From NCBI GenBank assembly GCA_964424345.1, contig CAYRIK010000005.1, positions 5,883-69,882 on the forward strand: DNA of 64,000 nucleotides. Direction: 5' to 3'. This DNA comes from an uncultured Lachnospiraceae bacterium. Its GTDB lineage: Bacteria > Bacillota > Clostridia > Lachnospirales > Lachnospiraceae. Numbering within the stretch: the first letter of the stretch is position 1; each line of letters opens with the position of its first letter. The position numbers and the translations under genes were made by a program. Positions 1 through 64,000 of this stretch are shown piece by piece. The notes beneath the pieces are model-generated. The model was given only the letters and a program-made list of their open reading frames with translations. It made no database searches and had not been told where the DNA came from.

Positions 1-1517
1 CAAGCATTTTGAACGTCTGCTACATCTCCTACATTCAATCTCTGTGCCTGATCTCTTGTAACAGATACTTCCATTGTATATTCCGTACCATCTGGAACGA
101 TTGTAGCAACCTGTTCTCCTTTGATTGTTGTAGTTCCTGCTGTTAATACGATGTCCTGTACTGTACCGGATGTTGGTGCAACAATATTTCCACCCTGAGA
201 TTTTTCTCTTAATTCTTCTACTAATTCTCTCTGCTCCTGAATGTTTTGAAGTTCTGTAGAAAGTGTACTTTCTGTTGTCATCTGTGCCAAAATAGCTGTA
301 ATCTCAGCTTCTTTGCTGTCTCTTATCGCTTTTTGGTTTTGTACATATTCTTCATTGATATCAATTACGCGCTGATACTGTGCAATTGCTGTAGAATGAT
401 CAGGGCCTGCTGCTTCATAAGCCTTTAATGCTGCCTGTTCTGCATTTTTAGCAGCTGTCAAATCGTTGTTTGCTGTAACAACAGCACCAAAGATGTCTGC
501 TTTTTCCTGTTCTTGTTCTATTGTTTCTTCTGCCTGTGCAAGATTGATATAAATAGAACTTTCTTTATGTGCTGCTAACTCATTTACAGCACCATCCCAT
601 GCTTCCTGTGCAAGCTGCTGTTTTGTCTTTTTCTCACCAGTTGCTTCATTTACAACGACTTCTTCTTTTCCAGTTCCGCTTGCAATAACCTGCTCTAATT
701 CTGCTTTTGCAGATGCAACTTTACTTTCATATCCTGCTCTTACAGTTTCTGCCTGTTCGTATTCCAGACTGCCCTTAATATCACTTACTGTCTTTTGTGC
801 TTCTTTAACTGCATTTTGTGCCTCTGTCTGTTTTGTCTGTGCTTCTGCTGCATTTGCTGCACCTGATGCTGCTAAAGCATTTTTGTATACTGCTTCTGCG
901 TTTGCTCTTGCAGATACACTTGCTTCATACGCAAGTCGTTTTTCTGTAGAAGAAGCACTTGTTTCATTTTCAGCTTCTCTTTTCAGTTCTTTTACTTTGT
1001 CGATTTCTGCTTCATAAGATGCAATGTCTGCATCCATTTTTTCGATTTCGCTTCTCAAAGTTTCTACTTGCTGTTTATATGTGTTGTAATTTGTAAACTG
1101 ACCGTTTAAAATCTGATCTACTGTTTTAGAATCCAGTTCTGCTGTTAAAGCGCTCTGTCTGTAAGCACTGATCATCTGATCCAATGTTTTTTGAGCCTCT
1201 TTTAACTCTGCACTGTCTCCTTCTTTTAAGAAAAATAACACCTGTCCTTTTTCTACACGATCTCCATTTCTTACAGCTACACTTTCGATATTTCTATCAG
1301 AATCTGCTGTTACAACATATGGATCTCCTGCATGTACCGTACCATTTCCTCTAACCTTGGCCTGAATTGTACCGCTGCTGACATATTCTGCTGATACTTC
1401 AGGAAGTGAATAGTTCATAATAGAATTTGAAAAAAAGGTAAGCAGCAACATGATGATTAAAAATACAATTACTGCATTTTTAATCCAGTCCCTCTTTTTT
1501 CCAACATTTTCATTCAT
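1..1517 (-). CDS. HlyD-family membrane-fusion / periplasmic adaptor protein, partial (C-terminus beyond left edge)
   Basis: Own reverse-strand translation from ATG at 1517 (frame checked at 659 and 59): MNENVGKKRDWIKNAVIVFLIIMLLLTFF (TM anchor), then lipoyl-like half-site GTIQAKVRGNGTVHAGDPYVV..VAVRNGDRVEKGQVLFFL. About 330 aa of Ala/Glu/Lys/Gln-rich coiled coil follow, then IVAPTSGTVQDIV..GEQVATIVP. No stop before position 1, hence absent from the ORF track. Confidence 0.7.
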   Translation of the reverse strand, partial: MNENVGKKRDWIKNAVIVFLIIMLLLTFFSNSIMNYSLPEVSAEYVSSGTIQAKVRGNGTVHAGDPYVVTADSDRNIESVAVRNGDRVEKGQVLFFLKEGDSAELKEAQKTLDQMISAYRQSALTAELDSKTVDQILNGQFTNYNTYKQQVETLRSEIEKMDADIASYEAEIDKVKELKREAENETSASSTEKRLAYEASVSARANAEAVYKNALAASGAANAAEAQTKQTEAQNAVKEAQKTVSDIKGSLEYEQAETVRAGYESKVASAKAELEQVIASGTGKEEVVVNEATGEKKTKQQLAQEAWDGAVNELAAHKESSIYINLAQAEETIEQEQEKADIFGAVVTANNDLTAAKNAEQAALKAYEAAGPDHSTAIAQYQRVIDINEEYVQNQKAIRDSKEAEITAILAQMTTESTLSTELQNIQEQRELVEELREKSQGGNIVAPTSGTVQDIVLTAGTTTIKGEQVATIVPDGTEYTMEVSVTRDQAQRLNVGDVADVQNA

Positions 1518-1538
1518 AAATCCTGCCCTCGTTCTTTC

Positions 1539-2456
1539 CTAACCTTTTATACCACCTTGATAAGCAATACCTTCTACCAGATAATCCTCACCATATAAAA
1601 ATACAAATAAACTTGGTATCATGTAAATCGTTGCCACTGCAAATGCAAGGCCAAGTTCTCCACTGTTTATCTTACTTAAAAATACACTTAATGGATGCAT
1701 TTCTGTATTTTTTAATAAAATTAACGGCTGTTCTACCATGTTCCAATAATCCATAAATACCAAAATAGCTGCAGAACAGATTGCACTCTTGCAAAGCGGA
1801 ACACTAATAGATGTAAAAATCTGAAGTTCTCCTGCTCCGTCAATTTCTGCTGCCTCTATAATACCAACCGGTATTCTTCTCATATATTTTGTCAGTAAAA
1901 ATACTGCAAATGGAGAAAAGATACCCGGAAGCCATATCGCCCATCTTGTGTCTAATATGTTCAGCCAGTTGCTTACCAGATAGTTTGGTACTAATGTAAC
2001 CTGATACGGCATAAGCATCAATATAATATACGCAAAGAAAATAATTTCTTTGATTTTTCCGCGATATCTGCTGAATCCATATGCTGCAAGCAACGCTACA
2101 GTCAACTGGAATACAACAATTGGAACTACTAATATAACGGAATTCCAAAATTTAATCAAATAATCAGGACTCTTCAATAATACTGTAATATACTGATCAA
2201 ACGATACCATATCCGGAATAAATTTTAAATTTACTTTTTCGGAAATATAAACTTTTCCTCCACTTGCACCTGTTGCAAATACTCGACCATAATTGGCATT
2301 AATTTCTGTACCTGTCATAAAGGAATTGCTGATTGTCAATATAATCGGTGTCAAGAATAACACTGCAAAAAAGGCTGCTATGAAAAAAGCGAGTGTCAAA
2401 CGCACTATATCACGTTTTTTCTGGAGTTTGGAACGTTTCTTTGATGTACTGCTCAT
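1539..2456 (-). CDS. carbohydrate ABC transporter permease (CUT1 family, MalG-like)
   Basis: 305-aa multi-TM ORF with EAA-type loop IEAAEIDGAGELQIFTSISVPL. Its start overlaps the stop of the upstream permease by 1 nt. Confidence 0.85.
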   Translation of the reverse strand: MSSTSKKRSKLQKKRDIVRLTLAFFIAAFFAVLFLTPIILTISNSFMTGTEINANYGRVFATGASGGKVYISEKVNLKFIPDMVSFDQYITVLLKSPDYLIKFWNSVILVVPIVVFQLTVALLAAYGFSRYRGKIKEIIFFAYIILMLMPYQVTLVPNYLVSNWLNILDTRWAIWLPGIFSPFAVFLLTKYMRRIPVGIIEAAEIDGAGELQIFTSISVPLCKSAICSAAILVFMDYWNMVEQPLILLKNTEMHPLSVFLSKINSGELGLAFAVATIYMIPSLFVFLYGEDYLVEGIAYQGGIKG

Positions 2457-3394
2457 TATCCTTCCACATCCTTTCCAAAACGATTTTCTACAGTAAACAT
2501 AATTCCGATAATGACGATCATGACGATACTCATCAAAATAGCTGCTGCACTCAGATTTTGATAATCTAATTTATCAAACATATTATTCATATAATGCTGC
2601 AGCAAATATAAACTGTCATACGGATAACCACCCGTCATTAAATATACTTCTCTGAATACCTTGAAAGAATTGATTAATGACATAATCGTTACAAATAATA
2701 TTGTAGATGACATAAATCGCAATTTGATATGCCAAAATATCTGAAATTTATTTGCATTTTCCAAACGAGCTACCTCAATCAGTTCGGTTGGAATATTTGA
2801 CAGTGCTGCCATAAATAAGATCATATTGTAACCAAGATTTTTCCAAAGGAACAAAATAACGATTACAATATATGCCTTATCCGATTTCAGCCAGTCAATC
2901 TTATCTACCCCAAAATGGGACAGCCAATCATTTATAACACCATTGTAATGGAACAATACCTGCCAGATTAATACAACACTGGCTACCGGTACCATCATAG
3001 GACTTAAAAAGAAGGTTCTAAACTGACTTCTAAATGGAATCTTCCATTCCAACACGACCGCAAGCAGCAGAGAAAGTACTACTGCCAACGGCACTGCTAT
3101 ACAAGAGAATCGAATCGTATTAAATACTGCTTTTTTAAATGCTGCATTATTCATTACACGTTTGAAATTTTCTAATCCTACAAATTCCATATTGATTGGA
3201 TTATCTACTACCGAATACGCGATAACAACCAAAAATGGGAGAATAAAGAATAGCAGCACACCGAGCATACTCGGTAATAAAAAAGCTGTAGATACGCGTC
3301 GTTTGCTCTTTTCATGTCGTCCTCTTTTTTTGTATGTATTCTGCCCTGCCCATTGCTTATATTTTCGGTCTATTTTAAATGGTTTCGGTTTCAT
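2456..3394 (-). CDS. sugar ABC transporter permease (CUT1 family, MalF-like)
   Basis: 312-aa multi-TM ORF with EAA-type loop LIEVARLENANKFQIFWHIKLR. Adjacent to a binding protein and a second permease. Confidence 0.85.
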   Translation of the reverse strand: MKPKPFKIDRKYKQWAGQNTYKKRGRHEKSKRRVSTAFLLPSMLGVLLFFILPFLVVIAYSVVDNPINMEFVGLENFKRVMNNAAFKKAVFNTIRFSCIAVPLAVVLSLLLAVVLEWKIPFRSQFRTFFLSPMMVPVASVVLIWQVLFHYNGVINDWLSHFGVDKIDWLKSDKAYIVIVILFLWKNLGYNMILFMAALSNIPTELIEVARLENANKFQIFWHIKLRFMSSTILFVTIMSLINSFKVFREVYLMTGGYPYDSLYLLQHYMNNMFDKLDYQNLSAAAILMSIVMIVIIGIMFTVENRFGKDVEG

Positions 3395-3428
3395 AATAAT
3401 AAAGGACTCTCCTTTGTCTGCTCTCGTA

Positions 3429-5768
3429 TCAGTTATTTTCTGCTAAATATAAACCGATACGGTTTTGTATAATAGAAGCTACTTCCTGCGCGCTCTTTTG
3501 ATCATTCAAATATGGCTGAAGTTCTTCTATGATAATACCGAACAATTCAGTATCATTGTTTGCCTTTGCACACGCACCATTTACGAGTGCTAACAGCTTA
3601 TCTGCATCTTCCTGTGTGCATGGTCGGTAATCATAACTCCAATCACCCCATCCAATTCCATGTCCGCCTTGCTCTGGAATTGGATTTCCTTCTTCATCTA
3701 AAATAAGATTTCCATCTTCATCTTTGATATATTTTACGTCAACCTTATCTTCTACATAAGCATCAAATGCTGGTTTATAAGAAGAAAAACCATAATAGTT
3801 ATGACTATTTACATCATATTCTTTTGTAAGCGTATCTATTATAAACTCTGCTGCAACCTGCTTCTGATCAGATTTAGAACAAACAGCATATGTTGTATTA
3901 TAAGCTACGATCAAAGAACCATTTCCTGCAACACCTGGCATACCAATGAAGGTTGCTCCATTGTCTCCTAAATATGCTTCGCAAAGCTGAATATCATCTA
4001 AAGTTGACAAAGTTTCTGTTGTCATAAAGACATCCCCTTTAGATAATAAGATTGGATCAACAGGAATATCTCCGTCATAATTGTACTCCTTAGGAAATGT
4101 TTTGGCAATCTCTAATAAGGACAGAAATTCCTCTGTATCAAAATGGCAAACACCATTCTCCCTATCAATAAAATTATCATATCCACTCATCAAAAATGTT
4201 GTTATGATAGATTCCTGTGTCGCGTTGCTTAAAAACTTCATGCCATCTGGCAGATTTTGCAACATTTCCACTGCTTCTGCAAGTGTCCAACCCATTTTAT
4301 CTCCTGCAATTTTACGATTGGCAACTGCAGTTCTAATACCAACACAAGATGGCAATGCATAAATCTTATCGTTTACTTTATATGTATTTACAACACCTTC
4401 CAAAAAGTCATCCAAAGAATAACCAGCCTGTTCCATATATGGTGTTAATTCTTCTAATATTCCTTTTTGTACCAATTCAGGAAGGCTTAACACTCCGCCA
4501 TTATCAGATACATTCAAAATATCCGGAGCATTATTTCCTGTCAGTTCATTTTTCATACGATTTGCTGCTTCTGCAATATACTGATCGTAATTATCATAAT
4601 CTGCCTGTGACATAGAACTATAATCAACATACTCTATTACTTTAATACGATACTCATCATTTGCTTTGTTAAATGCTACAACATCTTTTTGAAGCGTATC
4701 ACTCATATACATTGTTGCAAGGGTAAGAATTGTCTTTTCCTTCACATCCTTACTGTTTGTCTTTACTAATTTTACAAAAGACTCTTCATCCGTTTCCCAA
4801 TCGCTGTAATAGCCGTAAATTTCTTCTGTATTTTCACAGAAAATACCAGTGATATTGTTGCCGTTAATATCGCAATCTAACCAATCTAATACCTTTTCTG
4901 TTTCTCCTGTTTCTAATGACATCGCACGTACAGCACTGCCGTCAGAATAATAAATCTTGTAGTCATCCCCAACCTGGTAAAAGCCGCTTAAATAATCGCT
5001 AAGCGTATATGTTTTGCCTAACGCTTTTGTTGTTTTATCAATTACACTAAGCTGATTTGCATCTGTACCGTAATAACTTACACATACACTGCCATCTGGC
5101 ATATTTCCAATGTTTTGGATATAAGTTCCAATATCTACAATAAAATCCTTTGTACCATCTTCTTTTAATGCTACTACTTGCTGATTAAACTGTAAATAAA
5201 CAACAGCATCCTTATCTACAGCAACATTTTCTAAGTATACCCAATCATCATTTTTTTCTAATTCTTTGCAAATATCTGATACATCCCAATCTGATAAGAC
5301 ATTTCCTTGTGCATCCAATTTTAAAATTCTATATGTGGATGTTCCTGACATGGTTGCTTCATTCCACTCATATTTTTCTGCACAGACTACTGGTGTACCG
5401 TCTTCTTGTACTGTAAAATAATTGATATATGTCCTATCATCTTCAAAAGAAACTGGTATTCTCTGAAGTGTTTCATCTTTTAAAGACTTTAACCATAATT
5501 CCTGTGTCTGTTTATATGTCGTCTCGTCATAAGATTGGAAAATACCAAGCTGATATCCATTTATTACCCCATATGTATTTATCCAATCATTTGCTCCGAT
5601 TTTTTCACCCCAATCAAAATAACTAGATACATATACATATTCCGGCTGTTTTTGTACTTGTTCGGAACTATTTACATTTGTATTATCCTTATTTCCATTT
5701 CCACATCCAGACAATGTGCCAATTCCTATGACAGCACAAAGCATCAATGCTACAATTTTCTTTTTCAT
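3429..5768 (-). CDS. extracellular solute-binding lipoprotein with roughly 320-aa N-terminal extra domain
   Basis: 779 aa. Signal peptide plus lipobox (GTLSGC, Cys22). C-terminal ~430 aa look like a family-1 ABC solute-binding protein. Residues 23-344 are an additional domain with periodic DG[TS]/QGN strand motifs. Confidence 0.75.
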   Translation of the reverse strand: MKKKIVALMLCAVIGIGTLSGCGNGNKDNTNVNSSEQVQKQPEYVYVSSYFDWGEKIGANDWINTYGVINGYQLGIFQSYDETTYKQTQELWLKSLKDETLQRIPVSFEDDRTYINYFTVQEDGTPVVCAEKYEWNEATMSGTSTYRILKLDAQGNVLSDWDVSDICKELEKNDDWVYLENVAVDKDAVVYLQFNQQVVALKEDGTKDFIVDIGTYIQNIGNMPDGSVCVSYYGTDANQLSVIDKTTKALGKTYTLSDYLSGFYQVGDDYKIYYSDGSAVRAMSLETGETEKVLDWLDCDINGNNITGIFCENTEEIYGYYSDWETDEESFVKLVKTNSKDVKEKTILTLATMYMSDTLQKDVVAFNKANDEYRIKVIEYVDYSSMSQADYDNYDQYIAEAANRMKNELTGNNAPDILNVSDNGGVLSLPELVQKGILEELTPYMEQAGYSLDDFLEGVVNTYKVNDKIYALPSCVGIRTAVANRKIAGDKMGWTLAEAVEMLQNLPDGMKFLSNATQESIITTFLMSGYDNFIDRENGVCHFDTEEFLSLLEIAKTFPKEYNYDGDIPVDPILLSKGDVFMTTETLSTLDDIQLCEAYLGDNGATFIGMPGVAGNGSLIVAYNTTYAVCSKSDQKQVAAEFIIDTLTKEYDVNSHNYYGFSSYKPAFDAYVEDKVDVKYIKDEDGNLILDEEGNPIPEQGGHGIGWGDWSYDYRPCTQEDADKLLALVNGACAKANNDTELFGIIIEELQPYLNDQKSAQEVASIIQNRIGLYLAENN

Positions 5769-5844
5769 ACCTATACTCCTTATATTACATATTCGTAATA
5801 CTTATTAGTATACTTTATTTCTTTTTGTATGTAAATTTAAGTTT

Positions 5845-6774
5845 TTATGAAGATTTTCGAATATCTTTTAGCACTTCTGACGGAATTTCAAATTCTACAG
5901 CTCCCATATACATCGGTGCTACATCACCTTCATTAAAAGCAATCACAATATTGTTATTTTCATTTAAATAAAAAGAAGTTTCATCGGTGATTTTTGCAAA
6001 ATTCCACTCTTCCACGTCTTGCTCTAACCAATACATCACCATATCATCTGCTTTCATCTGTTCTTTCATTTGCAGTTTGATATTTTCGCTGATTAGAGTA
6101 ATATAATCAGCTCCTTCTACAAACAAATCTTTTAACTCCAGACGTTTCCCACTGTTTAAATCAATTGTATAATAGTAATTCCATTCATATCCACTTCCTG
6201 CACCTTGATAACAACAAAGCTTTAATGTAAAATATCCCGGAATTGTAGGCAATGCTATGCTTTCTACATTTAACTGCTGATATCCCATTTCATCATGCAT
6301 ATACTGTTCGAAATCATGCACCAATCCATCTGTAATTTCTTGAATTTCTTGATTAATTTCACTCGTTGTCTTTTCCAATCCAACGCTTCTTGTATCCTTT
6401 GCCAATGCAATGGCATCTACTTTCACATCCGCACTATGTCTTTGTGTTTCATAATGATAATCTCGAAATGTTACAAGACGAACTAAATTACCGATCATTG
6501 GAATCTGTTCCATTGCATATGCTACTTGAAAAGAAGTATTTGGCAAAATCAAAAACAACGCCAGACACGCACTAAGTGCCATTGCAGCTCCATGATATTT
6601 GTATTTTCGTTCTTTTTTAACACGTTTTTCTTGTTTTGCTGTTTTTATTGTCTGCCGAAGACACTCCAACTGTTCTTCTGACATCTGAACTTGCTTATAA
6701 TTATGCTTCAAAGATTTTAAGACCTTTTCGGCCCGCTCATTTGCTTCTTTTGTTTCAGGAAAAATATAAATCAT
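5845..6774 (-). CDS. anti-sigma factor, RsiV-like (DUF4163/DUF3298 extracytoplasmic domain)
   Basis: 309 aa. Cytoplasmic N-terminus, one TM (AAMALSACLALFLILP). C-terminal pattern TIDLNSGKRLELKDLF ... IVIAFNEGDVAPMYMGAVEFEIPSEVL is typical of DUF3298. Lies 16 nt downstream of an ECF sigma gene. Confidence 0.65.
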   Translation of the reverse strand: MIYIFPETKEANERAEKVLKSLKHNYKQVQMSEEQLECLRQTIKTAKQEKRVKKERKYKYHGAAMALSACLALFLILPNTSFQVAYAMEQIPMIGNLVRLVTFRDYHYETQRHSADVKVDAIALAKDTRSVGLEKTTSEINQEIQEITDGLVHDFEQYMHDEMGYQQLNVESIALPTIPGYFTLKLCCYQGAGSGYEWNYYYTIDLNSGKRLELKDLFVEGADYITLISENIKLQMKEQMKADDMVMYWLEQDVEEWNFAKITDETSFYLNENNNIVIAFNEGDVAPMYMGAVEFEIPSEVLKDIRKSS

Positions 6775-6790
6775 ATGTTGATTCCTTTCT

Positions 6791-7318
6791 TTAAACTATA
6801 TTCTGGTTTGCATCTTCTGAAAGTGTGATACGCATTTTCTTCATACAACGATACAATCTGCTTTTGATTGTATTGATATTTTCTCCAAGTAATTCTGCTA
6901 TTTCTTCTATTTTCTTATCTTCAAAGAAGCGTAATAAAATAATCGCCTTTTCTTCTGGTGCAAGTGAATCTAACACTCTTTGTAAATCAATATCTGCGTA
7001 TGCATCTTCTTGGTAGCCAACACCTTTTTCATCCGTCTCCAGTATGGCATCATAAGAAATAAATTTGGGCTGTTTTACATATTTAAAGATTTCGTTCAGC
7101 ATCACTCTATATACCCATGTTTTTGCATATTCTTGATTATGTAATGTATGACTTCCTTTTATTGCTTTATATGCTCCATTTTGAACAATATCCATTGCAT
7201 CATCTTCATTATGTACATAGCTGTAAGCTAATCGATAATACTGGTTGTAATGTTCTAAAATAATTTCTTCTACTAATTCCTGATTCTTTTTCTTTTTGGC
7301 TTTTATAAATAACGCCAA
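6791..7318 (-). CDS. ECF-type RNA polymerase sigma-70 family factor
   Basis: 175 aa with region 2 (DAMDIVQNGAYKAI..TWVYRVMLNE) and region 4 HTH (IEEIAELLGENINTIKSRLYRCMKKM). TTG start preceded by GGGAGGGAG. Confidence 0.85.
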   Translation of the reverse strand: MALFIKAKKKKNQELVEEIILEHYNQYYRLAYSYVHNEDDAMDIVQNGAYKAIKGSHTLHNQEYAKTWVYRVMLNEIFKYVKQPKFISYDAILETDEKGVGYQEDAYADIDLQRVLDSLAPEEKAIILLRFFEDKKIEEIAELLGENINTIKSRLYRCMKKMRITLSEDANQNIV

Positions 7319-7354
7319 CCTTCTCCCTCCCTTTTGTCCGTTCGTTTATTAGAT

Positions 7355-7382
7355 ATTATATAGGGTAAAAAAGTTTCGTCAA
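7355..7382 (-). promoter_or_regulatory. candidate sigma-A promoter of the ECF sigma operon
   Basis: Minus strand reads TTGACG-16 nt-TATAAT about 35 nt upstream of the sigma start. Confidence 0.35.
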
Positions 7383-7440
7383 TGTGATAAAATAACCACA
7401 TTTTTTATTTGTTTCTGTATACTATTATATGAGTATTTCA

Positions 7441-7492
7441 AAACAAACGAAAAGGCTACTTAACTAGTCATTACAACTAATTAAATAGCCTT
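7441..7492 (-). terminator. rho-independent terminator after tpiA
   Basis: Imperfect 16-bp stem (aaggctacttaactag / ctaattaaatagcctt) followed on the minus strand by TTTTCGTTTGTTT. Confidence 0.5.
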
Positions 7493-7541
7493 CTTAGCAC
7501 GTTATTTATTTCAAAATCTGTTTATTTTGTATAAATACTTA

Positions 7542-8291
7542 TTATTTGTTATAGCAAACGATCTTGCCAAATTCTGGCTTAAGAGAAGCCCCGCCAACTA
7601 AACCGCCGTCGATGTTTTCTTTTGCAAATAATTCAGCTGCGTTTCCGCCGTTTACAGAACCGCCGTACTGGATACGGATAGCTGCTGCTGTTGCATCATC
7701 ATAAACTTCTGCAACACAAGCTCTGATTGCTGCACAAACTTCTTCAGCCTGATCACTTGTAGCTGTCATACCTGTACCGATAGCCCAGATTGGTTCATAA
7801 GCGATAACTGCTGTTGCAGCCTGCTCTGCTGTTACATTTAAGAGAGCAATCTTAATCTGCTGACGAACGAAATCAATAGTAACGCCCTGTTCTCTCTGTG
7901 TTAAAGTTTCACCACAGCAGATGATAGGTGTGATACCATGTTCGAAAGCCTTTAATACTTTCTTATTTACTGTTTCATCTGTTTCAGCAAAATATTCTCT
8001 TCTTTCAGAGTGACCGATAATAACATACTTAACGCCTGCATCTACTAACATAGCTGGAGAAATTTCGCCTGTGTAAGCGCCTTTTTCTTCAAAGTACATA
8101 TTTTCAGCACCGATCTGAATGTTGCTGCCCTTTGCAGCTTCCATAGCTGGAATGATATCAATAGCTGGTACGCAGAATACTACGTCAACATCTTCGTTAG
8201 CTACTACTGGCTTTAATTCTTCAACTAAAGCTACAGCCTGGCTAGGAGTCATGTTCATTTTCCAGTTACCTGCAACGATTTTCTTTCTCAT
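7542..8291 (-). CDS. tpiA: triose-phosphate isomerase
   Basis: 249 aa. Motifs GHSERR and [11 protein letters not shown]. Last gene of the gap-pgk-tpiA block. Confidence 0.97.
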
Positions 8292-8323
8292 TATAAAATA
8301 CCTCTTTAGAATATTATGATAAA

Positions 8324-9550
8324 TTAAGCGCGGTCATCTGCTGCAACAACGCCTGGAAGTTCCTTACCTTCTAAGAACTCTAAGGAAGCACCGCCACCTG
8401 TAGAGATATGGCTCATCTTGTCAGCGAAACCTAACTGGTTAACTGCTGCTGCAGAGTCACCACCACCGATGATTGTAGTAGCTTCTGTTTCAGATAAAGC
8501 CTTAGCTACTGCGATAGTACCTTTTGCAAGAACAGGGTTTTCGAATACACCCATAGGTCCATTCCATACAACTGTCTTTGCTGTCTTAACAGCTTCTGCG
8601 AATAATTCAGCAGACTTTGGTCCGATATCAAGACCCATAACACCTGCTGGGATAGCATCTGCTGCTACATATTCTACTTCGATTTCAGCGTCGATAGGAT
8701 TTGGGAAAGAAGCTGCAACTGCTGCATCGATAGGAAGTAATAACTTCTTGCCTAACTTTTCAGCCTTAGCAAGCATTTCTCTACAGTAATCAAGCTTTTC
8801 ATCATCAACTAATGAATTACCGATTTCCATACCCTGTGCTTTTAAGAATGTGAATGCCATACCACCACCGATGATTAATGTATCACATTTCTCAAGTAAG
8901 TTAGAGATAACGTTTAACTTATCAGCAACCTTTGCACCACCAAGAATAGCTACGAAAGGTCTTACTGGATTTTCTACTGCATTGCCTAAGAATTCGATTT
9001 CTTTCTGCATTAAGTAACCAACTGCGTTCTCGCCGCCCTTAGCTGTGATGAACTTTGTAACACCTTCTACAGAAGCGTGTGCTCTATGAGAAGAACCGAA
9101 AGCGTCACATACATATACGTCTGCAAGATCAGCTAATTCCTTAGAGAATTCTTCGCCGTTCTTTGTTTCTTCTTTGCCACGGAAACGTGTATTCTGTAAT
9201 AATACTACATCACCATTGTTCATAGCTTCTACAGCCTTAGTAGCTGCTTCGCCTGTTACGTTGTAATCAGAAACGAAAACAACTTCTTTTCCTAATTTAG
9301 CTGTTAAGCTTGCTGCTACTGGAGCTAAAGATTCGCCTTCGTTAGGGCCGTTTTTAACTTTGCCTAAGTGAGAGCAAAGAATAACTTTACCACCGTCATT
9401 GATTAATTTCTTAATTGTAGGCAGTGCTGCATTGATACGAGTTTCGTCTGTGATCTTGCCTTCCTTTAAAGGTACGTTAAAGTCACATCTAACGAGTACT
9501 CTCTTGCCATTTACGTTGATATCATCAACTGACTTCTTATTTAAACCCAT
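8324..9550 (-). CDS. pgk: phosphoglycerate kinase
   Basis: [13 protein letters not shown]-terminal motif, full-length Pgk. ATG at 9550 is preceded by GGAGGA; the track start at 9565 is a TTG inside that RBS. Confidence 0.97.
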
Positions 9551-9623
9551 TGTAATATCCTCCAAAAAAATTTTGAGGTCCAGTCCAAGAGACCGGACCT
9601 CATTAGGTCAATGAAATAACAGA

Positions 9624-10637
9624 TTATGCTAACTCAGCGAAGTACTTAATTGTCTTAACCATCTGAGATGTGTAGCTGTTTTCGTTATCATACCAAGATA
9701 CAACCTGTACCTGAGTATTGCCATCTTCCATAGGTGCTACCATTGTCTGTGTAGCATCGAATAAAGAGCCGTATGTCATACCGATAACGTCAGAAGAAAC
9801 GATTTCATCTGTGTTGTATCCGTAAGAATCTGTAGAAGCTGCCTTCATAGCTGCGTTGATTTCGTCCTTTGTAACCTGACCCTTAACAACTGCAACTAAG
9901 ATTGTTGTAGAACCTGTAGGGGTTGGAACACGCTGTGCAGAACCGATTAACTTACCGTTTAATTCTGGGATAACTAAACCGATAGCCTTTGCAGCACCTG
10001 TAGAGTTAGGAACGATATTCTGAGCACCTGCACGAGCACGTCTCTTATCACCCTTTCTCTGAGGACCGTCTAAGATCATCTGATCGCCTGTGTAAGCGTG
10101 AACTGTTGTCATGATACCGCTCTGGATTGGAGCTAAATCATTTAAAGCCTTAGCCATAGGAGCTAAGCAGTTTGTTGTACAAGAAGCAGCGGAGATAATC
10201 TTATCTTCTGCTGTTAATGTGTTGTGGTTTACATTGTAAACGATAGTTGGTAAATCGTTACCTGCTGGAGCAGAGATAACAACCTTCTTTGCACCTGCTT
10301 CGATATGAGCCTGTGCTTTTGCTTTGCTTGTGTAGAAACCTGTACATTCAAGAACAACGTCTACGTCAAGTTCGCCCCATGGAAGTTCAGCTGCGTTAGC
10401 TTTTGCATAGATTGTGATTGTCTTGCCGTTTACTGTGATAGAGTTTTCACCAGCTACTACTGTGCTAGCGTATTTGTAAGTACCCTGTGCTGTATCATAC
10501 TTTAATAAGTGAGCAAGCATTTCAGGACTTGTTAAGTCGTTGATTGCTACTACTTCATAACCTTCAGCATCGAACATCTGTCTGAAAGCAAGACGACCGA
10601 TACGGCCAAAACCATTAATTGCTACTTTAACTGCCAT
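9624..10637 (-). CDS. gap: type I glyceraldehyde-3-phosphate dehydrogenase
   Basis: 337 aa. NGFGRIGR Rossmann motif, catalytic SCTTNC, strong codon bias. Confidence 0.97.
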
Positions 10638-10913
10638 TGTGGAAATCCTCCTTGAAAAAAATAAAATTATTCATTGCACTTTTAGGTGCAACAAGATTGA
10701 CAATTTTTTATCAGCGTAACCATTGTACCCTTTTTTATTCACTTTTGCAAGTCCCAATATAAATATTTTTCCATTTCTTGTGCGGATTTTGTTTAAATCT
10801 TGTTTTTTTTTAAATAATAAATTGTGCAACGACCAAAATAGTGATATAGTGTATAAGGTACAAATGATATCAATAAAGACCAATTATTATAAAGAAAGAA
10901 GAGAATTTAACCG

Positions 10914-12374
10914 ATGAAGATAGGCTTTGATAACGAGAAATACTTAAAAATGCAGTCCCAGCACATTATGGAACGTATCGACAAGTTTGACAACAAGCTT
11001 TATTTGGAGTTTGGCGGAAAATTATTCGATGACTTCCACGCTTCCCGCGTTCTTCCTGGTTTTGCAGCAGACAGTAAACTTCAGATGCTGATGCAGCTTG
11101 CTGACCACGCTGAGATTGTCATGGTCGTAAGTGCAGAAGACATTCAGAAAAACAAAGTCCGTGGTGATCTTGGAATCACATACGATGATGATGTTGTACG
11201 TCTGTTAGATGAATTTCAGAATAAAGGATTATATGTCGGAAGTGTTGTTCTGACAAGATATGATGAACAAAGAAGTGCCGTTTTATTCCAGAAGAGACTG
11301 GAAAAGCTTGGCATCAAGGTATATCACCATTATGACATTCCAGGTTATCCTACAAATGTACCTCTGATTGTTAGTGAAGATGGTTATGGAAAAAATGATT
11401 ATATCGAAACAACCCGTCCATTGGTTGTCATTACTGCACCAGGCCCTGGCAGCGGTAAAATGAGCACTTGTCTTTCCCAGCTTTACCATGAACATAAAAG
11501 AGGAATCCGCGCAGGCTATGCTAAATTTGAAACTTTCCCTATTTGGAATCTTCCATTAGACCATCCGGTAAACTTAGCTTATGAAGCTGCTACTGCGGAC
11601 TTAAACGATGTAAATATGATTGATCCTTTCCATTTAAAGGCTTATGGTGTAACTACTGTAAACTATAATCGTGACGTAGAAATCTTCCCTGTATTAAATG
11701 CAATGTTTATGATGATCTATGGTGAAAGCCCTTATGCTTCTCCTACAGACATGGGCGTTAATATGGCAGGAAACTGCATCATTGATGATGACGTTTGTCG
11801 TGAAGCTTCCCGTCAGGAAATCATCCGCAGATACTATGATGCAATCGTTGGTGTTGCAAATGGCAAACGCCAGCAGGATGAAGTAAATAAGATTGAATTA
11901 CTGATGAGCCGCGAACATATCGCTCCAACAGACAGACCTACTGTAAAACCAGCTTTAATTCGTGCAGAAGCTACAAGCGCACCTGCTGTTGCAATCGAAC
12001 TTGCTGACGGAACAATCATTACTGGAAAAACAAGCAATCTGTTAGGTGCAAGCAGTGCTGCATTGTTAAATTCTATTAAAGTATTAGCAGGCATTCCTCA
12101 TGACAATAAAATTTTAGCACCATCTGCGATTGAACCAATCCAGGAATTAAAGACCAAATACTTAAAGAGCAAAAACCCTCGTCTTCATACAGACGAAGTA
12201 CTAATTGCACTTTCTGCTACTGCTGCTACAAATCAGGATGCTGCATTAGCACTTGCCCAGCTTCCTAAGCTGCGTGGCTGTCAGGTACATTCCAGCGTAT
12301 TGCTTGGTTCTGTCGATACAAAAACATTCAAAAAACTTGGCTGCAATGTAACTTGTGAACCAAAGAAGGGCTAA
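10914..12374 (+). CDS. DUF1846 (UPF0371) family protein
   Basis: 486 aa. N-terminus FDNEKYLKMQSQHIMERIDKFDNKLYLEFGGKLFDDFHASRVLPGF matches my memory of the DUF1846 family signature. Confidence 0.8.
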   Translation: MKIGFDNEKYLKMQSQHIMERIDKFDNKLYLEFGGKLFDDFHASRVLPGFAADSKLQMLMQLADHAEIVMVVSAEDIQKNKVRGDLGITYDDDVVRLLDEFQNKGLYVGSVVLTRYDEQRSAVLFQKRLEKLGIKVYHHYDIPGYPTNVPLIVSEDGYGKNDYIETTRPLVVITAPGPGSGKMSTCLSQLYHEHKRGIRAGYAKFETFPIWNLPLDHPVNLAYEAATADLNDVNMIDPFHLKAYGVTTVNYNRDVEIFPVLNAMFMMIYGESPYASPTDMGVNMAGNCIIDDDVCREASRQEIIRRYYDAIVGVANGKRQQDEVNKIELLMSREHIAPTDRPTVKPALIRAEATSAPAVAIELADGTIITGKTSNLLGASSAALLNSIKVLAGIPHDNKILAPSAIEPIQELKTKYLKSKNPRLHTDEVLIALSATAATNQDAALALAQLPKLRGCQVHSSVLLGSVDTKTFKKLGCNVTCEPKKG

Positions 12375-12445
12375 CATAATTCTTAAAACAAATAAAAGCT
12401 TTTTCATTTTATTAGAAACGAGTAATTTTCCATGAAAAAGCGTAC

Positions 12446-12484
12446 AAAAATGGCATTACCAAAATTTTGGTAATGCCATTTTAT
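12446..12484. terminator. bidirectional rho-independent terminator (DUF1846 / mnmA convergent pair)
   Basis: Perfect 16-bp palindrome aatggcattaccaaaa/ttttggtaatgccatt, flanked by an A-run and a T-run. Confidence 0.75.
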
Positions 12485-12499
12485 TATAACTTGTATTTA

Positions 12500-13582
12500 T
12501 TACAAAATACTTCCACCGCCAAGAACGTAATCATTTTCATAAAATACAACTGACTGTCCTGGAGTGATTGCTCTAACCGGCTCTTTAAATGTCACCTTTA
12601 CGCGTCCGTTTTCCGCACACTCTATGACACAAGGTGTCCCTTTATGAGCATATCTGATTTTTGCCATACATTCATATGGTGCATCGATTCCTGCAATTGC
12701 CATCCAATTTACTTTATCGCATAACAGTTCTGTAGAAAACAACTCTTCATGTTCTCCAAGTACCACTTCATTTTTATCTGCATGCAGTCCTGTTACAAAA
12801 ATACGATGTCCTGCTGCCACACCAAGTCCTCTTCTTTGTCCAATCGTATAATGTGTAATTCCTTTGTGTTCTCCTATGATCTGTCCTTCTTTATTTACGA
12901 AATTTCCAACACCCGGCAATTTATCCGGTGCTTCTCTTTCTAAAAATGCACCATAATCTCTGTCCGGAATAAAACAAATATCCTGACTGTCTGGTTTAGA
13001 GGCAATCGGCAATTCTAACTTTTGTGCGATTGCTCGTATCTCCTCTTTTGTATATGCTCCTACAGGCATTAACGTATGTGCAAGCTGTTCCTGTGTCAAG
13101 TTATACAATGCATACGTCTGATCTTTTGTTGCGGTAACAGAATTTTGAATAACGAATCTTCCATTTTCCAACTGCTTAATCTGTGCATAGTGGCCAGTGG
13201 CAATATAATCTGCTCCTATAGAGCGAGCTTTTGTCAGCAGTGCCTCCCACTTAATAAAACGATTGCAGGCATTACAAGGATTTGGTGTTCGACCATGTAA
13301 ATATTCATCTACAAAGTAATCCATTACTTTTTCTTTAAATTCTTTGCGAAAATTCATAACGTAATATGGTATTCCAAGCTTTTCTGCTACTCTTCTGGCA
13401 TCTTCCACTGCACTAAGTCCACAGCAGCCGCCATTTTCTTCTACACTGCACACATCTTCTTCCTGCCAGATTTGCATCGTTACACCGATTACACGATATC
13501 CCTGTTCCTTTAATAAATAGGCTGCTACCGAAGAATCTACTCCTCCGGACATACCAACTACTACTGTTTTTGGTTCGCTCAA
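12500..13582 (-). CDS. mnmA: tRNA 2-thiouridine(34) synthase
   Basis: PP-loop VVVGMSGGVDSSVAA and MnmA-length body. Probable TTG start at 13582, 6 nt after GAGGAA. The track ORF to 13705 overlaps nifU and is an over-extension. Confidence 0.9.
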   Translation of the reverse strand: MSEPKTVVVGMSGGVDSSVAAYLLKEQGYRVIGVTMQIWQEEDVCSVEENGGCCGLSAVEDARRVAEKLGIPYYVMNFRKEFKEKVMDYFVDEYLHGRTPNPCNACNRFIKWEALLTKARSIGADYIATGHYAQIKQLENGRFVIQNSVTATKDQTYALYNLTQEQLAHTLMPVGAYTKEEIRAIAQKLELPIASKPDSQDICFIPDRDYGAFLEREAPDKLPGVGNFVNKEGQIIGEHKGITHYTIGQRRGLGVAAGHRIFVTGLHADKNEVVLGEHEELFSTELLCDKVNWMAIAGIDAPYECMAKIRYAHKGTPCVIECAENGRVKVTFKEPVRAITPGQSVVFYENDYVLGGGSIL

Positions 13583-13601
13583 TTCTGTTTCCTCATTTCT
13601 T

Positions 13602-14039
13602 TTAATATTCCTCGTCTTCTTCTCCTTCGTGAATATCACTCTTTGGTTTAGACAAGCCTTCGATTGTAATGCCTTTTTTCTCCGCATAATCCCAAAGTGC
13701 AGCATGAATTGCTTCTTCTGCCAACAAAGAACAATGTACCTTTACTGGTGGGAGTCCATCTAACGCCTCCATAACGGCTTTATTTGTTACTTGCATCGCT
13801 TCCTGAATGCTTTTTCCTTTTACAAGTTCTGTTGCCATAGAACTTGTTGCAACCGCAGCTCCGCAGCCGAATGTTTTAAATTTTACATCCTGAATAATGC
13901 CTGCATCATCAATATCCAAATATATACGCATAATATCACCGCATTTTGCGTTTCCTACTGTTCCCACACCACTTGCGTTTTCAATTTCACCCACATTTCT
14001 TGGATTAGAAAAATGGTCCATTACTTTTTCTGTATACAT
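13602..14039 (-). CDS. nifU: Fe-S cluster assembly scaffold protein NifU/IscU
   Basis: 145 aa with three conserved Cys contexts (GNAKCGD, FGCGAA, VHCS). Confidence 0.9.
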   Translation of the reverse strand: MYTEKVMDHFSNPRNVGEIENASGVGTVGNAKCGDIMRIYLDIDDAGIIQDVKFKTFGCGAAVATSSMATELVKGKSIQEAMQVTNKAVMEALDGLPPVKVHCSLLAEEAIHAALWDYAEKKGITIEGLSKPKSDIHEGEEDEEY

Positions 14040-14088
14040 TACATTTCTCTCTTTCTATATTAAATACCAAACTTTTGATAGTCAACTA

Positions 14089-15279
14089 TTACTTTGTCGC
14101 AGATACCTTTTTTATATAATCTTCATACAAGGGAGACATCTGACGAAGTCTTTCTACAATCTGTGCAATCGCTTCTACTGTAATATCAAGTTCTTCTTTT
14201 GTCGTTTCTTCACTTAATGTCAAACGCAAAGAACCATGTGCAATTTCATGTGGTAATCCAATCGCTAACAATACATGAGAAGGATCTAATGAACCAGATG
14301 TACACGCCGAACCACTGCTTGCACAAATTCCTCTCATATCCAGCATAATCAACAAAGATTCACCCTCTATAAACTGAAATGAAAAATTCACATTGTTTGG
14401 AAGACGTTTTTGTCTGTCACCATTTAATCTGCAATATGGAATGGTTTCTTCTATTTTAGATATCATATAGTCTCTAAGCGTTGTTTCATAATCCATTCTT
14501 TTTTGTAATGTCAACATTGCTTTAGAAACTGCTGCCCCCAATCCAACAATACCAGGAACATTTTCCGTTCCTGCTCTTCTAGAACGCTCCTGTGCTCCTC
14601 CATGAATAAAAGAACGTAGCTTTAATCCTTTACGAATATATAAAAAACCGATTCCTTTTGGTCCATTGATTTTATGTCCACTCGCAGAAAGCATATCAAT
14701 CTGATACTCTTCTACATCAATTGGAAGATGTCCATACGCCTGTACTGCATCCGTATGAAATAAAATGTCATGTTTCTTTGCTATTTCTCCAATTTTTTTG
14801 ATTGGCTGAATCGTTCCAATCTCATTATTTGCAAACATTATAGAAATCAAAATCGTATCTGGTCGAATTGCCGCTTCTAATTCATCTAATTTTAAAATTC
14901 CTTGTTCATCTACCCCTACATATGTCACCTCATATCCTTGTTTTTCTAAATATTGACAAGTATGTAATATTGCATGATGTTCAATCGCAGATGTAATAAT
15001 ATGTTTTCCTTTCCATGCATACGCTTCTGCCGTTGCCTTCAAAGCCCAGTTATCAGCTTCAGAACCGCCTGCTGTAAAATAAATATCGGAAGCCTTTGCT
15101 CCAATACTATCTGCAATAATCTCTCTGGCATCAGAAACTGCTTTTTTACTTTCTGCTGCCAGAGAATAAATACTGCTTGGATTGCCATAATATTCACTAA
15201 AGTATGGAAGCATCGCTTCTACTGCCTCTGGAGCTGTTTTTGTTGTTGCCGCATTATCTAAATATATCAATTTTCCCAT
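14089..15279 (-). CDS. nifS: cysteine desulfurase NifS
   Basis: 396 aa class-V aminotransferase. PLP-lysine context SASGHKINGPKG, active-site loop SSGSACTSG. Confidence 0.92.
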   Translation of the reverse strand: MGKLIYLDNAATTKTAPEAVEAMLPYFSEYYGNPSSIYSLAAESKKAVSDAREIIADSIGAKASDIYFTAGGSEADNWALKATAEAYAWKGKHIITSAIEHHAILHTCQYLEKQGYEVTYVGVDEQGILKLDELEAAIRPDTILISIMFANNEIGTIQPIKKIGEIAKKHDILFHTDAVQAYGHLPIDVEEYQIDMLSASGHKINGPKGIGFLYIRKGLKLRSFIHGGAQERSRRAGTENVPGIVGLGAAVSKAMLTLQKRMDYETTLRDYMISKIEETIPYCRLNGDRQKRLPNNVNFSFQFIEGESLLIMLDMRGICASSGSACTSGSLDPSHVLLAIGLPHEIAHGSLRLTLSEETTKEELDITVEAIAQIVERLRQMSPLYEDYIKKVSATK

Positions 15280-15294
15280 AATCTGTCGCCTCCC

Positions 15295-15321
15295 TAATTC
15301 TTAGTAATTTACTAGGAATTA
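15295..15321 (-). promoter_or_regulatory. candidate Rrf2/IscR-type operator (27-nt palindrome) at the nifS transcription start
   Basis: TAATTCTTAGTAA-T-TTACTAGGAATTA, with 12 of 13 half-site positions complementary. Sits between the predicted -10 and the nifS RBS. Confidence 0.35.
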
Positions 15322-15328
15322 CACATCC

Positions 15329-15357
15329 ACTATATCATCCTCATAGGAGAATGTCAA
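15329..15357 (-). promoter_or_regulatory. candidate sigma-A promoter of nifS-nifU-mnmA
   Basis: Minus strand reads TTGACA-17 nt-TATAGT. Confidence 0.45.
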
Positions 15358-15436
15358 ATAGTAAACATTATTATTTTTGTATTTTTACGTGTTTTTTTAC
15401 ATACACTGTAATAATACGTTTAGGACTTTTGTGAAT

Positions 15437-16780
15437 ATGAAAAAACATTTATCCAAGCATCCATTTATTACCGGAACACTCATACTTTCCTGCACGAACA
15501 TCCTATCCAGAGTTATAGGATTTTTTTATCGTGTATATTTATCCAGAACATTTGGTGCAGAGCAATTAGGAATCCTACAGCTAGTTACACCTGTGAGTGC
15601 CATTGCATTTGCTCTGACAGGTGCAGGTATGCAAACTGCTATTTCTAAATGTGTTTCCTCTGCTCCAGACCAAAAACGTTCTCACAAATTTTTATATTAC
15701 GGGCTTTTTCTTGTGTTACCCCTTTCTGCACTATGTTCTTTTTTTGTTTACACATACGCAGACTGGATTTCTATCTGTTTTTTATCAGAAGCACGTACTG
15801 CACCGATTCTTCGAATTTTAGCTCTTTCTTTTCCTTTAAATACTGCCCACGCTTGCATCAATGGTTATTTTCTTGGAAAAAGCGAAACATTTCTTCCATC
15901 CATCAGCCAGTTTGTTGAACAAATTATGCGTGTAGGTATCGTATACATTGCTTGTTCTAGTTTTCAGGCTACGGGAGATGTTCCTTCTCTTTCTTTTACT
16001 GCATGGGGCATTTTTGTCGGAGAATTGGCTGCGTTAAGTCTTACTGTACTTATTTTATTTTTCCGCAAAAAAACACCTTTAAAACCTGACAAACATTCTT
16101 ATACGACGTCTAAAGATTCTATTTTTTCTTCCTTATTAAGAATGAGTATTCCATTAAATGCAAATCGCCTTGCTGTAAACTTTTTAATGAGTATCGAATC
16201 TGTCAGAATCCCTATGATGTTGGAACTTTACGGAATGAGTCCAAGTGCTGCACTAAGCACCTATGGCATTTTAAGTGGTATGGCTCTTCCAGTATTGTTT
16301 TTTCCTACTTCTTTTACAAGTGCTTTGTGCTCTATGCTCCTACCTGCAGTTTCTAAAGCACATAGTCAAAACGACAAAGAACACGTTCGTCAAATCACAC
16401 AAAATGCTGCATCTTTTGTTATATTCGCCGGGCTTTTCTGTGGTATAGCTTTTTTTATGTTCTCTGATCTGATTGGCGAATTGTTGTTTAAAGAGCCTTT
16501 GGCTGGTGTCTATATCCGTACTCTTTGCCTTCTTTGTCCTTTTATGTATATCAGCAATATTTTCAGTAGCGTTTTACAAGGACTAGGGAAAGCAATGAGT
16601 ATCTTTTTTATCAATGTCACTACATTACTCATCCGCTTATGTTTTATTTTTTTCTTAATTCCTAAAATAGGTATTCAAGGATACTTAATCGGACTGTTAG
16701 TCAGCCACCTTTATTCCTGCACAATATACTTTTTACAAGTCAGAACAGTAACTTCTTCACAAAAAATCCAAAAACTTTAA
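15437..16780 (+). CDS. MOP/MurJ-superfamily flippase, SpoVB-like polysaccharide biosynthesis protein
   Basis: About 447 aa from ATG at 15437 (MKKHLSKHPF...), 12-14 predicted TM segments. N-terminal LSRVIGFFYRVYLSRTFGAEQLGILQL resembles the SpoVB/MurJ family. The track start at 15377 is an over-extension. Confidence 0.65.
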   Translation: MKKHLSKHPFITGTLILSCTNILSRVIGFFYRVYLSRTFGAEQLGILQLVTPVSAIAFALTGAGMQTAISKCVSSAPDQKRSHKFLYYGLFLVLPLSALCSFFVYTYADWISICFLSEARTAPILRILALSFPLNTAHACINGYFLGKSETFLPSISQFVEQIMRVGIVYIACSSFQATGDVPSLSFTAWGIFVGELAALSLTVLILFFRKKTPLKPDKHSYTTSKDSIFSSLLRMSIPLNANRLAVNFLMSIESVRIPMMLELYGMSPSAALSTYGILSGMALPVLFFPTSFTSALCSMLLPAVSKAHSQNDKEHVRQITQNAASFVIFAGLFCGIAFFMFSDLIGELLFKEPLAGVYIRTLCLLCPFMYISNIFSSVLQGLGKAMSIFFINVTTLLIRLCFIFFLIPKIGIQGYLIGLLVSHLYSCTIYFLQVRTVTSSQKIQKL

Positions 16781-16800
16781 CGAAACAACGCGCGAAAGAC

Positions 16801-16829
16801 TTGCATTTTATAAAATACCTTATTATAAT
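16801..16829 (+). promoter_or_regulatory. candidate sigma-A promoter of DAHP synthase gene
   Basis: TTGCAT-17 nt-TATAAT, 41 nt upstream of the ATG at 16870. Confidence 0.5.
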
Positions 16830-16869
16830 AAAAAATTGTTAAGAACAATTCATGCAAAGGAGAAAAATT

Positions 16870-17898
16870 ATGAGTTTCCAATACGAAAAATTATTACCTA
16901 CACCACAGGAAATCCTTGCAAGTCAGCCATTATCTGAGAAGTTATCTGCCCAGAAATTACAGCGTGATGCAGAGATTGCAGATGTTATTACAGGTCGAAG
17001 CGACAAATTCCTTGTTATTGTCGGACCTTGCTCTGCCGATAACGAAGAATCTGTATGTGAATATATTCGTAATTTAGCGAAAGTAAACGAACAAGTAAAA
17101 GACAAATTGATTATTATTCCTCGTATCTATACGAACAAACCTCGTACAACAGGCGAAGGTTACAAAGGTCTTGCAAGCCAGCCAGACCCAAATAAAGCCG
17201 AAGATTTTGTAGCAGGTCTGATTGCTATGAGAAAAATGCACATTCGTGCTATGGAAGAAACCGGTTTAAGTGCAGCAGATGAAATGCTCTATCCTGAAAA
17301 TTACCCATATGTAGAAGATCTTCTTTCTTATGTTGCCATCGGTGCTCGTTCTGTAGAAGACCAGCATCATCGTCTCGTTGTAAGCGGTTTCGATGTTGCT
17401 ACTGGTATGAAAAATCCTACAAGCGGTGACTTTACTGTTATGTTAAACTCTGTATATGCAGCACAGCATCCTCATAAATTTACTTATCGTGGATATGAAG
17501 TAAGCACACCAGGTAACCCACTTGCTCATACCATTTTACGAGGCTCTGTTTCTAAAAACGGCCGTAATGTACCAAACTATCATTACGAAGATTTAATCAA
17601 TCTGCTTCGTATGTATGAAGAACGTGATCTGCAGAATATGGCTTGTATCGTAGATACAAACCACTCTAACTCTAACAAACAGTTTAAACAGCAGATTCGT
17701 ATTGCAAAAGAAATTTTACACTCTCGTAAATTAGACGCAGATATCCGCAACATGGTAAAAGGTCTTATGATTGAAAGCTACCTTGTAGAAGGTTCTCAGA
17801 AAGTAAATGAAGGCATTTACGGAAAGTCTATTACAGATGCCTGCATTGGCTGGGAAGATACCGAACAGCTTTTATACCACATTGCTGATTCCGTTTAA
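16870..17898 (+). CDS. 3-deoxy-7-phosphoheptulonate (DAHP) synthase, class I
   Basis: 342 aa from ATG at 16870, which follows AAGGAGA. KFLVIVGPCSADNEE and the overall length fit class I-alpha DAHP synthases. Confidence 0.88.
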   Translation: MSFQYEKLLPTPQEILASQPLSEKLSAQKLQRDAEIADVITGRSDKFLVIVGPCSADNEESVCEYIRNLAKVNEQVKDKLIIIPRIYTNKPRTTGEGYKGLASQPDPNKAEDFVAGLIAMRKMHIRAMEETGLSAADEMLYPENYPYVEDLLSYVAIGARSVEDQHHRLVVSGFDVATGMKNPTSGDFTVMLNSVYAAQHPHKFTYRGYEVSTPGNPLAHTILRGSVSKNGRNVPNYHYEDLINLLRMYEERDLQNMACIVDTNHSNSNKQFKQQIRIAKEILHSRKLDADIRNMVKGLMIESYLVEGSQKVNEGIYGKSITDACIGWEDTEQLLYHIADSV

Positions 17899-18701
17899 AA
17901 TTTTATTTGACAAAGATTTTTATACACAAGTGCTGTGTTCTGATAACGTTGTTCTATATTCAGAGCACAGCATTTATCAAGAACAGGCTGCCACCTGTTC
18001 TTTTTTATATAATCTTGCTCTGATAATATAAATTTTCCATAACAATCTTTTGGTGACTTTGCTTCTAACATATAATACAAGGTTGCACCAAGTGAAAAAA
18101 TATCACTCTCTATTCTATTACCAAGCTGTTTTCTATGCCAACATTCAGGAGCCGCATAACCAAATGTCCCTTGAAAACAAATGTCCGTTTGATGTGCATG
18201 ATCTACATACTCTGCCAGACCAAAATCAAGTAAAATTACTTCTCCATTTTCTTGCAATAATACATTAGATGGTTTCAAATCATTATGAATTATCTTTACT
18301 CTATTACTGTGCAGATATGCTAATATTTGACATAATTGCTGTGCAGTTGCACATATCGTTTTTTCAAACATGTTACCATTTCTTTGTATATACTGTTCTA
18401 TCGTCAAGCCTTTATGATAAGACATAATATAATAACTTTTCTCAGTATCGTTCTGATATGTATATACTTCTGGAATCCCTTTATGATGCAGATGTTGCAG
18501 CATTTTTGCTTCCTTTTCCAGTAACGTCGCAGCGATTGTATTTGCGACAGCAGCTTTTACTACTACAAAATGCTCCGTATGTTTTAAACGTGCCACATAC
18601 AGTTGTGCCATATGTCCTCCGCATATCCGATATAAAATTTCACAAGGAAAATCATCTGCAGTCCAACTGCCTTTTTGAAACAATATCTTTACTGCTCCCA
18701 T
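17895..18701 (-). CDS. minimal Hanks-type serine/threonine protein kinase (non-RD)
   Basis: 268 aa that is kinase domain only. VVVK lysine, catalytic loop IHNDLKPSNVLL (Asn replaces the RD arginine), DFGLA, GTFGYAAPE. No TM, PASTA or other sensor domain. Confidence 0.8.
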   Translation of the reverse strand: MGAVKILFQKGSWTADDFPCEILYRICGGHMAQLYVARLKHTEHFVVVKAAVANTIAATLLEKEAKMLQHLHHKGIPEVYTYQNDTEKSYYIMSYHKGLTIEQYIQRNGNMFEKTICATAQQLCQILAYLHSNRVKIIHNDLKPSNVLLQENGEVILLDFGLAEYVDHAHQTDICFQGTFGYAAPECWHRKQLGNRIESDIFSLGATLYYMLEAKSPKDCYGKFILSEQDYIKKNRWQPVLDKCCALNIEQRYQNTALVYKNLCQIKF

Positions 18702-19213
18702 ATAAAAAAATACCCGCTTTCTATCTTTTGCTCACTGATTGCACAAAGCATTTGATATTTTAATATATTGGCTGCCATTTCTGCACGCTGACACTCTGCT
18801 GCCTTGTCCAAAAATAACTGCATATTAGGAGAAGTATATATCGAAAAATTTCGCTGTTCATTTTGCTTAGGCTGTATTTTTGTCTGTAATACTTTTTGAC
18901 TTCCTGTATCATATCTATATAACAACAACGTATGCGCATACGATACATATAGCTGCAATTCTTCTTTTCCTGATAGTAATCTACTGCTTTCTTTATAGCA
19001 GAGTGCTTCTTTTTCCTGTAAAAATGCCATATGTATTCTAATAATCCATTCCTGCAATGCTTTTTGTAAAGCATCTCTCTTTTCTTTTTCTAATGCTTTT
19101 TCTGATACAATCCAAACATACAGACATATTCCCTGACATATTACTGCCCCACTTAAAATATGTTCCTCTGCACTATACGTTTTATAATCTGCATATCCTT
19201 GTGTCCAAAACAT
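18689..19213 (-). CDS. hypothetical protein, translationally coupled to the kinase
   Basis: 174-aa ORF. ATG at 19213 is preceded by AAGGA, and the stop overlaps the kinase ATG by 13 nt. I recognise no family. Confidence 0.5.
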   Translation of the reverse strand: MFWTQGYADYKTYSAEEHILSGAVICQGICLYVWIVSEKALEKEKRDALQKALQEWIIRIHMAFLQEKEALCYKESSRLLSGKEELQLYVSYAHTLLLYRYDTGSQKVLQTKIQPKQNEQRNFSIYTSPNMQLFLDKAAECQRAEMAANILKYQMLCAISEQKIESGYFFIWEQ

Positions 19214-19303
19214 CTTTTTTTCCTTTCATGCTCTTTATGTTCTCATAATATCAATCTCTATATTACCTTTATGCACGAGCAAATGTTTTTGTCACACTTT
19301 TTC

Positions 19304-19332
19304 TTGCTTTCTTTTACAAAATATGCTATATT
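19304..19332 (+). promoter_or_regulatory. candidate promoter upstream of cobalamin riboswitch
   Basis: TTGCTT-17 nt-TATATT, ending about 15 nt before the riboswitch P1 stem. Confidence 0.4.
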
Positions 19333-19345
19333 TCACAGCAAGTGA

Positions 19346-19535
19346 ATAGAACATTTCTGGTGTCAGAGGTAATGCTTTGGTGAAAAGGGAAGCATGTGAG
19401 ATTCATGCACGAACTCGTCGCTGTAATACAGGAGCTTTTTTTCTGCGAGCAATCGTAAAAAGTCACTGGTTTTATAAAAACTGGGAAGATGAAAAAAAGT
19501 GATGATCGTTAAGTCAGAAGACCTGCCAGAAGTGA
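19346..19535 (+). promoter_or_regulatory. cobalamin (B12) riboswitch
   Basis: P1 arms ttctgg (19355-19360) and ccagaa (19525-19530). Conserved core GGTGAAAAGGGAA, GTGAGATTC, CGCTGTAA, AGTCACTGG, CTGGGAAG. B12 box AGTCAGAAGACCTGCC at 19512-19527. Confidence 0.88.
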
Positions 19536-19689
19536 TATTGTGGAACTACGAGTAATTAGTTAAAGCAAGAGGCAGTATACACTTTTCTATATTGCATGCC
19601 ACAATCTTCTACACTTATACAACCAAGGCATATAAATATATGCTTTAGGATGGGGTTGTGCATTTTCAATATAGAAAGGAGTTTTTTAC

Positions 19690-20094
19690 ATGAACAAAAA
19701 GAACAAAAAATTGTTGGGCGTTGGACTCTTTGTTGTCCTGATTGCCCTCTTAACAGGAGTATTCTTTATTTTCCGTGCAAAACCTGTAGCCGGAAGCAAA
19801 GATATTTCTATCGAAGTTATTAACAAAGCGGGAGAATCTACTTTATACGAATTCAAAACAGATGCTGAATATTTACAGCAGGCAATGGATGAAGCAGACG
19901 GTCTTACTTATGATGGTGAAGACGGACCGTATGGTATGATGGTAGACACTGTAAATGGTGAAGTTGCAGATTATACAAAAGACAAAGCATACTGGAGCTT
20001 TTATGTAAATGATACCTACTGCAATTACGGTATCAGCGAACAGCCTGTATTAGACGGTGACGCATTCAAGATTGAATATACTACTGCAGAATAA
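19690..20094 (+). CDS. membrane-anchored DUF4430 (transcobalamin-like C-terminal domain) protein
   Basis: 134 aa. N-terminal signal-anchor LLGVGLFVVLIALLTGVFFIF, then the pattern ..YEFKTDAEYLQQAM..GLTYDGEDGPYGMMVDTVNGEVAD..AYWSFYVND..GISEQPVLDGDAFKIEY typical of DUF4430. Confidence 0.8.
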   Translation: MNKKNKKLLGVGLFVVLIALLTGVFFIFRAKPVAGSKDISIEVINKAGESTLYEFKTDAEYLQQAMDEADGLTYDGEDGPYGMMVDTVNGEVADYTKDKAYWSFYVNDTYCNYGISEQPVLDGDAFKIEYTTAE

Positions 20095-20096
20095 TC

Positions 20097-20630
20097 ATGA
20101 AAAATCATGTTAAACTTTCAATCAAAGATATTGCCTTAATTGGTCTTATGGTCGCAGTAATTGAAGTATGTAAAGCTGCTCTCTCTCACATTCCAAACGT
20201 AGAATTAACTACTTTTTGGATTATGATGTTTGCACTTTATCTTGGAAAACGTGTTTATTATGCAATTCCTGTATTCATTTTGATAGAAGGTGCTATTTAT
20301 GGAGTTGGATTGTGGTGGATCATGTATCTTTATTTATGGCCTTTGTTAGCATTTGTAACAAGCCTTTTTAAAAAATCTGATTCCACAATTACATTCAGTC
20401 TTATATCCGGCACATTTGGTCTGTTATTCGGCCTTTTAGCTGCGATTCCTTATTTATTTATCGGCTATTTTGAAGGCGGTATTTTAAACGCATTCAGCGT
20501 CGCCTGTGCGTGGTGGGTTGCTGGCATTCCATGGGATTTATTGCATGGAATCAGTAATTTTATTCTTATGTTTATTTTATACCATCCTATTTCAAGCGTA
20601 ATGAAACGTACACGCATTTATACACAGTAA
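20097..20630 (+). CDS. ECF-transporter S-component-like membrane protein (candidate cobalamin-specific, CbrT-like)
   Basis: 177 aa, about 6 TM. Starts 2 nt after the DUF4430 gene and is under the same riboswitch. No EcfA/EcfT genes nearby. Confidence 0.6.
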   Translation: MKNHVKLSIKDIALIGLMVAVIEVCKAALSHIPNVELTTFWIMMFALYLGKRVYYAIPVFILIEGAIYGVGLWWIMYLYLWPLLAFVTSLFKKSDSTITFSLISGTFGLLFGLLAAIPYLFIGYFEGGILNAFSVACAWWVAGIPWDLLHGISNFILMFILYHPISSVMKRTRIYTQ

Positions 20631-20634
20631 TCTC

Positions 20635-20670
20635 AAAACCCCGAAGTATCATTGCTTCGGGGTTTTAAAA
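20635..20670. terminator. bidirectional rho-independent terminator
   Basis: aaaaccccgaag-tatcattg-cttcggggtttt, a GC-rich 12-bp stem with an A-run and a T-run on either side. Confidence 0.78.
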
Positions 20671-21273
20671 ATATTTTAAAAAATGCTGCAATAGCTTTAT
20701 ATGGATATAACTTTCACAATAAATTCCAAACAAGTAAAAACTTATAGCAGTTACAAGCAGCCATCTATGATCCCATAAATACAAAATCTTTTCTTCTCTT
20801 CCCTTTATTTTTCCGGCAGCAAGTAATATCGCACATAACAATGTCAATGCATAACAGATGCCATGCGGTATGTACAAAAAAATCCATAAAAACAAACCGC
20901 TGAACGGATATCTTAGCAAACTAATAAATAAGCAAGCTCCTGCTGACATACTGTAACAAATCCAAACACCATACAAATATATTTTACTAATCCCCCACCA
21001 CCAAAGGATAACTTCTATTACAAACAACAGCATCCGTTTCGCTGAAATATATTGCAAAAATGCTCCGCTTTCTATTGTATTATCCCGAATCGCTTTTAAT
21101 GCTTCTGTATCTAATAATGTTGTTTCTTTTACAAATTCTTTTCCAAGACATAAAAATACAAAAAATCCAATCATAAAACTCATATAACAGACGATTTTAA
21201 AATAATGCACTTCTTTTTTGGTTGGAATTTCCTGCATCTTTGTTCGTAACACTTGTGAAAACGAATATTTCAT
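20665..21273 (-). CDS. SpoIIM-like (DUF95) integral membrane protein
   Basis: About 202 aa from ATG at 21273, which follows AAAGGAG. Multi-TM. FLYIPHGICYALTLLCAILLAAG resembles the SpoIIM FLPHGIFEIP motif. Confidence 0.5.
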   Translation of the reverse strand: MKYSFSQVLRTKMQEIPTKKEVHYFKIVCYMSFMIGFFVFLCLGKEFVKETTLLDTEALKAIRDNTIESGAFLQYISAKRMLLFVIEVILWWWGISKIYLYGVWICYSMSAGACLFISLLRYPFSGLFLWIFLYIPHGICYALTLLCAILLAAGKIKGREEKILYLWDHRWLLVTAISFYLFGIYCESYIHIKLLQHFLKYF

Positions 21274-21429
21274 ACCGACTCCTTTCTCACCCAAATGATA
21301 CGCTAACATATTTTATGCATGTTTTCCTAGAAATTATTACTAAAACACTTGCATTTCCTTTCAATATCTGCGAAAATAAAGGCTGTATGTAAAAATCATG
21401 TTTTTCGTTTTAAAAAAGGAGTTTATTCG

Positions 21430-23079
21430 ATGATTAGTGCAAATAACGTAACCTATCGTGTAGGAAAAAAAGCCTTATTCGAAGATGTTAATATTAAATT
21501 CACCGAAGGCAACTGCTATGGTCTGATTGGTGCCAATGGTGCTGGTAAATCTACTTTCTTAAAGATTTTATCCGGAAAGTTAGAAACAACTAAAGGTGAT
21601 ATCACAATCACACCTGGACAGAGACTTTCTGTATTAGAGCAGGATCACTTCAAGTATGAAGATTGTGTTGTTATGGATGTTGTTATCATGGGTAACGAGC
21701 GTCTGTTCCAGATTATGAAAGAAAAAGAAGCTATTTATGCAAAAGAAGACTTCACAGATGAAGATGGTATTCGTGCTTCTGAATTAGAAGGTGAATTTGC
21801 AGAATTAGATGGTTGGGAAGCAGAATCCAATGCTGCTATGTTATTAAACGGTCTTGGTATCGACACAGATATCCACTACGCTCTTATGAGTGAATTGACT
21901 GGTAATGACAAAGTAAAGGTATTATTAGCAAAAGCATTATTTGGTAATCCAGATATCTTACTTCTCGACGAGCCTACTAACCACTTAGATTTAGATGCAA
22001 TCGCATGGTTAGAAGAATTTTTAATTAACTTTGAAAATACTGTTATCGTAGTATCTCATGACCGTTACTTCTTAAATAAGGTTTGTACACATACTGCTGA
22101 TATCGACTATGGAAAGATTCAGCTTTATGCCGGAAACTATGACTTCTGGTATGAATCCAGCCAGCTTTTGATCAAACAGATGAAAGAAGCAAACAAGAAA
22201 AAAGAAGAAAAGATCAAAGAATTACAGGAATTTATTTCCCGATTCTCTGCAAATGCTTCTAAGTCAAAACAGGCTACAAGCCGTAAACGTGCTTTGGAAA
22301 AGATTGAACTTGATGAAATCAGACCATCCAGCCGTAAATATCCTTACATTGATTTCCGTCCAGACCGAGAAATTGGAAATGAAGTACTTACTGTAGAAGG
22401 TATTTCTAAGACAATCAACGGCGAGAAAATCTTAGACAACGTTTCCTTTATCGTTGGACACGAAGATAAGATTGCTTTTGTTGGCGGAAATGAAATTGCA
22501 AAGACAACACTCTTTAAGATTTTAATGGGTGAAATGGAACCAGACGAAGGTACTTACAAATGGGGTATCACTACTTCTCAGGCTTATTTCCCTAAGGATA
22601 ATACAGAAGAATTTGATAACGATTTAACAATCGTTGACTGGTTAACAGGTTACTCTCCAGTAAAAGATGTAACTTATGTACGAGGCTTCCTTGGACGTAT
22701 GCTCTTTGCTGGTGAAGATGGTGTAAAGAACGTAAAAGTACTCTCCGGTGGTGAAAAAGTTCGTTGTTTATTATCTAAAATGATGATCAGCGGTGCTAAC
22801 TGCCTTGTATTTGACGAACCAACAAACCACTTAGACATGGAATCTATTACCGCATTAAACAATGGTGTTATTAAATTCCCAGGTGTTGTTTTATTTGCTT
22901 GTCATGACCATCAGTTTGTTCAGACTACAGCAAACCGTATTATGGAAATCCTTCCAAATGGTACTTTAATCGACAAGATTACTACTTATGATGATTATCT
23001 TGCAAGCGATGAATTAGCTCGTAAGCGTACTGTTTATAATGCAGATGACGCAAAAGCTGCTGAAGAAGAAGAAAATTAA
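21430..23079 (+). CDS. ABC-F family ATPase (YbiT/EttA-like translation factor type)
   Basis: Two NBDs (GANGAGKST; LSGGEKVR), a short charged inter-domain linker and no TM segments. ATG at 21430 follows AAAGGAG. Confidence 0.9.
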   Translation: MISANNVTYRVGKKALFEDVNIKFTEGNCYGLIGANGAGKSTFLKILSGKLETTKGDITITPGQRLSVLEQDHFKYEDCVVMDVVIMGNERLFQIMKEKEAIYAKEDFTDEDGIRASELEGEFAELDGWEAESNAAMLLNGLGIDTDIHYALMSELTGNDKVKVLLAKALFGNPDILLLDEPTNHLDLDAIAWLEEFLINFENTVIVVSHDRYFLNKVCTHTADIDYGKIQLYAGNYDFWYESSQLLIKQMKEANKKKEEKIKELQEFISRFSANASKSKQATSRKRALEKIELDEIRPSSRKYPYIDFRPDREIGNEVLTVEGISKTINGEKILDNVSFIVGHEDKIAFVGGNEIAKTTLFKILMGEMEPDEGTYKWGITTSQAYFPKDNTEEFDNDLTIVDWLTGYSPVKDVTYVRGFLGRMLFAGEDGVKNVKVLSGGEKVRCLLSKMMISGANCLVFDEPTNHLDMESITALNNGVIKFPGVVLFACHDHQFVQTTANRIMEILPNGTLIDKITTYDDYLASDELARKRTVYNADDAKAAEEEEN

Positions 23080-23086
23080 TTATACT

Positions 23087-23124
23087 AAAAAGGTGTGTAT
23101 GCCTATCGCATCCACACCTTTTTG
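23087..23124 (+). terminator. rho-independent terminator after ABC-F gene
   Basis: aaggtgtgtatgc..gcatccacacctt stem followed by TTTT. Confidence 0.7.
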
Positions 23125-23157
23125 ATTACCTTATAAAATTTTGAAAGGAAATGGTAC

Positions 23158-24024
23158 ATGAAATCTATAGACTTACACGTTCATTCCAACAAGTCTGATG
23201 GAAGTAAATCTCCTCAAGAGCTCGTTTTATTAGCTATGTCAAAACAACTCTCCAGTTTTGCCCTTACAGATCATGATACAACCGATGGTATCGATGAGGC
23301 TATCTCTTATGCTGCCAACCTTCGTGCAGATGGTATGCAAGATGTACCAAATGTCATCCCCGGCATTGAACTTTCTACCGAATATCATGGAAGAGACATT
23401 CACTTGGTAGGACTTTATATCAATCATCATGATTCTGCTTTTTTGGAACAATTAAAGCATTTTGTTGATTCCCGTACAGAAAGAAACCGCCAGATGTGTC
23501 AAAATCTTGCAGATGCCGGAATTGATATCTCTTACGAAAAACTTTTAGCAGAATTTCCCGACAGCATCTTAACAAGAGCTCATTATGCCGTATACCTGAC
23601 AAAGTATGGCTATTCTCTCAGCAAAGAAGATGCTTTTAGTCAGTATCTCGGAGATCATACTAAATATTTTGTTCCTCGCAAAAAAATCACTCCTGAAATG
23701 GGAATTCAATTAATTTTGCAGGCCGGTGGTATACCTATCCTTGCGCACCCTGCTCTCTATCGCCTCTCAGATGCCAAATTAGACGATTTGGTATCAACCT
23801 TAAAGAATGCAGGCCTCGTTGGTATAGAAGCCATTTACTCCTCATATACACTAGCTACAGAACGTCACATCAAAACACTTGCTGCTAAGTATGATCTATG
23901 TATCTCAGGCGGCAGCGATTATCATGGTGATGCTAAACCTGGATTAGAAATGGGTACCGGCTACGGAAAATTATTTGTTCCAGAAGATTTACTCACAAAA
24001 CTGCACTCACGCTTCTACAATTAA
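23158..24024 (+). CDS. PHP domain-containing phosphoesterase
   Basis: 288 aa. DLHVHSNKSDGS N-terminal PHP motif, later HPALY and GGSDYHG. Confidence 0.85.
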   Translation: MKSIDLHVHSNKSDGSKSPQELVLLAMSKQLSSFALTDHDTTDGIDEAISYAANLRADGMQDVPNVIPGIELSTEYHGRDIHLVGLYINHHDSAFLEQLKHFVDSRTERNRQMCQNLADAGIDISYEKLLAEFPDSILTRAHYAVYLTKYGYSLSKEDAFSQYLGDHTKYFVPRKKITPEMGIQLILQAGGIPILAHPALYRLSDAKLDDLVSTLKNAGLVGIEAIYSSYTLATERHIKTLAAKYDLCISGGSDYHGDAKPGLEMGTGYGKLFVPEDLLTKLHSRFYN

Positions 24025-24270
24025 ATATCTGCCGTCTCCAATTGGAAAAACTTCGGGAGTTTCTACGATGTCTTCTTCTGTCATTCCGTCTGTGTCGATT
24101 CCTTCTTCTTCGAAGAACTCCCAAATTTCTTTTACAGAATCAACGATTACTGCCATACTGTCAGACAAAAATTCCTCTGCTTCTTCGTAGCTGTTCATCA
24201 CTACCTTTGAAAACAATTGCTCCTGATTGTCCAAAAAGCACTGTAATACCGCTTCATCAAATTCATGCAT
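24007..24270 (-). CDS. small acidic hypothetical protein
   Basis: 87 aa, very acidic, ATG preceded by AAAGGAGA. Its 3' end overlaps the PHP gene 3' end by 18 nt. Confidence 0.5.
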   Translation of the reverse strand: MHEFDEAVLQCFLDNQEQLFSKVVMNSYEEAEEFLSDSMAVIVDSVKEIWEFFEEEGIDTDGMTEEDIVETPEVFPIGDGRYLIVEA

Positions 24271-24346
24271 AATATAAAATCTCCTTTTAAAAAATTTATA
24301 TATCTAAATCACAAATGCAAAAACAATTGTGACTCTTTACCATATA

Positions 24347-25000
24347 TTATAAAACCTGCTGTAGTATGTCACTTGGTTTATCAATAATGACATCTGCACG
24401 AAACTTTTCTAATTCTTCCCTGTCTCGAAATCCCCAAAGCACTCCAACAGTCCATGCATTGGCACTCTTTCCTGTCATCATATCTGTATTTGTATCTCCG
24501 ACATAAACAACGTCTTCCATAGATACCTGCATTTTTTCAGCAAGATAGAACACGCCATCAGGATGTGGTTTTTTGGGTCTTTTATCAGACTGGCCTAATA
24601 TTTCATCAAAATAGCCCTTGCCAAACAGACTCTCCACAACATCTACCGTTCTCTCATGCGGTTTATTAGAAAATACTGCTATTTTTATGCCGTTCTTTTT
24701 TAATTCTTCCAGCATAGAACAAATGCCATCATACGGCTTTACATGATACATACAATGTTCTTTAAAAAACATCTGATACTGTAAAAATGCCTTTTCAAAA
24801 TATTCGCCTTCCACATCTCCAGAATATGCAAGACATCTTCTAATCAATGTTTCTGCCCCGTCTCCTACAAATATCTTGAATTTTTCTAATGGAATTTCAG
24901 GAAATCCACACGTTCCAATCGCATAATTAGAACAATACTGCATAGACTCCAACGAATCTGCTAATGTTCCATCCAGATCAAATATAACTGCTTTTTTCAT
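24347..25000 (-). CDS. HAD-family hydrolase (phosphoglycolate phosphatase-like)
   Basis: 217 aa. Motif I IFDLDGTLADS, motif IV YVGDTNTDM. Confidence 0.85.
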   Translation of the reverse strand: MKKAVIFDLDGTLADSLESMQYCSNYAIGTCGFPEIPLEKFKIFVGDGAETLIRRCLAYSGDVEGEYFEKAFLQYQMFFKEHCMYHVKPYDGICSMLEELKKNGIKIAVFSNKPHERTVDVVESLFGKGYFDEILGQSDKRPKKPHPDGVFYLAEKMQVSMEDVVYVGDTNTDMMTGKSANAWTVGVLWGFRDREELEKFRADVIIDKPSDILQQVL

Positions 25001-25015
25001 AGTATCCTCTCTCGC

Positions 25016-25633
25016 TTAAAATTCCAGAAAATGTAATTGCTTTAATTCCTGATATACTCTTCCTACAGGCAATCCTACAACGGTGTTATAATCGCCTCTA
25101 ATACCCTTTACAAAGCAAGCAAATTCATTCTGTATTCCATACGCTCCTGCTTTATCCATACAAGTATTCAGATTTACATAATATGCAATTTCTTCCTCTG
25201 TCATCGGAAGCACTTCCACATCTGTCACTTCATAAAATGTATGTGTCTGTACTTGATCCTGTTCTTCCCAAAGGAAGCTGACACTAGTATATACCTGATG
25301 TACTCTTCCTTGCAAGCGTTTGAGCATAGAAACTGCATCTTCTCTATCTAAAGGTTTTCCTAATATTTCATCTTCTATGGCAACAACCGTATCAGAACCA
25401 ATTACTAACACATCTTTTTTATCCATAGCGCTATATGCTCCGGAACCAATTTTAGAAAATACATCCTCTGCCTTTTGTAAAGATAATTCTTTTACAACTT
25501 CTTCTGGTATACTGGAAGTTATCTTTTCTTCACAATCACTTTTGATAATAGTAAATTCTAAGCCGATCTGATGTAAAAGTTCCCTTCTTCTCGGGGACGC
25601 ACTTCCTAAAATCACCTGCTTTTTTACCTGCAT
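25016..25633 (-). CDS. maf: Maf family nucleoside triphosphate pyrophosphatase
   Basis: ILGSASPRRRELL motif. The second ATG (25633) has better GGAG spacing; the alternative start is 25645. Confidence 0.88.
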   Translation of the reverse strand: MQVKKQVILGSASPRRRELLHQIGLEFTIIKSDCEEKITSSIPEEVVKELSLQKAEDVFSKIGSGAYSAMDKKDVLVIGSDTVVAIEDEILGKPLDREDAVSMLKRLQGRVHQVYTSVSFLWEEQDQVQTHTFYEVTDVEVLPMTEEEIAYYVNLNTCMDKAGAYGIQNEFACFVKGIRGDYNTVVGLPVGRVYQELKQLHFLEF

Positions 25634-25658
25634 ACTGTTCTCCATTCTATTCTAAACT

Positions 25659-26789
25659 TTAATAATTACCTAAGATTTTCATATTGCGTGCTTCTTCGCG
25701 CAATCCTCTAAGTGCATTTTTTACTGCACTGTCTGCAAGATTGCCTTCAAAATCAATAAAGAAACGATATTCCCAATTACGTCCCTCTAATGGTCTGGAT
25801 TCAATCTTTGTCATATTCAAATTATTGTAAATGAAATGAGAAAGCATATGATATAAAGAACCGCTTTCATTTGGCACTTCAAAGCAAATACTCACCTTAC
25901 TTGCATCTTCTTTAAACACTTTTTGGTTTGTTACAATAATAAATCTAGTGCTGTTGTCTTTTAAGTCATTTACACCCTTTTGAAGAATTTCCAGACCATA
26001 AATTTCTGCTGCAGCTTCTCCAGCGATTGCTGCCTGATCATGCAGACCATCGTTTTTTACTTTTTGTGCTGCAAATGCATTGTTTTTCATACTAATCTGT
26101 TGCCATCCAGTTTTGCTAAGATAATTTGCAGACTGCATCAAAGACTGTGGATGAGAATATACCGTCTTAATATCTTCAATCTTCGTGCCCGCTGTTGCCA
26201 TTAAGCAATGTTCAATCTTAATAATCTGCTCACCAACGATATAATTTTCATATTCTGTTAAAAGATCATATATTTCACTTACAATTCCTGCTGTAGAATT
26301 TTCAATCGGAAGCACCGCAAAATCTGCTCTTCCTTCCTCAATCGCTCCCATCGCATCTCTAAATGTATCTACATGAAAACTTTTGATCTCTTTTCCAAAA
26401 AAACGATTCATTGCAGCCTGTGAATATGCTCCCTCTGCTCCTTGGAATACAACACGAGCCTGCTTTGTTCCAAGATCTTTTAAGCCCATAAAAGGAAGTT
26501 TGCCATTTCCGTCCTGTTCACTCAAAAGTTGATACTGCATTTTTCGACTAATGGACATAATCTGTTCAAACAACTCTTGTACTGCATGCTTATGAAAAGA
26601 AGTGCTTGCCATAGCAGTCACTTTTTCGATTTTTTCTGCTTCTCGCACTTTATCGAATACTTTTTTTCCAGTTTCAATCTTATATTCCGCTACTTCCTTG
26701 CAGATTTCCATACGCTGCTCATATAATGTGACAATCTGCTTATCTATCTTATCAATCTGATCTCTTAAAATTAACAAATCTGTTGCCAT
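25659..26789 (-). CDS. pheA: bifunctional chorismate mutase / prephenate dehydratase
   Basis: 376 aa. N-terminal CM domain (LRDQIDKIDKQIVTLYEQRMEI), PDT domain, and a C-terminal ACT domain with TKIESRPL. Confidence 0.9.
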   Translation of the reverse strand: MATDLLILRDQIDKIDKQIVTLYEQRMEICKEVAEYKIETGKKVFDKVREAEKIEKVTAMASTSFHKHAVQELFEQIMSISRKMQYQLLSEQDGNGKLPFMGLKDLGTKQARVVFQGAEGAYSQAAMNRFFGKEIKSFHVDTFRDAMGAIEEGRADFAVLPIENSTAGIVSEIYDLLTEYENYIVGEQIIKIEHCLMATAGTKIEDIKTVYSHPQSLMQSANYLSKTGWQQISMKNNAFAAQKVKNDGLHDQAAIAGEAAAEIYGLEILQKGVNDLKDNSTRFIIVTNQKVFKEDASKVSICFEVPNESGSLYHMLSHFIYNNLNMTKIESRPLEGRNWEYRFFIDFEGNLADSAVKNALRGLREEARNMKILGNY

Positions 26790-28066
26790 GTTTCCTCCAA
26801 TATATCAAAATAATTCTCAAATGTTTTTCTACAGCACAAAGGATCTAATATCACAACTCCCGGACAACGAAGTCCTGTTATGGCAAATCCCATAGCAAGT
26901 CTATGGTCGTCATACGTTTTAATTTCTCCTCCATGTATATTTCCAGGGTAAATAACAACACCATCTTCACACTCTTGTACACGAATACCAAGTGTCGTCA
27001 GATTTTCTATAATAGCAGCAATACGGTCACTTTCCTGCATACGAATATGAGAAATTCCGGTAATCTTGACTGGTGCATCTGCAAATGGTGCAATCGCCGC
27101 CATTGTAATTGCCTGGTCAGAACAGCTATGCATATCTACTTCTATACCTTTTAATATCCCATCTTTAGGTCCAGTTACACAGATTCCTTCGCTAGTATCT
27201 TTTACCATACAACCCATGCGTTCTAAAATCTTAGCAAACTCTGTATCTCCTTGTAAAGAATCAAAATGTGTATCTGTTACAGTCACAGAAATACCAAGTA
27301 TTGCAGCCATCGCCCAAAAATAAGACGCTGCAGAGGCATCAGGTTCTATTTTGTATGTTTTCGCTTGATAATGTTGATTTGCAGGAATAACAAATTCTGT
27401 TTCTGATATTTTTTCTGCATGCACTCCAAACTGTTCCATCATAGAAATGGTCATATAAATATATGCCATACCGTGACTGCCTTCTACATGAATGTGCAAA
27501 TCCTCTTTGGAAAGACATCCAGAAATCAATAACGCACTTAAAAACTGAGAGCTTTTGTCAATATCTACCCATATATGTTCTTTGCAGATTCCATGTCCTG
27601 TAATACGCATCGGAAAATGTTCTTCTTTTTGTGTACATACAATTTCTGCCCCAACACTTTTTAATGCATCTAATAATGGCTTCATAGGTCGTTTTCGCAT
27701 CTGTTCAGAAGCATCCACATCAAAAGTACCTTCACTGCATCCAAGATATGCTGCAAGAAAACGAGCTGCCGTACCTGCACTTCCTACATAAATCTGCGCC
27801 TGTTTTTTAGGAATTTTACCACCAAGTCCAATTACTGTAATTTCTCTATCTGATTCTTTTACCGTTGTTTGGAAACCAAGTTCTTCTACACATTTCAAAA
27901 AATGTCTGGAATCATCGCTAAACAAAGCACCTTGCAGCGTACTTACACCAGATGCTAACGTTGCAAGCAGCAACGCACGATTTGTAATGCTCTTAGAACC
28001 AGGAACCGTTACCGTAATCGCATTATTTTTTATTTTTTCTATTGTTTTGATTTCTTTTTTCTGCAT
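26771..28066 (-). CDS. aroA: 3-phosphoshikimate 1-carboxyvinyltransferase (EPSP synthase)
   Basis: GSKSITNRALLLA and VGSAGTAARFL motifs. ATG at 28066 follows GGAGA; the track start at 28093 is over-extended. Confidence 0.93.
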   Translation of the reverse strand: MQKKEIKTIEKIKNNAITVTVPGSKSITNRALLLATLASGVSTLQGALFSDDSRHFLKCVEELGFQTTVKESDREITVIGLGGKIPKKQAQIYVGSAGTAARFLAAYLGCSEGTFDVDASEQMRKRPMKPLLDALKSVGAEIVCTQKEEHFPMRITGHGICKEHIWVDIDKSSQFLSALLISGCLSKEDLHIHVEGSHGMAYIYMTISMMEQFGVHAEKISETEFVIPANQHYQAKTYKIEPDASAASYFWAMAAILGISVTVTDTHFDSLQGDTEFAKILERMGCMVKDTSEGICVTGPKDGILKGIEVDMHSCSDQAITMAAIAPFADAPVKITGISHIRMQESDRIAAIIENLTTLGIRVQECEDGVVIYPGNIHGGEIKTYDDHRLAMGFAITGLRCPGVVILDPLCCRKTFENYFDILEETWQQIC

Positions 28067-28135
28067 CTTCAATCTCCAATAGCATTTTATCAAAAACTAC
28101 TATCGAATATTATACTACACTCAAAATCATACTGC

Positions 28136-28179
28136 AAGAAAAAAGGACACATGCTTAATTACTTAAGCACATGTCCTTA
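28136..28179 (-). terminator. rho-independent terminator after tsf
   Basis: Minus strand: aaggacatgtgcttaag..ttaagcatgtgtcctt stem (2 mismatches) followed by TTTTTT. Confidence 0.65.
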
Positions 28180-28199
28180 TGATTGTTATTTCGAAAATC

Positions 28200-29132
28200 T
28201 TATAAACCAGCCTGAGCTGCAACTTCTGCTGCGAAATCGTCAACCTTCTTTTCGATACCTTCGCCAGTTTCGAAACGAACGAACTTCTTAACAGAAAGTT
28301 TTGCACCATTTTCTTTAGCAACTGCTGCAAGATACTGAGCAACTGTCTGCTTGCCATCTTCAGCCTTTACGTAAATCTGATCATCTAAGCAGATTTCTTT
28401 GAGCTGCTTGTTTAAACGACCAACTACTGCACCAGAAATAACTTTTTCTGGCTTGCCAGCCATCTTAGGATCAGCTTCGATCTGAGCCTTGATGATAGCC
28501 ATTTCATGGTTCTTGTATTCTTCAGAAACTTCATCTGCATTTACATACTTTGGAGCTAAAGCTGCAACCTGCATTGCAACGTTTGTAAGAGCTTCCTTAA
28601 CAGCATCGTTTACAACGTCTGTTTCAGCTTCTACGATAACACCAATTCTACCACCGCCGTGTACGTAAGATACTACACAACCGTTTTCAGCAACAACTTT
28701 TTCAAATCTTCTGATTGTTAAGTTTTCACCGATACGAGCGATCTTAGCAACTAAAGCTTCTTTTACTGTCATAGCTGCATCTTCGTTCCAAGCTTCTTCC
28801 ATGAAAGCATCCATGTCTGCTGCGTCAGACTTGATAGCCTGAACTGCAACTGCATTAACAAAGTTCTTGAACTCATCGTTCTTTGCAACGAAGTCTGTTT
28901 CAGAGTTTACTTCTACAACTGCTGCTGTGTTATCTTCAACAACTACTGCACATAAACCTTCTGCTGCGATACGACCAGCCTTCTTTTCAGCCTTAGCCTG
29001 TCCATTTTTTCTTAAGAATTCAACTGCTGCATCCATGTCACCGTTAGTTTCATTTAATGCTTTCTTGCAGTCCATCATACCTGCGCCTGTAAGTTCACGC
29101 AATTCTTTTACCATACCTGCTGTAATAGCCAT
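28200..29132 (-). CDS. tsf: translation elongation factor Ts
   Basis: 310 aa. N-terminal ITAGMVKELRELTGAGMMDCKKAL UBA-like motif. Confidence 0.97.
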   Translation of the reverse strand: MAITAGMVKELRELTGAGMMDCKKALNETNGDMDAAVEFLRKNGQAKAEKKAGRIAAEGLCAVVVEDNTAAVVEVNSETDFVAKNDEFKNFVNAVAVQAIKSDAADMDAFMEEAWNEDAAMTVKEALVAKIARIGENLTIRRFEKVVAENGCVVSYVHGGGRIGVIVEAETDVVNDAVKEALTNVAMQVAALAPKYVNADEVSEEYKNHEMAIIKAQIEADPKMAGKPEKVISGAVVGRLNKQLKEICLDDQIYVKAEDGKQTVAQYLAAVAKENGAKLSVKKFVRFETGEGIEKKVDDFAAEVAAQAGL

Positions 29133-29182
29133 GATTCAACCCTCCGAATTTTTTGTTTATTTTATAAATTTATAAAAAACAA

Positions 29183-29935
29183 TTAAGCTTCTACTGCTAC
29201 TTCTTCGATATCTGTTGCTTCTGCTTCTACATCAGCGTCTGTATAAACAGCTTCGCCCTGGTTAGCTTCGATAACAGCGTCTGCCATCTTAGAAACGATT
29301 AACTTAACAGCTCTGATAGCATCATCGTTACCTGGGATGATGTGATCTAATTCTTCTGGATCACAGTTTGTATCACCGATACCGATTAACTTAATACCTA
29401 AAGAATGAGCTTCCTGGATACAGATTCTTTCCTTCTTAGGATCAACAACAAAGATAGCATCTGGAATTCTGTCCATGTTCTTGATACCGCCAAGGTTCTT
29501 CTCTAACTTTTCCCATTCCTTCTTTAATTCGATAACTTCCTTCTTTGGTAATACATCGAATGTACCATCTTCTGCCATTGTTTCGATTGCTTTTAATCTT
29601 GCAATACGGCTCTGGATTGTCTTGAAGTTTGTAAGCATACCGCCTAACCATCTTTCATTTACATAGAACATACCGCAACGTTCAGCTTCTGTCTTAACAG
29701 CGTCCTGAGCCTGCTTCTTTGTACCTACGAAAAGGATTGTGCCGCCTTCTGCAGCGATGTCAGCGATTGCCTTGTAAGCTTCGTCAACCTTACCTACAGA
29801 CTTCTGTAAGTCGATGATATGAATACCATTTCTTTCTGTGAAGATGTATGGAGCCATCTTAGGGTTCCATCTTCTTGTCTGATGTCCGAAATGAACACCT
29901 GCTTCTAATAACTGTTTCATTGAAATAACGCTCAT
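29183..29935 (-). CDS. rpsB: 30S ribosomal protein S2
   Basis: 250 aa. [17 protein letters not shown] signature. Confidence 0.97.
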
Positions 29936-30069
29936 GATTTACCTCCATTTGGTTTGAACTTCCGTCATATCTTTTCCGCCGCACAAGCGTCTATGCGGTT
30001 AACTCCCTCACCACCTGCAATGCAGCACCAGCGAGAAATCGATATGCGTGATTTTTTTACAACGTTTGG

Positions 30070-30098
30070 ATTGTAACATAAAACCACCCATTTTGCAA
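30070..30098 (-). promoter_or_regulatory. candidate sigma-A promoter of rpsB-tsf
   Basis: Minus strand reads TTGCAA-17 nt-TACAAT with an extended TGT immediately upstream of the -10. Predicts a leader of about 125 nt. Confidence 0.55.
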
Positions 30099-30420
30099 TA
30101 GATGGTTTGGAATTTTATGATTTATAATTGTATTTTTTAAAATACACGATGATTTTCTTGATATAGAACCATTTCCTTAGTTTATCAACAGTTCTAATTG
30201 CTTACGATTATACTTACTGAAGTATATTCATAATTAACTCTAAATCTTTATTTACTAAAGAACTTTTTTGATCAACATCTTTTCGGACTAATATAAATCC
30301 ATCATAATTGTTTATAAGCTGATATAATATTACTTTATCATTTCCGTTTTCAAAATAGAATTTATTTATTCATCCGAAATCATTTTATCACATTTCACAT
30401 TTTTTCAATATCATACTAAT

Positions 30421-30458
30421 AAAAAAGGCTTGTTCACACAAGTATGAACAAGCCTTTT
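30421..30458 (-). terminator. rho-independent terminator after groEL
   Basis: aaggcttgttca-cacaagta-tgaacaagcctt, a 12-bp stem followed by TTTTTT on the minus strand. Confidence 0.82.
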
Positions 30459-30482
30459 ACTCTATTTTCCTCTGCTTTTCTG

Positions 30483-32117
<1,635 letters not shown>

Positions 32118-32390
32118 TTATTTCAGAATTGCTAAAATATCACTCTGCTTTACAATAATGTATTCTACATTATCTACTTTTACTTCTGTACCTGAATACT
32201 TAGAGTAAATAACCTGATCGCCTACTGCAACTTCCATTTTTACTTCTTCTGTTCCTGGTCCAACAGCAATAACTTCTGCCTGCTGTGGTTTTTCTTTATT
32301 CTGGCCTGGTAAAACAATGCCTGATTTTGTGGTTTCTTCTGCAACAAGCTGCTTTAATACAACTCTGTCACCTAATGGTACTAATGTCAT
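32118..32390 (-). CDS. groES: co-chaperonin GroES
   Basis: 90 aa. [11 protein letters not shown]...TKSGIVLP mobile-loop region. Confidence 0.97.
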
Positions 32391-32437
32391 GATAAAACCT
32401 CCTAGTTATATAAAAACTTTTATAGCTTTTGTAATCA

Positions 32438-32464
32438 TTAGCACTCAACCTTTTCGAGTGCTAA
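32438..32464 (-). promoter_or_regulatory. CIRCE operator (HrcA binding site)
   Basis: Exact consensus TTAGCACTC-N9-GAGTGCTAA, 48 nt upstream of groES. Confidence 0.95.
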
Positions 32465-32468
32465 TACT

Positions 32469-32496
32469 ATATTAGTACATTTTTCCAAAAATGCAA
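32469..32496 (-). promoter_or_regulatory. candidate sigma-A promoter of groESL
   Basis: Minus strand reads TTGCAT-16 nt-TAATAT, ending 4 nt before CIRCE. Confidence 0.45.
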
Positions 32497-32563
32497 GCGA
32501 TATTTTTACATTTAATAATATTTTTAGAATTTTAATCATTTGTAAATATCAAATATCAAACGT

Positions 32564-32932
32564 TTATTTTTCATTCGTAATCTGATCACTTAATGTTATA
32601 ATCTGATCTGCATATTTTTTTCTTCTGGAAGAAAGCATCTTTTTATAGATTGGATAATTTAAGATTGCCATAAGCATACCGATTACCCCAATGATAATTC
32701 CTGTCTGCATGATATCTTCTACACCCAATACACTTCCGATATCTGTCATAATTAAACTCATACCGCTTCCCATAATAAGTGCTGCTATTGTACCAAAGGT
32801 ATAAGCAAATACGTTTACAGGACGTTTTACCTTTGCATCTAATTTCTTTAATGCATCTAACTGTGTATGTTCCTTTTCTGTATACTGTGTACGAATTTTT
32901 TCTACGAGAAATTCCTGATCTTTTCTATTCAT
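32564..32932 (-). CDS. small membrane protein (two C-terminal TM helices), unknown function
   Basis: 122 aa. Soluble helical N-terminus, then TFGTIAALIMGSGMSLIM and GIIIGVIGMLMAILNYPI. Lies 11 nt downstream of the 71-aa gene. Confidence 0.55.
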   Translation of the reverse strand: MNRKDQEFLVEKIRTQYTEKEHTQLDALKKLDAKVKRPVNVFAYTFGTIAALIMGSGMSLIMTDIGSVLGVEDIMQTGIIIGVIGMLMAILNYPIYKKMLSSRRKKYADQIITLSDQITNEK

Positions 32933-32943
32933 AATGCCTACTC

Positions 32944-33159
32944 CTATCTTTCACCTTTCAATCTTTTCTTTGCTTCTTCTACTGTTTCACCTTCTTTTGC
33001 AAAAAGTTTTTCTACACATGTATCTGTTACTTTCTCAAATCCATCTACTGCACCGTTTTCTACTTTTTTATAAGTGCCTACTACATGGTCTTCTACTTTT
33101 TTGTAGCCATCTACAACTACTTTTGCAATTTTTTCATTTACTTCTACGAACTTTGTCAT
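32944..33159 (-). CDS. small hydrophilic protein with tandem 11-residue repeats
   Basis: ATG at 33159 lies 9 nt after AAGGAG, whereas the track start at 33168 abuts the RBS. Repeats are VVDGYKKVEDH / VVGTYKKVENG / AVDGFEKVTDT. Confidence 0.5.
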   Translation of the reverse strand: MTKFVEVNEKIAKVVVDGYKKVEDHVVGTYKKVENGAVDGFEKVTDTCVEKLFAKEGETVEEAKKRLKGER

Positions 33160-33273
33160 ATAAAGCATCTCCTTTTTTGATTATGTCGCTATTGTAGTAG
33201 GAATGTATTTGAGATTTTTTTCTGAAATGTTTCTGAAATGTTAAAAATACAAATATTTTATACATTTGATTTA

Positions 33274-33480
33274 TTATGCTTCTCTTTCTTCTCCCAAAAA
33301 GAAAACTGCTGCCGTTTCAGGGCCACAATGAGCTGCTATAATCGTTCCAATATCAAAACCAAGAATTTCTTTTATATTTGTAAATTGTGCCATTACAGCC
33401 TTTTTTACCGCTTCTGCATCTTCTTTTTTACACTTAGAATGAGAAAGAAAATATTTTCCAGAATAATGTCTTTCTAGAAA
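33274..33480 (-). pseudogene. DegV-family gene remnant (C-terminal ~65 codons only)
   Basis: Own translation: ..ERHYSGKYFLSHSKCKKEDAEAVKKAVMAQFTNIKEILGFDIGTIIAAHCGPETAAVFFLGEEREA*. It matches the DegV C-terminal pattern (..I.H....eeA..lk..i...f...ei....iG.viG.H.GPGt.a..f). There is no start codon and no room for the roughly 200 missing N-terminal codons. Confidence 0.55.
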
Positions 33481-33571
33481 ATAATATCAGAAAATCCATT
33501 GCTTATTTTCTTTACTACAAGTATAATTATACTGATAAGGAGTTATACACCTTATCAAATATATCAAAAGA

Positions 33572-35803
33572 TTGGATGAAAAAATCATGATGAAATTTGA
33601 AACTGCATTTGAAGACAAAACATTGCAGCTTTCTGTTTATGCGGAAAATATTGTCCGCATCAGAATCAGCAAAGATTTTGAGCCTACTTTATTAGAGCGC
33701 TATAAAATCTACCATGAGCCTGAGCAAACAGGTGAAGTAATAGAACATGGTGTCCGCACTGGAAATCTTTCTGTTACATATAAAGATGGTAAAATCAACT
33801 TCTCTTCCAATAAATTCAGCAGAAGTATTGATTTAGACAACTCCAACGTTGCTCATGTAAAAGAATACATGAACAAAGAACTTAACGAGTTTCACGATGA
33901 ACATGTTGTTATCATCGGTTCTGAAGATGAAGAACAATTAGAAGCAAAGACCGCAGAATTCCAGTTTGATCCAAAATACTTTACAATCCATACAGATAAA
34001 GATACCTTCTATGGTCTTGGCGAAAGCAATACTGACCGTTTGATCTTAAATGGTAAAGTATATCGTGAACGTGTCGTTTACACTAAATATGAAATTCCTG
34101 TTCCTTACTTAATGACTCCAAGCGGTTATGGTATTTTAGCAAATACTTCTTTCTGGCATGGTATTGATGTTTGTGCAAAACAGGATGATCAGATTGTATG
34201 GTATTTACCTCAGGGTGATATTGACTTTATGATTTTTGCAGGCGATGATATGCGTGCTTTATTAGAGCGTTATACCTATTTAACAGGACGTCCTGCATTA
34301 CTTCCTAAGTGGGCATATGGTCTTACCTTTATCGAGCATTGTCAGGCAAGAGAATTTGATGTATTAAACGATGCAAGATTATTCCGTCAGTACGAACTTC
34401 CTTGTAGTGCTATCAGTTTAGAGCCAGGCTGGACAAGAGTTCGTTATGATTATTCTACAAATAAAATTTGGAACAGAGATCGTTTCTATGTAAACGACTG
34501 GCAGCGTTCTGACAAACCAAACCCAAGCTTTTTCAGTTCTGCTTTAAAGCGTTATGGTTTTAAACTTCACGCATGGATGTGCTGTTATTTTGACTTCACT
34601 GCAAATGAAGAACGTCTTGCAGGCAATACAGAATGTGCTCCTGAGGTTCCTGCTTTCTTTGATCATTTACGTCAGTTCTGTAATGATGGTATTGACTCTT
34701 TCAAAGTAGATCCAAACCGTATGGTAGATACTTCCGATGAAACTAAAATTTATTCTAACGGAAGAACTGAAGCTGAAGTACACAGCTTACATCAGACATT
34801 AATCGTAAAAGAAATGTGGAATGGTGCAAAGAGTCAGCGTGGAAATGTACGTCCTATGCATCATTATTGCGGTGGTTTCACAGGTACACATGCTTATACT
34901 GCTACAAATACAGGTGATACCGGTGGTGGTTTAAACACATTAGCTTGGACATTAAATACTGGTCTTTCCGGCTTCTCTAACGTAACTTGTGATATGAATA
35001 TCTTTGATCCACAGGGTATTCACTATGCATTCTTTACAGGATGGTGTCAGTTAAACTCTTGGGCTGGCTTTGAACATCCATGGTGGGCTGGTGATAAGAA
35101 CTTTGAATTCTTTAAATTCTATGACATCATGCGTTATGCATTAATGCCATATATCTACAACCATTCTATCGAAGCTAACATGACTGGTACTCCAATTTGT
35201 CGTGCACTTCCACTGATGTACAAGGACGAAGCTGCTAGCAACTTAATCAACGAATTTATGTTTGGAGATTACTTACTAGTTGGTGCTTTCTCTGACAAGA
35301 TTTATTTACCAGAAGGTTATACATGGTATGACGCTTGGACTGGCAAGGCTTACGAAGGTGGTCAGGAAATCACTCCTGTTATCCCTGAAAATCGTGGTGG
35401 TATGCTCTTTATCCGCAATGGTGCTATCATTCCTACAGAAGCTCCAAAGCAGTTTGAAGACAATGTAGATACTGCAAACTTAATCTTAAATCTCTATCCA
35501 TGTGGAAAGAGCTCTTACACATTACGCGAAGACGATGGTGTTACTTTCGATTACGAACATGGCGACAGAGCTGTTACAGAATTTACAATGGAAGACAATG
35601 GCACAACTTGTGTAATCACAATTGGTGACCGTACTGGTTCTTTCAAGAATATGACTGCAAACAGAACATACTCTGCAAATGTTCACCTCGACAAAGCTCC
35701 TGCAAGCGTAAAAGTAGATGGCACTGATGTTGCATTCACTTATGCTGACAACTTTGCAAACTTTGAAATTGGTACAGGCAAACTTGTTGAAATCGTATAC
35801 TAA
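33572..35803 (+). CDS. glycoside hydrolase family 31 (alpha-glucosidase/alpha-xylosidase-like)
   Basis: 743 aa. Nucleophile context GIDSFKVDPNR (compare YicI VDCFKTDFGE) and acid/base context NTGDTGGG. The start is uncertain: TTG at 33572 or ATG at 33587/33590. Confidence 0.82.
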   Translation: MDEKIMMKFETAFEDKTLQLSVYAENIVRIRISKDFEPTLLERYKIYHEPEQTGEVIEHGVRTGNLSVTYKDGKINFSSNKFSRSIDLDNSNVAHVKEYMNKELNEFHDEHVVIIGSEDEEQLEAKTAEFQFDPKYFTIHTDKDTFYGLGESNTDRLILNGKVYRERVVYTKYEIPVPYLMTPSGYGILANTSFWHGIDVCAKQDDQIVWYLPQGDIDFMIFAGDDMRALLERYTYLTGRPALLPKWAYGLTFIEHCQAREFDVLNDARLFRQYELPCSAISLEPGWTRVRYDYSTNKIWNRDRFYVNDWQRSDKPNPSFFSSALKRYGFKLHAWMCCYFDFTANEERLAGNTECAPEVPAFFDHLRQFCNDGIDSFKVDPNRMVDTSDETKIYSNGRTEAEVHSLHQTLIVKEMWNGAKSQRGNVRPMHHYCGGFTGTHAYTATNTGDTGGGLNTLAWTLNTGLSGFSNVTCDMNIFDPQGIHYAFFTGWCQLNSWAGFEHPWWAGDKNFEFFKFYDIMRYALMPYIYNHSIEANMTGTPICRALPLMYKDEAASNLINEFMFGDYLLVGAFSDKIYLPEGYTWYDAWTGKAYEGGQEITPVIPENRGGMLFIRNGAIIPTEAPKQFEDNVDTANLILNLYPCGKSSYTLREDDGVTFDYEHGDRAVTEFTMEDNGTTCVITIGDRTGSFKNMTANRTYSANVHLDKAPASVKVDGTDVAFTYADNFANFEIGTGKLVEIVY

Positions 35804-35867
35804 TCGTTATTACTGATTTTATAGTATATCAAATAGAACTTATTATAATATAACGCTCTATACATAC

Positions 35868-35912
35868 AAAAAGCTGACGAAACAATATCATACTGTTTCG
35901 TCAGCTTTTCTT
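35868..35912. terminator. bidirectional rho-independent terminator
   Basis: aagctgacgaaaca-atatcatac-tgtttcgtcagctt, a 14-bp stem with a flanking A-run and T-run, between convergent genes. Confidence 0.78.
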
Positions 35913-35931
35913 CGTTAAAACGAAAAACCAT

Positions 35932-36609
35932 TTAATATCGAATTTCTAAATAACCTAACAACTTACTCTTATCATATTCGTTGAGTAAACCAAGTGTAGG
36001 ATCATAAAATTTTCCTTTATAATGGATCAGATAATGACTGAATCTTCCAAGCTTTTCCATCATAATACAACATTCTGGAATTTTTCCATCTGGTCTTGCT
36101 GTATAATAAATAATCTCACTATGATCTATGCCATAGTAATTTAATGCTGAAATCATACGTCCCATCGTTCCTTGCCATTCACGACATCCCATAACGTCAA
36201 TTACTTCCTGAATGGTAACACCTGCAAGCATTGCTACAACTGCCTGTCCGCAAAGTCCATCGTTTGGCTGACGGATTAAAGTAATTCCTTCAGAAATATC
36301 TCTGATTGGATGTTCTACAGAATATGGACTATTTTGACTAATCTTAATAAGGGAACCATTTACGTTTAATAATACGTTATGCTCCACTAAAAGATCTACT
36401 CCTTCTAGTTCCTCTGCAGTTAAATGAACTTCATAATTACTGCCTCCATTAACAGGCAACAGTTCACACGCAATGATAATGTCATTATCCAGCACGATAT
36501 CGGCCTTTATCACATCTCTTTGTTTGCACACTTCCCAAACATTAAATGGAATATGAATAAATCCACTGCCTTCTCTGACTTCTATTTTACTTTTAAAAAA
36601 GTAACGCAT
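35932..36609 (-). CDS. DUF1905-like N-terminal domain fused to papain-fold (C39-like) cysteine peptidase domain
   Basis: 225 aa with no signal peptide. N-terminus GSGFIHIPFNVWEVCKQRDVIKADIVLD...LLPVNGGSNYEVHL is DUF1905-like. C-terminus has QPNDGLCGQAVVAMLAG (Cys120) and SHYLIHYKGKFYDP (His/Asp). Confidence 0.5.
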   Translation of the reverse strand: MRYFFKSKIEVREGSGFIHIPFNVWEVCKQRDVIKADIVLDNDIIIACELLPVNGGSNYEVHLTAEELEGVDLLVEHNVLLNVNGSLIKISQNSPYSVEHPIRDISEGITLIRQPNDGLCGQAVVAMLAGVTIQEVIDVMGCREWQGTMGRMISALNYYGIDHSEIIYYTARPDGKIPECCIMMEKLGRFSHYLIHYKGKFYDPTLGLLNEYDKSKLLGYLEIRY

Positions 36610-36627
36610 TACCGCACCTCCTAAGGC

Positions 36628-37230
36628 CTAATCTTCTTTTGCCTTTAACTCTACCAAATGTGCGATCATTTCTACACACTCTTCCAGACTGATCGTACTT
36701 CTGTTTAAGATTAAATCTTTGCCTTTACCATGTTCCCAATTTCCATTTGAATAATAAGTATAGAAATTATTTCTGCTCTGATCCATCTTTCGTACTACTT
36801 TTCGTGCTTCTTCTTCTGTAATCTGGTATTTTTTAGCGATCATTCCTACACGCTTTTCAAATGGTGCATAAATAAATACTTTGATACAATCTGGATCATC
36901 TTTCAAGATATAATCTGCTAAATGACCAATGATAATGCAAGATTCTTTAGATACTTCCTGAATGATGCGTTTTTCTACTTCAAACAATCTGTCCTGTTCT
37001 TCACTCACACCTATATTGTAGCCAAAAATAGGCTTTAAAATACGAGAATTGACTTTTTCATCTGCTGCCTTTACTTTATCTAACTCCATCCCGCTTTCAT
37101 GTGCAGCTTGTGTTAAAATATCTTTATCGTAAAATGGCAATCCAAGTCTTTCTGATAATATCATACCCATTTCATGACCATTTGTACCAAACTCTCTTGC
37201 AATCGTAATTACTACTTTTTTCTTTGACAT
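36628..37230 (-). CDS. cytidylate kinase-like family protein
   Basis: 200 aa. VITIAREFGTNGHEMGMILSERLGLPFYDKDIL matches the cytidylate-kinase-like (non-Cmk) family N-terminus. Confidence 0.78.
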   Translation of the reverse strand: MSKKKVVITIAREFGTNGHEMGMILSERLGLPFYDKDILTQAAHESGMELDKVKAADEKVNSRILKPIFGYNIGVSEEQDRLFEVEKRIIQEVSKESCIIIGHLADYILKDDPDCIKVFIYAPFEKRVGMIAKKYQITEEEARKVVRKMDQSRNNFYTYYSNGNWEHGKGKDLILNRSTISLEECVEMIAHLVELKAKED

Positions 37231-37253
37231 ATAAAACCTCTACTAAATTTATG

Positions 37254-38351
37254 TTACATCTTTGCTGCCAGTTCTAATGCCGCCTCAATAGTCTTATCCA
37301 TATCATAATATTTATATTGACCAAGACGACCGCCGAAAAATACATTCGTTTCTTTTTGTGCTAAACTCTGATATTTTTCAAACAGCTTTGTATTTTCTTC
37401 ATCGTTTATTGGATAATATGGTTCCATTCCCGGCTTCCATTCTGTCGGATATTCCCTGCTTATGACAGTCTTTGGCTGTTTGCCAAACTCAAAATGCTTA
37501 TGTTCAATAATACGAGTATACGGAATTTCACGTTCTGTATAATTTACTACTGCATTTCCTTGATAATTATCTGTATCAAACACTTCTGTTTCGAAAGAAA
37601 CTGTACGATACTGCAATGGGCCATAACAAAAATCATAATATTCATCAATCATTCCAGTATACAAAATACATTGTGCAGCATCTGGATTTTGTTTAATAAA
37701 ACTCTTATATTCTGTATTTAACAAAATATCTGTTCCTTCAAACAATTTTTCAATGATTGCTGTATATCCTCCAATCGGTATTCCCTGATAACGATCATTA
37801 AAATAATTATTATCATATGTAAAACGAAGTGGAAGACGTTTAATGATAAACGCAGGAAGATCTTTACAATCTCTGCCCCACTGTTTTTCCGTATATCCTT
37901 TTACTAATTTTTCATATACATCTGTGCCAACCAAAGATAATGCCTGCTCTTCTAGATTTTTAGGTTCTGTAATATGCAGTGCTTCTACCTGATTAGTAAT
38001 CTTTTCTTTTGCCTCATTTGGTGTACGGATTCCCCAAAGTTTACTGAATGTATTCATATTAAAAGGCATGTTATAAAGTTCGTCTTTGTATATTGCTATT
38101 GGAGAATTGATGTAATTATTAAATTCTGCAAACTGGTTAATATAATCCCATACCCTTTTATTGCTTGTATGAAAAATATGAGCTCCATATTTATGAACCT
38201 GAATATCTTCTATCTTTTCTGTGTAAATATTACCTGCAATATGTGCTCTTTTATCAATCGCAAGACATTTCTTGCCTTTTTTTGTCATTTCATGTGCAAA
38301 TACAGCTCCATACAATCCTGTACCTACAATTAAATAATCATATTTTTTCAT
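37254..38351 (-). CDS. glf: UDP-galactopyranose mutase
   Basis: 365 aa. FAD motif YDYLIVGTGLYGAVFA and a typical Glf body (..HKYGAHIFHT.., ..FGGRLGQYKYYDMD..). Confidence 0.92.
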   Translation of the reverse strand: MKKYDYLIVGTGLYGAVFAHEMTKKGKKCLAIDKRAHIAGNIYTEKIEDIQVHKYGAHIFHTSNKRVWDYINQFAEFNNYINSPIAIYKDELYNMPFNMNTFSKLWGIRTPNEAKEKITNQVEALHITEPKNLEEQALSLVGTDVYEKLVKGYTEKQWGRDCKDLPAFIIKRLPLRFTYDNNYFNDRYQGIPIGGYTAIIEKLFEGTDILLNTEYKSFIKQNPDAAQCILYTGMIDEYYDFCYGPLQYRTVSFETEVFDTDNYQGNAVVNYTEREIPYTRIIEHKHFEFGKQPKTVISREYPTEWKPGMEPYYPINDEENTKLFEKYQSLAQKETNVFFGGRLGQYKYYDMDKTIEAALELAAKM

Positions 38352-38353
38352 CT

Positions 38354-39367
38354 TTAATTAAAACCGTATATCTTTTGTGCAATCTTATAAACTACTACTG
38401 CGAGTTTGCGTCCTACTGTTCCAGGAAGGTTTACACCGATTCCTAAAATAGAATAGCGCAGTTTTTTATATAATTTTTCATCTATTTTCTTTAAATCCTG
38501 CCACAATTCTTCTTTCATTGCAAGATGTTCTTTTGTACCGCTCTTAATAGCAAGAATAGAGGAAATCGTTGTAATAATAGATAAGTAATTAAACATGTAT
38601 TTCTTTAAATATACACTGGAAACTTCCTTTGTTGCATATGATTTTGCCATAATACGATTTACTCGCATCTGCTGGTCTAATCTTCCGATCATAACCTTTT
38701 CATTTACAGACTGGTCTTCTCGTCCAATAAAATAACGATAAAAATCTACATTCAAATAATACATATGCAATGTGCTTGGCAATGGATCAAATACAAAAAT
38801 GTTGTCTACATAAAATGTATGCTTTGGAAGTTCTAAACCACAATCTCTTAATACCTGTGTTTTATAAATAACAGAATGCATCAAAAGATACTTTCCGATT
38901 GGAAATGGTTTCATATCTTCCCATGTGAAAATGCGGTTTACTGGAAGATATTTTGTATATTCCATTACTTTTTTGTGTTTTGCGCCCTGTTTTTCGTAAA
39001 CAAAGTTGCTGATCATCAAATCAATATCATCCTGATACATTTCTAATACATCTAAAATGCCTCTATATGCACCTTCATCTACCCAGTCATCACTGTCTAC
39101 TACTTTAAAGAACTTTCCTGTTGCATTACGCAGTCCTGCATTTACCGCTTCTCCATGTCCACCATTTTCCTGATGTACAGCCTTTACGATAGTTGGATAT
39201 TTGGCAGCATACTTGTCTGCAATCTCTCCGGTGCGATCTTTAGAACCATCGTTTACAATGATGATTTCTACGCGTTCTCCACCAAATAAAAGCGTCTCAA
39301 TACAATGCTCCATATATTTTTCAGAATTATACGATGGAATTGCAACACTTAATAACTTTTGCCCCAT
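38354..39367 (-). CDS. glycosyltransferase family 2
   Basis: SVAIPSYNSEKYMEHCIETLL, NDGSKD, VDSDD. ATG at 39367 follows GAGGAGA. The track extension to 39463 runs through the upstream terminator. Confidence 0.85.
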   Translation of the reverse strand: MGQKLLSVAIPSYNSEKYMEHCIETLLFGGERVEIIIVNDGSKDRTGEIADKYAAKYPTIVKAVHQENGGHGEAVNAGLRNATGKFFKVVDSDDWVDEGAYRGILDVLEMYQDDIDLMISNFVYEKQGAKHKKVMEYTKYLPVNRIFTWEDMKPFPIGKYLLMHSVIYKTQVLRDCGLELPKHTFYVDNIFVFDPLPSTLHMYYLNVDFYRYFIGREDQSVNEKVMIGRLDQQMRVNRIMAKSYATKEVSSVYLKKYMFNYLSIITTISSILAIKSGTKEHLAMKEELWQDLKKIDEKLYKKLRYSILGIGVNLPGTVGRKLAVVVYKIAQKIYGFN

Positions 39368-39437
39368 TTCACTTCTCCTCGATCTCAAAACGCTGAATTT
39401 TTTCAGCTCTAAATTACCTTTATTATACTGAGATACA

Positions 39438-39476
39438 TAAAAAAAGTCAACGCAATTAGCCACAGCGTTGACTTTT
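39438..39476 (-). terminator. rho-independent terminator after NUDIX gene
   Basis: aagtcaacgc..gcgttgactt stem followed by TTTTTTT on the minus strand. Confidence 0.7.
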
Positions 39477-39534
39477 CTAAGAAATTCTTTTGAGATTTTT
39501 AAGGATTCACAAGTCCAGACTGTAAATCGATTTT

Positions 39535-40077
39535 TTATACTATATTTTGTTTTGCAGCATAACTCATAACTGCTGCAATCGTCTTAGCATCTGTCATTTT
39601 ACCTTCTAAAATCATCTTTTGTATCTCTTTTACAGTAAATGCCTGATATGTTACTACTTCATCTTCATCTAAATGCTGCTTACCTGGTTTCAAATCCGTT
39701 GCAACATAAATATCGATTTTTTCATTACAAAAAGCTGGTGTTGTATGGATTGTAATCAACCATTCCAACTCTTTTTCTGTTGTATAGCCGGTTTCTTCTT
39801 CCAATTCTCTTCTAGCTGCTTCTATAGTAGGCTCTTGTCTTGAATTTAAACCGCCAGCTGGAATTTCCCATGTATGTCGGTCAATCGAATTACGAAATTG
39901 TCTTACTAAAATGATTCTTCCATCATCTAATACAGGAATAACTGCTGCCGCACCTTTATGATCAATATGGTCAAACTTTACCACATTTCCATTTGGAATT
40001 GCCATAGTATCCTGATAATAATCAAATATTTTACAATTACGCACCAAAGTTCTGTCTATACGCTTAATATCATCCAT
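39535..40077 (-). CDS. NUDIX hydrolase (ADP-ribose pyrophosphatase-like)
   Basis: 180 aa. Nudix box GGLNSRQEPTIEAARRELEEETGY. Confidence 0.85.
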   Translation of the reverse strand: MDDIKRIDRTLVRNCKIFDYYQDTMAIPNGNVVKFDHIDHKGAAAVIPVLDDGRIILVRQFRNSIDRHTWEIPAGGLNSRQEPTIEAARRELEEETGYTTEKELEWLITIHTTPAFCNEKIDIYVATDLKPGKQHLDEDEVVTYQAFTVKEIQKMILEGKMTDAKTIAAVMSYAAKQNIV

Positions 40078-40095
40078 GATTTTTCACCTCATTTA

Positions 40096-43000
40096 TTAAA
40101 ATACATCAAACAAACTGATCTGATTAGATTCTGGAAGATCTTTTAATATGCCAAGTTCTGCCAGCTTATCTGCAACTGTCTGAGACACCTTTGCTCGTTC
40201 TCTAAAATCATCTTTGCTTAAAAATGGTCCTTGTTTTGCTGCTTCTACAATAGAATCTGCCGCTGTTTCTCCAAGACCGTCTATACTATTCAGCGATGGC
40301 ATCAGTTTCCCATCTATAATCTGGAAATTTCTGGAATGTGCTTTAAAAATATCGATTGGCATAAACTCAAATCCTCGCACATACATTTCAAGAACGCTCT
40401 TCATGTCTTTGTAGCTGTCCTGTTCTTTATTAGATAATGTATCTTTTCTTGATTTATAATCTGCCATGATAGTTCTTAAATGTTCTTCTCCAAGACACAT
40501 CAATTCATAGGAAAATCCTGATGCTCGAATACTAAAATATGCAGCATAATATGCAAGCGGATAATTGATTTTAAACCAGCCAATTCGCCATGCCATCATA
40601 ACATAAGCTGCTGCGTGTGCTTTCGGGAACATATATTTGATTTTTTTACAAGACCAAATATACCAATCCGGCACATTATTTTCCAGCATAGTTTCTTCCC
40701 ATTCTGGTTTCAATCCCTTTCCTTTACGAACACTTTCCATAATTGTAAAAGCAGTGGAACTTTCTACTCCCATACGAATCAGATACGTCATAATATCATC
40801 TCGTGTACAAATTGCGGTAGAAATTGTTGCTTTTCCTTCTAAAATCAATGTCTGTGCATTACCAAGCCATACGTCCGTTCCATGTCCAAGTCCTGAAATA
40901 CGCACCAAATCCGAAAACTTCTGCGGTTTTGTATCTCGAAGCATCTGAAATACGAAATCTGTTCCAAACTCTGGAATGCCAAGTGAACCAAGGTCTGTTC
41001 CATCCATTTGCTCTGGAGTAACGCCAAGTGCTGTTGTATTTTGGAATAAACTCATAACTTGCGGATCATCTAAAGCAATCGTAGTAGGATCTAATCCTGT
41101 CAAATCCTGAAGCATTCTGATCATCGTTGGATCATCGTGTCCGAGAATATCTAACTTTAACAAGTTGTGGTCAATAGAGTGATAATCAAAATGTGTTGTG
41201 ATAATATCGGTTGTCATATCATTTGCCGGATGCTGTACTGGAGTAAACGTATTGATATCTTCTCCTAATGGAAGTACGATAATACCTCCCGGATGCTGTC
41301 CCGTACTTCTTCGGATTCCCGTACATCCTAAACTGATACGATTGATTTCACAAGGACGTTTGTGTATGCCTCGTTCTTCATAATATTTTTTAACATAGCC
41401 ATATGCTGTTTTATCCGCAAGTGTACCAACTGTTCCTGCTCGGAATGTCTGTCCTGCGCCAAAAATAACTTCTGTATACTTATGTGCTTTTGACTGATAT
41501 TCTCCAGAAAAGTTTAAGTCAATATCAGGCTCTTTATCTCCTTTAAATCCAAGGAATGTTTCAAACGGAATATCAAATCCATCTTTTTTTAATGTTGCCC
41601 CACATTTTGGACACACTTTATCTGGCAAGTCACAGCCAGAACAACCATCTTGAACAGCTTGTGCTATTTCTGGAGAATCAAATTCAGAATAATGACAGCT
41701 TGTACAATAATAATGCGGACTAAGCGGATTTACTTCTGTAATACCAGCCATCGTTGCCACAAAGGAAGAACCTACAGAACCTCTACTGCCTACCAAATAG
41801 CCATCTTCTACAGATTTCCATACAAGTTTCTGTGCAATAATGTACATAACGGCAAATCCATTTTTAATAATAGAATTTAATTCTTTTTGCAAACGGTTCT
41901 CTACAATTTCAGGTAACTGTTCGCCATACATTTCATGTGCTTTATTATAACAAATCTCAGTTAATGTCTTATCAGAATCTGGAATGACCGGCGGACATTT
42001 ATCCGGTCTTACCGGAGAAATATGTTCTACGCTCTCTGCAATCTTTCTTGTATTTGTTACTACAACTTCTTCTGCTTTTTCACTTCCAAGATATGCAAAT
42101 TCTTCCAACATCTCATCTGTTGTACGAAGATAGAGCGGTGCCTGTTTATCTGCATCATCAAACCCTTTTCCAGCCATAATGATACGTCTGTATACTTCAT
42201 CTTCAGGGTCTAAGAAATGCACATCACAAGTTGCCACAACTGGCTTATTTAACTGTTCTCCAAGCGTTACAATATGCTTATTGATTGCTTTGATATCTTC
42301 AAAAGAGGTAATATTTCTCTGTTTTTCTGACTCAATCATAAACGCATTATTTCCAAGCGGCTGAATTTCAAGATAGTCATAATAAGACGCAATCTTTACG
42401 ATATCTTCCTCACTTTTTTCATCCAGTAAAGCTCTGTACAATTCACCAGCTTCACATGCACTTCCGACTAAAATACCTTCTCTATGTTTGTTTAACAAAC
42501 TCTTTGGTATTTTAGGTCTTCGATTATAATATGTGATATGTGACTCACTGACCATCGTATATAAATTTACACGTCCTGTATTATTTTGTGCCAGAAAAAT
42601 AACGTGATAAGATGGAAGTTTGCTGATTGCCTCTACAGATGTTTTTCCAAGCTCATTTACTTGTGCTAAAGTTTTAATGTCTTTTTCTTCACACATTGCT
42701 ATAAGCTTTTTGAAAATATGTGCTGTACATTCTGCATCGTCTACTGCTCGATGATGATTGTCTAAATTTACTTTTAATACTTTGGCCATTGCGTCCAATG
42801 TATGTTTATTATGAGACGGAAAGAGCACGCGGGACAATGCAAGCGTATCTAAATAAGTAAAGGTTGTATCAAATCCCATTCGCTTGCAATTTTCTATGAT
42901 AAAGCTCATATCAAAATTTGCATTATGTGCTACTAGCTTACATCCTTTTATAAATTCTAAAAACTCCGGAAGCACTTCTTCGATTACTTTGGCATCACTT

Positions 43001-44649
43001 ACCATATCGTCTGAAATTCCCGTCAAACGGTGGATTTCAAACGGAATTGGTGTCTGTGGATTTACAAACTTAGAAAAACGGTCTGTAATTTCTCCATTTT
43101 CAACTTTGACTGCACCAATCTCAATAATACGATTTTTGACCGGAGAAAAACCTGTTGTTTCTATATCGAATACAACAAAGCTGTCTCTAAGAGAGGCGTT
43201 CGTAACATCTCCTGTTACAATTTCTATTAAGTCATCTACCAAATATCCTTCACATCCATAGATTACTTTAAAGAAATGCTCTTTATCAGGCTCAATTCCT
43301 TCTTCTTTACAACGATTTTTTTCTGCTTTCCAAAGGTCTTCCCATACATGATTTGCGGTTGGGAATGCCTGAACAACACCATGGTCTGTAATTGCTACTG
43401 CTGGATGTCCCCAAGAATAGGCTCTTTTTATAATGTCTTTTACTTCCGATACACCATCCATATCGCTCATTTTCGTATGACAATGAAGCTCTACTCGTTT
43501 GCATGCTGCATTATCTTTTCGTTTTACTCGGAAATCACTTCCCTTTTTAATGCCAATTACAGAAGCAATTGCAATTTCTTTATCAAATGTATCCATTCCG
43601 GCTATACCTTTGATTTTCAAAAATGCTCCTTTTTTGATATGTTCCTTAATTTCTGAAAGCTGGTCATTACGAACAAACATTTTTACAGTGATTGTATCCG
43701 TATCATCGGTAACATCAAAAATCAGAATTGTCTTTTCATTTCTGATTTCTCTTTCATCCATATTTATAATCTGTCCTCGAATAACCACTTCTCCCATATC
43801 GGTTATGATCTCTTCGATCTTCATTGCACCTTCTTCAAAGTCTTTTCCATAAATTACATCCGGATTATCCGAATTTCTAAGTGGTCTTCTATACTCTGGC
43901 TTTTTCGTAAAACCATTTCCAGCTTCTTTCTCTTTAGGAAAGTTTTGACGAACCGGTGCTTTATTTTCGCTTTGTGTTGTATTTTGTGTACGATTGCCAC
44001 TTTTTTCCGGCTCTTTTGTCTGCGTTTTTTGTTCTGTCTCTACTTGTTCCTCTCTTTGTTGCTTTCCAAGTTTTGCACGTCTGGAAATTTCTGCAACCTT
44101 TTGTGCAATCATCTCTTCATCTTGCTGCGTTTTAGAAGATACTGCAGGAATATATTCAAACGAAAAAGCAACCGGCAATCCGCATCTTTCTACAAATATT
44201 TTGTCCAGAATACGTGCCAGTTCTTCTTGCTGCATATGCACAAATACCGTATCCTCTAATGCCAAATGAATGAGATTATCTTCTGGATAAGTGATATCTG
44301 CCTTTTTAAAAATAATATATAGTATATGACTATGCTGTTTTAACTCCGTCAAAATGGAATTGCGATACATTTCCATAACTGTCCTGCCATTATATTGGCC
44401 GGACAGTTTGAAATGCTCATATAATTTTACATTGCGATTGTCTCCGCTTTTAAATAACATCTTTGACAACGCATCTTCAACTTCATAAATGTCTTCTTTT
44501 TCAATCAGGTAATCGCTCTCAATATGAACACGCAGAAAGCCTTTGCTCGTCACATTCACAATTTTTTGAACCATTACCTGTTCCATTCGTTCTTTTAATC
44601 TGTTTTCCAATTTTACATATGGAAATACATCAAAAAACGCTTTACTCAT
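40096..44649 (-). CDS. polC: DNA polymerase III PolC-type
   Basis: 1517 aa. PHP (VELHCHTKMSDMDG), DnaQ-type exonuclease (FVVFDIETTGFS..HRAVDDAE), a Cys4 module (CTSCHY..CPKCG) and the pol III alpha core. Confidence 0.97.
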   Translation of the reverse strand: MSKAFFDVFPYVKLENRLKERMEQVMVQKIVNVTSKGFLRVHIESDYLIEKEDIYEVEDALSKMLFKSGDNRNVKLYEHFKLSGQYNGRTVMEMYRNSILTELKQHSHILYIIFKKADITYPEDNLIHLALEDTVFVHMQQEELARILDKIFVERCGLPVAFSFEYIPAVSSKTQQDEEMIAQKVAEISRRAKLGKQQREEQVETEQKTQTKEPEKSGNRTQNTTQSENKAPVRQNFPKEKEAGNGFTKKPEYRRPLRNSDNPDVIYGKDFEEGAMKIEEIITDMGEVVIRGQIINMDEREIRNEKTILIFDVTDDTDTITVKMFVRNDQLSEIKEHIKKGAFLKIKGIAGMDTFDKEIAIASVIGIKKGSDFRVKRKDNAACKRVELHCHTKMSDMDGVSEVKDIIKRAYSWGHPAVAITDHGVVQAFPTANHVWEDLWKAEKNRCKEEGIEPDKEHFFKVIYGCEGYLVDDLIEIVTGDVTNASLRDSFVVFDIETTGFSPVKNRIIEIGAVKVENGEITDRFSKFVNPQTPIPFEIHRLTGISDDMVSDAKVIEEVLPEFLEFIKGCKLVAHNANFDMSFIIENCKRMGFDTTFTYLDTLALSRVLFPSHNKHTLDAMAKVLKVNLDNHHRAVDDAECTAHIFKKLIAMCEEKDIKTLAQVNELGKTSVEAISKLPSYHVIFLAQNNTGRVNLYTMVSESHITYYNRRPKIPKSLLNKHREGILVGSACEAGELYRALLDEKSEEDIVKIASYYDYLEIQPLGNNAFMIESEKQRNITSFEDIKAINKHIVTLGEQLNKPVVATCDVHFLDPEDEVYRRIIMAGKGFDDADKQAPLYLRTTDEMLEEFAYLGSEKAEEVVVTNTRKIAESVEHISPVRPDKCPPVIPDSDKTLTEICYNKAHEMYGEQLPEIVENRLQKELNSIIKNGFAVMYIIAQKLVWKSVEDGYLVGSRGSVGSSFVATMAGITEVNPLSPHYYCTSCHYSEFDSPEIAQAVQDGCSGCDLPDKVCPKCGATLKKDGFDIPFETFLGFKGDKEPDIDLNFSGEYQSKAHKYTEVIFGAGQTFRAGTVGTLADKTAYGYVKKYYEERGIHKRPCEINRISLGCTGIRRSTGQHPGGIIVLPLGEDINTFTPVQHPANDMTTDIITTHFDYHSIDHNLLKLDILGHDDPTMIRMLQDLTGLDPTTIALDDPQVMSLFQNTTALGVTPEQMDGTDLGSLGIPEFGTDFVFQMLRDTKPQKFSDLVRISGLGHGTDVWLGNAQTLILEGKATISTAICTRDDIMTYLIRMGVESSTAFTIMESVRKGKGLKPEWEETMLENNVPDWYIWSCKKIKYMFPKAHAAAYVMMAWRIGWFKINYPLAYYAAYFSIRASGFSYELMCLGEEHLRTIMADYKSRKDTLSNKEQDSYKDMKSVLEMYVRGFEFMPIDIFKAHSRNFQIIDGKLMPSLNSIDGLGETAADSIVEAAKQGPFLSKDDFRERAKVSQTVADKLAELGILKDLPESNQISLFDVF

Positions 44650-44661
44650 GCTGATTACCTG

Positions 44662-45717
44662 CTAATTTTCATTCCAATGGTCAAGCTCATATTTTAAAGT
44701 AGATAACAGTTCCTGTTCTGGTACTTTCTTAACAATCTCGCCTTTTTTTATAAGTAAGCCTTCTCCTATACCCCCAGCAATGCCGATATCTGCTTCTTTT
44801 GCTTCGCCTGGTCCATTTACTACACATCCCATAACAGCTACTTTAATATCCAATGGATAGCCTGCTACTAATGTTTCTACCTGATTTGCAAGTTCGATCA
44901 AATTTATTTTTGTACGTCCGCAAGTAGGACAAGAAACTACTTCTATACCGCCCTTGCGAAGTCCTAATGTACGAAGCACCAATTTAGCTGTCTTAATTTC
45001 TTCTACAGGATCTCCTGTCAAAGAAACACGAATCGTATCTCCAATACCTTGACCTAATATCATTCCAAGACCAATAGAAGATTTAATATTACCGCTCCAA
45101 ATAGTACCGGATTCTGTAATACCTACATGAAGTGGATAATCGATTTCTTTATCTAAAATCTCATGTGCCTTTACACACATCAATACATCAGAAGATTTGA
45201 TACTTACTACAAGATTTTCATATCCAAGGTCTTCAATAATTCGTACTTTATCTAAAGCACTTTCCACGATGCCTTCTGCAGTTACTCCATGATACTTTTC
45301 AACTAACTGCTTTTCTAAAGAACCACTGTTTACACCGATACGAATTGGAATATTGCGTTCTTTTGCAACATCTACGACTGCTTTTACCTTGTCTATAGAA
45401 CCAATATTACCAGGATTAATACGAATCTTATCTGCACCATACTCCATTGCTGCAATTGCCATACGATAATCAAAATGAATATCAGCTACCAGTGGAATAT
45501 GAATCTGCTTTTTGATTTCTGTCAATGCCTTTGCAGCATCTAATGTTGGAACAGTACAACGGATAATTTCACAGCCTGCCTGTTCTAATCGTAAAATCTG
45601 TGCAACAGTTGCTTCTACATTTTCAGTAGGTGTATTTGTCATAGACTGAATCAGAATCGGATTTCCTCCACCGATTACTCTATCACCTATCTGAATCACT
45701 TTTGTATGTTCTCTCAT
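44662..45717 (-). CDS. ispG: 4-hydroxy-3-methylbut-2-enyl diphosphate synthase
   Basis: 351 aa. Typical IspG with SCPTCGR and the GCVVNGPGE cluster ligand contexts. Confidence 0.95.
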   Translation of the reverse strand: MREHTKVIQIGDRVIGGGNPILIQSMTNTPTENVEATVAQILRLEQAGCEIIRCTVPTLDAAKALTEIKKQIHIPLVADIHFDYRMAIAAMEYGADKIRINPGNIGSIDKVKAVVDVAKERNIPIRIGVNSGSLEKQLVEKYHGVTAEGIVESALDKVRIIEDLGYENLVVSIKSSDVLMCVKAHEILDKEIDYPLHVGITESGTIWSGNIKSSIGLGMILGQGIGDTIRVSLTGDPVEEIKTAKLVLRTLGLRKGGIEVVSCPTCGRTKINLIELANQVETLVAGYPLDIKVAVMGCVVNGPGEAKEADIGIAGGIGEGLLIKKGEIVKKVPEQELLSTLKYELDHWNEN

Positions 45718-45735
45718 ATTTTTACCTCTACAATT

Positions 45736-46782
45736 TTAAAAGAAAATATTACGAATATCGTTAAATACCAAAAATACCATAAGTATCATTAAAAATACAA
45801 AACCAAGCATATGAACGAAGCCTTCTTTTTCTGCTGGAATCGGTTTCCCACGCACTGCTTCTATAAGCAAGAATACAATTCTTCCTCCGTCTAATGCCGG
45901 TAATGGCAATAAATTCACAATGCCAAGGTTGACACTTAAAATAGATGCCAAATTCATCATTGTCAAAAATACAGATACAAATCCTGCCGGTTTTACTGCT
46001 TCATATGTCTCACCGACCATATTTGCAATGCCAACGACACCTGCCATCTCATTTGTCTTGACTTGTCCTTTCAACATCATAAACAAGCTCTTATACGTAG
46101 AAACTGTCGCGTATCGCACCTCATAAAAACCATATTTTAATGCATCCAGTCCTCGGAATTTTTCATATACACCACCAGACAATCCCATAATGTAACGTCC
46201 AAGACTTTCATTATAAGTTGGAGTAAAAGAAAGCTCGATTAACTCATCACCTCTTTTGATAAGCATATCATAGTCTTCTCCGCGATTCGTTTGAGAGATT
46301 ACTAAAACATCTCTATATAAGTGGATTTTAGAACCATTGATAGATACAATCTCATCTCCCGGCAAAATACCAGCTTCCCAAGCTGCACTGTTTTCAGATA
46401 CATTTGTAACGATTGGAAGGTCTGTAGAAGAACAGCCTACGATAATAACACTGAATAAAAAAGCAAGTATAAAATTCATAACAGGTCCTGCTACAACAGT
46501 TGCAAACCTTGCACCAATCTTTGCTTTGTTAAAGCAATGCTCATCTGCCTCTTTTCCACCCTCTACATTGCCATCTTCTCCGTCAAACATACAAGCTCCG
46601 CCAATTGGCAAAAGTCTTATAGAATAAATCGTTTCTCCTTTTGTAAATGAAAAAATCTTTGGTCCCATACCAATAGAAAATTCCAAAACACGAATACCAT
46701 TTAATTTTGCAAGAGTAAAATGTCCTGCCTCATGCGCCAACACAAGCACACCTAATATGATCAGAAAAATTATAATTGCCAC
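45736..46782 (-). CDS. rseP: RIP site-2 metalloprotease RseP/RasP
   Basis: 348 aa. HEAGHF zinc motif, central PDZ domain, NLLPLPALDGG. Confidence 0.9.
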   Translation of the reverse strand: MAIIIFLIILGVLVLAHEAGHFTLAKLNGIRVLEFSIGMGPKIFSFTKGETIYSIRLLPIGGACMFDGEDGNVEGGKEADEHCFNKAKIGARFATVVAGPVMNFILAFLFSVIIVGCSSTDLPIVTNVSENSAAWEAGILPGDEIVSINGSKIHLYRDVLVISQTNRGEDYDMLIKRGDELIELSFTPTYNESLGRYIMGLSGGVYEKFRGLDALKYGFYEVRYATVSTYKSLFMMLKGQVKTNEMAGVVGIANMVGETYEAVKPAGFVSVFLTMMNLASILSVNLGIVNLLPLPALDGGRIVFLLIEAVRGKPIPAEKEGFVHMLGFVFLMILMVFLVFNDIRNIFF

Positions 46783-46799
46783 AAAAATACCGCCTGTTT

Positions 46800-47945
46800 T
46801 TATACTAATTTATGAATGATTTCATAAGCTTCCTGCTCTGCAAAAAGAATTTCTTCTACACTTGGATTTTGAATTACAGTATGTTTCTGCATACACTGTT
46901 CAATCAACTCTGCAATCTGAAGGAATGAAATCTTTTTGTCTAAGAATAAAGCTACTGCTTTTTCGTTTGCTGCATTTAATACGGTAGGCATACTTCCGCC
47001 AATCTTTGCAGCTTCGTATGCAAGTTTTAATCCTCTGAATGTTTCCATATCAGGAGCTTCAAATGTCATCTGTCCCAATTCATAGAAATTAACTCTCTTT
47101 CCGTCCATTGGTCTTCTGTCTGGATAAAATAATGCATACTGGATTGGAAGCTTCATATCCGGTGTACCAAGCTGTGCAATAATGCCACCGTCCACATATT
47201 CTACCATGCTGTGAATAATACTCTGTGGATGTACAACAACCTGAACCTGATCTAATGTTGCATCAAAAAGCCATTTTGCTTCGATTACTTCCAAACCTTT
47301 ATTTACAAGTGTTGCAGAGTCAATTGTGATTTTACGTCCCATAGACCAGTTTGGATGCTTTAAGGCATCTTCTACCTGCATAGTCTTTAACTGCTCTATC
47401 TTCTTGCCTCTGAATGGACCGCCGGAAGCAGTAAGCAAAATCTTGCTAACCTGTTCTTTTTTTTCTCCCTGCATAGACTGGAAAATAGCACTATGTTCAC
47501 TATCAACCGGCAAAATAGAAACACCATACTCTTTTGCTAAAGGCATAATGATATGACCTGCTGTAACTAATGTTTCTTTATTTGCAAGTGCAATATCCTT
47601 TCCAGCTTTGATTGCAGCGATTGTAGGACGAATACCGATCATACCAACTAAAGCTGTGACCAATACTTCCATGCCTTCCCACACACTTGCTTCCAACAGT
47701 CCTTCCATTCCGCTCAAAACAGGAATAGAAAGATCTTTTGTTTTTACTCGCAACGTTTCTGCTGCTTTTTCATCATACATAACGACCACTTCTGGTTTAA
47801 ATTCACGCATCTGTGCTTCCATAAGTGTTACATTTGTACTTGCTGCCAAAACTGCAACTTTTAAATCTTCAGAATATGCTCTTACTACTTCTAATGTCTG
47901 TGTACCGATAGAACCAGTAGAACCGAGTATACCAATTTTTTTCAT
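46800..47945 (-). CDS. dxr: 1-deoxy-D-xylulose-5-phosphate reductoisomerase
   Basis: 381 aa. GSTGSIGTQT NADPH motif and PVDSEHSAIFQ. Confidence 0.95.
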   Translation of the reverse strand: MKKIGILGSTGSIGTQTLEVVRAYSEDLKVAVLAASTNVTLMEAQMREFKPEVVVMYDEKAAETLRVKTKDLSIPVLSGMEGLLEASVWEGMEVLVTALVGMIGIRPTIAAIKAGKDIALANKETLVTAGHIIMPLAKEYGVSILPVDSEHSAIFQSMQGEKKEQVSKILLTASGGPFRGKKIEQLKTMQVEDALKHPNWSMGRKITIDSATLVNKGLEVIEAKWLFDATLDQVQVVVHPQSIIHSMVEYVDGGIIAQLGTPDMKLPIQYALFYPDRRPMDGKRVNFYELGQMTFEAPDMETFRGLKLAYEAAKIGGSMPTVLNAANEKAVALFLDKKISFLQIAELIEQCMQKHTVIQNPSVEEILFAEQEAYEIIHKLV

Positions 47946-47961
47946 AAAACTGCCTTTCTTT

Positions 47962-48825
47962 TTATCCTATAAATACGTACTGAATGTCCAGTAAAAAATA
48001 AATCAGGAAATAAATACATGGTGCTGTAAAAATGATACTATCAAAACGATCTAATATTCCGCCATGTCCAGGAATGCATGTTCCATAATCTTTGATATTA
48101 AAATTACGCTTAATTGCAGATGCTGCTAAATCACCGCACTGTGCAATCACGCTTCCTATACCACATACAATTCCCATTGCCAGTATACCATATTCAGAAC
48201 CCATTACAAATTTGCCAAACAGCATTCCAAGAATTGCTGCACCTACGACACCGCCAATACAGCCTTCTATAGATTTTTTAGGGCTTAGTACTGGAAATGC
48301 CTTATGATTTCCGATTGTTTTTCCAGTAAGCATTCCTACACAATATGCACAAGTATCACTGCCCCATGCACTGATCCAAATCATCCATACGACCTTACTG
48401 CCAACTTCAGGCAAAGCTCTCGTATTCGCAATAAAAGACAACATAACTGGAACATACATAAATGCAAATACAACTTCTACAACTTGACGTGCGTCATATT
48501 TTGGAAACGTAATAACATATACTGCCAAAAGGCTGATGATTGTAAATACTACAACCGCCAATATATATACCATATCTATCGTCTGTGCTGTTAGAGAAGC
48601 ATACATATGACAAGCATATAATACAAGTATTCCTGCAACACCAGTAAATTCTAAAAGGTTACGATTTTTTTTATCGTGCTTGATTCCTACTGCTTTTGTA
48701 AGCTCTAAAAAACCAATCACAGAAATCAATGCAAGCATTGCATATAATGGAATCCCACCTAAACATATAAATATAAGTGTCAATACCATTAATACAATGC
48801 CGCTGAGCAATCTGGTCTTAAACAT
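47962..48825 (-). CDS. cdsA: phosphatidate cytidylyltransferase
   Basis: 287 aa multi-TM protein with C-terminal KRNFNIKDYGTCIPGHGGILDRFDS signature. Its ATG overlaps the uppS stop (TAATG). Confidence 0.9.
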   Translation of the reverse strand: MFKTRLLSGIVLMVLTLIFICLGGIPLYAMLALISVIGFLELTKAVGIKHDKKNRNLLEFTGVAGILVLYACHMYASLTAQTIDMVYILAVVVFTIISLLAVYVITFPKYDARQVVEVVFAFMYVPVMLSFIANTRALPEVGSKVVWMIWISAWGSDTCAYCVGMLTGKTIGNHKAFPVLSPKKSIEGCIGGVVGAAILGMLFGKFVMGSEYGILAMGIVCGIGSVIAQCGDLAASAIKRNFNIKDYGTCIPGHGGILDRFDSIIFTAPCIYFLIYFLLDIQYVFIG

Positions 48826-49550
48826 TATGCCTTTTCCTCCTTGAGTGCCCCAAATCTTCTATCTCTGCGATTATATGCTTCTATAGCCTTTATCAATTCT
48901 TGTTTATTAAAGTCAGGCCATGGAACAGGTGTAAAATATAACTCCGTATATGCCAACTGCCATAATAAAAAGTTAGAAATACGCTGTTCATTGCAAGTAC
49001 GAATCAATAAATCTGGATCTGGATAATCACCTGTATCTAATTGTTTAGATATCATTTCCTCTGTAATATCTTCCGGTGCGATTTCACCAAGCTGCGCCTT
49101 TGCAGCAAGCTTAGTTACTGCACGTCGAATTTCATCACGTCCGCCATAGTTGATTGCAATGCTAAAATGCAAGCCTGTATTTTCTTTTGTTGCTTCTTCT
49201 AACTTGGCAATACTTTCCTGAATATCTGCATCCAGTCTTGTTTTGTCACCGATCACACGTACACACATATTGTTCTTTGCTGCAATCTTTAAACAGTTTT
49301 TCATGTAATTGCGTAAAAGCTTCATCAATGCATCTACTTCATCCTGTGGTCTATTCCAGTTTTCCGTTGAAAATGCGTATACTGTTAAATATTGCACCCC
49401 AAGTTTATATGCATCTTCGCAGATTGTTTCTACAGTTTTTGCTCCCTGAACATGTCCAGCATTTCTTGGAAGCCCTTTTGCTTTTGCCCAACGACCATTT
49501 CCATCCAGAATAATTGCTATATGATTAGGAACTTTAAAATCTATTGCCAT
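48825..49550 (-). CDS. uppS: isoprenyl transferase (undecaprenyl diphosphate synthase)
   Basis: 241 aa. HIAIILDGNGRWA and FSTENWNRP motifs. Confidence 0.95.
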   Translation of the reverse strand: MAIDFKVPNHIAIILDGNGRWAKAKGLPRNAGHVQGAKTVETICEDAYKLGVQYLTVYAFSTENWNRPQDEVDALMKLLRNYMKNCLKIAAKNNMCVRVIGDKTRLDADIQESIAKLEEATKENTGLHFSIAINYGGRDEIRRAVTKLAAKAQLGEIAPEDITEEMISKQLDTGDYPDPDLLIRTCNEQRISNFLLWQLAYTELYFTPVPWPDFNKQELIKAIEAYNRRDRRFGALKEEKA

Positions 49551-49704
49551 ATGTTACTCCAATTCTAATTTTCTTTTCGCATTTATGTATCCTCGCAAAG
49601 CGTAAATAACAAAATGGATAAATCCACCTTTTCTCTCCTATACGCTCGAGTTCATCCTCGCGGAGCGTTTTTATATACTAGGGAATGGAAATTTCCTAGT
49701 ATAT

Positions 49705-49734
49705 AAAAAAGGGCACTGTTTAAGGAGTGCCCTT
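49705..49734 (-). terminator. rho-independent terminator after frr
   Basis: aagggcact..agtgccctt stem followed by TTTTTT on the minus strand, 10 nt after the frr stop. Confidence 0.7.
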
Positions 49735-49744
49735 CCCAGACTTA

Positions 49745-50299
49745 TTAAACAGTCATGATTTCTTTTGTTTTCTCTTCTACAGCTTTGTCAATTTCCTTTA
49801 CATACTTATCTGTAAGTTTCTGAAGCTGTTCTTCTAAGTTTGCGCGATCATCTTCTGTAATTTCGCTTGCTTTTTCTAATTTCTTTACTGCATCTACGCC
49901 GTCACGTCTTACGTTACGAACTGCAACTTTCTGTTCTTCGCCTTTTTTCTTTACGTCTTTTGCTAATTCTTTACGACGTTCTTCTGTTACTTCTGGGAAA
50001 ACAAGACGGATTACAACACCATCATTATTTGGGTTGATACCAAGTTCAGATGTCATAATTGCTTTTTCAATTGCTTTGATTAATGTTCTGTCCCATGGAG
50101 CGATCTGAATCATTCTTGGTTCAGGAACAGATACGTTTGCAACCTGCTGGATTGGTGTAGGTGTGCCATAATAATCAACTCTAATTTTATTTAATACGTT
50201 TGGATTTGCACGACCTGCACGAATTGCTGCAAATTCTGTTACCAGATAATCCACGCATTTTTCCATTTTTTCTTCATAAATTGCTAATCTCTGATCCAT
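49745..50299 (-). CDS. frr: ribosome recycling factor
   Basis: 184 aa, typical Frr (..[19 protein letters not shown]..). Confidence 0.97.
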
Positions 50300-50316
50300 A
50301 AAATATATCCTCCAAA

Positions 50317-51012
50317 TTATACAGTTACTTTTGTACCATTAAACTTTCCGTTAATAGTATTTACGATAGAATTTTCTTCGTTTAAGTCAAATACCCACAT
50401 AGGCATCTTGTTATCACGAGCTAAAATAGATGCTGTCATATCTACTACCTGAAGATTCTTATCAATTACTTCCTGAATAGATACTTCATCATATTTGTGT
50501 GCATCTGGGTTTTTAGCTGGGTCAGAATCATATACACCATCAATAGACTTTGCTAACAAGATTGTTTCTGCTTCTACTTCAATTGCACGAAGTACAACGC
50601 CAGTATCAGTAGAAAAATATGGATGTCCTGTGCCGCCCGCAAAAAATACTACCATACCTTTTTCAAAATACTTGTTTGCTCTGTCTTTAGAAAACAGCTT
50701 TGTGAAAGAACCGCATTCAAATGGAGTTAAAATGTTTGTCTGCATACCAACACTTCTGAAAATTTCAGATACATAAATACAGTTCATGACAGTTGCTAAC
50801 ATACCAATCTGGTCTGCTTTTGTACGGTCAATGTTTTCAGAAGAACGTCCTCTCCAGAAATTACCGCCACCGATTACAATACCAACCTGTGTACCTGCAT
50901 CTACTAACTGCTTTACCTGCAAAGCTACCTTTCTTACAGTTTCTTCATCAAAACCTGTCTTTTTGCTTCCGGCAAGTGCTTCACCGCTTAACTTTAGCAT
51001 TAATCTCTTCAT
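50317..51012 (-). CDS. pyrH: UMP kinase
   Basis: 231 aa. LKLSGEAL and [10 protein letters not shown] motifs. Confidence 0.97.
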
Positions 51013-51113
51013 AACAGTACCTCAGTCTTCCTTATAGTTACTTCATTGTATTTAGTGTACCATAAAAACCACCTTGTGAAAAGCAAAAAGTGAATTTTTA
51101 TATATGAAATATA

Positions 51114-51926
51114 CTATTCCAACTCCTCAAAAAGCTGTTTCATACATTTTCCAAACACCGGATGTACTTCATATGGTGCAATCTGTGCCATAGGTTTTAA
51201 TACAAAATCACGATTATGCATATCTATATGTGGTATGGTAAGTGTTTCCGTATGCATGATTGTATTTTCATACAATAAAATATCCAAATCTAACGTTCTT
51301 GGACCCCAATGTATCTCTCTTGTTCTATTGTGCTTTTGTTCCACTTCATGCAACTTATCTAACAACTCGCTTGGAGTATACAATGTTTCTACTTGGGCCA
51401 CACTATTTAAAAAATCCGCTTGTACGACTTCTCCATATGGTTTTGTCACAATATAATCTGCCACTTTCTTTATGCGAATTTTTGCATCTTCCCCTAATTC
51501 CTGTATTGCTGTATCTAGATGAGATTTTGTATCTCCCATATTAGAGCCAAGTGCAATATAAGCCTTTTTCCAACCACGTTTGATTTGCACAGAAACACTT
51601 TCAAAAGGAAGCGGTATCGGTGCTTGTGGCTTTCTTACTTCCAACGTGATATTTTTTATAAGTGGAAATGTAAGCAATACTGCTTCTGCACAAACTTCTG
51701 CTGCTTTTTCAATCAAATCATAAGATGTCTCTGTCATTTTTTCGTGTAAAAGCTGTGCTACTTCTCCATAATGCGTAGATGCTGTCAAATCATCTGTTTT
51801 TCCTGCTTTATACAGATCTGTTTCCATCACAGCATTGATATAAAAAAGCTGTCCTTTTTCTTTTTCTTCCGGAAACACACCATGATATGCATATATTTCC
51901 AAATTTTCTATTTTAATACAGTCCAT
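51114..51926 (-). CDS. folB/folK: bifunctional dihydroneopterin aldolase / 6-hydroxymethylpterin pyrophosphokinase
   Basis: 270 aa. FolB-like residues 1-120 (IENLEIYAYHGVFPEEKEKGQ) and FolK-like residues 125-270 (AYIALGSNMGD..WGPRTLDLDILLY). Confidence 0.88.
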   Translation of the reverse strand: MDCIKIENLEIYAYHGVFPEEKEKGQLFYINAVMETDLYKAGKTDDLTASTHYGEVAQLLHEKMTETSYDLIEKAAEVCAEAVLLTFPLIKNITLEVRKPQAPIPLPFESVSVQIKRGWKKAYIALGSNMGDTKSHLDTAIQELGEDAKIRIKKVADYIVTKPYGEVVQADFLNSVAQVETLYTPSELLDKLHEVEQKHNRTREIHWGPRTLDLDILLYENTIMHTETLTIPHIDMHNRDFVLKPMAQIAPYEVHPVFGKCMKQLFEELE

Positions 51927-51927
51927 A

Positions 51928-52749
51928 TCAACCTCTTCTTATCGCCTGTGTCATCTTAATTGCTCTTGCATTTGCCAAAACGTTATGTACTCGCACAAAG
52001 TTCCATCCCGCTCTAACTGCTTCTACCGTTGTAACTAATGTTCCTTCTTCTCGTTCTGTTGCCGGAAGATCCAACGTAAGTCCGATTACACTCTTTCTGC
52101 TTGTACCTAATAACATTGGATATCCTAACTGGTTAAACTCGTTTAATCTATGAAGCACTTGAAGATTTTGTTCATATGTTTTTGCAAAACCTACACCAGG
52201 ATCTAATATGATTTTTTCTTCTTTTATTCCTGCTCTTTTTGCAATATCCACACAATCCTGTAAATCTTCCAATACCTCTTTCATAAAATCAACATACTCT
52301 GGCTTTTTTCGATTGTGCATCAGGCAACAAGCTACACCCGTTTCAGAAATGACCTTTGCCATCTGGCCTTCATCATATTTCAACCCCCATATATCGTTGA
52401 TTAAATCGGCACCTGCCTGAATGCCTGCTTCTGCTACCTGATATTTGTATGTATCCAAAGAAATCGGCACTTCAAAATGTGTCTTAATTGCCTCTATAAC
52501 AGGTGCTACTCGCTCTATTTCTTCTGCAACCGGCACAAACGTATATCCAGGTCTTGTAGACTCTCCTCCGATGTCTAATATGTCGCAGCCTTGTTTTATC
52601 ATTTCTTCTGCATGAAACAAGGCAGTATCTTTTGCATTGAATTTACCGCCATCAGAAAACGAATCGGGAGTTACATTTAAAATTCCCATAATATATGTCT
52701 TGTCCACTAAAGAAAATACTTTTTTTCCAATTTGAATCTGCTCTACCAT
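51928..52749 (-). CDS. folP: dihydropteroate synthase
   Basis: 273 aa. IMGILNVTPDSFSDGG and DIGGESTRPG motifs. Confidence 0.93.
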   Translation of the reverse strand: MVEQIQIGKKVFSLVDKTYIMGILNVTPDSFSDGGKFNAKDTALFHAEEMIKQGCDILDIGGESTRPGYTFVPVAEEIERVAPVIEAIKTHFEVPISLDTYKYQVAEAGIQAGADLINDIWGLKYDEGQMAKVISETGVACCLMHNRKKPEYVDFMKEVLEDLQDCVDIAKRAGIKEEKIILDPGVGFAKTYEQNLQVLHRLNEFNQLGYPMLLGTSRKSVIGLTLDLPATEREEGTLVTTVEAVRAGWNFVRVHNVLANARAIKMTQAIRRG

Positions 52750-52765
52750 GATGTCACCTCTAATA

Positions 52766-53656
52766 TTATTTTTCTATTATAATCGGAATTGCTCTGGAAA
52801 TATTGTCTATGATAACCCGTTCATGACTGCCACCAAATTCCCCATCTAACGTCCAATCTATTGACGTCTCACCCTCAATAGTAAGCTGTGCTGTTTTAAA
52901 ACAGGTAATACAAGCAGAATCCAGTCTTCTTGTCACTAACGATGTAATAATATTATTTAACTCTATTGCATTCGATGGTCTTTTAATTAACGTAACTTCA
53001 AACTTGCCATCATCTAATGCAACATGTTTTCCTGTCATATTTTTAAAACCGCCTACATAAACAGAATTGGCGATCATACCATATATATAATCGCCTTCTT
53101 CTGTCACTTCATCACATACTATTTTCATCTTATAAGACTTTATAGAAGAAAGACTCTTAATTCCTTGTAAAATATACGCAGTATGACCAAGTATATTTTT
53201 CATCTGCTGATCTGTTGCATAAGATACTTCTGTAAAAATGCCAAATGCCGCAACATACACAAAAGAAGCATCATTAAACTGTCCTATATCACAATGAAAT
53301 ACTTTTCCATCTACGATTGTGCGTGCTGCCTGCAGCATATTGTTGGAAATTCCAAGACTATGTGCAAAATCATTCGTACTGCCTGCTGGGATATAACCGA
53401 TAGGTATTTCCTCTTTACAGTGCATCATACCGGCAACAACTTCATTCAATGTGCCGTCACCACCACTGCATACAACTAAATCGTAATAGTCTTTTTTTCT
53501 GTCTTTTGTAAGTCGAAAAGCATCTTTGACCTTTTGGGTAGTGTATACCGTCACTTCAAAACCTGCTTTTACAAAAATATCAACTATGTCTAACAGATAA
53601 TTTTTTATTTTCGCCTTTCCAGCCTTCGGGTTCAATATAAATAGTACGTTCTTCAA
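52766..53656 (-). CDS. YegS/BmrU/DagK-family lipid kinase
   Basis: 296 aa. ILNPKAGK and GGDGTLNEVVAGM motifs. Confidence 0.85.
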   Translation of the reverse strand: MKNVLFILNPKAGKAKIKNYLLDIVDIFVKAGFEVTVYTTQKVKDAFRLTKDRKKDYYDLVVCSGGDGTLNEVVAGMMHCKEEIPIGYIPAGSTNDFAHSLGISNNMLQAARTIVDGKVFHCDIGQFNDASFVYVAAFGIFTEVSYATDQQMKNILGHTAYILQGIKSLSSIKSYKMKIVCDEVTEEGDYIYGMIANSVYVGGFKNMTGKHVALDDGKFEVTLIKRPSNAIELNNIITSLVTRRLDSACITCFKTAQLTIEGETSIDWTLDGEFGGSHERVIIDNISRAIPIIIEK

Positions 53657-53663
53657 GTCATCC

Positions 53664-54146
53664 TCACCACTGCATTATTTTATTTTTTCTTTCTTCACTC
53701 CAGTCACAGCTGTCACTTGCCTGACAACTATAGCAAGCTCTACTCAACTGGTCTGCTCTTGCCAACAATCCATTTAATGTTCTTTCATGAATCAGTTTCT
53801 TATCGCTGTGCGTATAAATTGCATCTGTAATTTTTTGAATATCTTGTTCACAAAATCCACAATCAATCAATATTTCAGGTGCCAATCTTGCACTGACAAA
53901 CGCATGCTTTTCCTTTGTTTCATATTGTACATGACGACCAATATCATGTAACAACGCAGATGCATAAATCAGCTCTTTGGAAAATCCATACGATTCTTCT
54001 ATATTTAAAATATACGCAATACGAGCTACATCCATAATGTGGGACATATTGTGTCTGCAAAAAATACGATCCGCTTCTTTTTCTTGATTTGCCTGCATAT
54101 ATGTTTGAAAAAGTGGATGTTTTAAAATCTGATTTATCTTATCCAT
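53664..54146 (-). CDS. HD-domain phosphohydrolase
   Basis: 160 aa. H..(MSHIMDVARIA) and LLHDIGR HD motif, plus a C-terminal Cys-rich tail CYSCQASDSCDW. Confidence 0.7.
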   Translation of the reverse strand: MDKINQILKHPLFQTYMQANQEKEADRIFCRHNMSHIMDVARIAYILNIEESYGFSKELIYASALLHDIGRHVQYETKEKHAFVSARLAPEILIDCGFCEQDIQKITDAIYTHSDKKLIHERTLNGLLARADQLSRACYSCQASDSCDWSEERKNKIMQW

Positions 54147-54147
54147 A

Positions 54148-54702
54148 TTATTTTACCATTTGAAAAAACTGTTGTTTTAAACTATCGTTATGCACAAACT
54201 CTCCTCGGCATGCCGTCGTTACTGTTTTTGTTCCAGGCTTTTTTACACCTCGCATCGTCATACACATATGTTCTGCTTCTATATAGACCATAACGCCCTT
54301 TGGCTTTAAATACTCCATAATCGCATCTGCAATCTGATTATTGAGCTGTTCCTGAATCTGTGGTCTTCTTGCAAACACTTCTACTGTACGTGCCAATTTA
54401 CTAAGACCTACTACTTTTCCGTCTGGAATATATGCAATATGTGCTTTTCCATAAAACGGCATCAAATGATGTTCACAAAGAGAATATAATGGAATATCTT
54501 TTTCAATGACAATCTCATTATAAGATGCGGTAAATGTCTTAGATAAATGTTCCTCGGCACTTTCATCCAGACCACCGCAGATTTCTGCATACATGCGGGC
54601 AACTCTGTCTGGCGTATCCTTTAACCCTTCTCTATTTACATCTTCTCCAATTCCTTCTAATAACAGTCTAATGGCCGCTTCTACTTTTGCTTTATCTACC
54701 AT
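54148..54702 (-). CDS. folE: GTP cyclohydrolase I
   Basis: [12 protein letters not shown] and [10 protein letters not shown] motifs. ATG at 54702 lies 19 nt after the folC stop. The track start at 54789 is inside folC. Confidence 0.93.
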
Positions 54703-54721
54703 GTTAGCAAACCGCCCTTCT

Positions 54722-56023
54722 TTATTTGTTTTTATCCAATCGCTTTTGATATATTTGTTTAATTGCACCAAGATAAGATAAGGAACCAAAACATAAAATA
54801 ACTGTATCCTTATCTGCTAATAAATGAGAAACCTCTACAGCTTCCTCTAAGCTGCTAAGATTTGTCACTTGATTATGATATACACCTGCTGCCTTTGCAA
54901 GCTCTAATGCATCTAATGCTCTTGGGTTATTTGGAGGTGTAATCGTTAAAATATGCTCTGCATACTTTGCAGTCAATGCAAGTACCTTCTCATACTCTTT
55001 ATCTTTTAAAACGCCCATAATAAAGATGATACGCTTATCTTTAAAATACAGTTCTATTGCATTTGCAAGCTGCTTTGCTGCATCTTCATTATGCGCCCCA
55101 TCTATGACAAACATTGGATGCTTGCCAAGCACTTCTAAACGTGCCTGCCATGTAGTATCTTCCAATCCTTTATAGATTGCCTTATCAGAAATTTCTAATC
55201 CATTTTCACGAAGCTGCAGCATAACTTCTACTGCTAATACTGCATTTGCAATCTGACACACACCTGCAAGGTGAATTTTTAACTTAGAAAAAGTTTTGTA
55301 ACTAAACTGCTGTGTCGCAAGCCCATACTTCACACCAGTTGCCTGTGATACATCTGCAATCACAAGTTCTTGTCCTAACTGCTCTGCCTTTTCTTTCAGC
55401 ACGTTTTCTGCTTCTGGCTGCTGTTTACAGCTTACAAGTACAGCACCTTTTTTAGCAATGCCTGCCTTTTCGGATGCAATTTTTTCTAATGTATTTCCAA
55501 GAATACCCATATGATCCATACTGATAGAAGCCCATACGCAAGCAAGCGGTTTCGTAATGACATTTGTGGCATCTAGTGTGCCTCCCATGCCAACTTCCAT
55601 TACAACTACATCACACTCTTTTTCAGAAAAATACAAAAATCCGAGTGCAGTTTCTACTTCAAACGGAGTCGGATGTGGATACCCTTCTGATACCAATTCT
55701 TCACATACCATTTTCATACGTTCCATATAAGCACATAAATCTTTTTGTGTAATCATACGCGTTCCAATTTGAAAACGTTCTCTGTAATCGGAAATTGTTG
55801 GTGAAATATAACGTCCTACTCGATATCCTTGTGCCATGAGCATATGTGACATATATGCACAAACAGAACCTTTTCCATTCGTTCCTGCTACATGAATAAA
55901 TTTACAACGTTCTTCCGGATGTCCTAACTTCTCGCATAAACGGTACATATTGTCCAATCCAAGTACAGAACCATATTGTTTCAAGGAATCTATATATTCT
56001 AATGTTTCTTTATAACTTGCCAT
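54722..56023 (-). CDS. folC: bifunctional folylpolyglutamate synthase / dihydrofolate synthase
   Basis: [11 protein letters not shown]-loop and a Mur-ligase fold. ATG at 56023 ([11 protein letters not shown]). The track extension to 56089 overlaps the predicted promoter. Confidence 0.9.
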
Positions 56024-56057
56024 GTTCTTTCCCAGCCATATCTCAAAATTTGCACTC

Positions 56058-56086
56058 AGTATAACACACCAAAAACAGAGTATCAA
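56058..56086 (-). promoter_or_regulatory. candidate sigma-A promoter of the folate operon
   Basis: Minus strand reads TTGATA-17 nt-TATACT with an extended TGT. Confidence 0.45.
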
Positions 56087-56111
56087 CAAAAACTATCAAT
56101 TTTATAATTTA

Positions 56112-56151
56112 CAAAACGGGTATGACATACCCATTTGTATATCATACCCGT
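56112..56151 (-). terminator. probable terminator between Cys-rich gene and folC
   Basis: acgggtatga..tcatacccgt 10-bp stem, or a nested GGGTA..TACCC hairpin, followed by TTTTG on the minus strand. Confidence 0.45.
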
Positions 56152-56165
56152 CTCATATTTTTTAT

Positions 56166-56414
56166 TTATTCACTTAATAACTTTATGATCAAATCATAAT
56201 TTTCTGGTTTATGTGGAAATGTACAATCCATACAAGATTTAATCTTTTCCCCATTTTTCTCTATATATGTATGTTTTCCCGGACAATTTGGTCTAGAATA
56301 CAGCGGACAATAACAAAACAGACAGTTAAACTCCTCTAATCCTTCATGACATGGAAAATATTTACATGCTCTATTTTCAAAAAAACGATAAGATTGCTCC
56401 ATTGTATTTTTCAC
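56166..56414 (-). CDS. cysteine-rich small domain protein (putative metal-binding)
   Basis: 78-82 aa (ATG at 56402 or GTG at 56414) with 10 Cys: CKYFPCH, CLFCYCP, CPG, CMDC. Confidence 0.6.
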   Translation of the reverse strand: MKNTMEQSYRFFENRACKYFPCHEGLEEFNCLFCYCPLYSRPNCPGKHTYIEKNGEKIKSCMDCTFPHKPENYDLIIKLLSE

Positions 56415-56455
56415 CTTCCTACACTAAACACAGCACTGAAAGATACTAAATTTTA

Positions 56456-57682
56456 TTATTTCTGCTTGTATCCGTCTAAGAATTCACCCATACGCTTCAT
56501 AGCATCTGCTAATACTTCTGCTTCTGGAAGCATTACGATACGGAAGTGATCTGGCTGAGCCCAGTCAAAACCACTGCCTGGTACTAATAAGATATTTGTA
56601 GCATGTAATAAATCTCTTGCAAATACCTTGTCGTTTGTGATGTTGAACTTCTTTACATCTAACTTAGGGAATAAGTAGAATGCTGCATCGTTCTTTACAA
56701 AGCTAAGACCATCAATCTTTGCAAGTTCTCTTGTACAAGCTTCTCTCTGTTCAAAAATACGTCCGCCTGGTGCTACCATAGATGCTGGAGTTGCCATATC
56801 ATCTAATGCTGCTGGGATAACAAGCTGTGCTAATGTATTTGCACATAATCTCATAGATGTAAGCTGAATGATACCCTGACGATAACCTTCTGTTAATTCA
56901 CGAGGACCGCTGATAACCATCCATCCGCAACGGTAACCGCACAGACAATGAGACTTAGAAAGACCATTCATTGTTACAACTGGGATATCTGGAGCTAATG
57001 CTGCTGTAGAAGTATGCTTTAAACCATCCATTACTAAACGGTCATAAATTTCATCAGAGAAAATGATAAGACCATGTTCTCTTGCTAAATCTATAATCTG
57101 TGTTAATACTTCTTCTGGATACAAAACACCTGTAGGGTTGTTTGGGTTGATGATAACGATTGCTTTTGTCTTAGAAGTAATCTTAGAACGCATATCGTTT
57201 ACATCTGGATACCAGTGTGCTTTTTCATCACAAACATAGAATACTGGCTTACCACCTGCTAACAATACAGAGTTGCCCCATAAAGAATAACTTGGAGATG
57301 GAACTAATACTTCATCACCGTCATCTAATAATGGCATTAATGCAAAGTTTACTACTTCACTTACACCATTTCCGATGAATACATCATCTGCTGTGATTCC
57401 CTGAATACCTTTTGTTTTTTCGTATTCACAGATAGCTTCACGTGCATTTGGCATACCCTTAAAGTCACAGTAGCCAAGACCTTTTGCTTCCTGACCTGCT
57501 AATGCATCTTCAATACTCTTTGGAAGCTTGAAACCAAATGTTGCAGGGTTACCTGTATTTAATTTTAATACATCGATACCATTTGCCTGCATCTGCATTG
57601 CTTCTACAAATAATGGTCCACGGATATCGGAATGTACATCTTTCATTCTGTCCGCTACTTTAATTCCATTCATCATGTTCAC
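56456..57682 (-). CDS. PLP-dependent aminotransferase, AlaA-like (class I/II)
   Basis: 408 aa. DIRGPLFVEA..VLKLNTGNPATFGF N-terminus as in the AlaA family, and PLP-lysine context NGLSKSH. Confidence 0.86.
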   Translation of the reverse strand: MNMMNGIKVADRMKDVHSDIRGPLFVEAMQMQANGIDVLKLNTGNPATFGFKLPKSIEDALAGQEAKGLGYCDFKGMPNAREAICEYEKTKGIQGITADDVFIGNGVSEVVNFALMPLLDDGDEVLVPSPSYSLWGNSVLLAGGKPVFYVCDEKAHWYPDVNDMRSKITSKTKAIVIINPNNPTGVLYPEEVLTQIIDLAREHGLIIFSDEIYDRLVMDGLKHTSTAALAPDIPVVTMNGLSKSHCLCGYRCGWMVISGPRELTEGYRQGIIQLTSMRLCANTLAQLVIPAALDDMATPASMVAPGGRIFEQREACTRELAKIDGLSFVKNDAAFYLFPKLDVKKFNITNDKVFARDLLHATNILLVPGSGFDWAQPDHFRIVMLPEAEVLADAMKRMGEFLDGYKQK

Positions 57683-57789
57683 ATTCTCCTTTTTCTTTCA
57701 TAAGAAAATTCTATTTTTAATTTATATTGTTCAAGCGATAACCACACTTGACAGTATCATACCTAAAATATACAATATAATCAAATACC

Positions 57790-57810
57790 TATAATTGTAT
57801 ATGAGTTATA
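57790..57810. promoter_or_regulatory. candidate LysR-type T-N11-A box
   Basis: TATAA-N11-TTATA in the 159-nt divergent region between the aminotransferase and LysR genes. AT-rich background makes chance occurrence plausible. Confidence 0.25.
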
Positions 57811-58139
57811 GTTTTTTTAATATAACCTTGCGAGGTCCATTATGTTTACTTGGAAAAAATATGTGTATGAAATCTACAAAGAAAAAAGTTTCTCAAAAGC
57901 TGCTCAAAATCTATATATCAGCCAGCCTTCTTTAAGTGCCCGCATCAAAAAAGTAGAACAACTTCTTGGTGCCCCTATCTTTGACCGAAGTACCTCTCCG
58001 CTTCGCCTTACGGAAATCGGAGAAGAATATATAAAATCCTGTGAAGAAATCTTTCAGATTGAGCAAAATATGGAAAACTGCATCAATAATCTCAATACAC
58101 TGAAATCAGGTCATCTATCCATGGGTGGAAGCAACCTTT

Positions 58140-58654
58140 TGGCAGCCTATGTTATTACACCTATGATCACTCGTTTCAAACAAACATATCCAGACGTTAC
58201 AATTCAGCTCACAGAAGGAAATACAGCTCAACTAGAAGCCCTGCTTGCAAACAATACACTGGATTTTGTAATTGACAACCATCGATATGACGCTGCCTTA
58301 TACAGCAAAGAATTTTATTGTAATGAAGATATTTTGCTCACTGTCCCAAAATCTTTTGAGATCAACCAGTCTCTTACAAAATATCAGCTTTCTTATGAGG
58401 ATATCCGCGAAAAAAACTATCGCAATCCTTCTCATCCAGCTGTTCCTTTACATACCTTTGCAGATACGCCTTTTATTATGCTTACGCCTGGAAATGACAC
58501 ACGCCTTCGTGGAGAAAAACTATGTAAATATGCTGGATTTCATCCAAATATCGTTTTGGAATTAAACCAGCAGGCCACCGCTTATATGGCTGCTTCTACA
58601 CAGCTTGGTGCAACCTTTATCAGTGACCTTTTAGTTTCCAGACTTCCTTCCTTT
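58140..58654 (+). repeat. tandem duplication, copy 1 (515 bp)
   Basis: Base-by-base comparison shows identity with 58655-59169. CCTTT microhomology at 58135-58139, 58650-58654 and 59165-59169. Confidence 0.9.
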
Positions 58655-59169
58655 TGGCAGCCTATGTTATTACACCTATGATCACTCGTTTCAAACAAAC
58701 ATATCCAGACGTTACAATTCAGCTCACAGAAGGAAATACAGCTCAACTAGAAGCCCTGCTTGCAAACAATACACTGGATTTTGTAATTGACAACCATCGA
58801 TATGACGCTGCCTTATACAGCAAAGAATTTTATTGTAATGAAGATATTTTGCTCACTGTCCCAAAATCTTTTGAGATCAACCAGTCTCTTACAAAATATC
58901 AGCTTTCTTATGAGGATATCCGCGAAAAAAACTATCGCAATCCTTCTCATCCAGCTGTTCCTTTACATACCTTTGCAGATACGCCTTTTATTATGCTTAC
59001 GCCTGGAAATGACACACGCCTTCGTGGAGAAAAACTATGTAAATATGCTGGATTTCATCCAAATATCGTTTTGGAATTAAACCAGCAGGCCACCGCTTAT
59101 ATGGCTGCTTCTACACAGCTTGGTGCAACCTTTATCAGTGACCTTTTAGTTTCCAGACTTCCTTCCTTT
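58655..59169 (+). repeat. tandem duplication, copy 2 (515 bp)
   Basis: Identical to 58140-58654. The ORF track also shows identical 97-aa shadow ORFs at 58272 and 58787, offset by 515. Confidence 0.9.
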
Positions 59170-59292
59170 GAAAGCCTTGTTTACTATAAACTCAGTCATG
59201 AAGAAGCCAAACGAGAGCTATACTTTTATTACAAGAAACATAAATACATCACACGCGCAATGAAAGAATTTATTGCTATCATGCACGAATAA

Positions 59293-60390
59293 TTATTTCT
59301 TTTCAAACACTTCGTATCCTACCGTTATATGCAGATATTTCATATATTTTGCATAAGCGGTCGGAATCGGATATTTCTCTCTTGTTTCATCTGGTTCTAC
59401 AAACAACCATTCTTTTGGAACATTTCTGTGGTCCAATTCATCCACACGAATCATATACCCTTTCATATGCCATTCTTTGTGTGTAAAAATATGCTTTGCA
59501 TCTTCTAATGGCTTAATCCAGATTGTCTCTAATCCCTGTTGCTTCAGATATGCTATAATTTCTTGTTCTGTCACATATCCTTCCATGACCGGAAATTCAT
59601 ACATACCCGCAAGCAGACCTTTAGATGGTCTTTTCACAAGTATAGTCTTATTTTCATCTCGTAAAATTAAGACGGTTCGTTCTTCTGTAATACGAGCTTT
59701 TTTCGGTGCTTTATATGGATACGCAAGCTCTGTTCCATGTAAATGTGCTTTACAAAATGTCTGAAATGGACACTGTGCACACTTTGGTGCACCATTTGGC
59801 ACACAGACCATTGCTCCAATTTCCATAAGTGCTTGATTAAAATCTCCCGGTCTGTCTTTTGACATTGCTGCTAAAATCCTGTTTTCCCAGTCTTTTTTTA
59901 CAGTTGCCGACAAAACATCTCTTTCATCTTCAAATACACGTGACATTACACGAAGAACATTTCCATCTACTGCCGGAACTGCTTTACCATAAGCAATGGA
60001 AGCAACTGCACCTGCAGTGTAACTTCCGATTCCTGGAAGTTTTAACAATTCAGAAACCTCATCAGGCATTTTTCCATGATATTGTTCCATCACAATTTTG
60101 GCTGCTTTTCCAAGATTTCGTACACGACTGTAATATCCAAGCCCTTCCCAAAGCTTTAATAATTCCTCTTCCTCAGCCATAGCTAGACTTTCTATGTCCG
60201 GCAAAGCATCCATAAATCTCGCAAAATAAGGTTTTACTGCCTCTACCCTTGTCTGCTGAAGCATAATTTCCGATACCCAGACGCGATATGCCGTAGGCTC
60301 TTCACGCCATGGCAGTATACGTCTGTTTGCATCATAATATGCCAACAAGGGCTGTATCATGTCTGTTATCGTTATCTCAATCTGTTGCAT
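59293..60390 (-). CDS. mutY: A/G-specific adenine DNA glycosylase
   Basis: 365 aa. HhH-GPD (LPGIGSYTAGAV), 4Fe-4S cluster CVPNGAPKCAQCPFQTFC, C-terminal NUDIX-like domain. Confidence 0.92.
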   Translation of the reverse strand: MQQIEITITDMIQPLLAYYDANRRILPWREEPTAYRVWVSEIMLQQTRVEAVKPYFARFMDALPDIESLAMAEEEELLKLWEGLGYYSRVRNLGKAAKIVMEQYHGKMPDEVSELLKLPGIGSYTAGAVASIAYGKAVPAVDGNVLRVMSRVFEDERDVLSATVKKDWENRILAAMSKDRPGDFNQALMEIGAMVCVPNGAPKCAQCPFQTFCKAHLHGTELAYPYKAPKKARITEERTVLILRDENKTILVKRPSKGLLAGMYEFPVMEGYVTEQEIIAYLKQQGLETIWIKPLEDAKHIFTHKEWHMKGYMIRVDELDHRNVPKEWLFVEPDETREKYPIPTAYAKYMKYLHITVGYEVFEKK

Positions 60391-60917
60391 TCGTATTTTA
60401 CCTGTGTCAAAAGATACTGATTCAGACTTTCCACTCGTTCTTCTAAGTTTCCATCTGTCACTTCTGTATCTAATGCTGCTGCCAAAAGATTCACCATATC
60501 ATCTGTAAGACGATGTTTCATTCCAGTAAAGATACGAAGTTTTTGTTCAAAATTTTTGGCATCCAAAAATTGTTCTATATCCGCATCTAATACATGTTCT
60601 TCTTGTACTGCTTCTGAGGCTTTTTCTTCCACTATTTCTTCTTCATGATATGTTTCTAATGGTTCTAATTCAATCTCATCCATAACTGTACGAACAAGCT
60701 CGAAACGATCTCTTTGGGTCACACCATGATATTTTTCTTTATCCAGCTCATCCATAAACATATGAAGCGGTCTTGCAAAATATTCAAAATCTCCATACAA
60801 TGCCTGATAAATAACCAATGCTTCTAATGTTTCAGAATGTCTTGCAATCGCTACGATCTGATATAAATTTCCTTTAAAATGTCTGTAAATCTGTCCCGGT
60901 CTTGGAATCTCTCTCAT
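60372..60917 (-). CDS. DUF1653 domain protein with acidic/helical C-terminal extension
   Basis: 181 aa. N-terminus PGQIYRHFKGNLYQIVAIARHSETLEALVIYQALYGD is DUF1653-like. The 3' end overlaps the mutY start by 19 nt. Confidence 0.7.
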   Translation of the reverse strand: MREIPRPGQIYRHFKGNLYQIVAIARHSETLEALVIYQALYGDFEYFARPLHMFMDELDKEKYHGVTQRDRFELVRTVMDEIELEPLETYHEEEIVEEKASEAVQEEHVLDADIEQFLDAKNFEQKLRIFTGMKHRLTDDMVNLLAAALDTEVTDGNLEERVESLNQYLLTQVKYECNRLR

Positions 60918-60944
60918 AGTATATCTCCCTTCTTACAGGCAGTT

Positions 60945-62753
60945 TTACTGCTCTGCAATCTTTTTTGCTAATTCTTCTAAATACATCCAACGCTCCATTT
61001 TTTCTTCTAATAACTGTTCTGCCTCCTCCTTTTGTTCTGTAAAGTCTTTTAATTTTACAAAATCAGTTGCAAAAGCGATCATATCTGCTTCCAGCTTTTC
61101 TAATTTTTCTTCTAAAGCTGCAATATCACTTTCTATTGTTTCATACTCTTTTGCTTCCTGATATGTGAATTTCAATTTTCTTGTGCGATCAGCATTCCAC
61201 TTTTTACCACTTTCTCCAGCAGTCTTTGTCTGCTGCATAACTGGCTGTTGTGCTTCTTCTTTTTGTGCTTTACGAAGTGCGTAATCAGTATATCCACCTT
61301 CATGCTGTTCTAACACACCATTTTCTTCAAAAGAAAAAATTCTTCTTACTACACGATCTAAGAAATATCGATCATGGCTTACTGTAATTACAATACCCTG
61401 AAAATGGTCCAAATAGTCTTCCAAAATCTGCAGCGTAGCAATATCTAAATCGTTTGTAGGCTCATCCAAAATCAAAACATTTGGTGCTGTCATAAGTACT
61501 TTACATAAATATAGTCTGCGTCTTTCGCCGCCTGAAAGTTTTTCTAACTTGCTATACTGCATTTCTCCGTTGAAGAGGAAATTTTCTAACATCTTTGCAG
61601 CTGTTACAACACCATCTTCTGTACGAACATATTCTGCAACCTCTTTGATATAATCTATTACACGCATATCCGGATGCATTTCTGTATCATCAATTTCCTG
61701 TGCATAATAGCCAATCTTTACTGTTGGTCCGATTTGTAATGTTCCGCTGTCTTGCTCAATCTGACCCATGATGATTTTTAGCAAGGTACTCTTTCCTGCT
61801 CCATTTGGTCCAAGAAAACCAATACGATCATTTTTCAAGAAAATATAAGAGAAGTCAGAAATAAGTACTTTATCATCATATGCCTTGCAAATATGCTCTA
61901 ATTCAATTGTGCTTCGTCCAATTCGACTGCTGACACTTCCAATTTCCACTTGGCCGTCTCTTGTTGGTGCTGCAGTATTTTTCAATTCCTCATAACGTTC
62001 CAAACGTGCTTTTTGCTTTGTACTTCTTGCTCTGGCACCTCGTTTTACCCATTCTAATTCTACACGCAGAATAGACTGTCTCTTACGTTCACTCGCAAGC
62101 TGCATATCTTCTCGCTCTGCTTTCAGCTGCAAAAATCCTGCATAGTTTGTCTCGTAAGAATAAATCTGTCCCTTATCTATTTCAATGATGCGATTTGCTA
62201 CACTGTCCAAGAAATATCGATCATGTGTTACCATAATGATACTTCCTTTGTATGCCTTTAACTGTTCTTCCAGCCAATCGCTCATTTGTGCATCTAAATG
62301 GTTTGTAGGCTCGTCTAAGATCAAAATATCAGCTGGTGCAAGCAAAACACTTACAAGTGCCAAACGCTTTTTCTGACCTCCTGAAAGCTGTCCGCAAGGC
62401 TGTGAAAAATCTGCAACCCCAAGCTTTGTCAGCATAGATTTCGCATCTGTTTCTATACTCCATTCATTTTCTTTTGTGACATTTCCAGAAAGCACTGCCT
62501 CTAATACTGTCATATCATTTTGAAAAACCGGAGTCTGAGGCAAATATCGTATCACTACATGATTTGCCTTAATAATCGTACCATCGTCTGGTTCTTCTAA
62601 ACCTGCTATCAGCTTTAATAATGTAGACTTTCCTGTTCCATTTATGCCGATGACACCTACTTTTTCCTGCTCCTGCAAATAAAAGGAAGCATCTTCCAGC
62701 AATTTTCTATTTTGAAATGATTTTGTTATATGGTCTATGGTAAGTATGTTCAT
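60945..62753 (-). CDS. ABC-F family ATPase, Uup-like (C-terminal coiled coil)
   Basis: Two NBDs (GINGTGKST, LSGGQKKR; GPNGAGKST, LSGGERRR) and a C-terminal coiled coil. ATG at 62753 follows AAAGGA. Confidence 0.9.
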   Translation of the reverse strand: MNILTIDHITKSFQNRKLLEDASFYLQEQEKVGVIGINGTGKSTLLKLIAGLEEPDDGTIIKANHVVIRYLPQTPVFQNDMTVLEAVLSGNVTKENEWSIETDAKSMLTKLGVADFSQPCGQLSGGQKKRLALVSVLLAPADILILDEPTNHLDAQMSDWLEEQLKAYKGSIIMVTHDRYFLDSVANRIIEIDKGQIYSYETNYAGFLQLKAEREDMQLASERKRQSILRVELEWVKRGARARSTKQKARLERYEELKNTAAPTRDGQVEIGSVSSRIGRSTIELEHICKAYDDKVLISDFSYIFLKNDRIGFLGPNGAGKSTLLKIIMGQIEQDSGTLQIGPTVKIGYYAQEIDDTEMHPDMRVIDYIKEVAEYVRTEDGVVTAAKMLENFLFNGEMQYSKLEKLSGGERRRLYLCKVLMTAPNVLILDEPTNDLDIATLQILEDYLDHFQGIVITVSHDRYFLDRVVRRIFSFEENGVLEQHEGGYTDYALRKAQKEEAQQPVMQQTKTAGESGKKWNADRTRKLKFTYQEAKEYETIESDIAALEEKLEKLEADMIAFATDFVKLKDFTEQKEEAEQLLEEKMERWMYLEELAKKIAEQ

Positions 62754-62781
62754 GAAAAATCCTTTCACTTTCTCTTTATTT

Positions 62782-64000
62782 TTAATTTTCTCTTACTGCC
62801 TGTGAAAAATAAGCGTAATACTTGTCATTTAAAATACCTGCCGCATGCTTATACAGCATATCTACATACGCCTTTGTCTTTTGCATATACTCATCACTGA
62901 CCGGTGTGTCCGTTCTTTGTATTACTTCTCCTGTTTTCTTATTATAAGAAACAGTATCTGTAACAAAACTCTTATTTGCAAATACTACCAGTCCTTCTTG
63001 ATTTGAAAATATATCTCTTCCTGAGAATAAACGGGAATCATATTCAAATCCAAATAAATTTAATAACGTTGGCATTAAATCCAAAGAGCAACAAGGCTTT
63101 TCTACTACTGTTGTCTCCATTTTGGCATTCCATAATATCAAACTATTACGGTAAAGTTCCAACGTATTTCCTAATGTTTCTCCCATCAATTCTTCGTAAT
63201 TTTCTACCTGCATTGCATATGGATAATGATCCGCGCTCAAACAAATCACTGTATTTTCTAATTTTCCATTTTCTTCTAACTGCTGTAATAAATACTCCAA
63301 TGCTCGATCCAATTCTATATTACAAGCAATATATGCTTTTCCTTCTTCCGAATATGGCAGACCGCTCACTTCTTCCTGATGCAGACTTGACATCTTATTT
63401 CCATAAAAATTATAATTCATATGTCCTGAAACAGTCAAATAATATACATGAAAACGCTCTTCATTGATATATTCCGGTATCGTTGCCTGCATCATTTCTA
63501 AATCAGATGCCGGCCAATAATCAGGATGTTCCATGTCAAATACATGTTCTCCCCACTCAGACTGTTTTAAATTTCCCAGTTTTGCCGCTTTAAAGAAATA
63601 TCCAAGATTTGTATGGCTTAAATGTCTGTCATAATAAGACAATGAATTATTATGGTACGCATAACATGTGGCACCTTCTTGAGCAAAATAATGAGCAAGG
63701 CTATATGGCTGTTCATTTTCTGCAGAACGCTTCATACTAAACTGATGATCTGGAATCAATCCCATTAAATTCGCATATTCTCCATCACTTGTACTTGTCT
63801 GCCACAATGGTACATAATAATCTTGTGCGATTACACCACTGTTTACCAATTTATAAAGTGTTGGGGTAAGTGTTTCATCTATTGCTGCACTAGAAAACCC
63901 TTCTGCTGTGATAAAAATCAAATTATACCCTTCAAACATAGCCGTATAATCATTTTGCATCGTTGGTTCTATACTGCATACATAATCTGTAATCTTATCT
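62782..64000 (-). CDS. LTA synthase / sulfatase-family protein, partial (N-terminus beyond right edge)
   Basis: The frame stays open upstream of the track ATG (63960) to the window edge. Extracellular sulfatase-like domain (NLIFITAEGFS.., ..LTVSGHMNY.., ..LSADHYPY). Confidence 0.78.
   Translation of the reverse strand, partial: DKITDYVCSIEPTMQNDYTAMFEGYNLIFITAEGFSSAAIDETLTPTLYKLVNSGVIAQDYYVPLWQTSTSDGEYANLMGLIPDHQFSMKRSAENEQPYSLAHYFAQEGATCYAYHNNSLSYYDRHLSHTNLGYFFKAAKLGNLKQSEWGEHVFDMEHPDYWPASDLEMMQATIPEYINEERFHVYYLTVSGHMNYNFYGNKMSSLHQEEVSGLPYSEEGKAYIACNIELDRALEYLLQQLEENGKLENTVICLSADHYPYAMQVENYEELMGETLGNTLELYRNSLILWNAKMETTVVEKPCCSLDLMPTLLNLFGFEYDSRLFSGRDIFSNQEGLVVFANKSFVTDTVSYNKKTGEVIQRTDTPVSDEYMQKTKAYVDMLYKHAAGILNDKYYAYFSQAVREN

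Follow-up and report, generated by a model that had tools for sequence, protein, structure and literature searches.

Background

What is already known about perfect duplications inside genes? In S. pombe, microhomology-mediated tandem duplications (MTDs) with 5-8 bp of microhomology produce frameshift nulls, which revert precisely in about 1 in 10,000 cells (Dan et al. 2021, PMC8639346). MTDs also arise de novo in bacteria. A survey of bacterial, archaeal and fungal sequences reports about 76,000 strain-variable tandem-duplication loci in public assemblies, and around half of the strain-variable tandem duplications carry more than 3 bp of microhomology versus 1.6% expected (bioRxiv 10.64898/2026.02.28.708716). 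The way back has been studied in E. coli, where tandem repeats are deleted at high frequency independently of RecA; in the tetA constructs of the Lovett laboratory, template switching or sister-strand exchange removes one of a pair of perfect direct repeats lying side by side within the gene, which is thereby restored (PMC8378479). Duplications in the pneumococcal capsule genes cap3A and wchA/cps8E (Waite et al., refs 28 and 33 in PMC4022640) are, as cited there, spontaneous and intragenic, abolish the product and can be lost precisely, with a reversion frequency said to depend on the length of the duplication.

The locus described here lies in a stretch of 64,000 nucleotides from an uncultured Lachnospiraceae bacterium, called the window below. 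It carries a 515-bp tandem duplication inside a gene for a LysR-type regulator (LTTR). Like the MTDs of S. pombe and of the bacterial, archaeal and fungal survey, it consists of head-to-tail perfect copies with a short flanking pair (5 bp here, 5-8 bp in the ssp1 alleles), it frameshifts the gene in a strain-private allele, and precise reversion is expected (PMC8639346, 10.64898/2026.02.28.708716). It differs in that the unit is 515 bp long, compared with 55-92 bp in the ssp1 alleles of S. pombe, and in that it is known from sequence alone, in an uncultured member of the Lachnospiraceae. The pneumococcal duplications, as they are presented in PMC4022640, recur in many isolates under defined selection (biofilm/sorbarod) and were shown to revert, while here there is one instance. 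The E. coli tetA repeats are engineered plasmid constructs of 101 bp (PMC8378479), while the present repeat measures 515 bp and lies on the chromosome of a member of the Clostridia. The gene itself resembles the classical divergent LTTRs, with HTH_1 at the N-terminus and LysR_substrate at the C-terminus of about 311 aa, a divergent gene as presumed target, and, shared by the two genes, about 110-230 bp of intergenic DNA with a dyad; the dyad here is, however, TATAA-N11-TTATA and not the textbook T-N11-A box.

We consider it quite probable that the window holds a very recent MTD, private to this strain, inside a conserved and otherwise single-copy LysR-type gene of a Lachnospiraceae chromosome. 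This is an ordinary and well-known kind of mutation, already documented across bacteria, and no new mechanism or system is involved.

Results and discussion

Two identical copies joined at CCTTT

The duplication and its boundaries comprise the following features.

58140-58654, + strand: first copy of the 515-bp unit, encoding LysR residues 100-271; the register is arbitrary within 58135-59169
58655-59169, + strand: second copy of the 515-bp unit, missing from ten conspecific contigs
58135-58139, + strand: left CCTTT microhomology (ancestral left breakpoint), where the period-515 match starts
58650-58654, + strand: CCTTT at the novel junction ...CTTCCTTCCTTT/TGGCAGCC..., read directly from the sequence
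59165-59169, + strand: right CCTTT microhomology (ancestral right breakpoint), where the period-515 match ends

In a base-by-base comparison the two copies were identical at 515/515 bp with 0 mismatches, and a perfect repeat of this length cannot arise by chance. There are exactly two copies, and they abut directly, without spacer or filler. The period-515 identity spans 58135 to 59169 and ends on both sides, thus the junction microhomology is exactly 5 bp (CCTTT). The original prediction had claimed that the copies agree base for base and that CCTTT bounds the unit three times, and both readings proved correct. A repeat search returned the pair as repeat family D1, with a spacing of 515, and as the sole long repeat in 64 kb; its period limit of 500 is the sole reason why TRF was silent on it.

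Is a junction of this kind expected from random breakage? The computed probability of a junction microhomology of at least 5 bp at random breakpoints in this sequence is P = 0.008. When the window sequence was restored to one copy, the CCTTT pair could be read in it, and the ancestral gene contained no repeat tract beyond this 5-mer pair. Three features expected of an MTD, namely two abutting copies, a single-copy ancestral allele with the flanking pair, and junction microhomology above chance, were found at this locus.

Effect on the reading frame and the protein

Since 515 leaves a remainder of 2 on division by 3, the native frame of the regulator is lost after residue 271 and a stop follows 8 codons on. 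The resulting reading frames are as follows.

57842-58681, + strand: ORF1, a 279-aa frameshifted LysR in which 271 native residues are followed by WQPMLLHL and the stop; it keeps the HTH, the linker helix and most of the effector domain
58654-59292, + strand: ORF2, residues 100-311, that is the second copy of 100-271 followed by the true C-terminus 272-311, without the native start
58678-58681, + strand: ATGA overlap between the ORF1 stop TGA and an ATG that encodes Met108 in copy 2 and lies in frame with ORF2 (58678-58654 = 24)

A frameshift at the junction, with ORF1 ending 8 codons later and the last 40 residues lost, had been proposed before, and it is borne out by the terminal WQPMLLHL and the absence of residues 272-311. 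ORF2 had been described as a start-less repeat of the effector domain plus the true C-terminus. Its extent, residues 100-311, holds, but it is not strictly start-less, since two in-frame start codons are available to it, a TTG at 58654 and, at 58678, the ATG of native Met108. In our reading of the sequence, neither the TTG at 58654 nor the ATG at 58678 is preceded by a Shine-Dalgarno-like sequence. Reinitiation at the ATGA overlap is a conjecture. A promoter-like site at the start of the unit (TTGGCA, 17 nt, TATGAT) was considered as an internal source of ORF2 expression and rejected, for its -10 hexamer ends past the ATG at 58678. With one copy removed, a single 311-aa ORF is regained with both LysR Pfam domains above cut-off, in agreement with what had been foreseen, and the two ORFs are best flagged in annotation as one disrupted gene.

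The restored 311-aa protein matches HTH_1 (PF00126) with 63.8 bits at residues 6-61 (cut-off 26.6) and LysR_substrate (PF03466) with 117.6 bits at residues 88-310 (cut-off 28); ORF1 as it stands in the window is without the last 40 residues of the PF03466 region. PDB matches of the restored protein are LTTRs including CbbR, OxyR, BenM and CysB, and its predicted structure (mean pLDDT 80.6) shows an HTH, a long linker helix and two α/β subdomains, as expected of an LTTR. No NCBIfam equivalog model reached its cut-off for this regulator, the best being CidR with 155 of 415 bits and GltC with 90 of 350 bits, and a literature search brought up no relevant account of a characterised LysR protein that regulates alanine aminotransferase in Clostridia.

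What would remain of the regulator after the frameshift? In the structure model, the lost residues 272-311 hold strands 274-279 and 285-293 and helix 300-310. The truncated product would keep the winged-helix DNA-binding domain and the linker helix, while the effector-binding domain would be left incomplete for want of these strands and the terminal helix. Since the 40 missing residues amount to two β-strands and the last helix of that domain, the allele is probably null; judged from the model, the truncated LysR is most likely misfolded or inactive, giving a null or strongly hypomorphic allele. With the HTH and linker still present, the ORF1 product could retain DNA binding.

The duplication is derived and young

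If the duplication is recent, relatives should carry the gene in one copy. This is what was found in ten single-copy conspecific contigs, which come from ten metagenome samples and are 97.5-99.99% identical to the window at the nucleotide level. The window minus one copy is collinear and gap-free with all ten. The restored 311-aa protein is 100% identical to P0001, a protein on single-copy contigs, and six of the contigs (L001-L006) show no difference in lysR. The closest one, L003, differs from the window by 1 SNP in 6,967 bp and is single-copy. Outside the species, each of 31 related species has one lysR copy of about 310 aa; orthologues at 77% identity place the organism as Lachnospiraceae-like. 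Because the conspecific contigs and the 31 related species are all single-copy, the two-copy state is a derived one, confined to this sequence and of very recent origin. The original prediction of a very recent event is strengthened by the single-copy state of the near-identical L003, and its suggested comparison with orthologues brought up no relative with a diverged, in-frame two-copy form.

Exact-word searches describe the same boundaries. The 31-mer at the left boundary was found in 8/12 conspecific Logan loci and is present in the 99.6-99.99% relatives that cover the site; three contigs at about 97.5% lack the exact 31-mer. The 31-mer at the right boundary was found in 11/12 loci, the exception being L042, whose contig ends before the site. 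The junction 31-mer AGACTTCCTTCCTTTTGGCAGCCTATGTTAT was absent from all 12 loci. A longer junction pattern had 0 matches in JGI metagenome contigs. A 32-mer from the unit end, which does not span the junction, had 0 matches in GTDB representative genomes and JGI contigs, therefore the source species is not in those two collections. Exact-protein look-up found neither the 279-aa ORF1 product nor the 204-aa ORF2 product from the ATG at 58678 on record. As the allele and both products are absent from every collection searched, the two-copy allele rests on one assembly.

Two other origins were considered and rejected. An ancient or functional internal domain duplication does not fit, since all relatives have the gene in one copy and the two copies here do not share a frame. 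Involvement of a mobile element or phage does not fit either; there are no inverted or other repeats, and the neighbouring genes (PolC, Dxr, Frr, PyrH and folate genes) belong to the core chromosome.

Origin of the duplication and alternative explanations

How could the two-copy state have arisen? During replication, a nascent 3' end that had copied the downstream CCTTT (the ancestral equivalent of 58650-58654) may have re-paired with the CCTTT lying 515 bp behind it (58135-58139). The re-paired end would then copy the interval a second time and leave a tandem duplication. From the literature, adjacent perfect 515-bp repeats would be genetically unstable, and a deletion that precisely removed one copy, whether RecA-dependent or by template switch, would give back the exact wild-type gene. 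The duplication is thus probably reversible, by analogy with the published cases (PMC8639346, PMC8378479, PMC4022640), and the on/off behaviour proposed for it is a reasonable inference from that literature.

An error of assembly or finishing could imitate such a structure, for instance if two contigs or reads with a 515-bp overlap were placed end to end and not merged, or if gap-filling, polishing or long-read consensus went wrong, the true genome having one intact lysR. An artefact would likewise yield copies without any divergence, the two-copy allele was met in no other sequence, and the closest relative, 1 SNP away in about 7 kb, has one copy. A De Bruijn assembler, however, can build such a junction only from k-mers that occur in the reads, and the contigs it leaves overlap by k-1 (no more than about 127 bp) and not by 515 bp. 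Moreover, concatenation has no reason to land on microhomology, which at 5 bp or more would be met at only 0.8% of random breakpoints; this speaks for a genuine template switch rather than joined contigs. Comparison with independent contigs brought up no indel in the 10.6 kb around the site, which shows an assembly that is otherwise clean in this region. Given the junction microhomology and an alignment to ten contigs that is otherwise collinear and free of gaps, an artefact of simple concatenation is unlikely. Real strain-private microhomology tandem duplications are in addition common in public assemblies (10.64898/2026.02.28.708716). Taken as a whole, an assembly error is improbable, and less likely than a genuine mutation. 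A doubtful but somewhat stronger candidate is a real duplication present as a minority or co-existing variant, of which the assembler took the two-copy path while most cells kept the intact gene. Unstable duplications do tend to stay subclonal by reverting quickly (PMC8639346), and ten other samples of the species show the single-copy form only. Against this, assemblers normally report the majority path, and the survey of variable tandem duplications treats assembly-specific ones as fixed in the sequenced population (10.64898/2026.02.28.708716).

Might the duplication instead be a selected reversible switch, that is, an adaptive on/off allele of the regulator that relieves repression or activates alanine metabolism, for example, with the two-ORF state perhaps yielding a split regulator? 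Mechanistically, little stands in the way of a precise reversion, an in-frame ATG of ORF2 overlaps the stop of ORF1 (ATGA, 58678-58681), and the pneumococcal intragenic tandem duplications act, as cited in PMC4022640, as reversible capsule switches. We nevertheless regard this as very improbable. The two-copy state does not recur, with 0 matches of the junction pattern in JGI contigs and the junction 31-mer in 0/12 conspecific loci, and a single instance is no evidence of selection. Before the event the gene offered nothing repetitive beyond the 5-mer, neither ORF2 start has a Shine-Dalgarno sequence before it, and in the structure model an ORF2 product from Met108 would miss strand 91-96 and half of helix 98-115. 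A phase-variable (contingency) locus is recognised by recurrent on/off switching at a dedicated hypermutable sequence and by populations in which each state turns up repeatedly; here the two-copy state was seen only in the window. A more elaborate form, in which a selected, rapidly reversible switch turns off or rewires a LysR regulator of alanine and nitrogen metabolism and the ATGA overlap allows a split regulator of altered activity, with one fragment that binds DNA and another that is a free effector domain, is extremely improbable.

A recent MTD therefore remains the preferred explanation. If real, it is a clean natural MTD knockout of a transcription factor in a commensal Firmicute. As a near-isogenic wild-type sequence exists (1 SNP in about 7 kb), it would be a convenient natural mutant in which to study the function of the conserved LysR/AlaA-like pair in Lachnospiraceae, and one further example from gut bacteria of a null allele that is unstable and can revert.

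The divergent aminotransferase and the shared intergenic region

The regulator gene is preceded by the following features.

56456-57676, - strand: AlaA-like class I/II aminotransferase (PF00155), the presumed target
57748-57776, + strand: lysR promoter-like site, TTGACA, 17 nt, TACAAT, with 11/12 matches
57777-57830, strand not assigned: AT-rich conserved block and candidate operator, between the -10 hexamer and the lysR start, including the dyad TATAA-N11-TTATA

The best PDB match of the aminotransferase is E. coli AlaA (4cvq, E = 2.9e-125, full length), and its best NCBIfam model is alanine aminotransferase with 338 bits, below the 534-bit cut-off. The divergent pairing of regulator and aminotransferase is kept in 28/31 related genomes. 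The match to 4cvq and this pairing support the earlier naming of the neighbour as a divergent AlaA-like aminotransferase, and the conserved divergent gene order makes it the likely target of the regulator. Judged from that order, the duplication would cause loss of effector-responsive control of the AlaA-like aminotransferase and of lysR autoregulation.

Both hexamers of the lysR promoter are conserved in position across related loci. The AT-rich block has the consensus ATA.TCAAATAccTATAaT.aTATA..t.TTATATcatTTTaacTATaA over 22 related loci plus the window, 4 further loci being without the anchor, and the regulator may bind there.

Anatomy of the duplication

The segments 58140-58654 and 58655-59169 abut within lysR, and direct reading of the window gives 515/515 equal positions between them. 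An independent run of a repeat finder over the 64 kb returned the same pair with a spacing of 515, in agreement with the perfect tandem copies proposed in the original prediction; the second family it reported is a 52-nt pair of 77% identity (61346/62195), with no further family and no inverted repeats in the 64 kb. Tandem Repeats Finder misses the 515-bp repeat solely through its maximum period of 500. When the window is compared with itself at period 515, identity spans 58135-59169, and the first mismatches outside this stretch are A vs T on the left and T vs G on the right. It follows from these limits that the junction shares exactly five bases, the predicted CCTTT, which occurs at 58135-58139, 58650-58654 and 59165-59169. 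The downstream CCTTT site lies within a short pyrimidine run, CTTCCTTCCTTT, which we suspect of favouring misalignment. A promoter-like pair, TTGGCA and TATGAT separated by 17 nt (10/12 matches), lies right at the unit start and was thus duplicated along with it (58139-58167 and 58654-58682); lying in coding sequence, it is probably a chance match.

What does the duplication do to the gene? Since 515 mod 3 = 2, the frame shifts at the junction, and lysR is read as two open reading frames on the + strand:

57842-58681, +, ORF1: 271 native residues, then WQPMLLHL and a stop
58654-59292, +, ORF2: residues 100-271 repeated, then the true C-terminus

With one copy deleted, a single ORF of 311 aa is obtained, with HTH_1 at residues 6-61 and LysR_substrate at 88-310, both far above the Pfam cut-offs. 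The frameshift, the truncated ORF1 and the intact LysR protein restored by removing one copy had all been predicted and are borne out. For ORF2, the repeat of the effector domain with the true C-terminus stands; its description as start-less is not strictly exact, for there are an in-frame TTG (58654) and an in-frame ATG (58678).

Consequences for the protein

The restored protein was modelled with AlphaFold2 using 40 homologues (mean pLDDT 80.6, pTM 0.65). The model has the standard layout of a LysR-type transcriptional regulator (LTTR): three short winged-HTH helices, a long linker helix (58-89) and an α/β effector-binding domain. Residues 272-311, the 40 missing in ORF1, hold two strands (274-279, 285-293) and the terminal helix (300-310); across the 40 homologues, 9 of their columns are invariant and another 10 nearly so. 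In LTTRs the elements matching these two strands and the terminal helix return from subdomain II and complete subdomain I. The model thus suggests that the ORF1 protein is most likely misfolded or inactive. A product of ORF2 would have to start at the TTG (residue 100) or at Met108, and from Met108 it would be without strand 91-96 and half of helix 98-115 of the model. The Met108 codon of copy 2 overlaps the ORF1 stop TGA as ATGA (58678-58681), the geometry of a termination-reinitiation site. No purine-rich ribosome-binding (Shine-Dalgarno) sequence was seen in the window upstream of either the TTG or the ATG. This leaves termination-reinitiation at the ATGA overlap, a conjecture, as the sole route to an ORF2 product. 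In practice, ORF1 and ORF2 should be annotated as one disrupted gene.

A derived and private allele

To place the two-copy state as ancestral, shared or private, we searched 5.8 billion proteins with the restored protein; the best match, a database protein of 311 aa, is 100% identical to it. Both this protein and the neighbouring aminotransferase lead back to contigs in the Logan assemblies of public runs. The window minus one copy aligns with them end to end with zero gaps: two contigs of 10.6 kb each are 99.86-99.92% identical to it, and a third (L003) differs by 1 SNP in 6,967 bp. Four more (L004-L006, L039) are 99.6-99.9% identical to the window, and lysR itself has zero nucleotide differences between the window and L001-L006. 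Two lineages of the species are represented among the metagenome contigs: one has 99.6-99.99% nucleotide identity to the window, and the other, at about 97.5%, consists of L040, L041 and L043 from a separate run series (SRR356417xx). lysR is covered in full by ten contigs, each from its own sample, and 10/10 carry one copy. Exact 31-mers across the unit boundaries were found in 8/12 (left) and 11/12 (right) conspecific loci, and the junction 31-mer in 0/12. Logan contigs come from k-mer graphs, where a well-covered junction k-mer should open a branch at the unit boundaries. The contigs continue across these boundaries, and from the way such assemblers work this would argue against a junction k-mer at such depth.

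Exact-protein look-up has neither the ORF1 nor the ORF2 product on record; the junction pattern gave 0 matches in JGI metagenome contigs, and the unit-end 32-mer 0 matches in these contigs and the GTDB representative genomes. The comparison with relatives that the original prediction had called for gave the same picture: 31 related species have a single-ORF orthologue (about 306-311 codons, 55-77% identity), among them Lachnotalea, Acetatifactor, Dorea, Faecalicatena, Merdimonas, Bariatricus and unnamed Lachnospiraceae/Eubacteriales MAGs. Together, the single-copy conspecific contigs and the single-ORF relatives indicate that the duplication is derived and private to the window sequence. It postdates the divergence from L003 (about 1.4e-4 substitutions per site), as expected of the very recent event predicted.

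Real event or artefact, and its mechanism

An assembly artefact could also yield a second copy, through an unmerged contig overlap or a gap-filling error. Such an error has no reason to fall on microhomology, while a template switch does. Three null sets of breakpoint pairs were used: all those with a spacing of 515 bp in the restored window, random ones spaced by 100-2000 bp, and all those within the gene; microhomology of 5 bp or more occurs at only 0.79%, 0.83% and 0.81% of them, respectively. Moreover, the surrounding 10.6 kb has zero indels against independent assemblies, so the stretch is not generally error-prone. The base rate points the same way: in 1.5 million public genomes, about 76,000 tandem-duplication loci that vary between strains have been catalogued, of which about half had >3 bp microhomology vs 1.6% expected (bioRxiv 10.64898/2026.02.28.708716). 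Strain-variable tandem-duplication alleles in assemblies are therefore common and mostly of the microhomology type. We regard the artefact as unlikely, and there is a high probability that the junction exists in real DNA, be it fixed or in a subpopulation.

Judged from sequence, the event has the features of a microhomology-mediated tandem duplication (MTD): the two perfect copies abut, the ancestral allele is single-copy and carries the microhomology pair, and the microhomology exceeds chance expectation. A nascent strand ending in CCTTT would re-pair with the identical pentamer 515 bp upstream and then copy the 515-bp interval again. A perfect repeat of this length is long enough for RecA-dependent recombination. 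Comparable MTD alleles are known in ssp1 of S. pombe, with units of 55-92 bp instead of 515 bp; they have microhomology of 5-8 bp, are frameshift nulls and revert precisely in about 1/10,000 cells, roughly 100x the forward rate (PMC8639346). Tandem repeats inside E. coli tetA are deleted at high frequency via RecA-independent template switching (PMC8378479), and intragenic tandem duplications are described as switching off pneumococcal capsule genes, with length-dependent reversion (Waite et al., as cited in PMC4022640). By analogy with these cases, and given its length, the two-copy lysR allele should be unstable, with exact reversion expected. With no recurrence and no dedicated repeat tract, the locus does not qualify as phase-variable. 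This kind of mutation is already well described, bacteria included, and the lysR allele just adds one more example, here in an uncharacterised regulator.

The aminotransferase and its presumed control

Upstream of the ORFs lie two further features:

56456-57676, -, class I/II aminotransferase gene, on the opposite strand to lysR
57748-57776, predicted near-consensus lysR promoter: TTGACA, 17 nt, TACAAT (11/12 matches)

The best NCBIfam model for the aminotransferase is alanine aminotransferase, at 338 bits vs a cut-off of 534 and thus not an equivalog call; among solved structures, E. coli AlaA matches best (4cvq; E = 2.9e-125, full length). The divergent pairing with lysR recurs in 28/31 related genomes at an intergenic distance of about 100-320 bp, which upholds the predicted AlaA-like divergent neighbour. 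In the other three (L008, L010, L012), the lysR orthologue has 71-74% identity and no AlaA-like aminotransferase was found in the flank retrieved; paralogy or rearrangement may account for them.

The layout resembles the classical LTTR arrangement, and gene order makes the aminotransferase gene and lysR itself likely targets of the regulator. Directly after the predicted promoter there is a conserved AT-rich block, ATA.TCAAATAccTATAaT.aTATA..t.TTATATcatTTTaacTATaA, including a TATAA-N11-TTATA dyad. It is conserved in the window and 22 related loci, which range from named Lachnospiraceae genera to MAGs labelled Oscillospiraceae/Eubacteriales; four other loci are without the anchor motif. Promoter and block together span 57748-57830, and the block (57777-57830) is a candidate operator of this uncharacterised LTTR family. 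No NCBIfam equivalog reaches its cut-off for the regulator (best CidR, 155 vs 415 bits), and the literature search found no characterised counterpart.

Surroundings in the window

The window belongs to the core chromosome of a Firmicute of low GC content (36.5%), with genes for PolC, IspG, RseP, Dxr, CdsA, UppS, Frr and PyrH and for FolK/FolB, FolP, FolE and FolC; the folate genes are followed by the aminotransferase gene, lysR, convergent mutY, a DUF1653 gene and an ABC-F ATPase gene. No mobile element, tRNA or inverted repeat was found near lysR. The stop codons of lysR (+) and mutY (-) abut with zero spacer (59292/59293; 59290-59295), and no terminator-like site was found beyond either stop; the three such sites reported are all inside the aminotransferase gene or the duplicated unit.

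Elsewhere, a cobalamin riboswitch aptamer (RF00174, 105.5 bits, full-length model match) lies at 19341-19544 (+), and a + strand ORF of at least 150 aa starts after it at 20097. An imperfect tandem repeat occupies 817-856 (period 21, 1.9 copies, 80% matches). The 52-nt direct repeat (61346-61397 and 62195-62246, 849 bp apart) is in the 607-aa ABC-F ATPase gene and reflects its two homologous ABC_tran domains, the ATPase halves, an old internal duplication.
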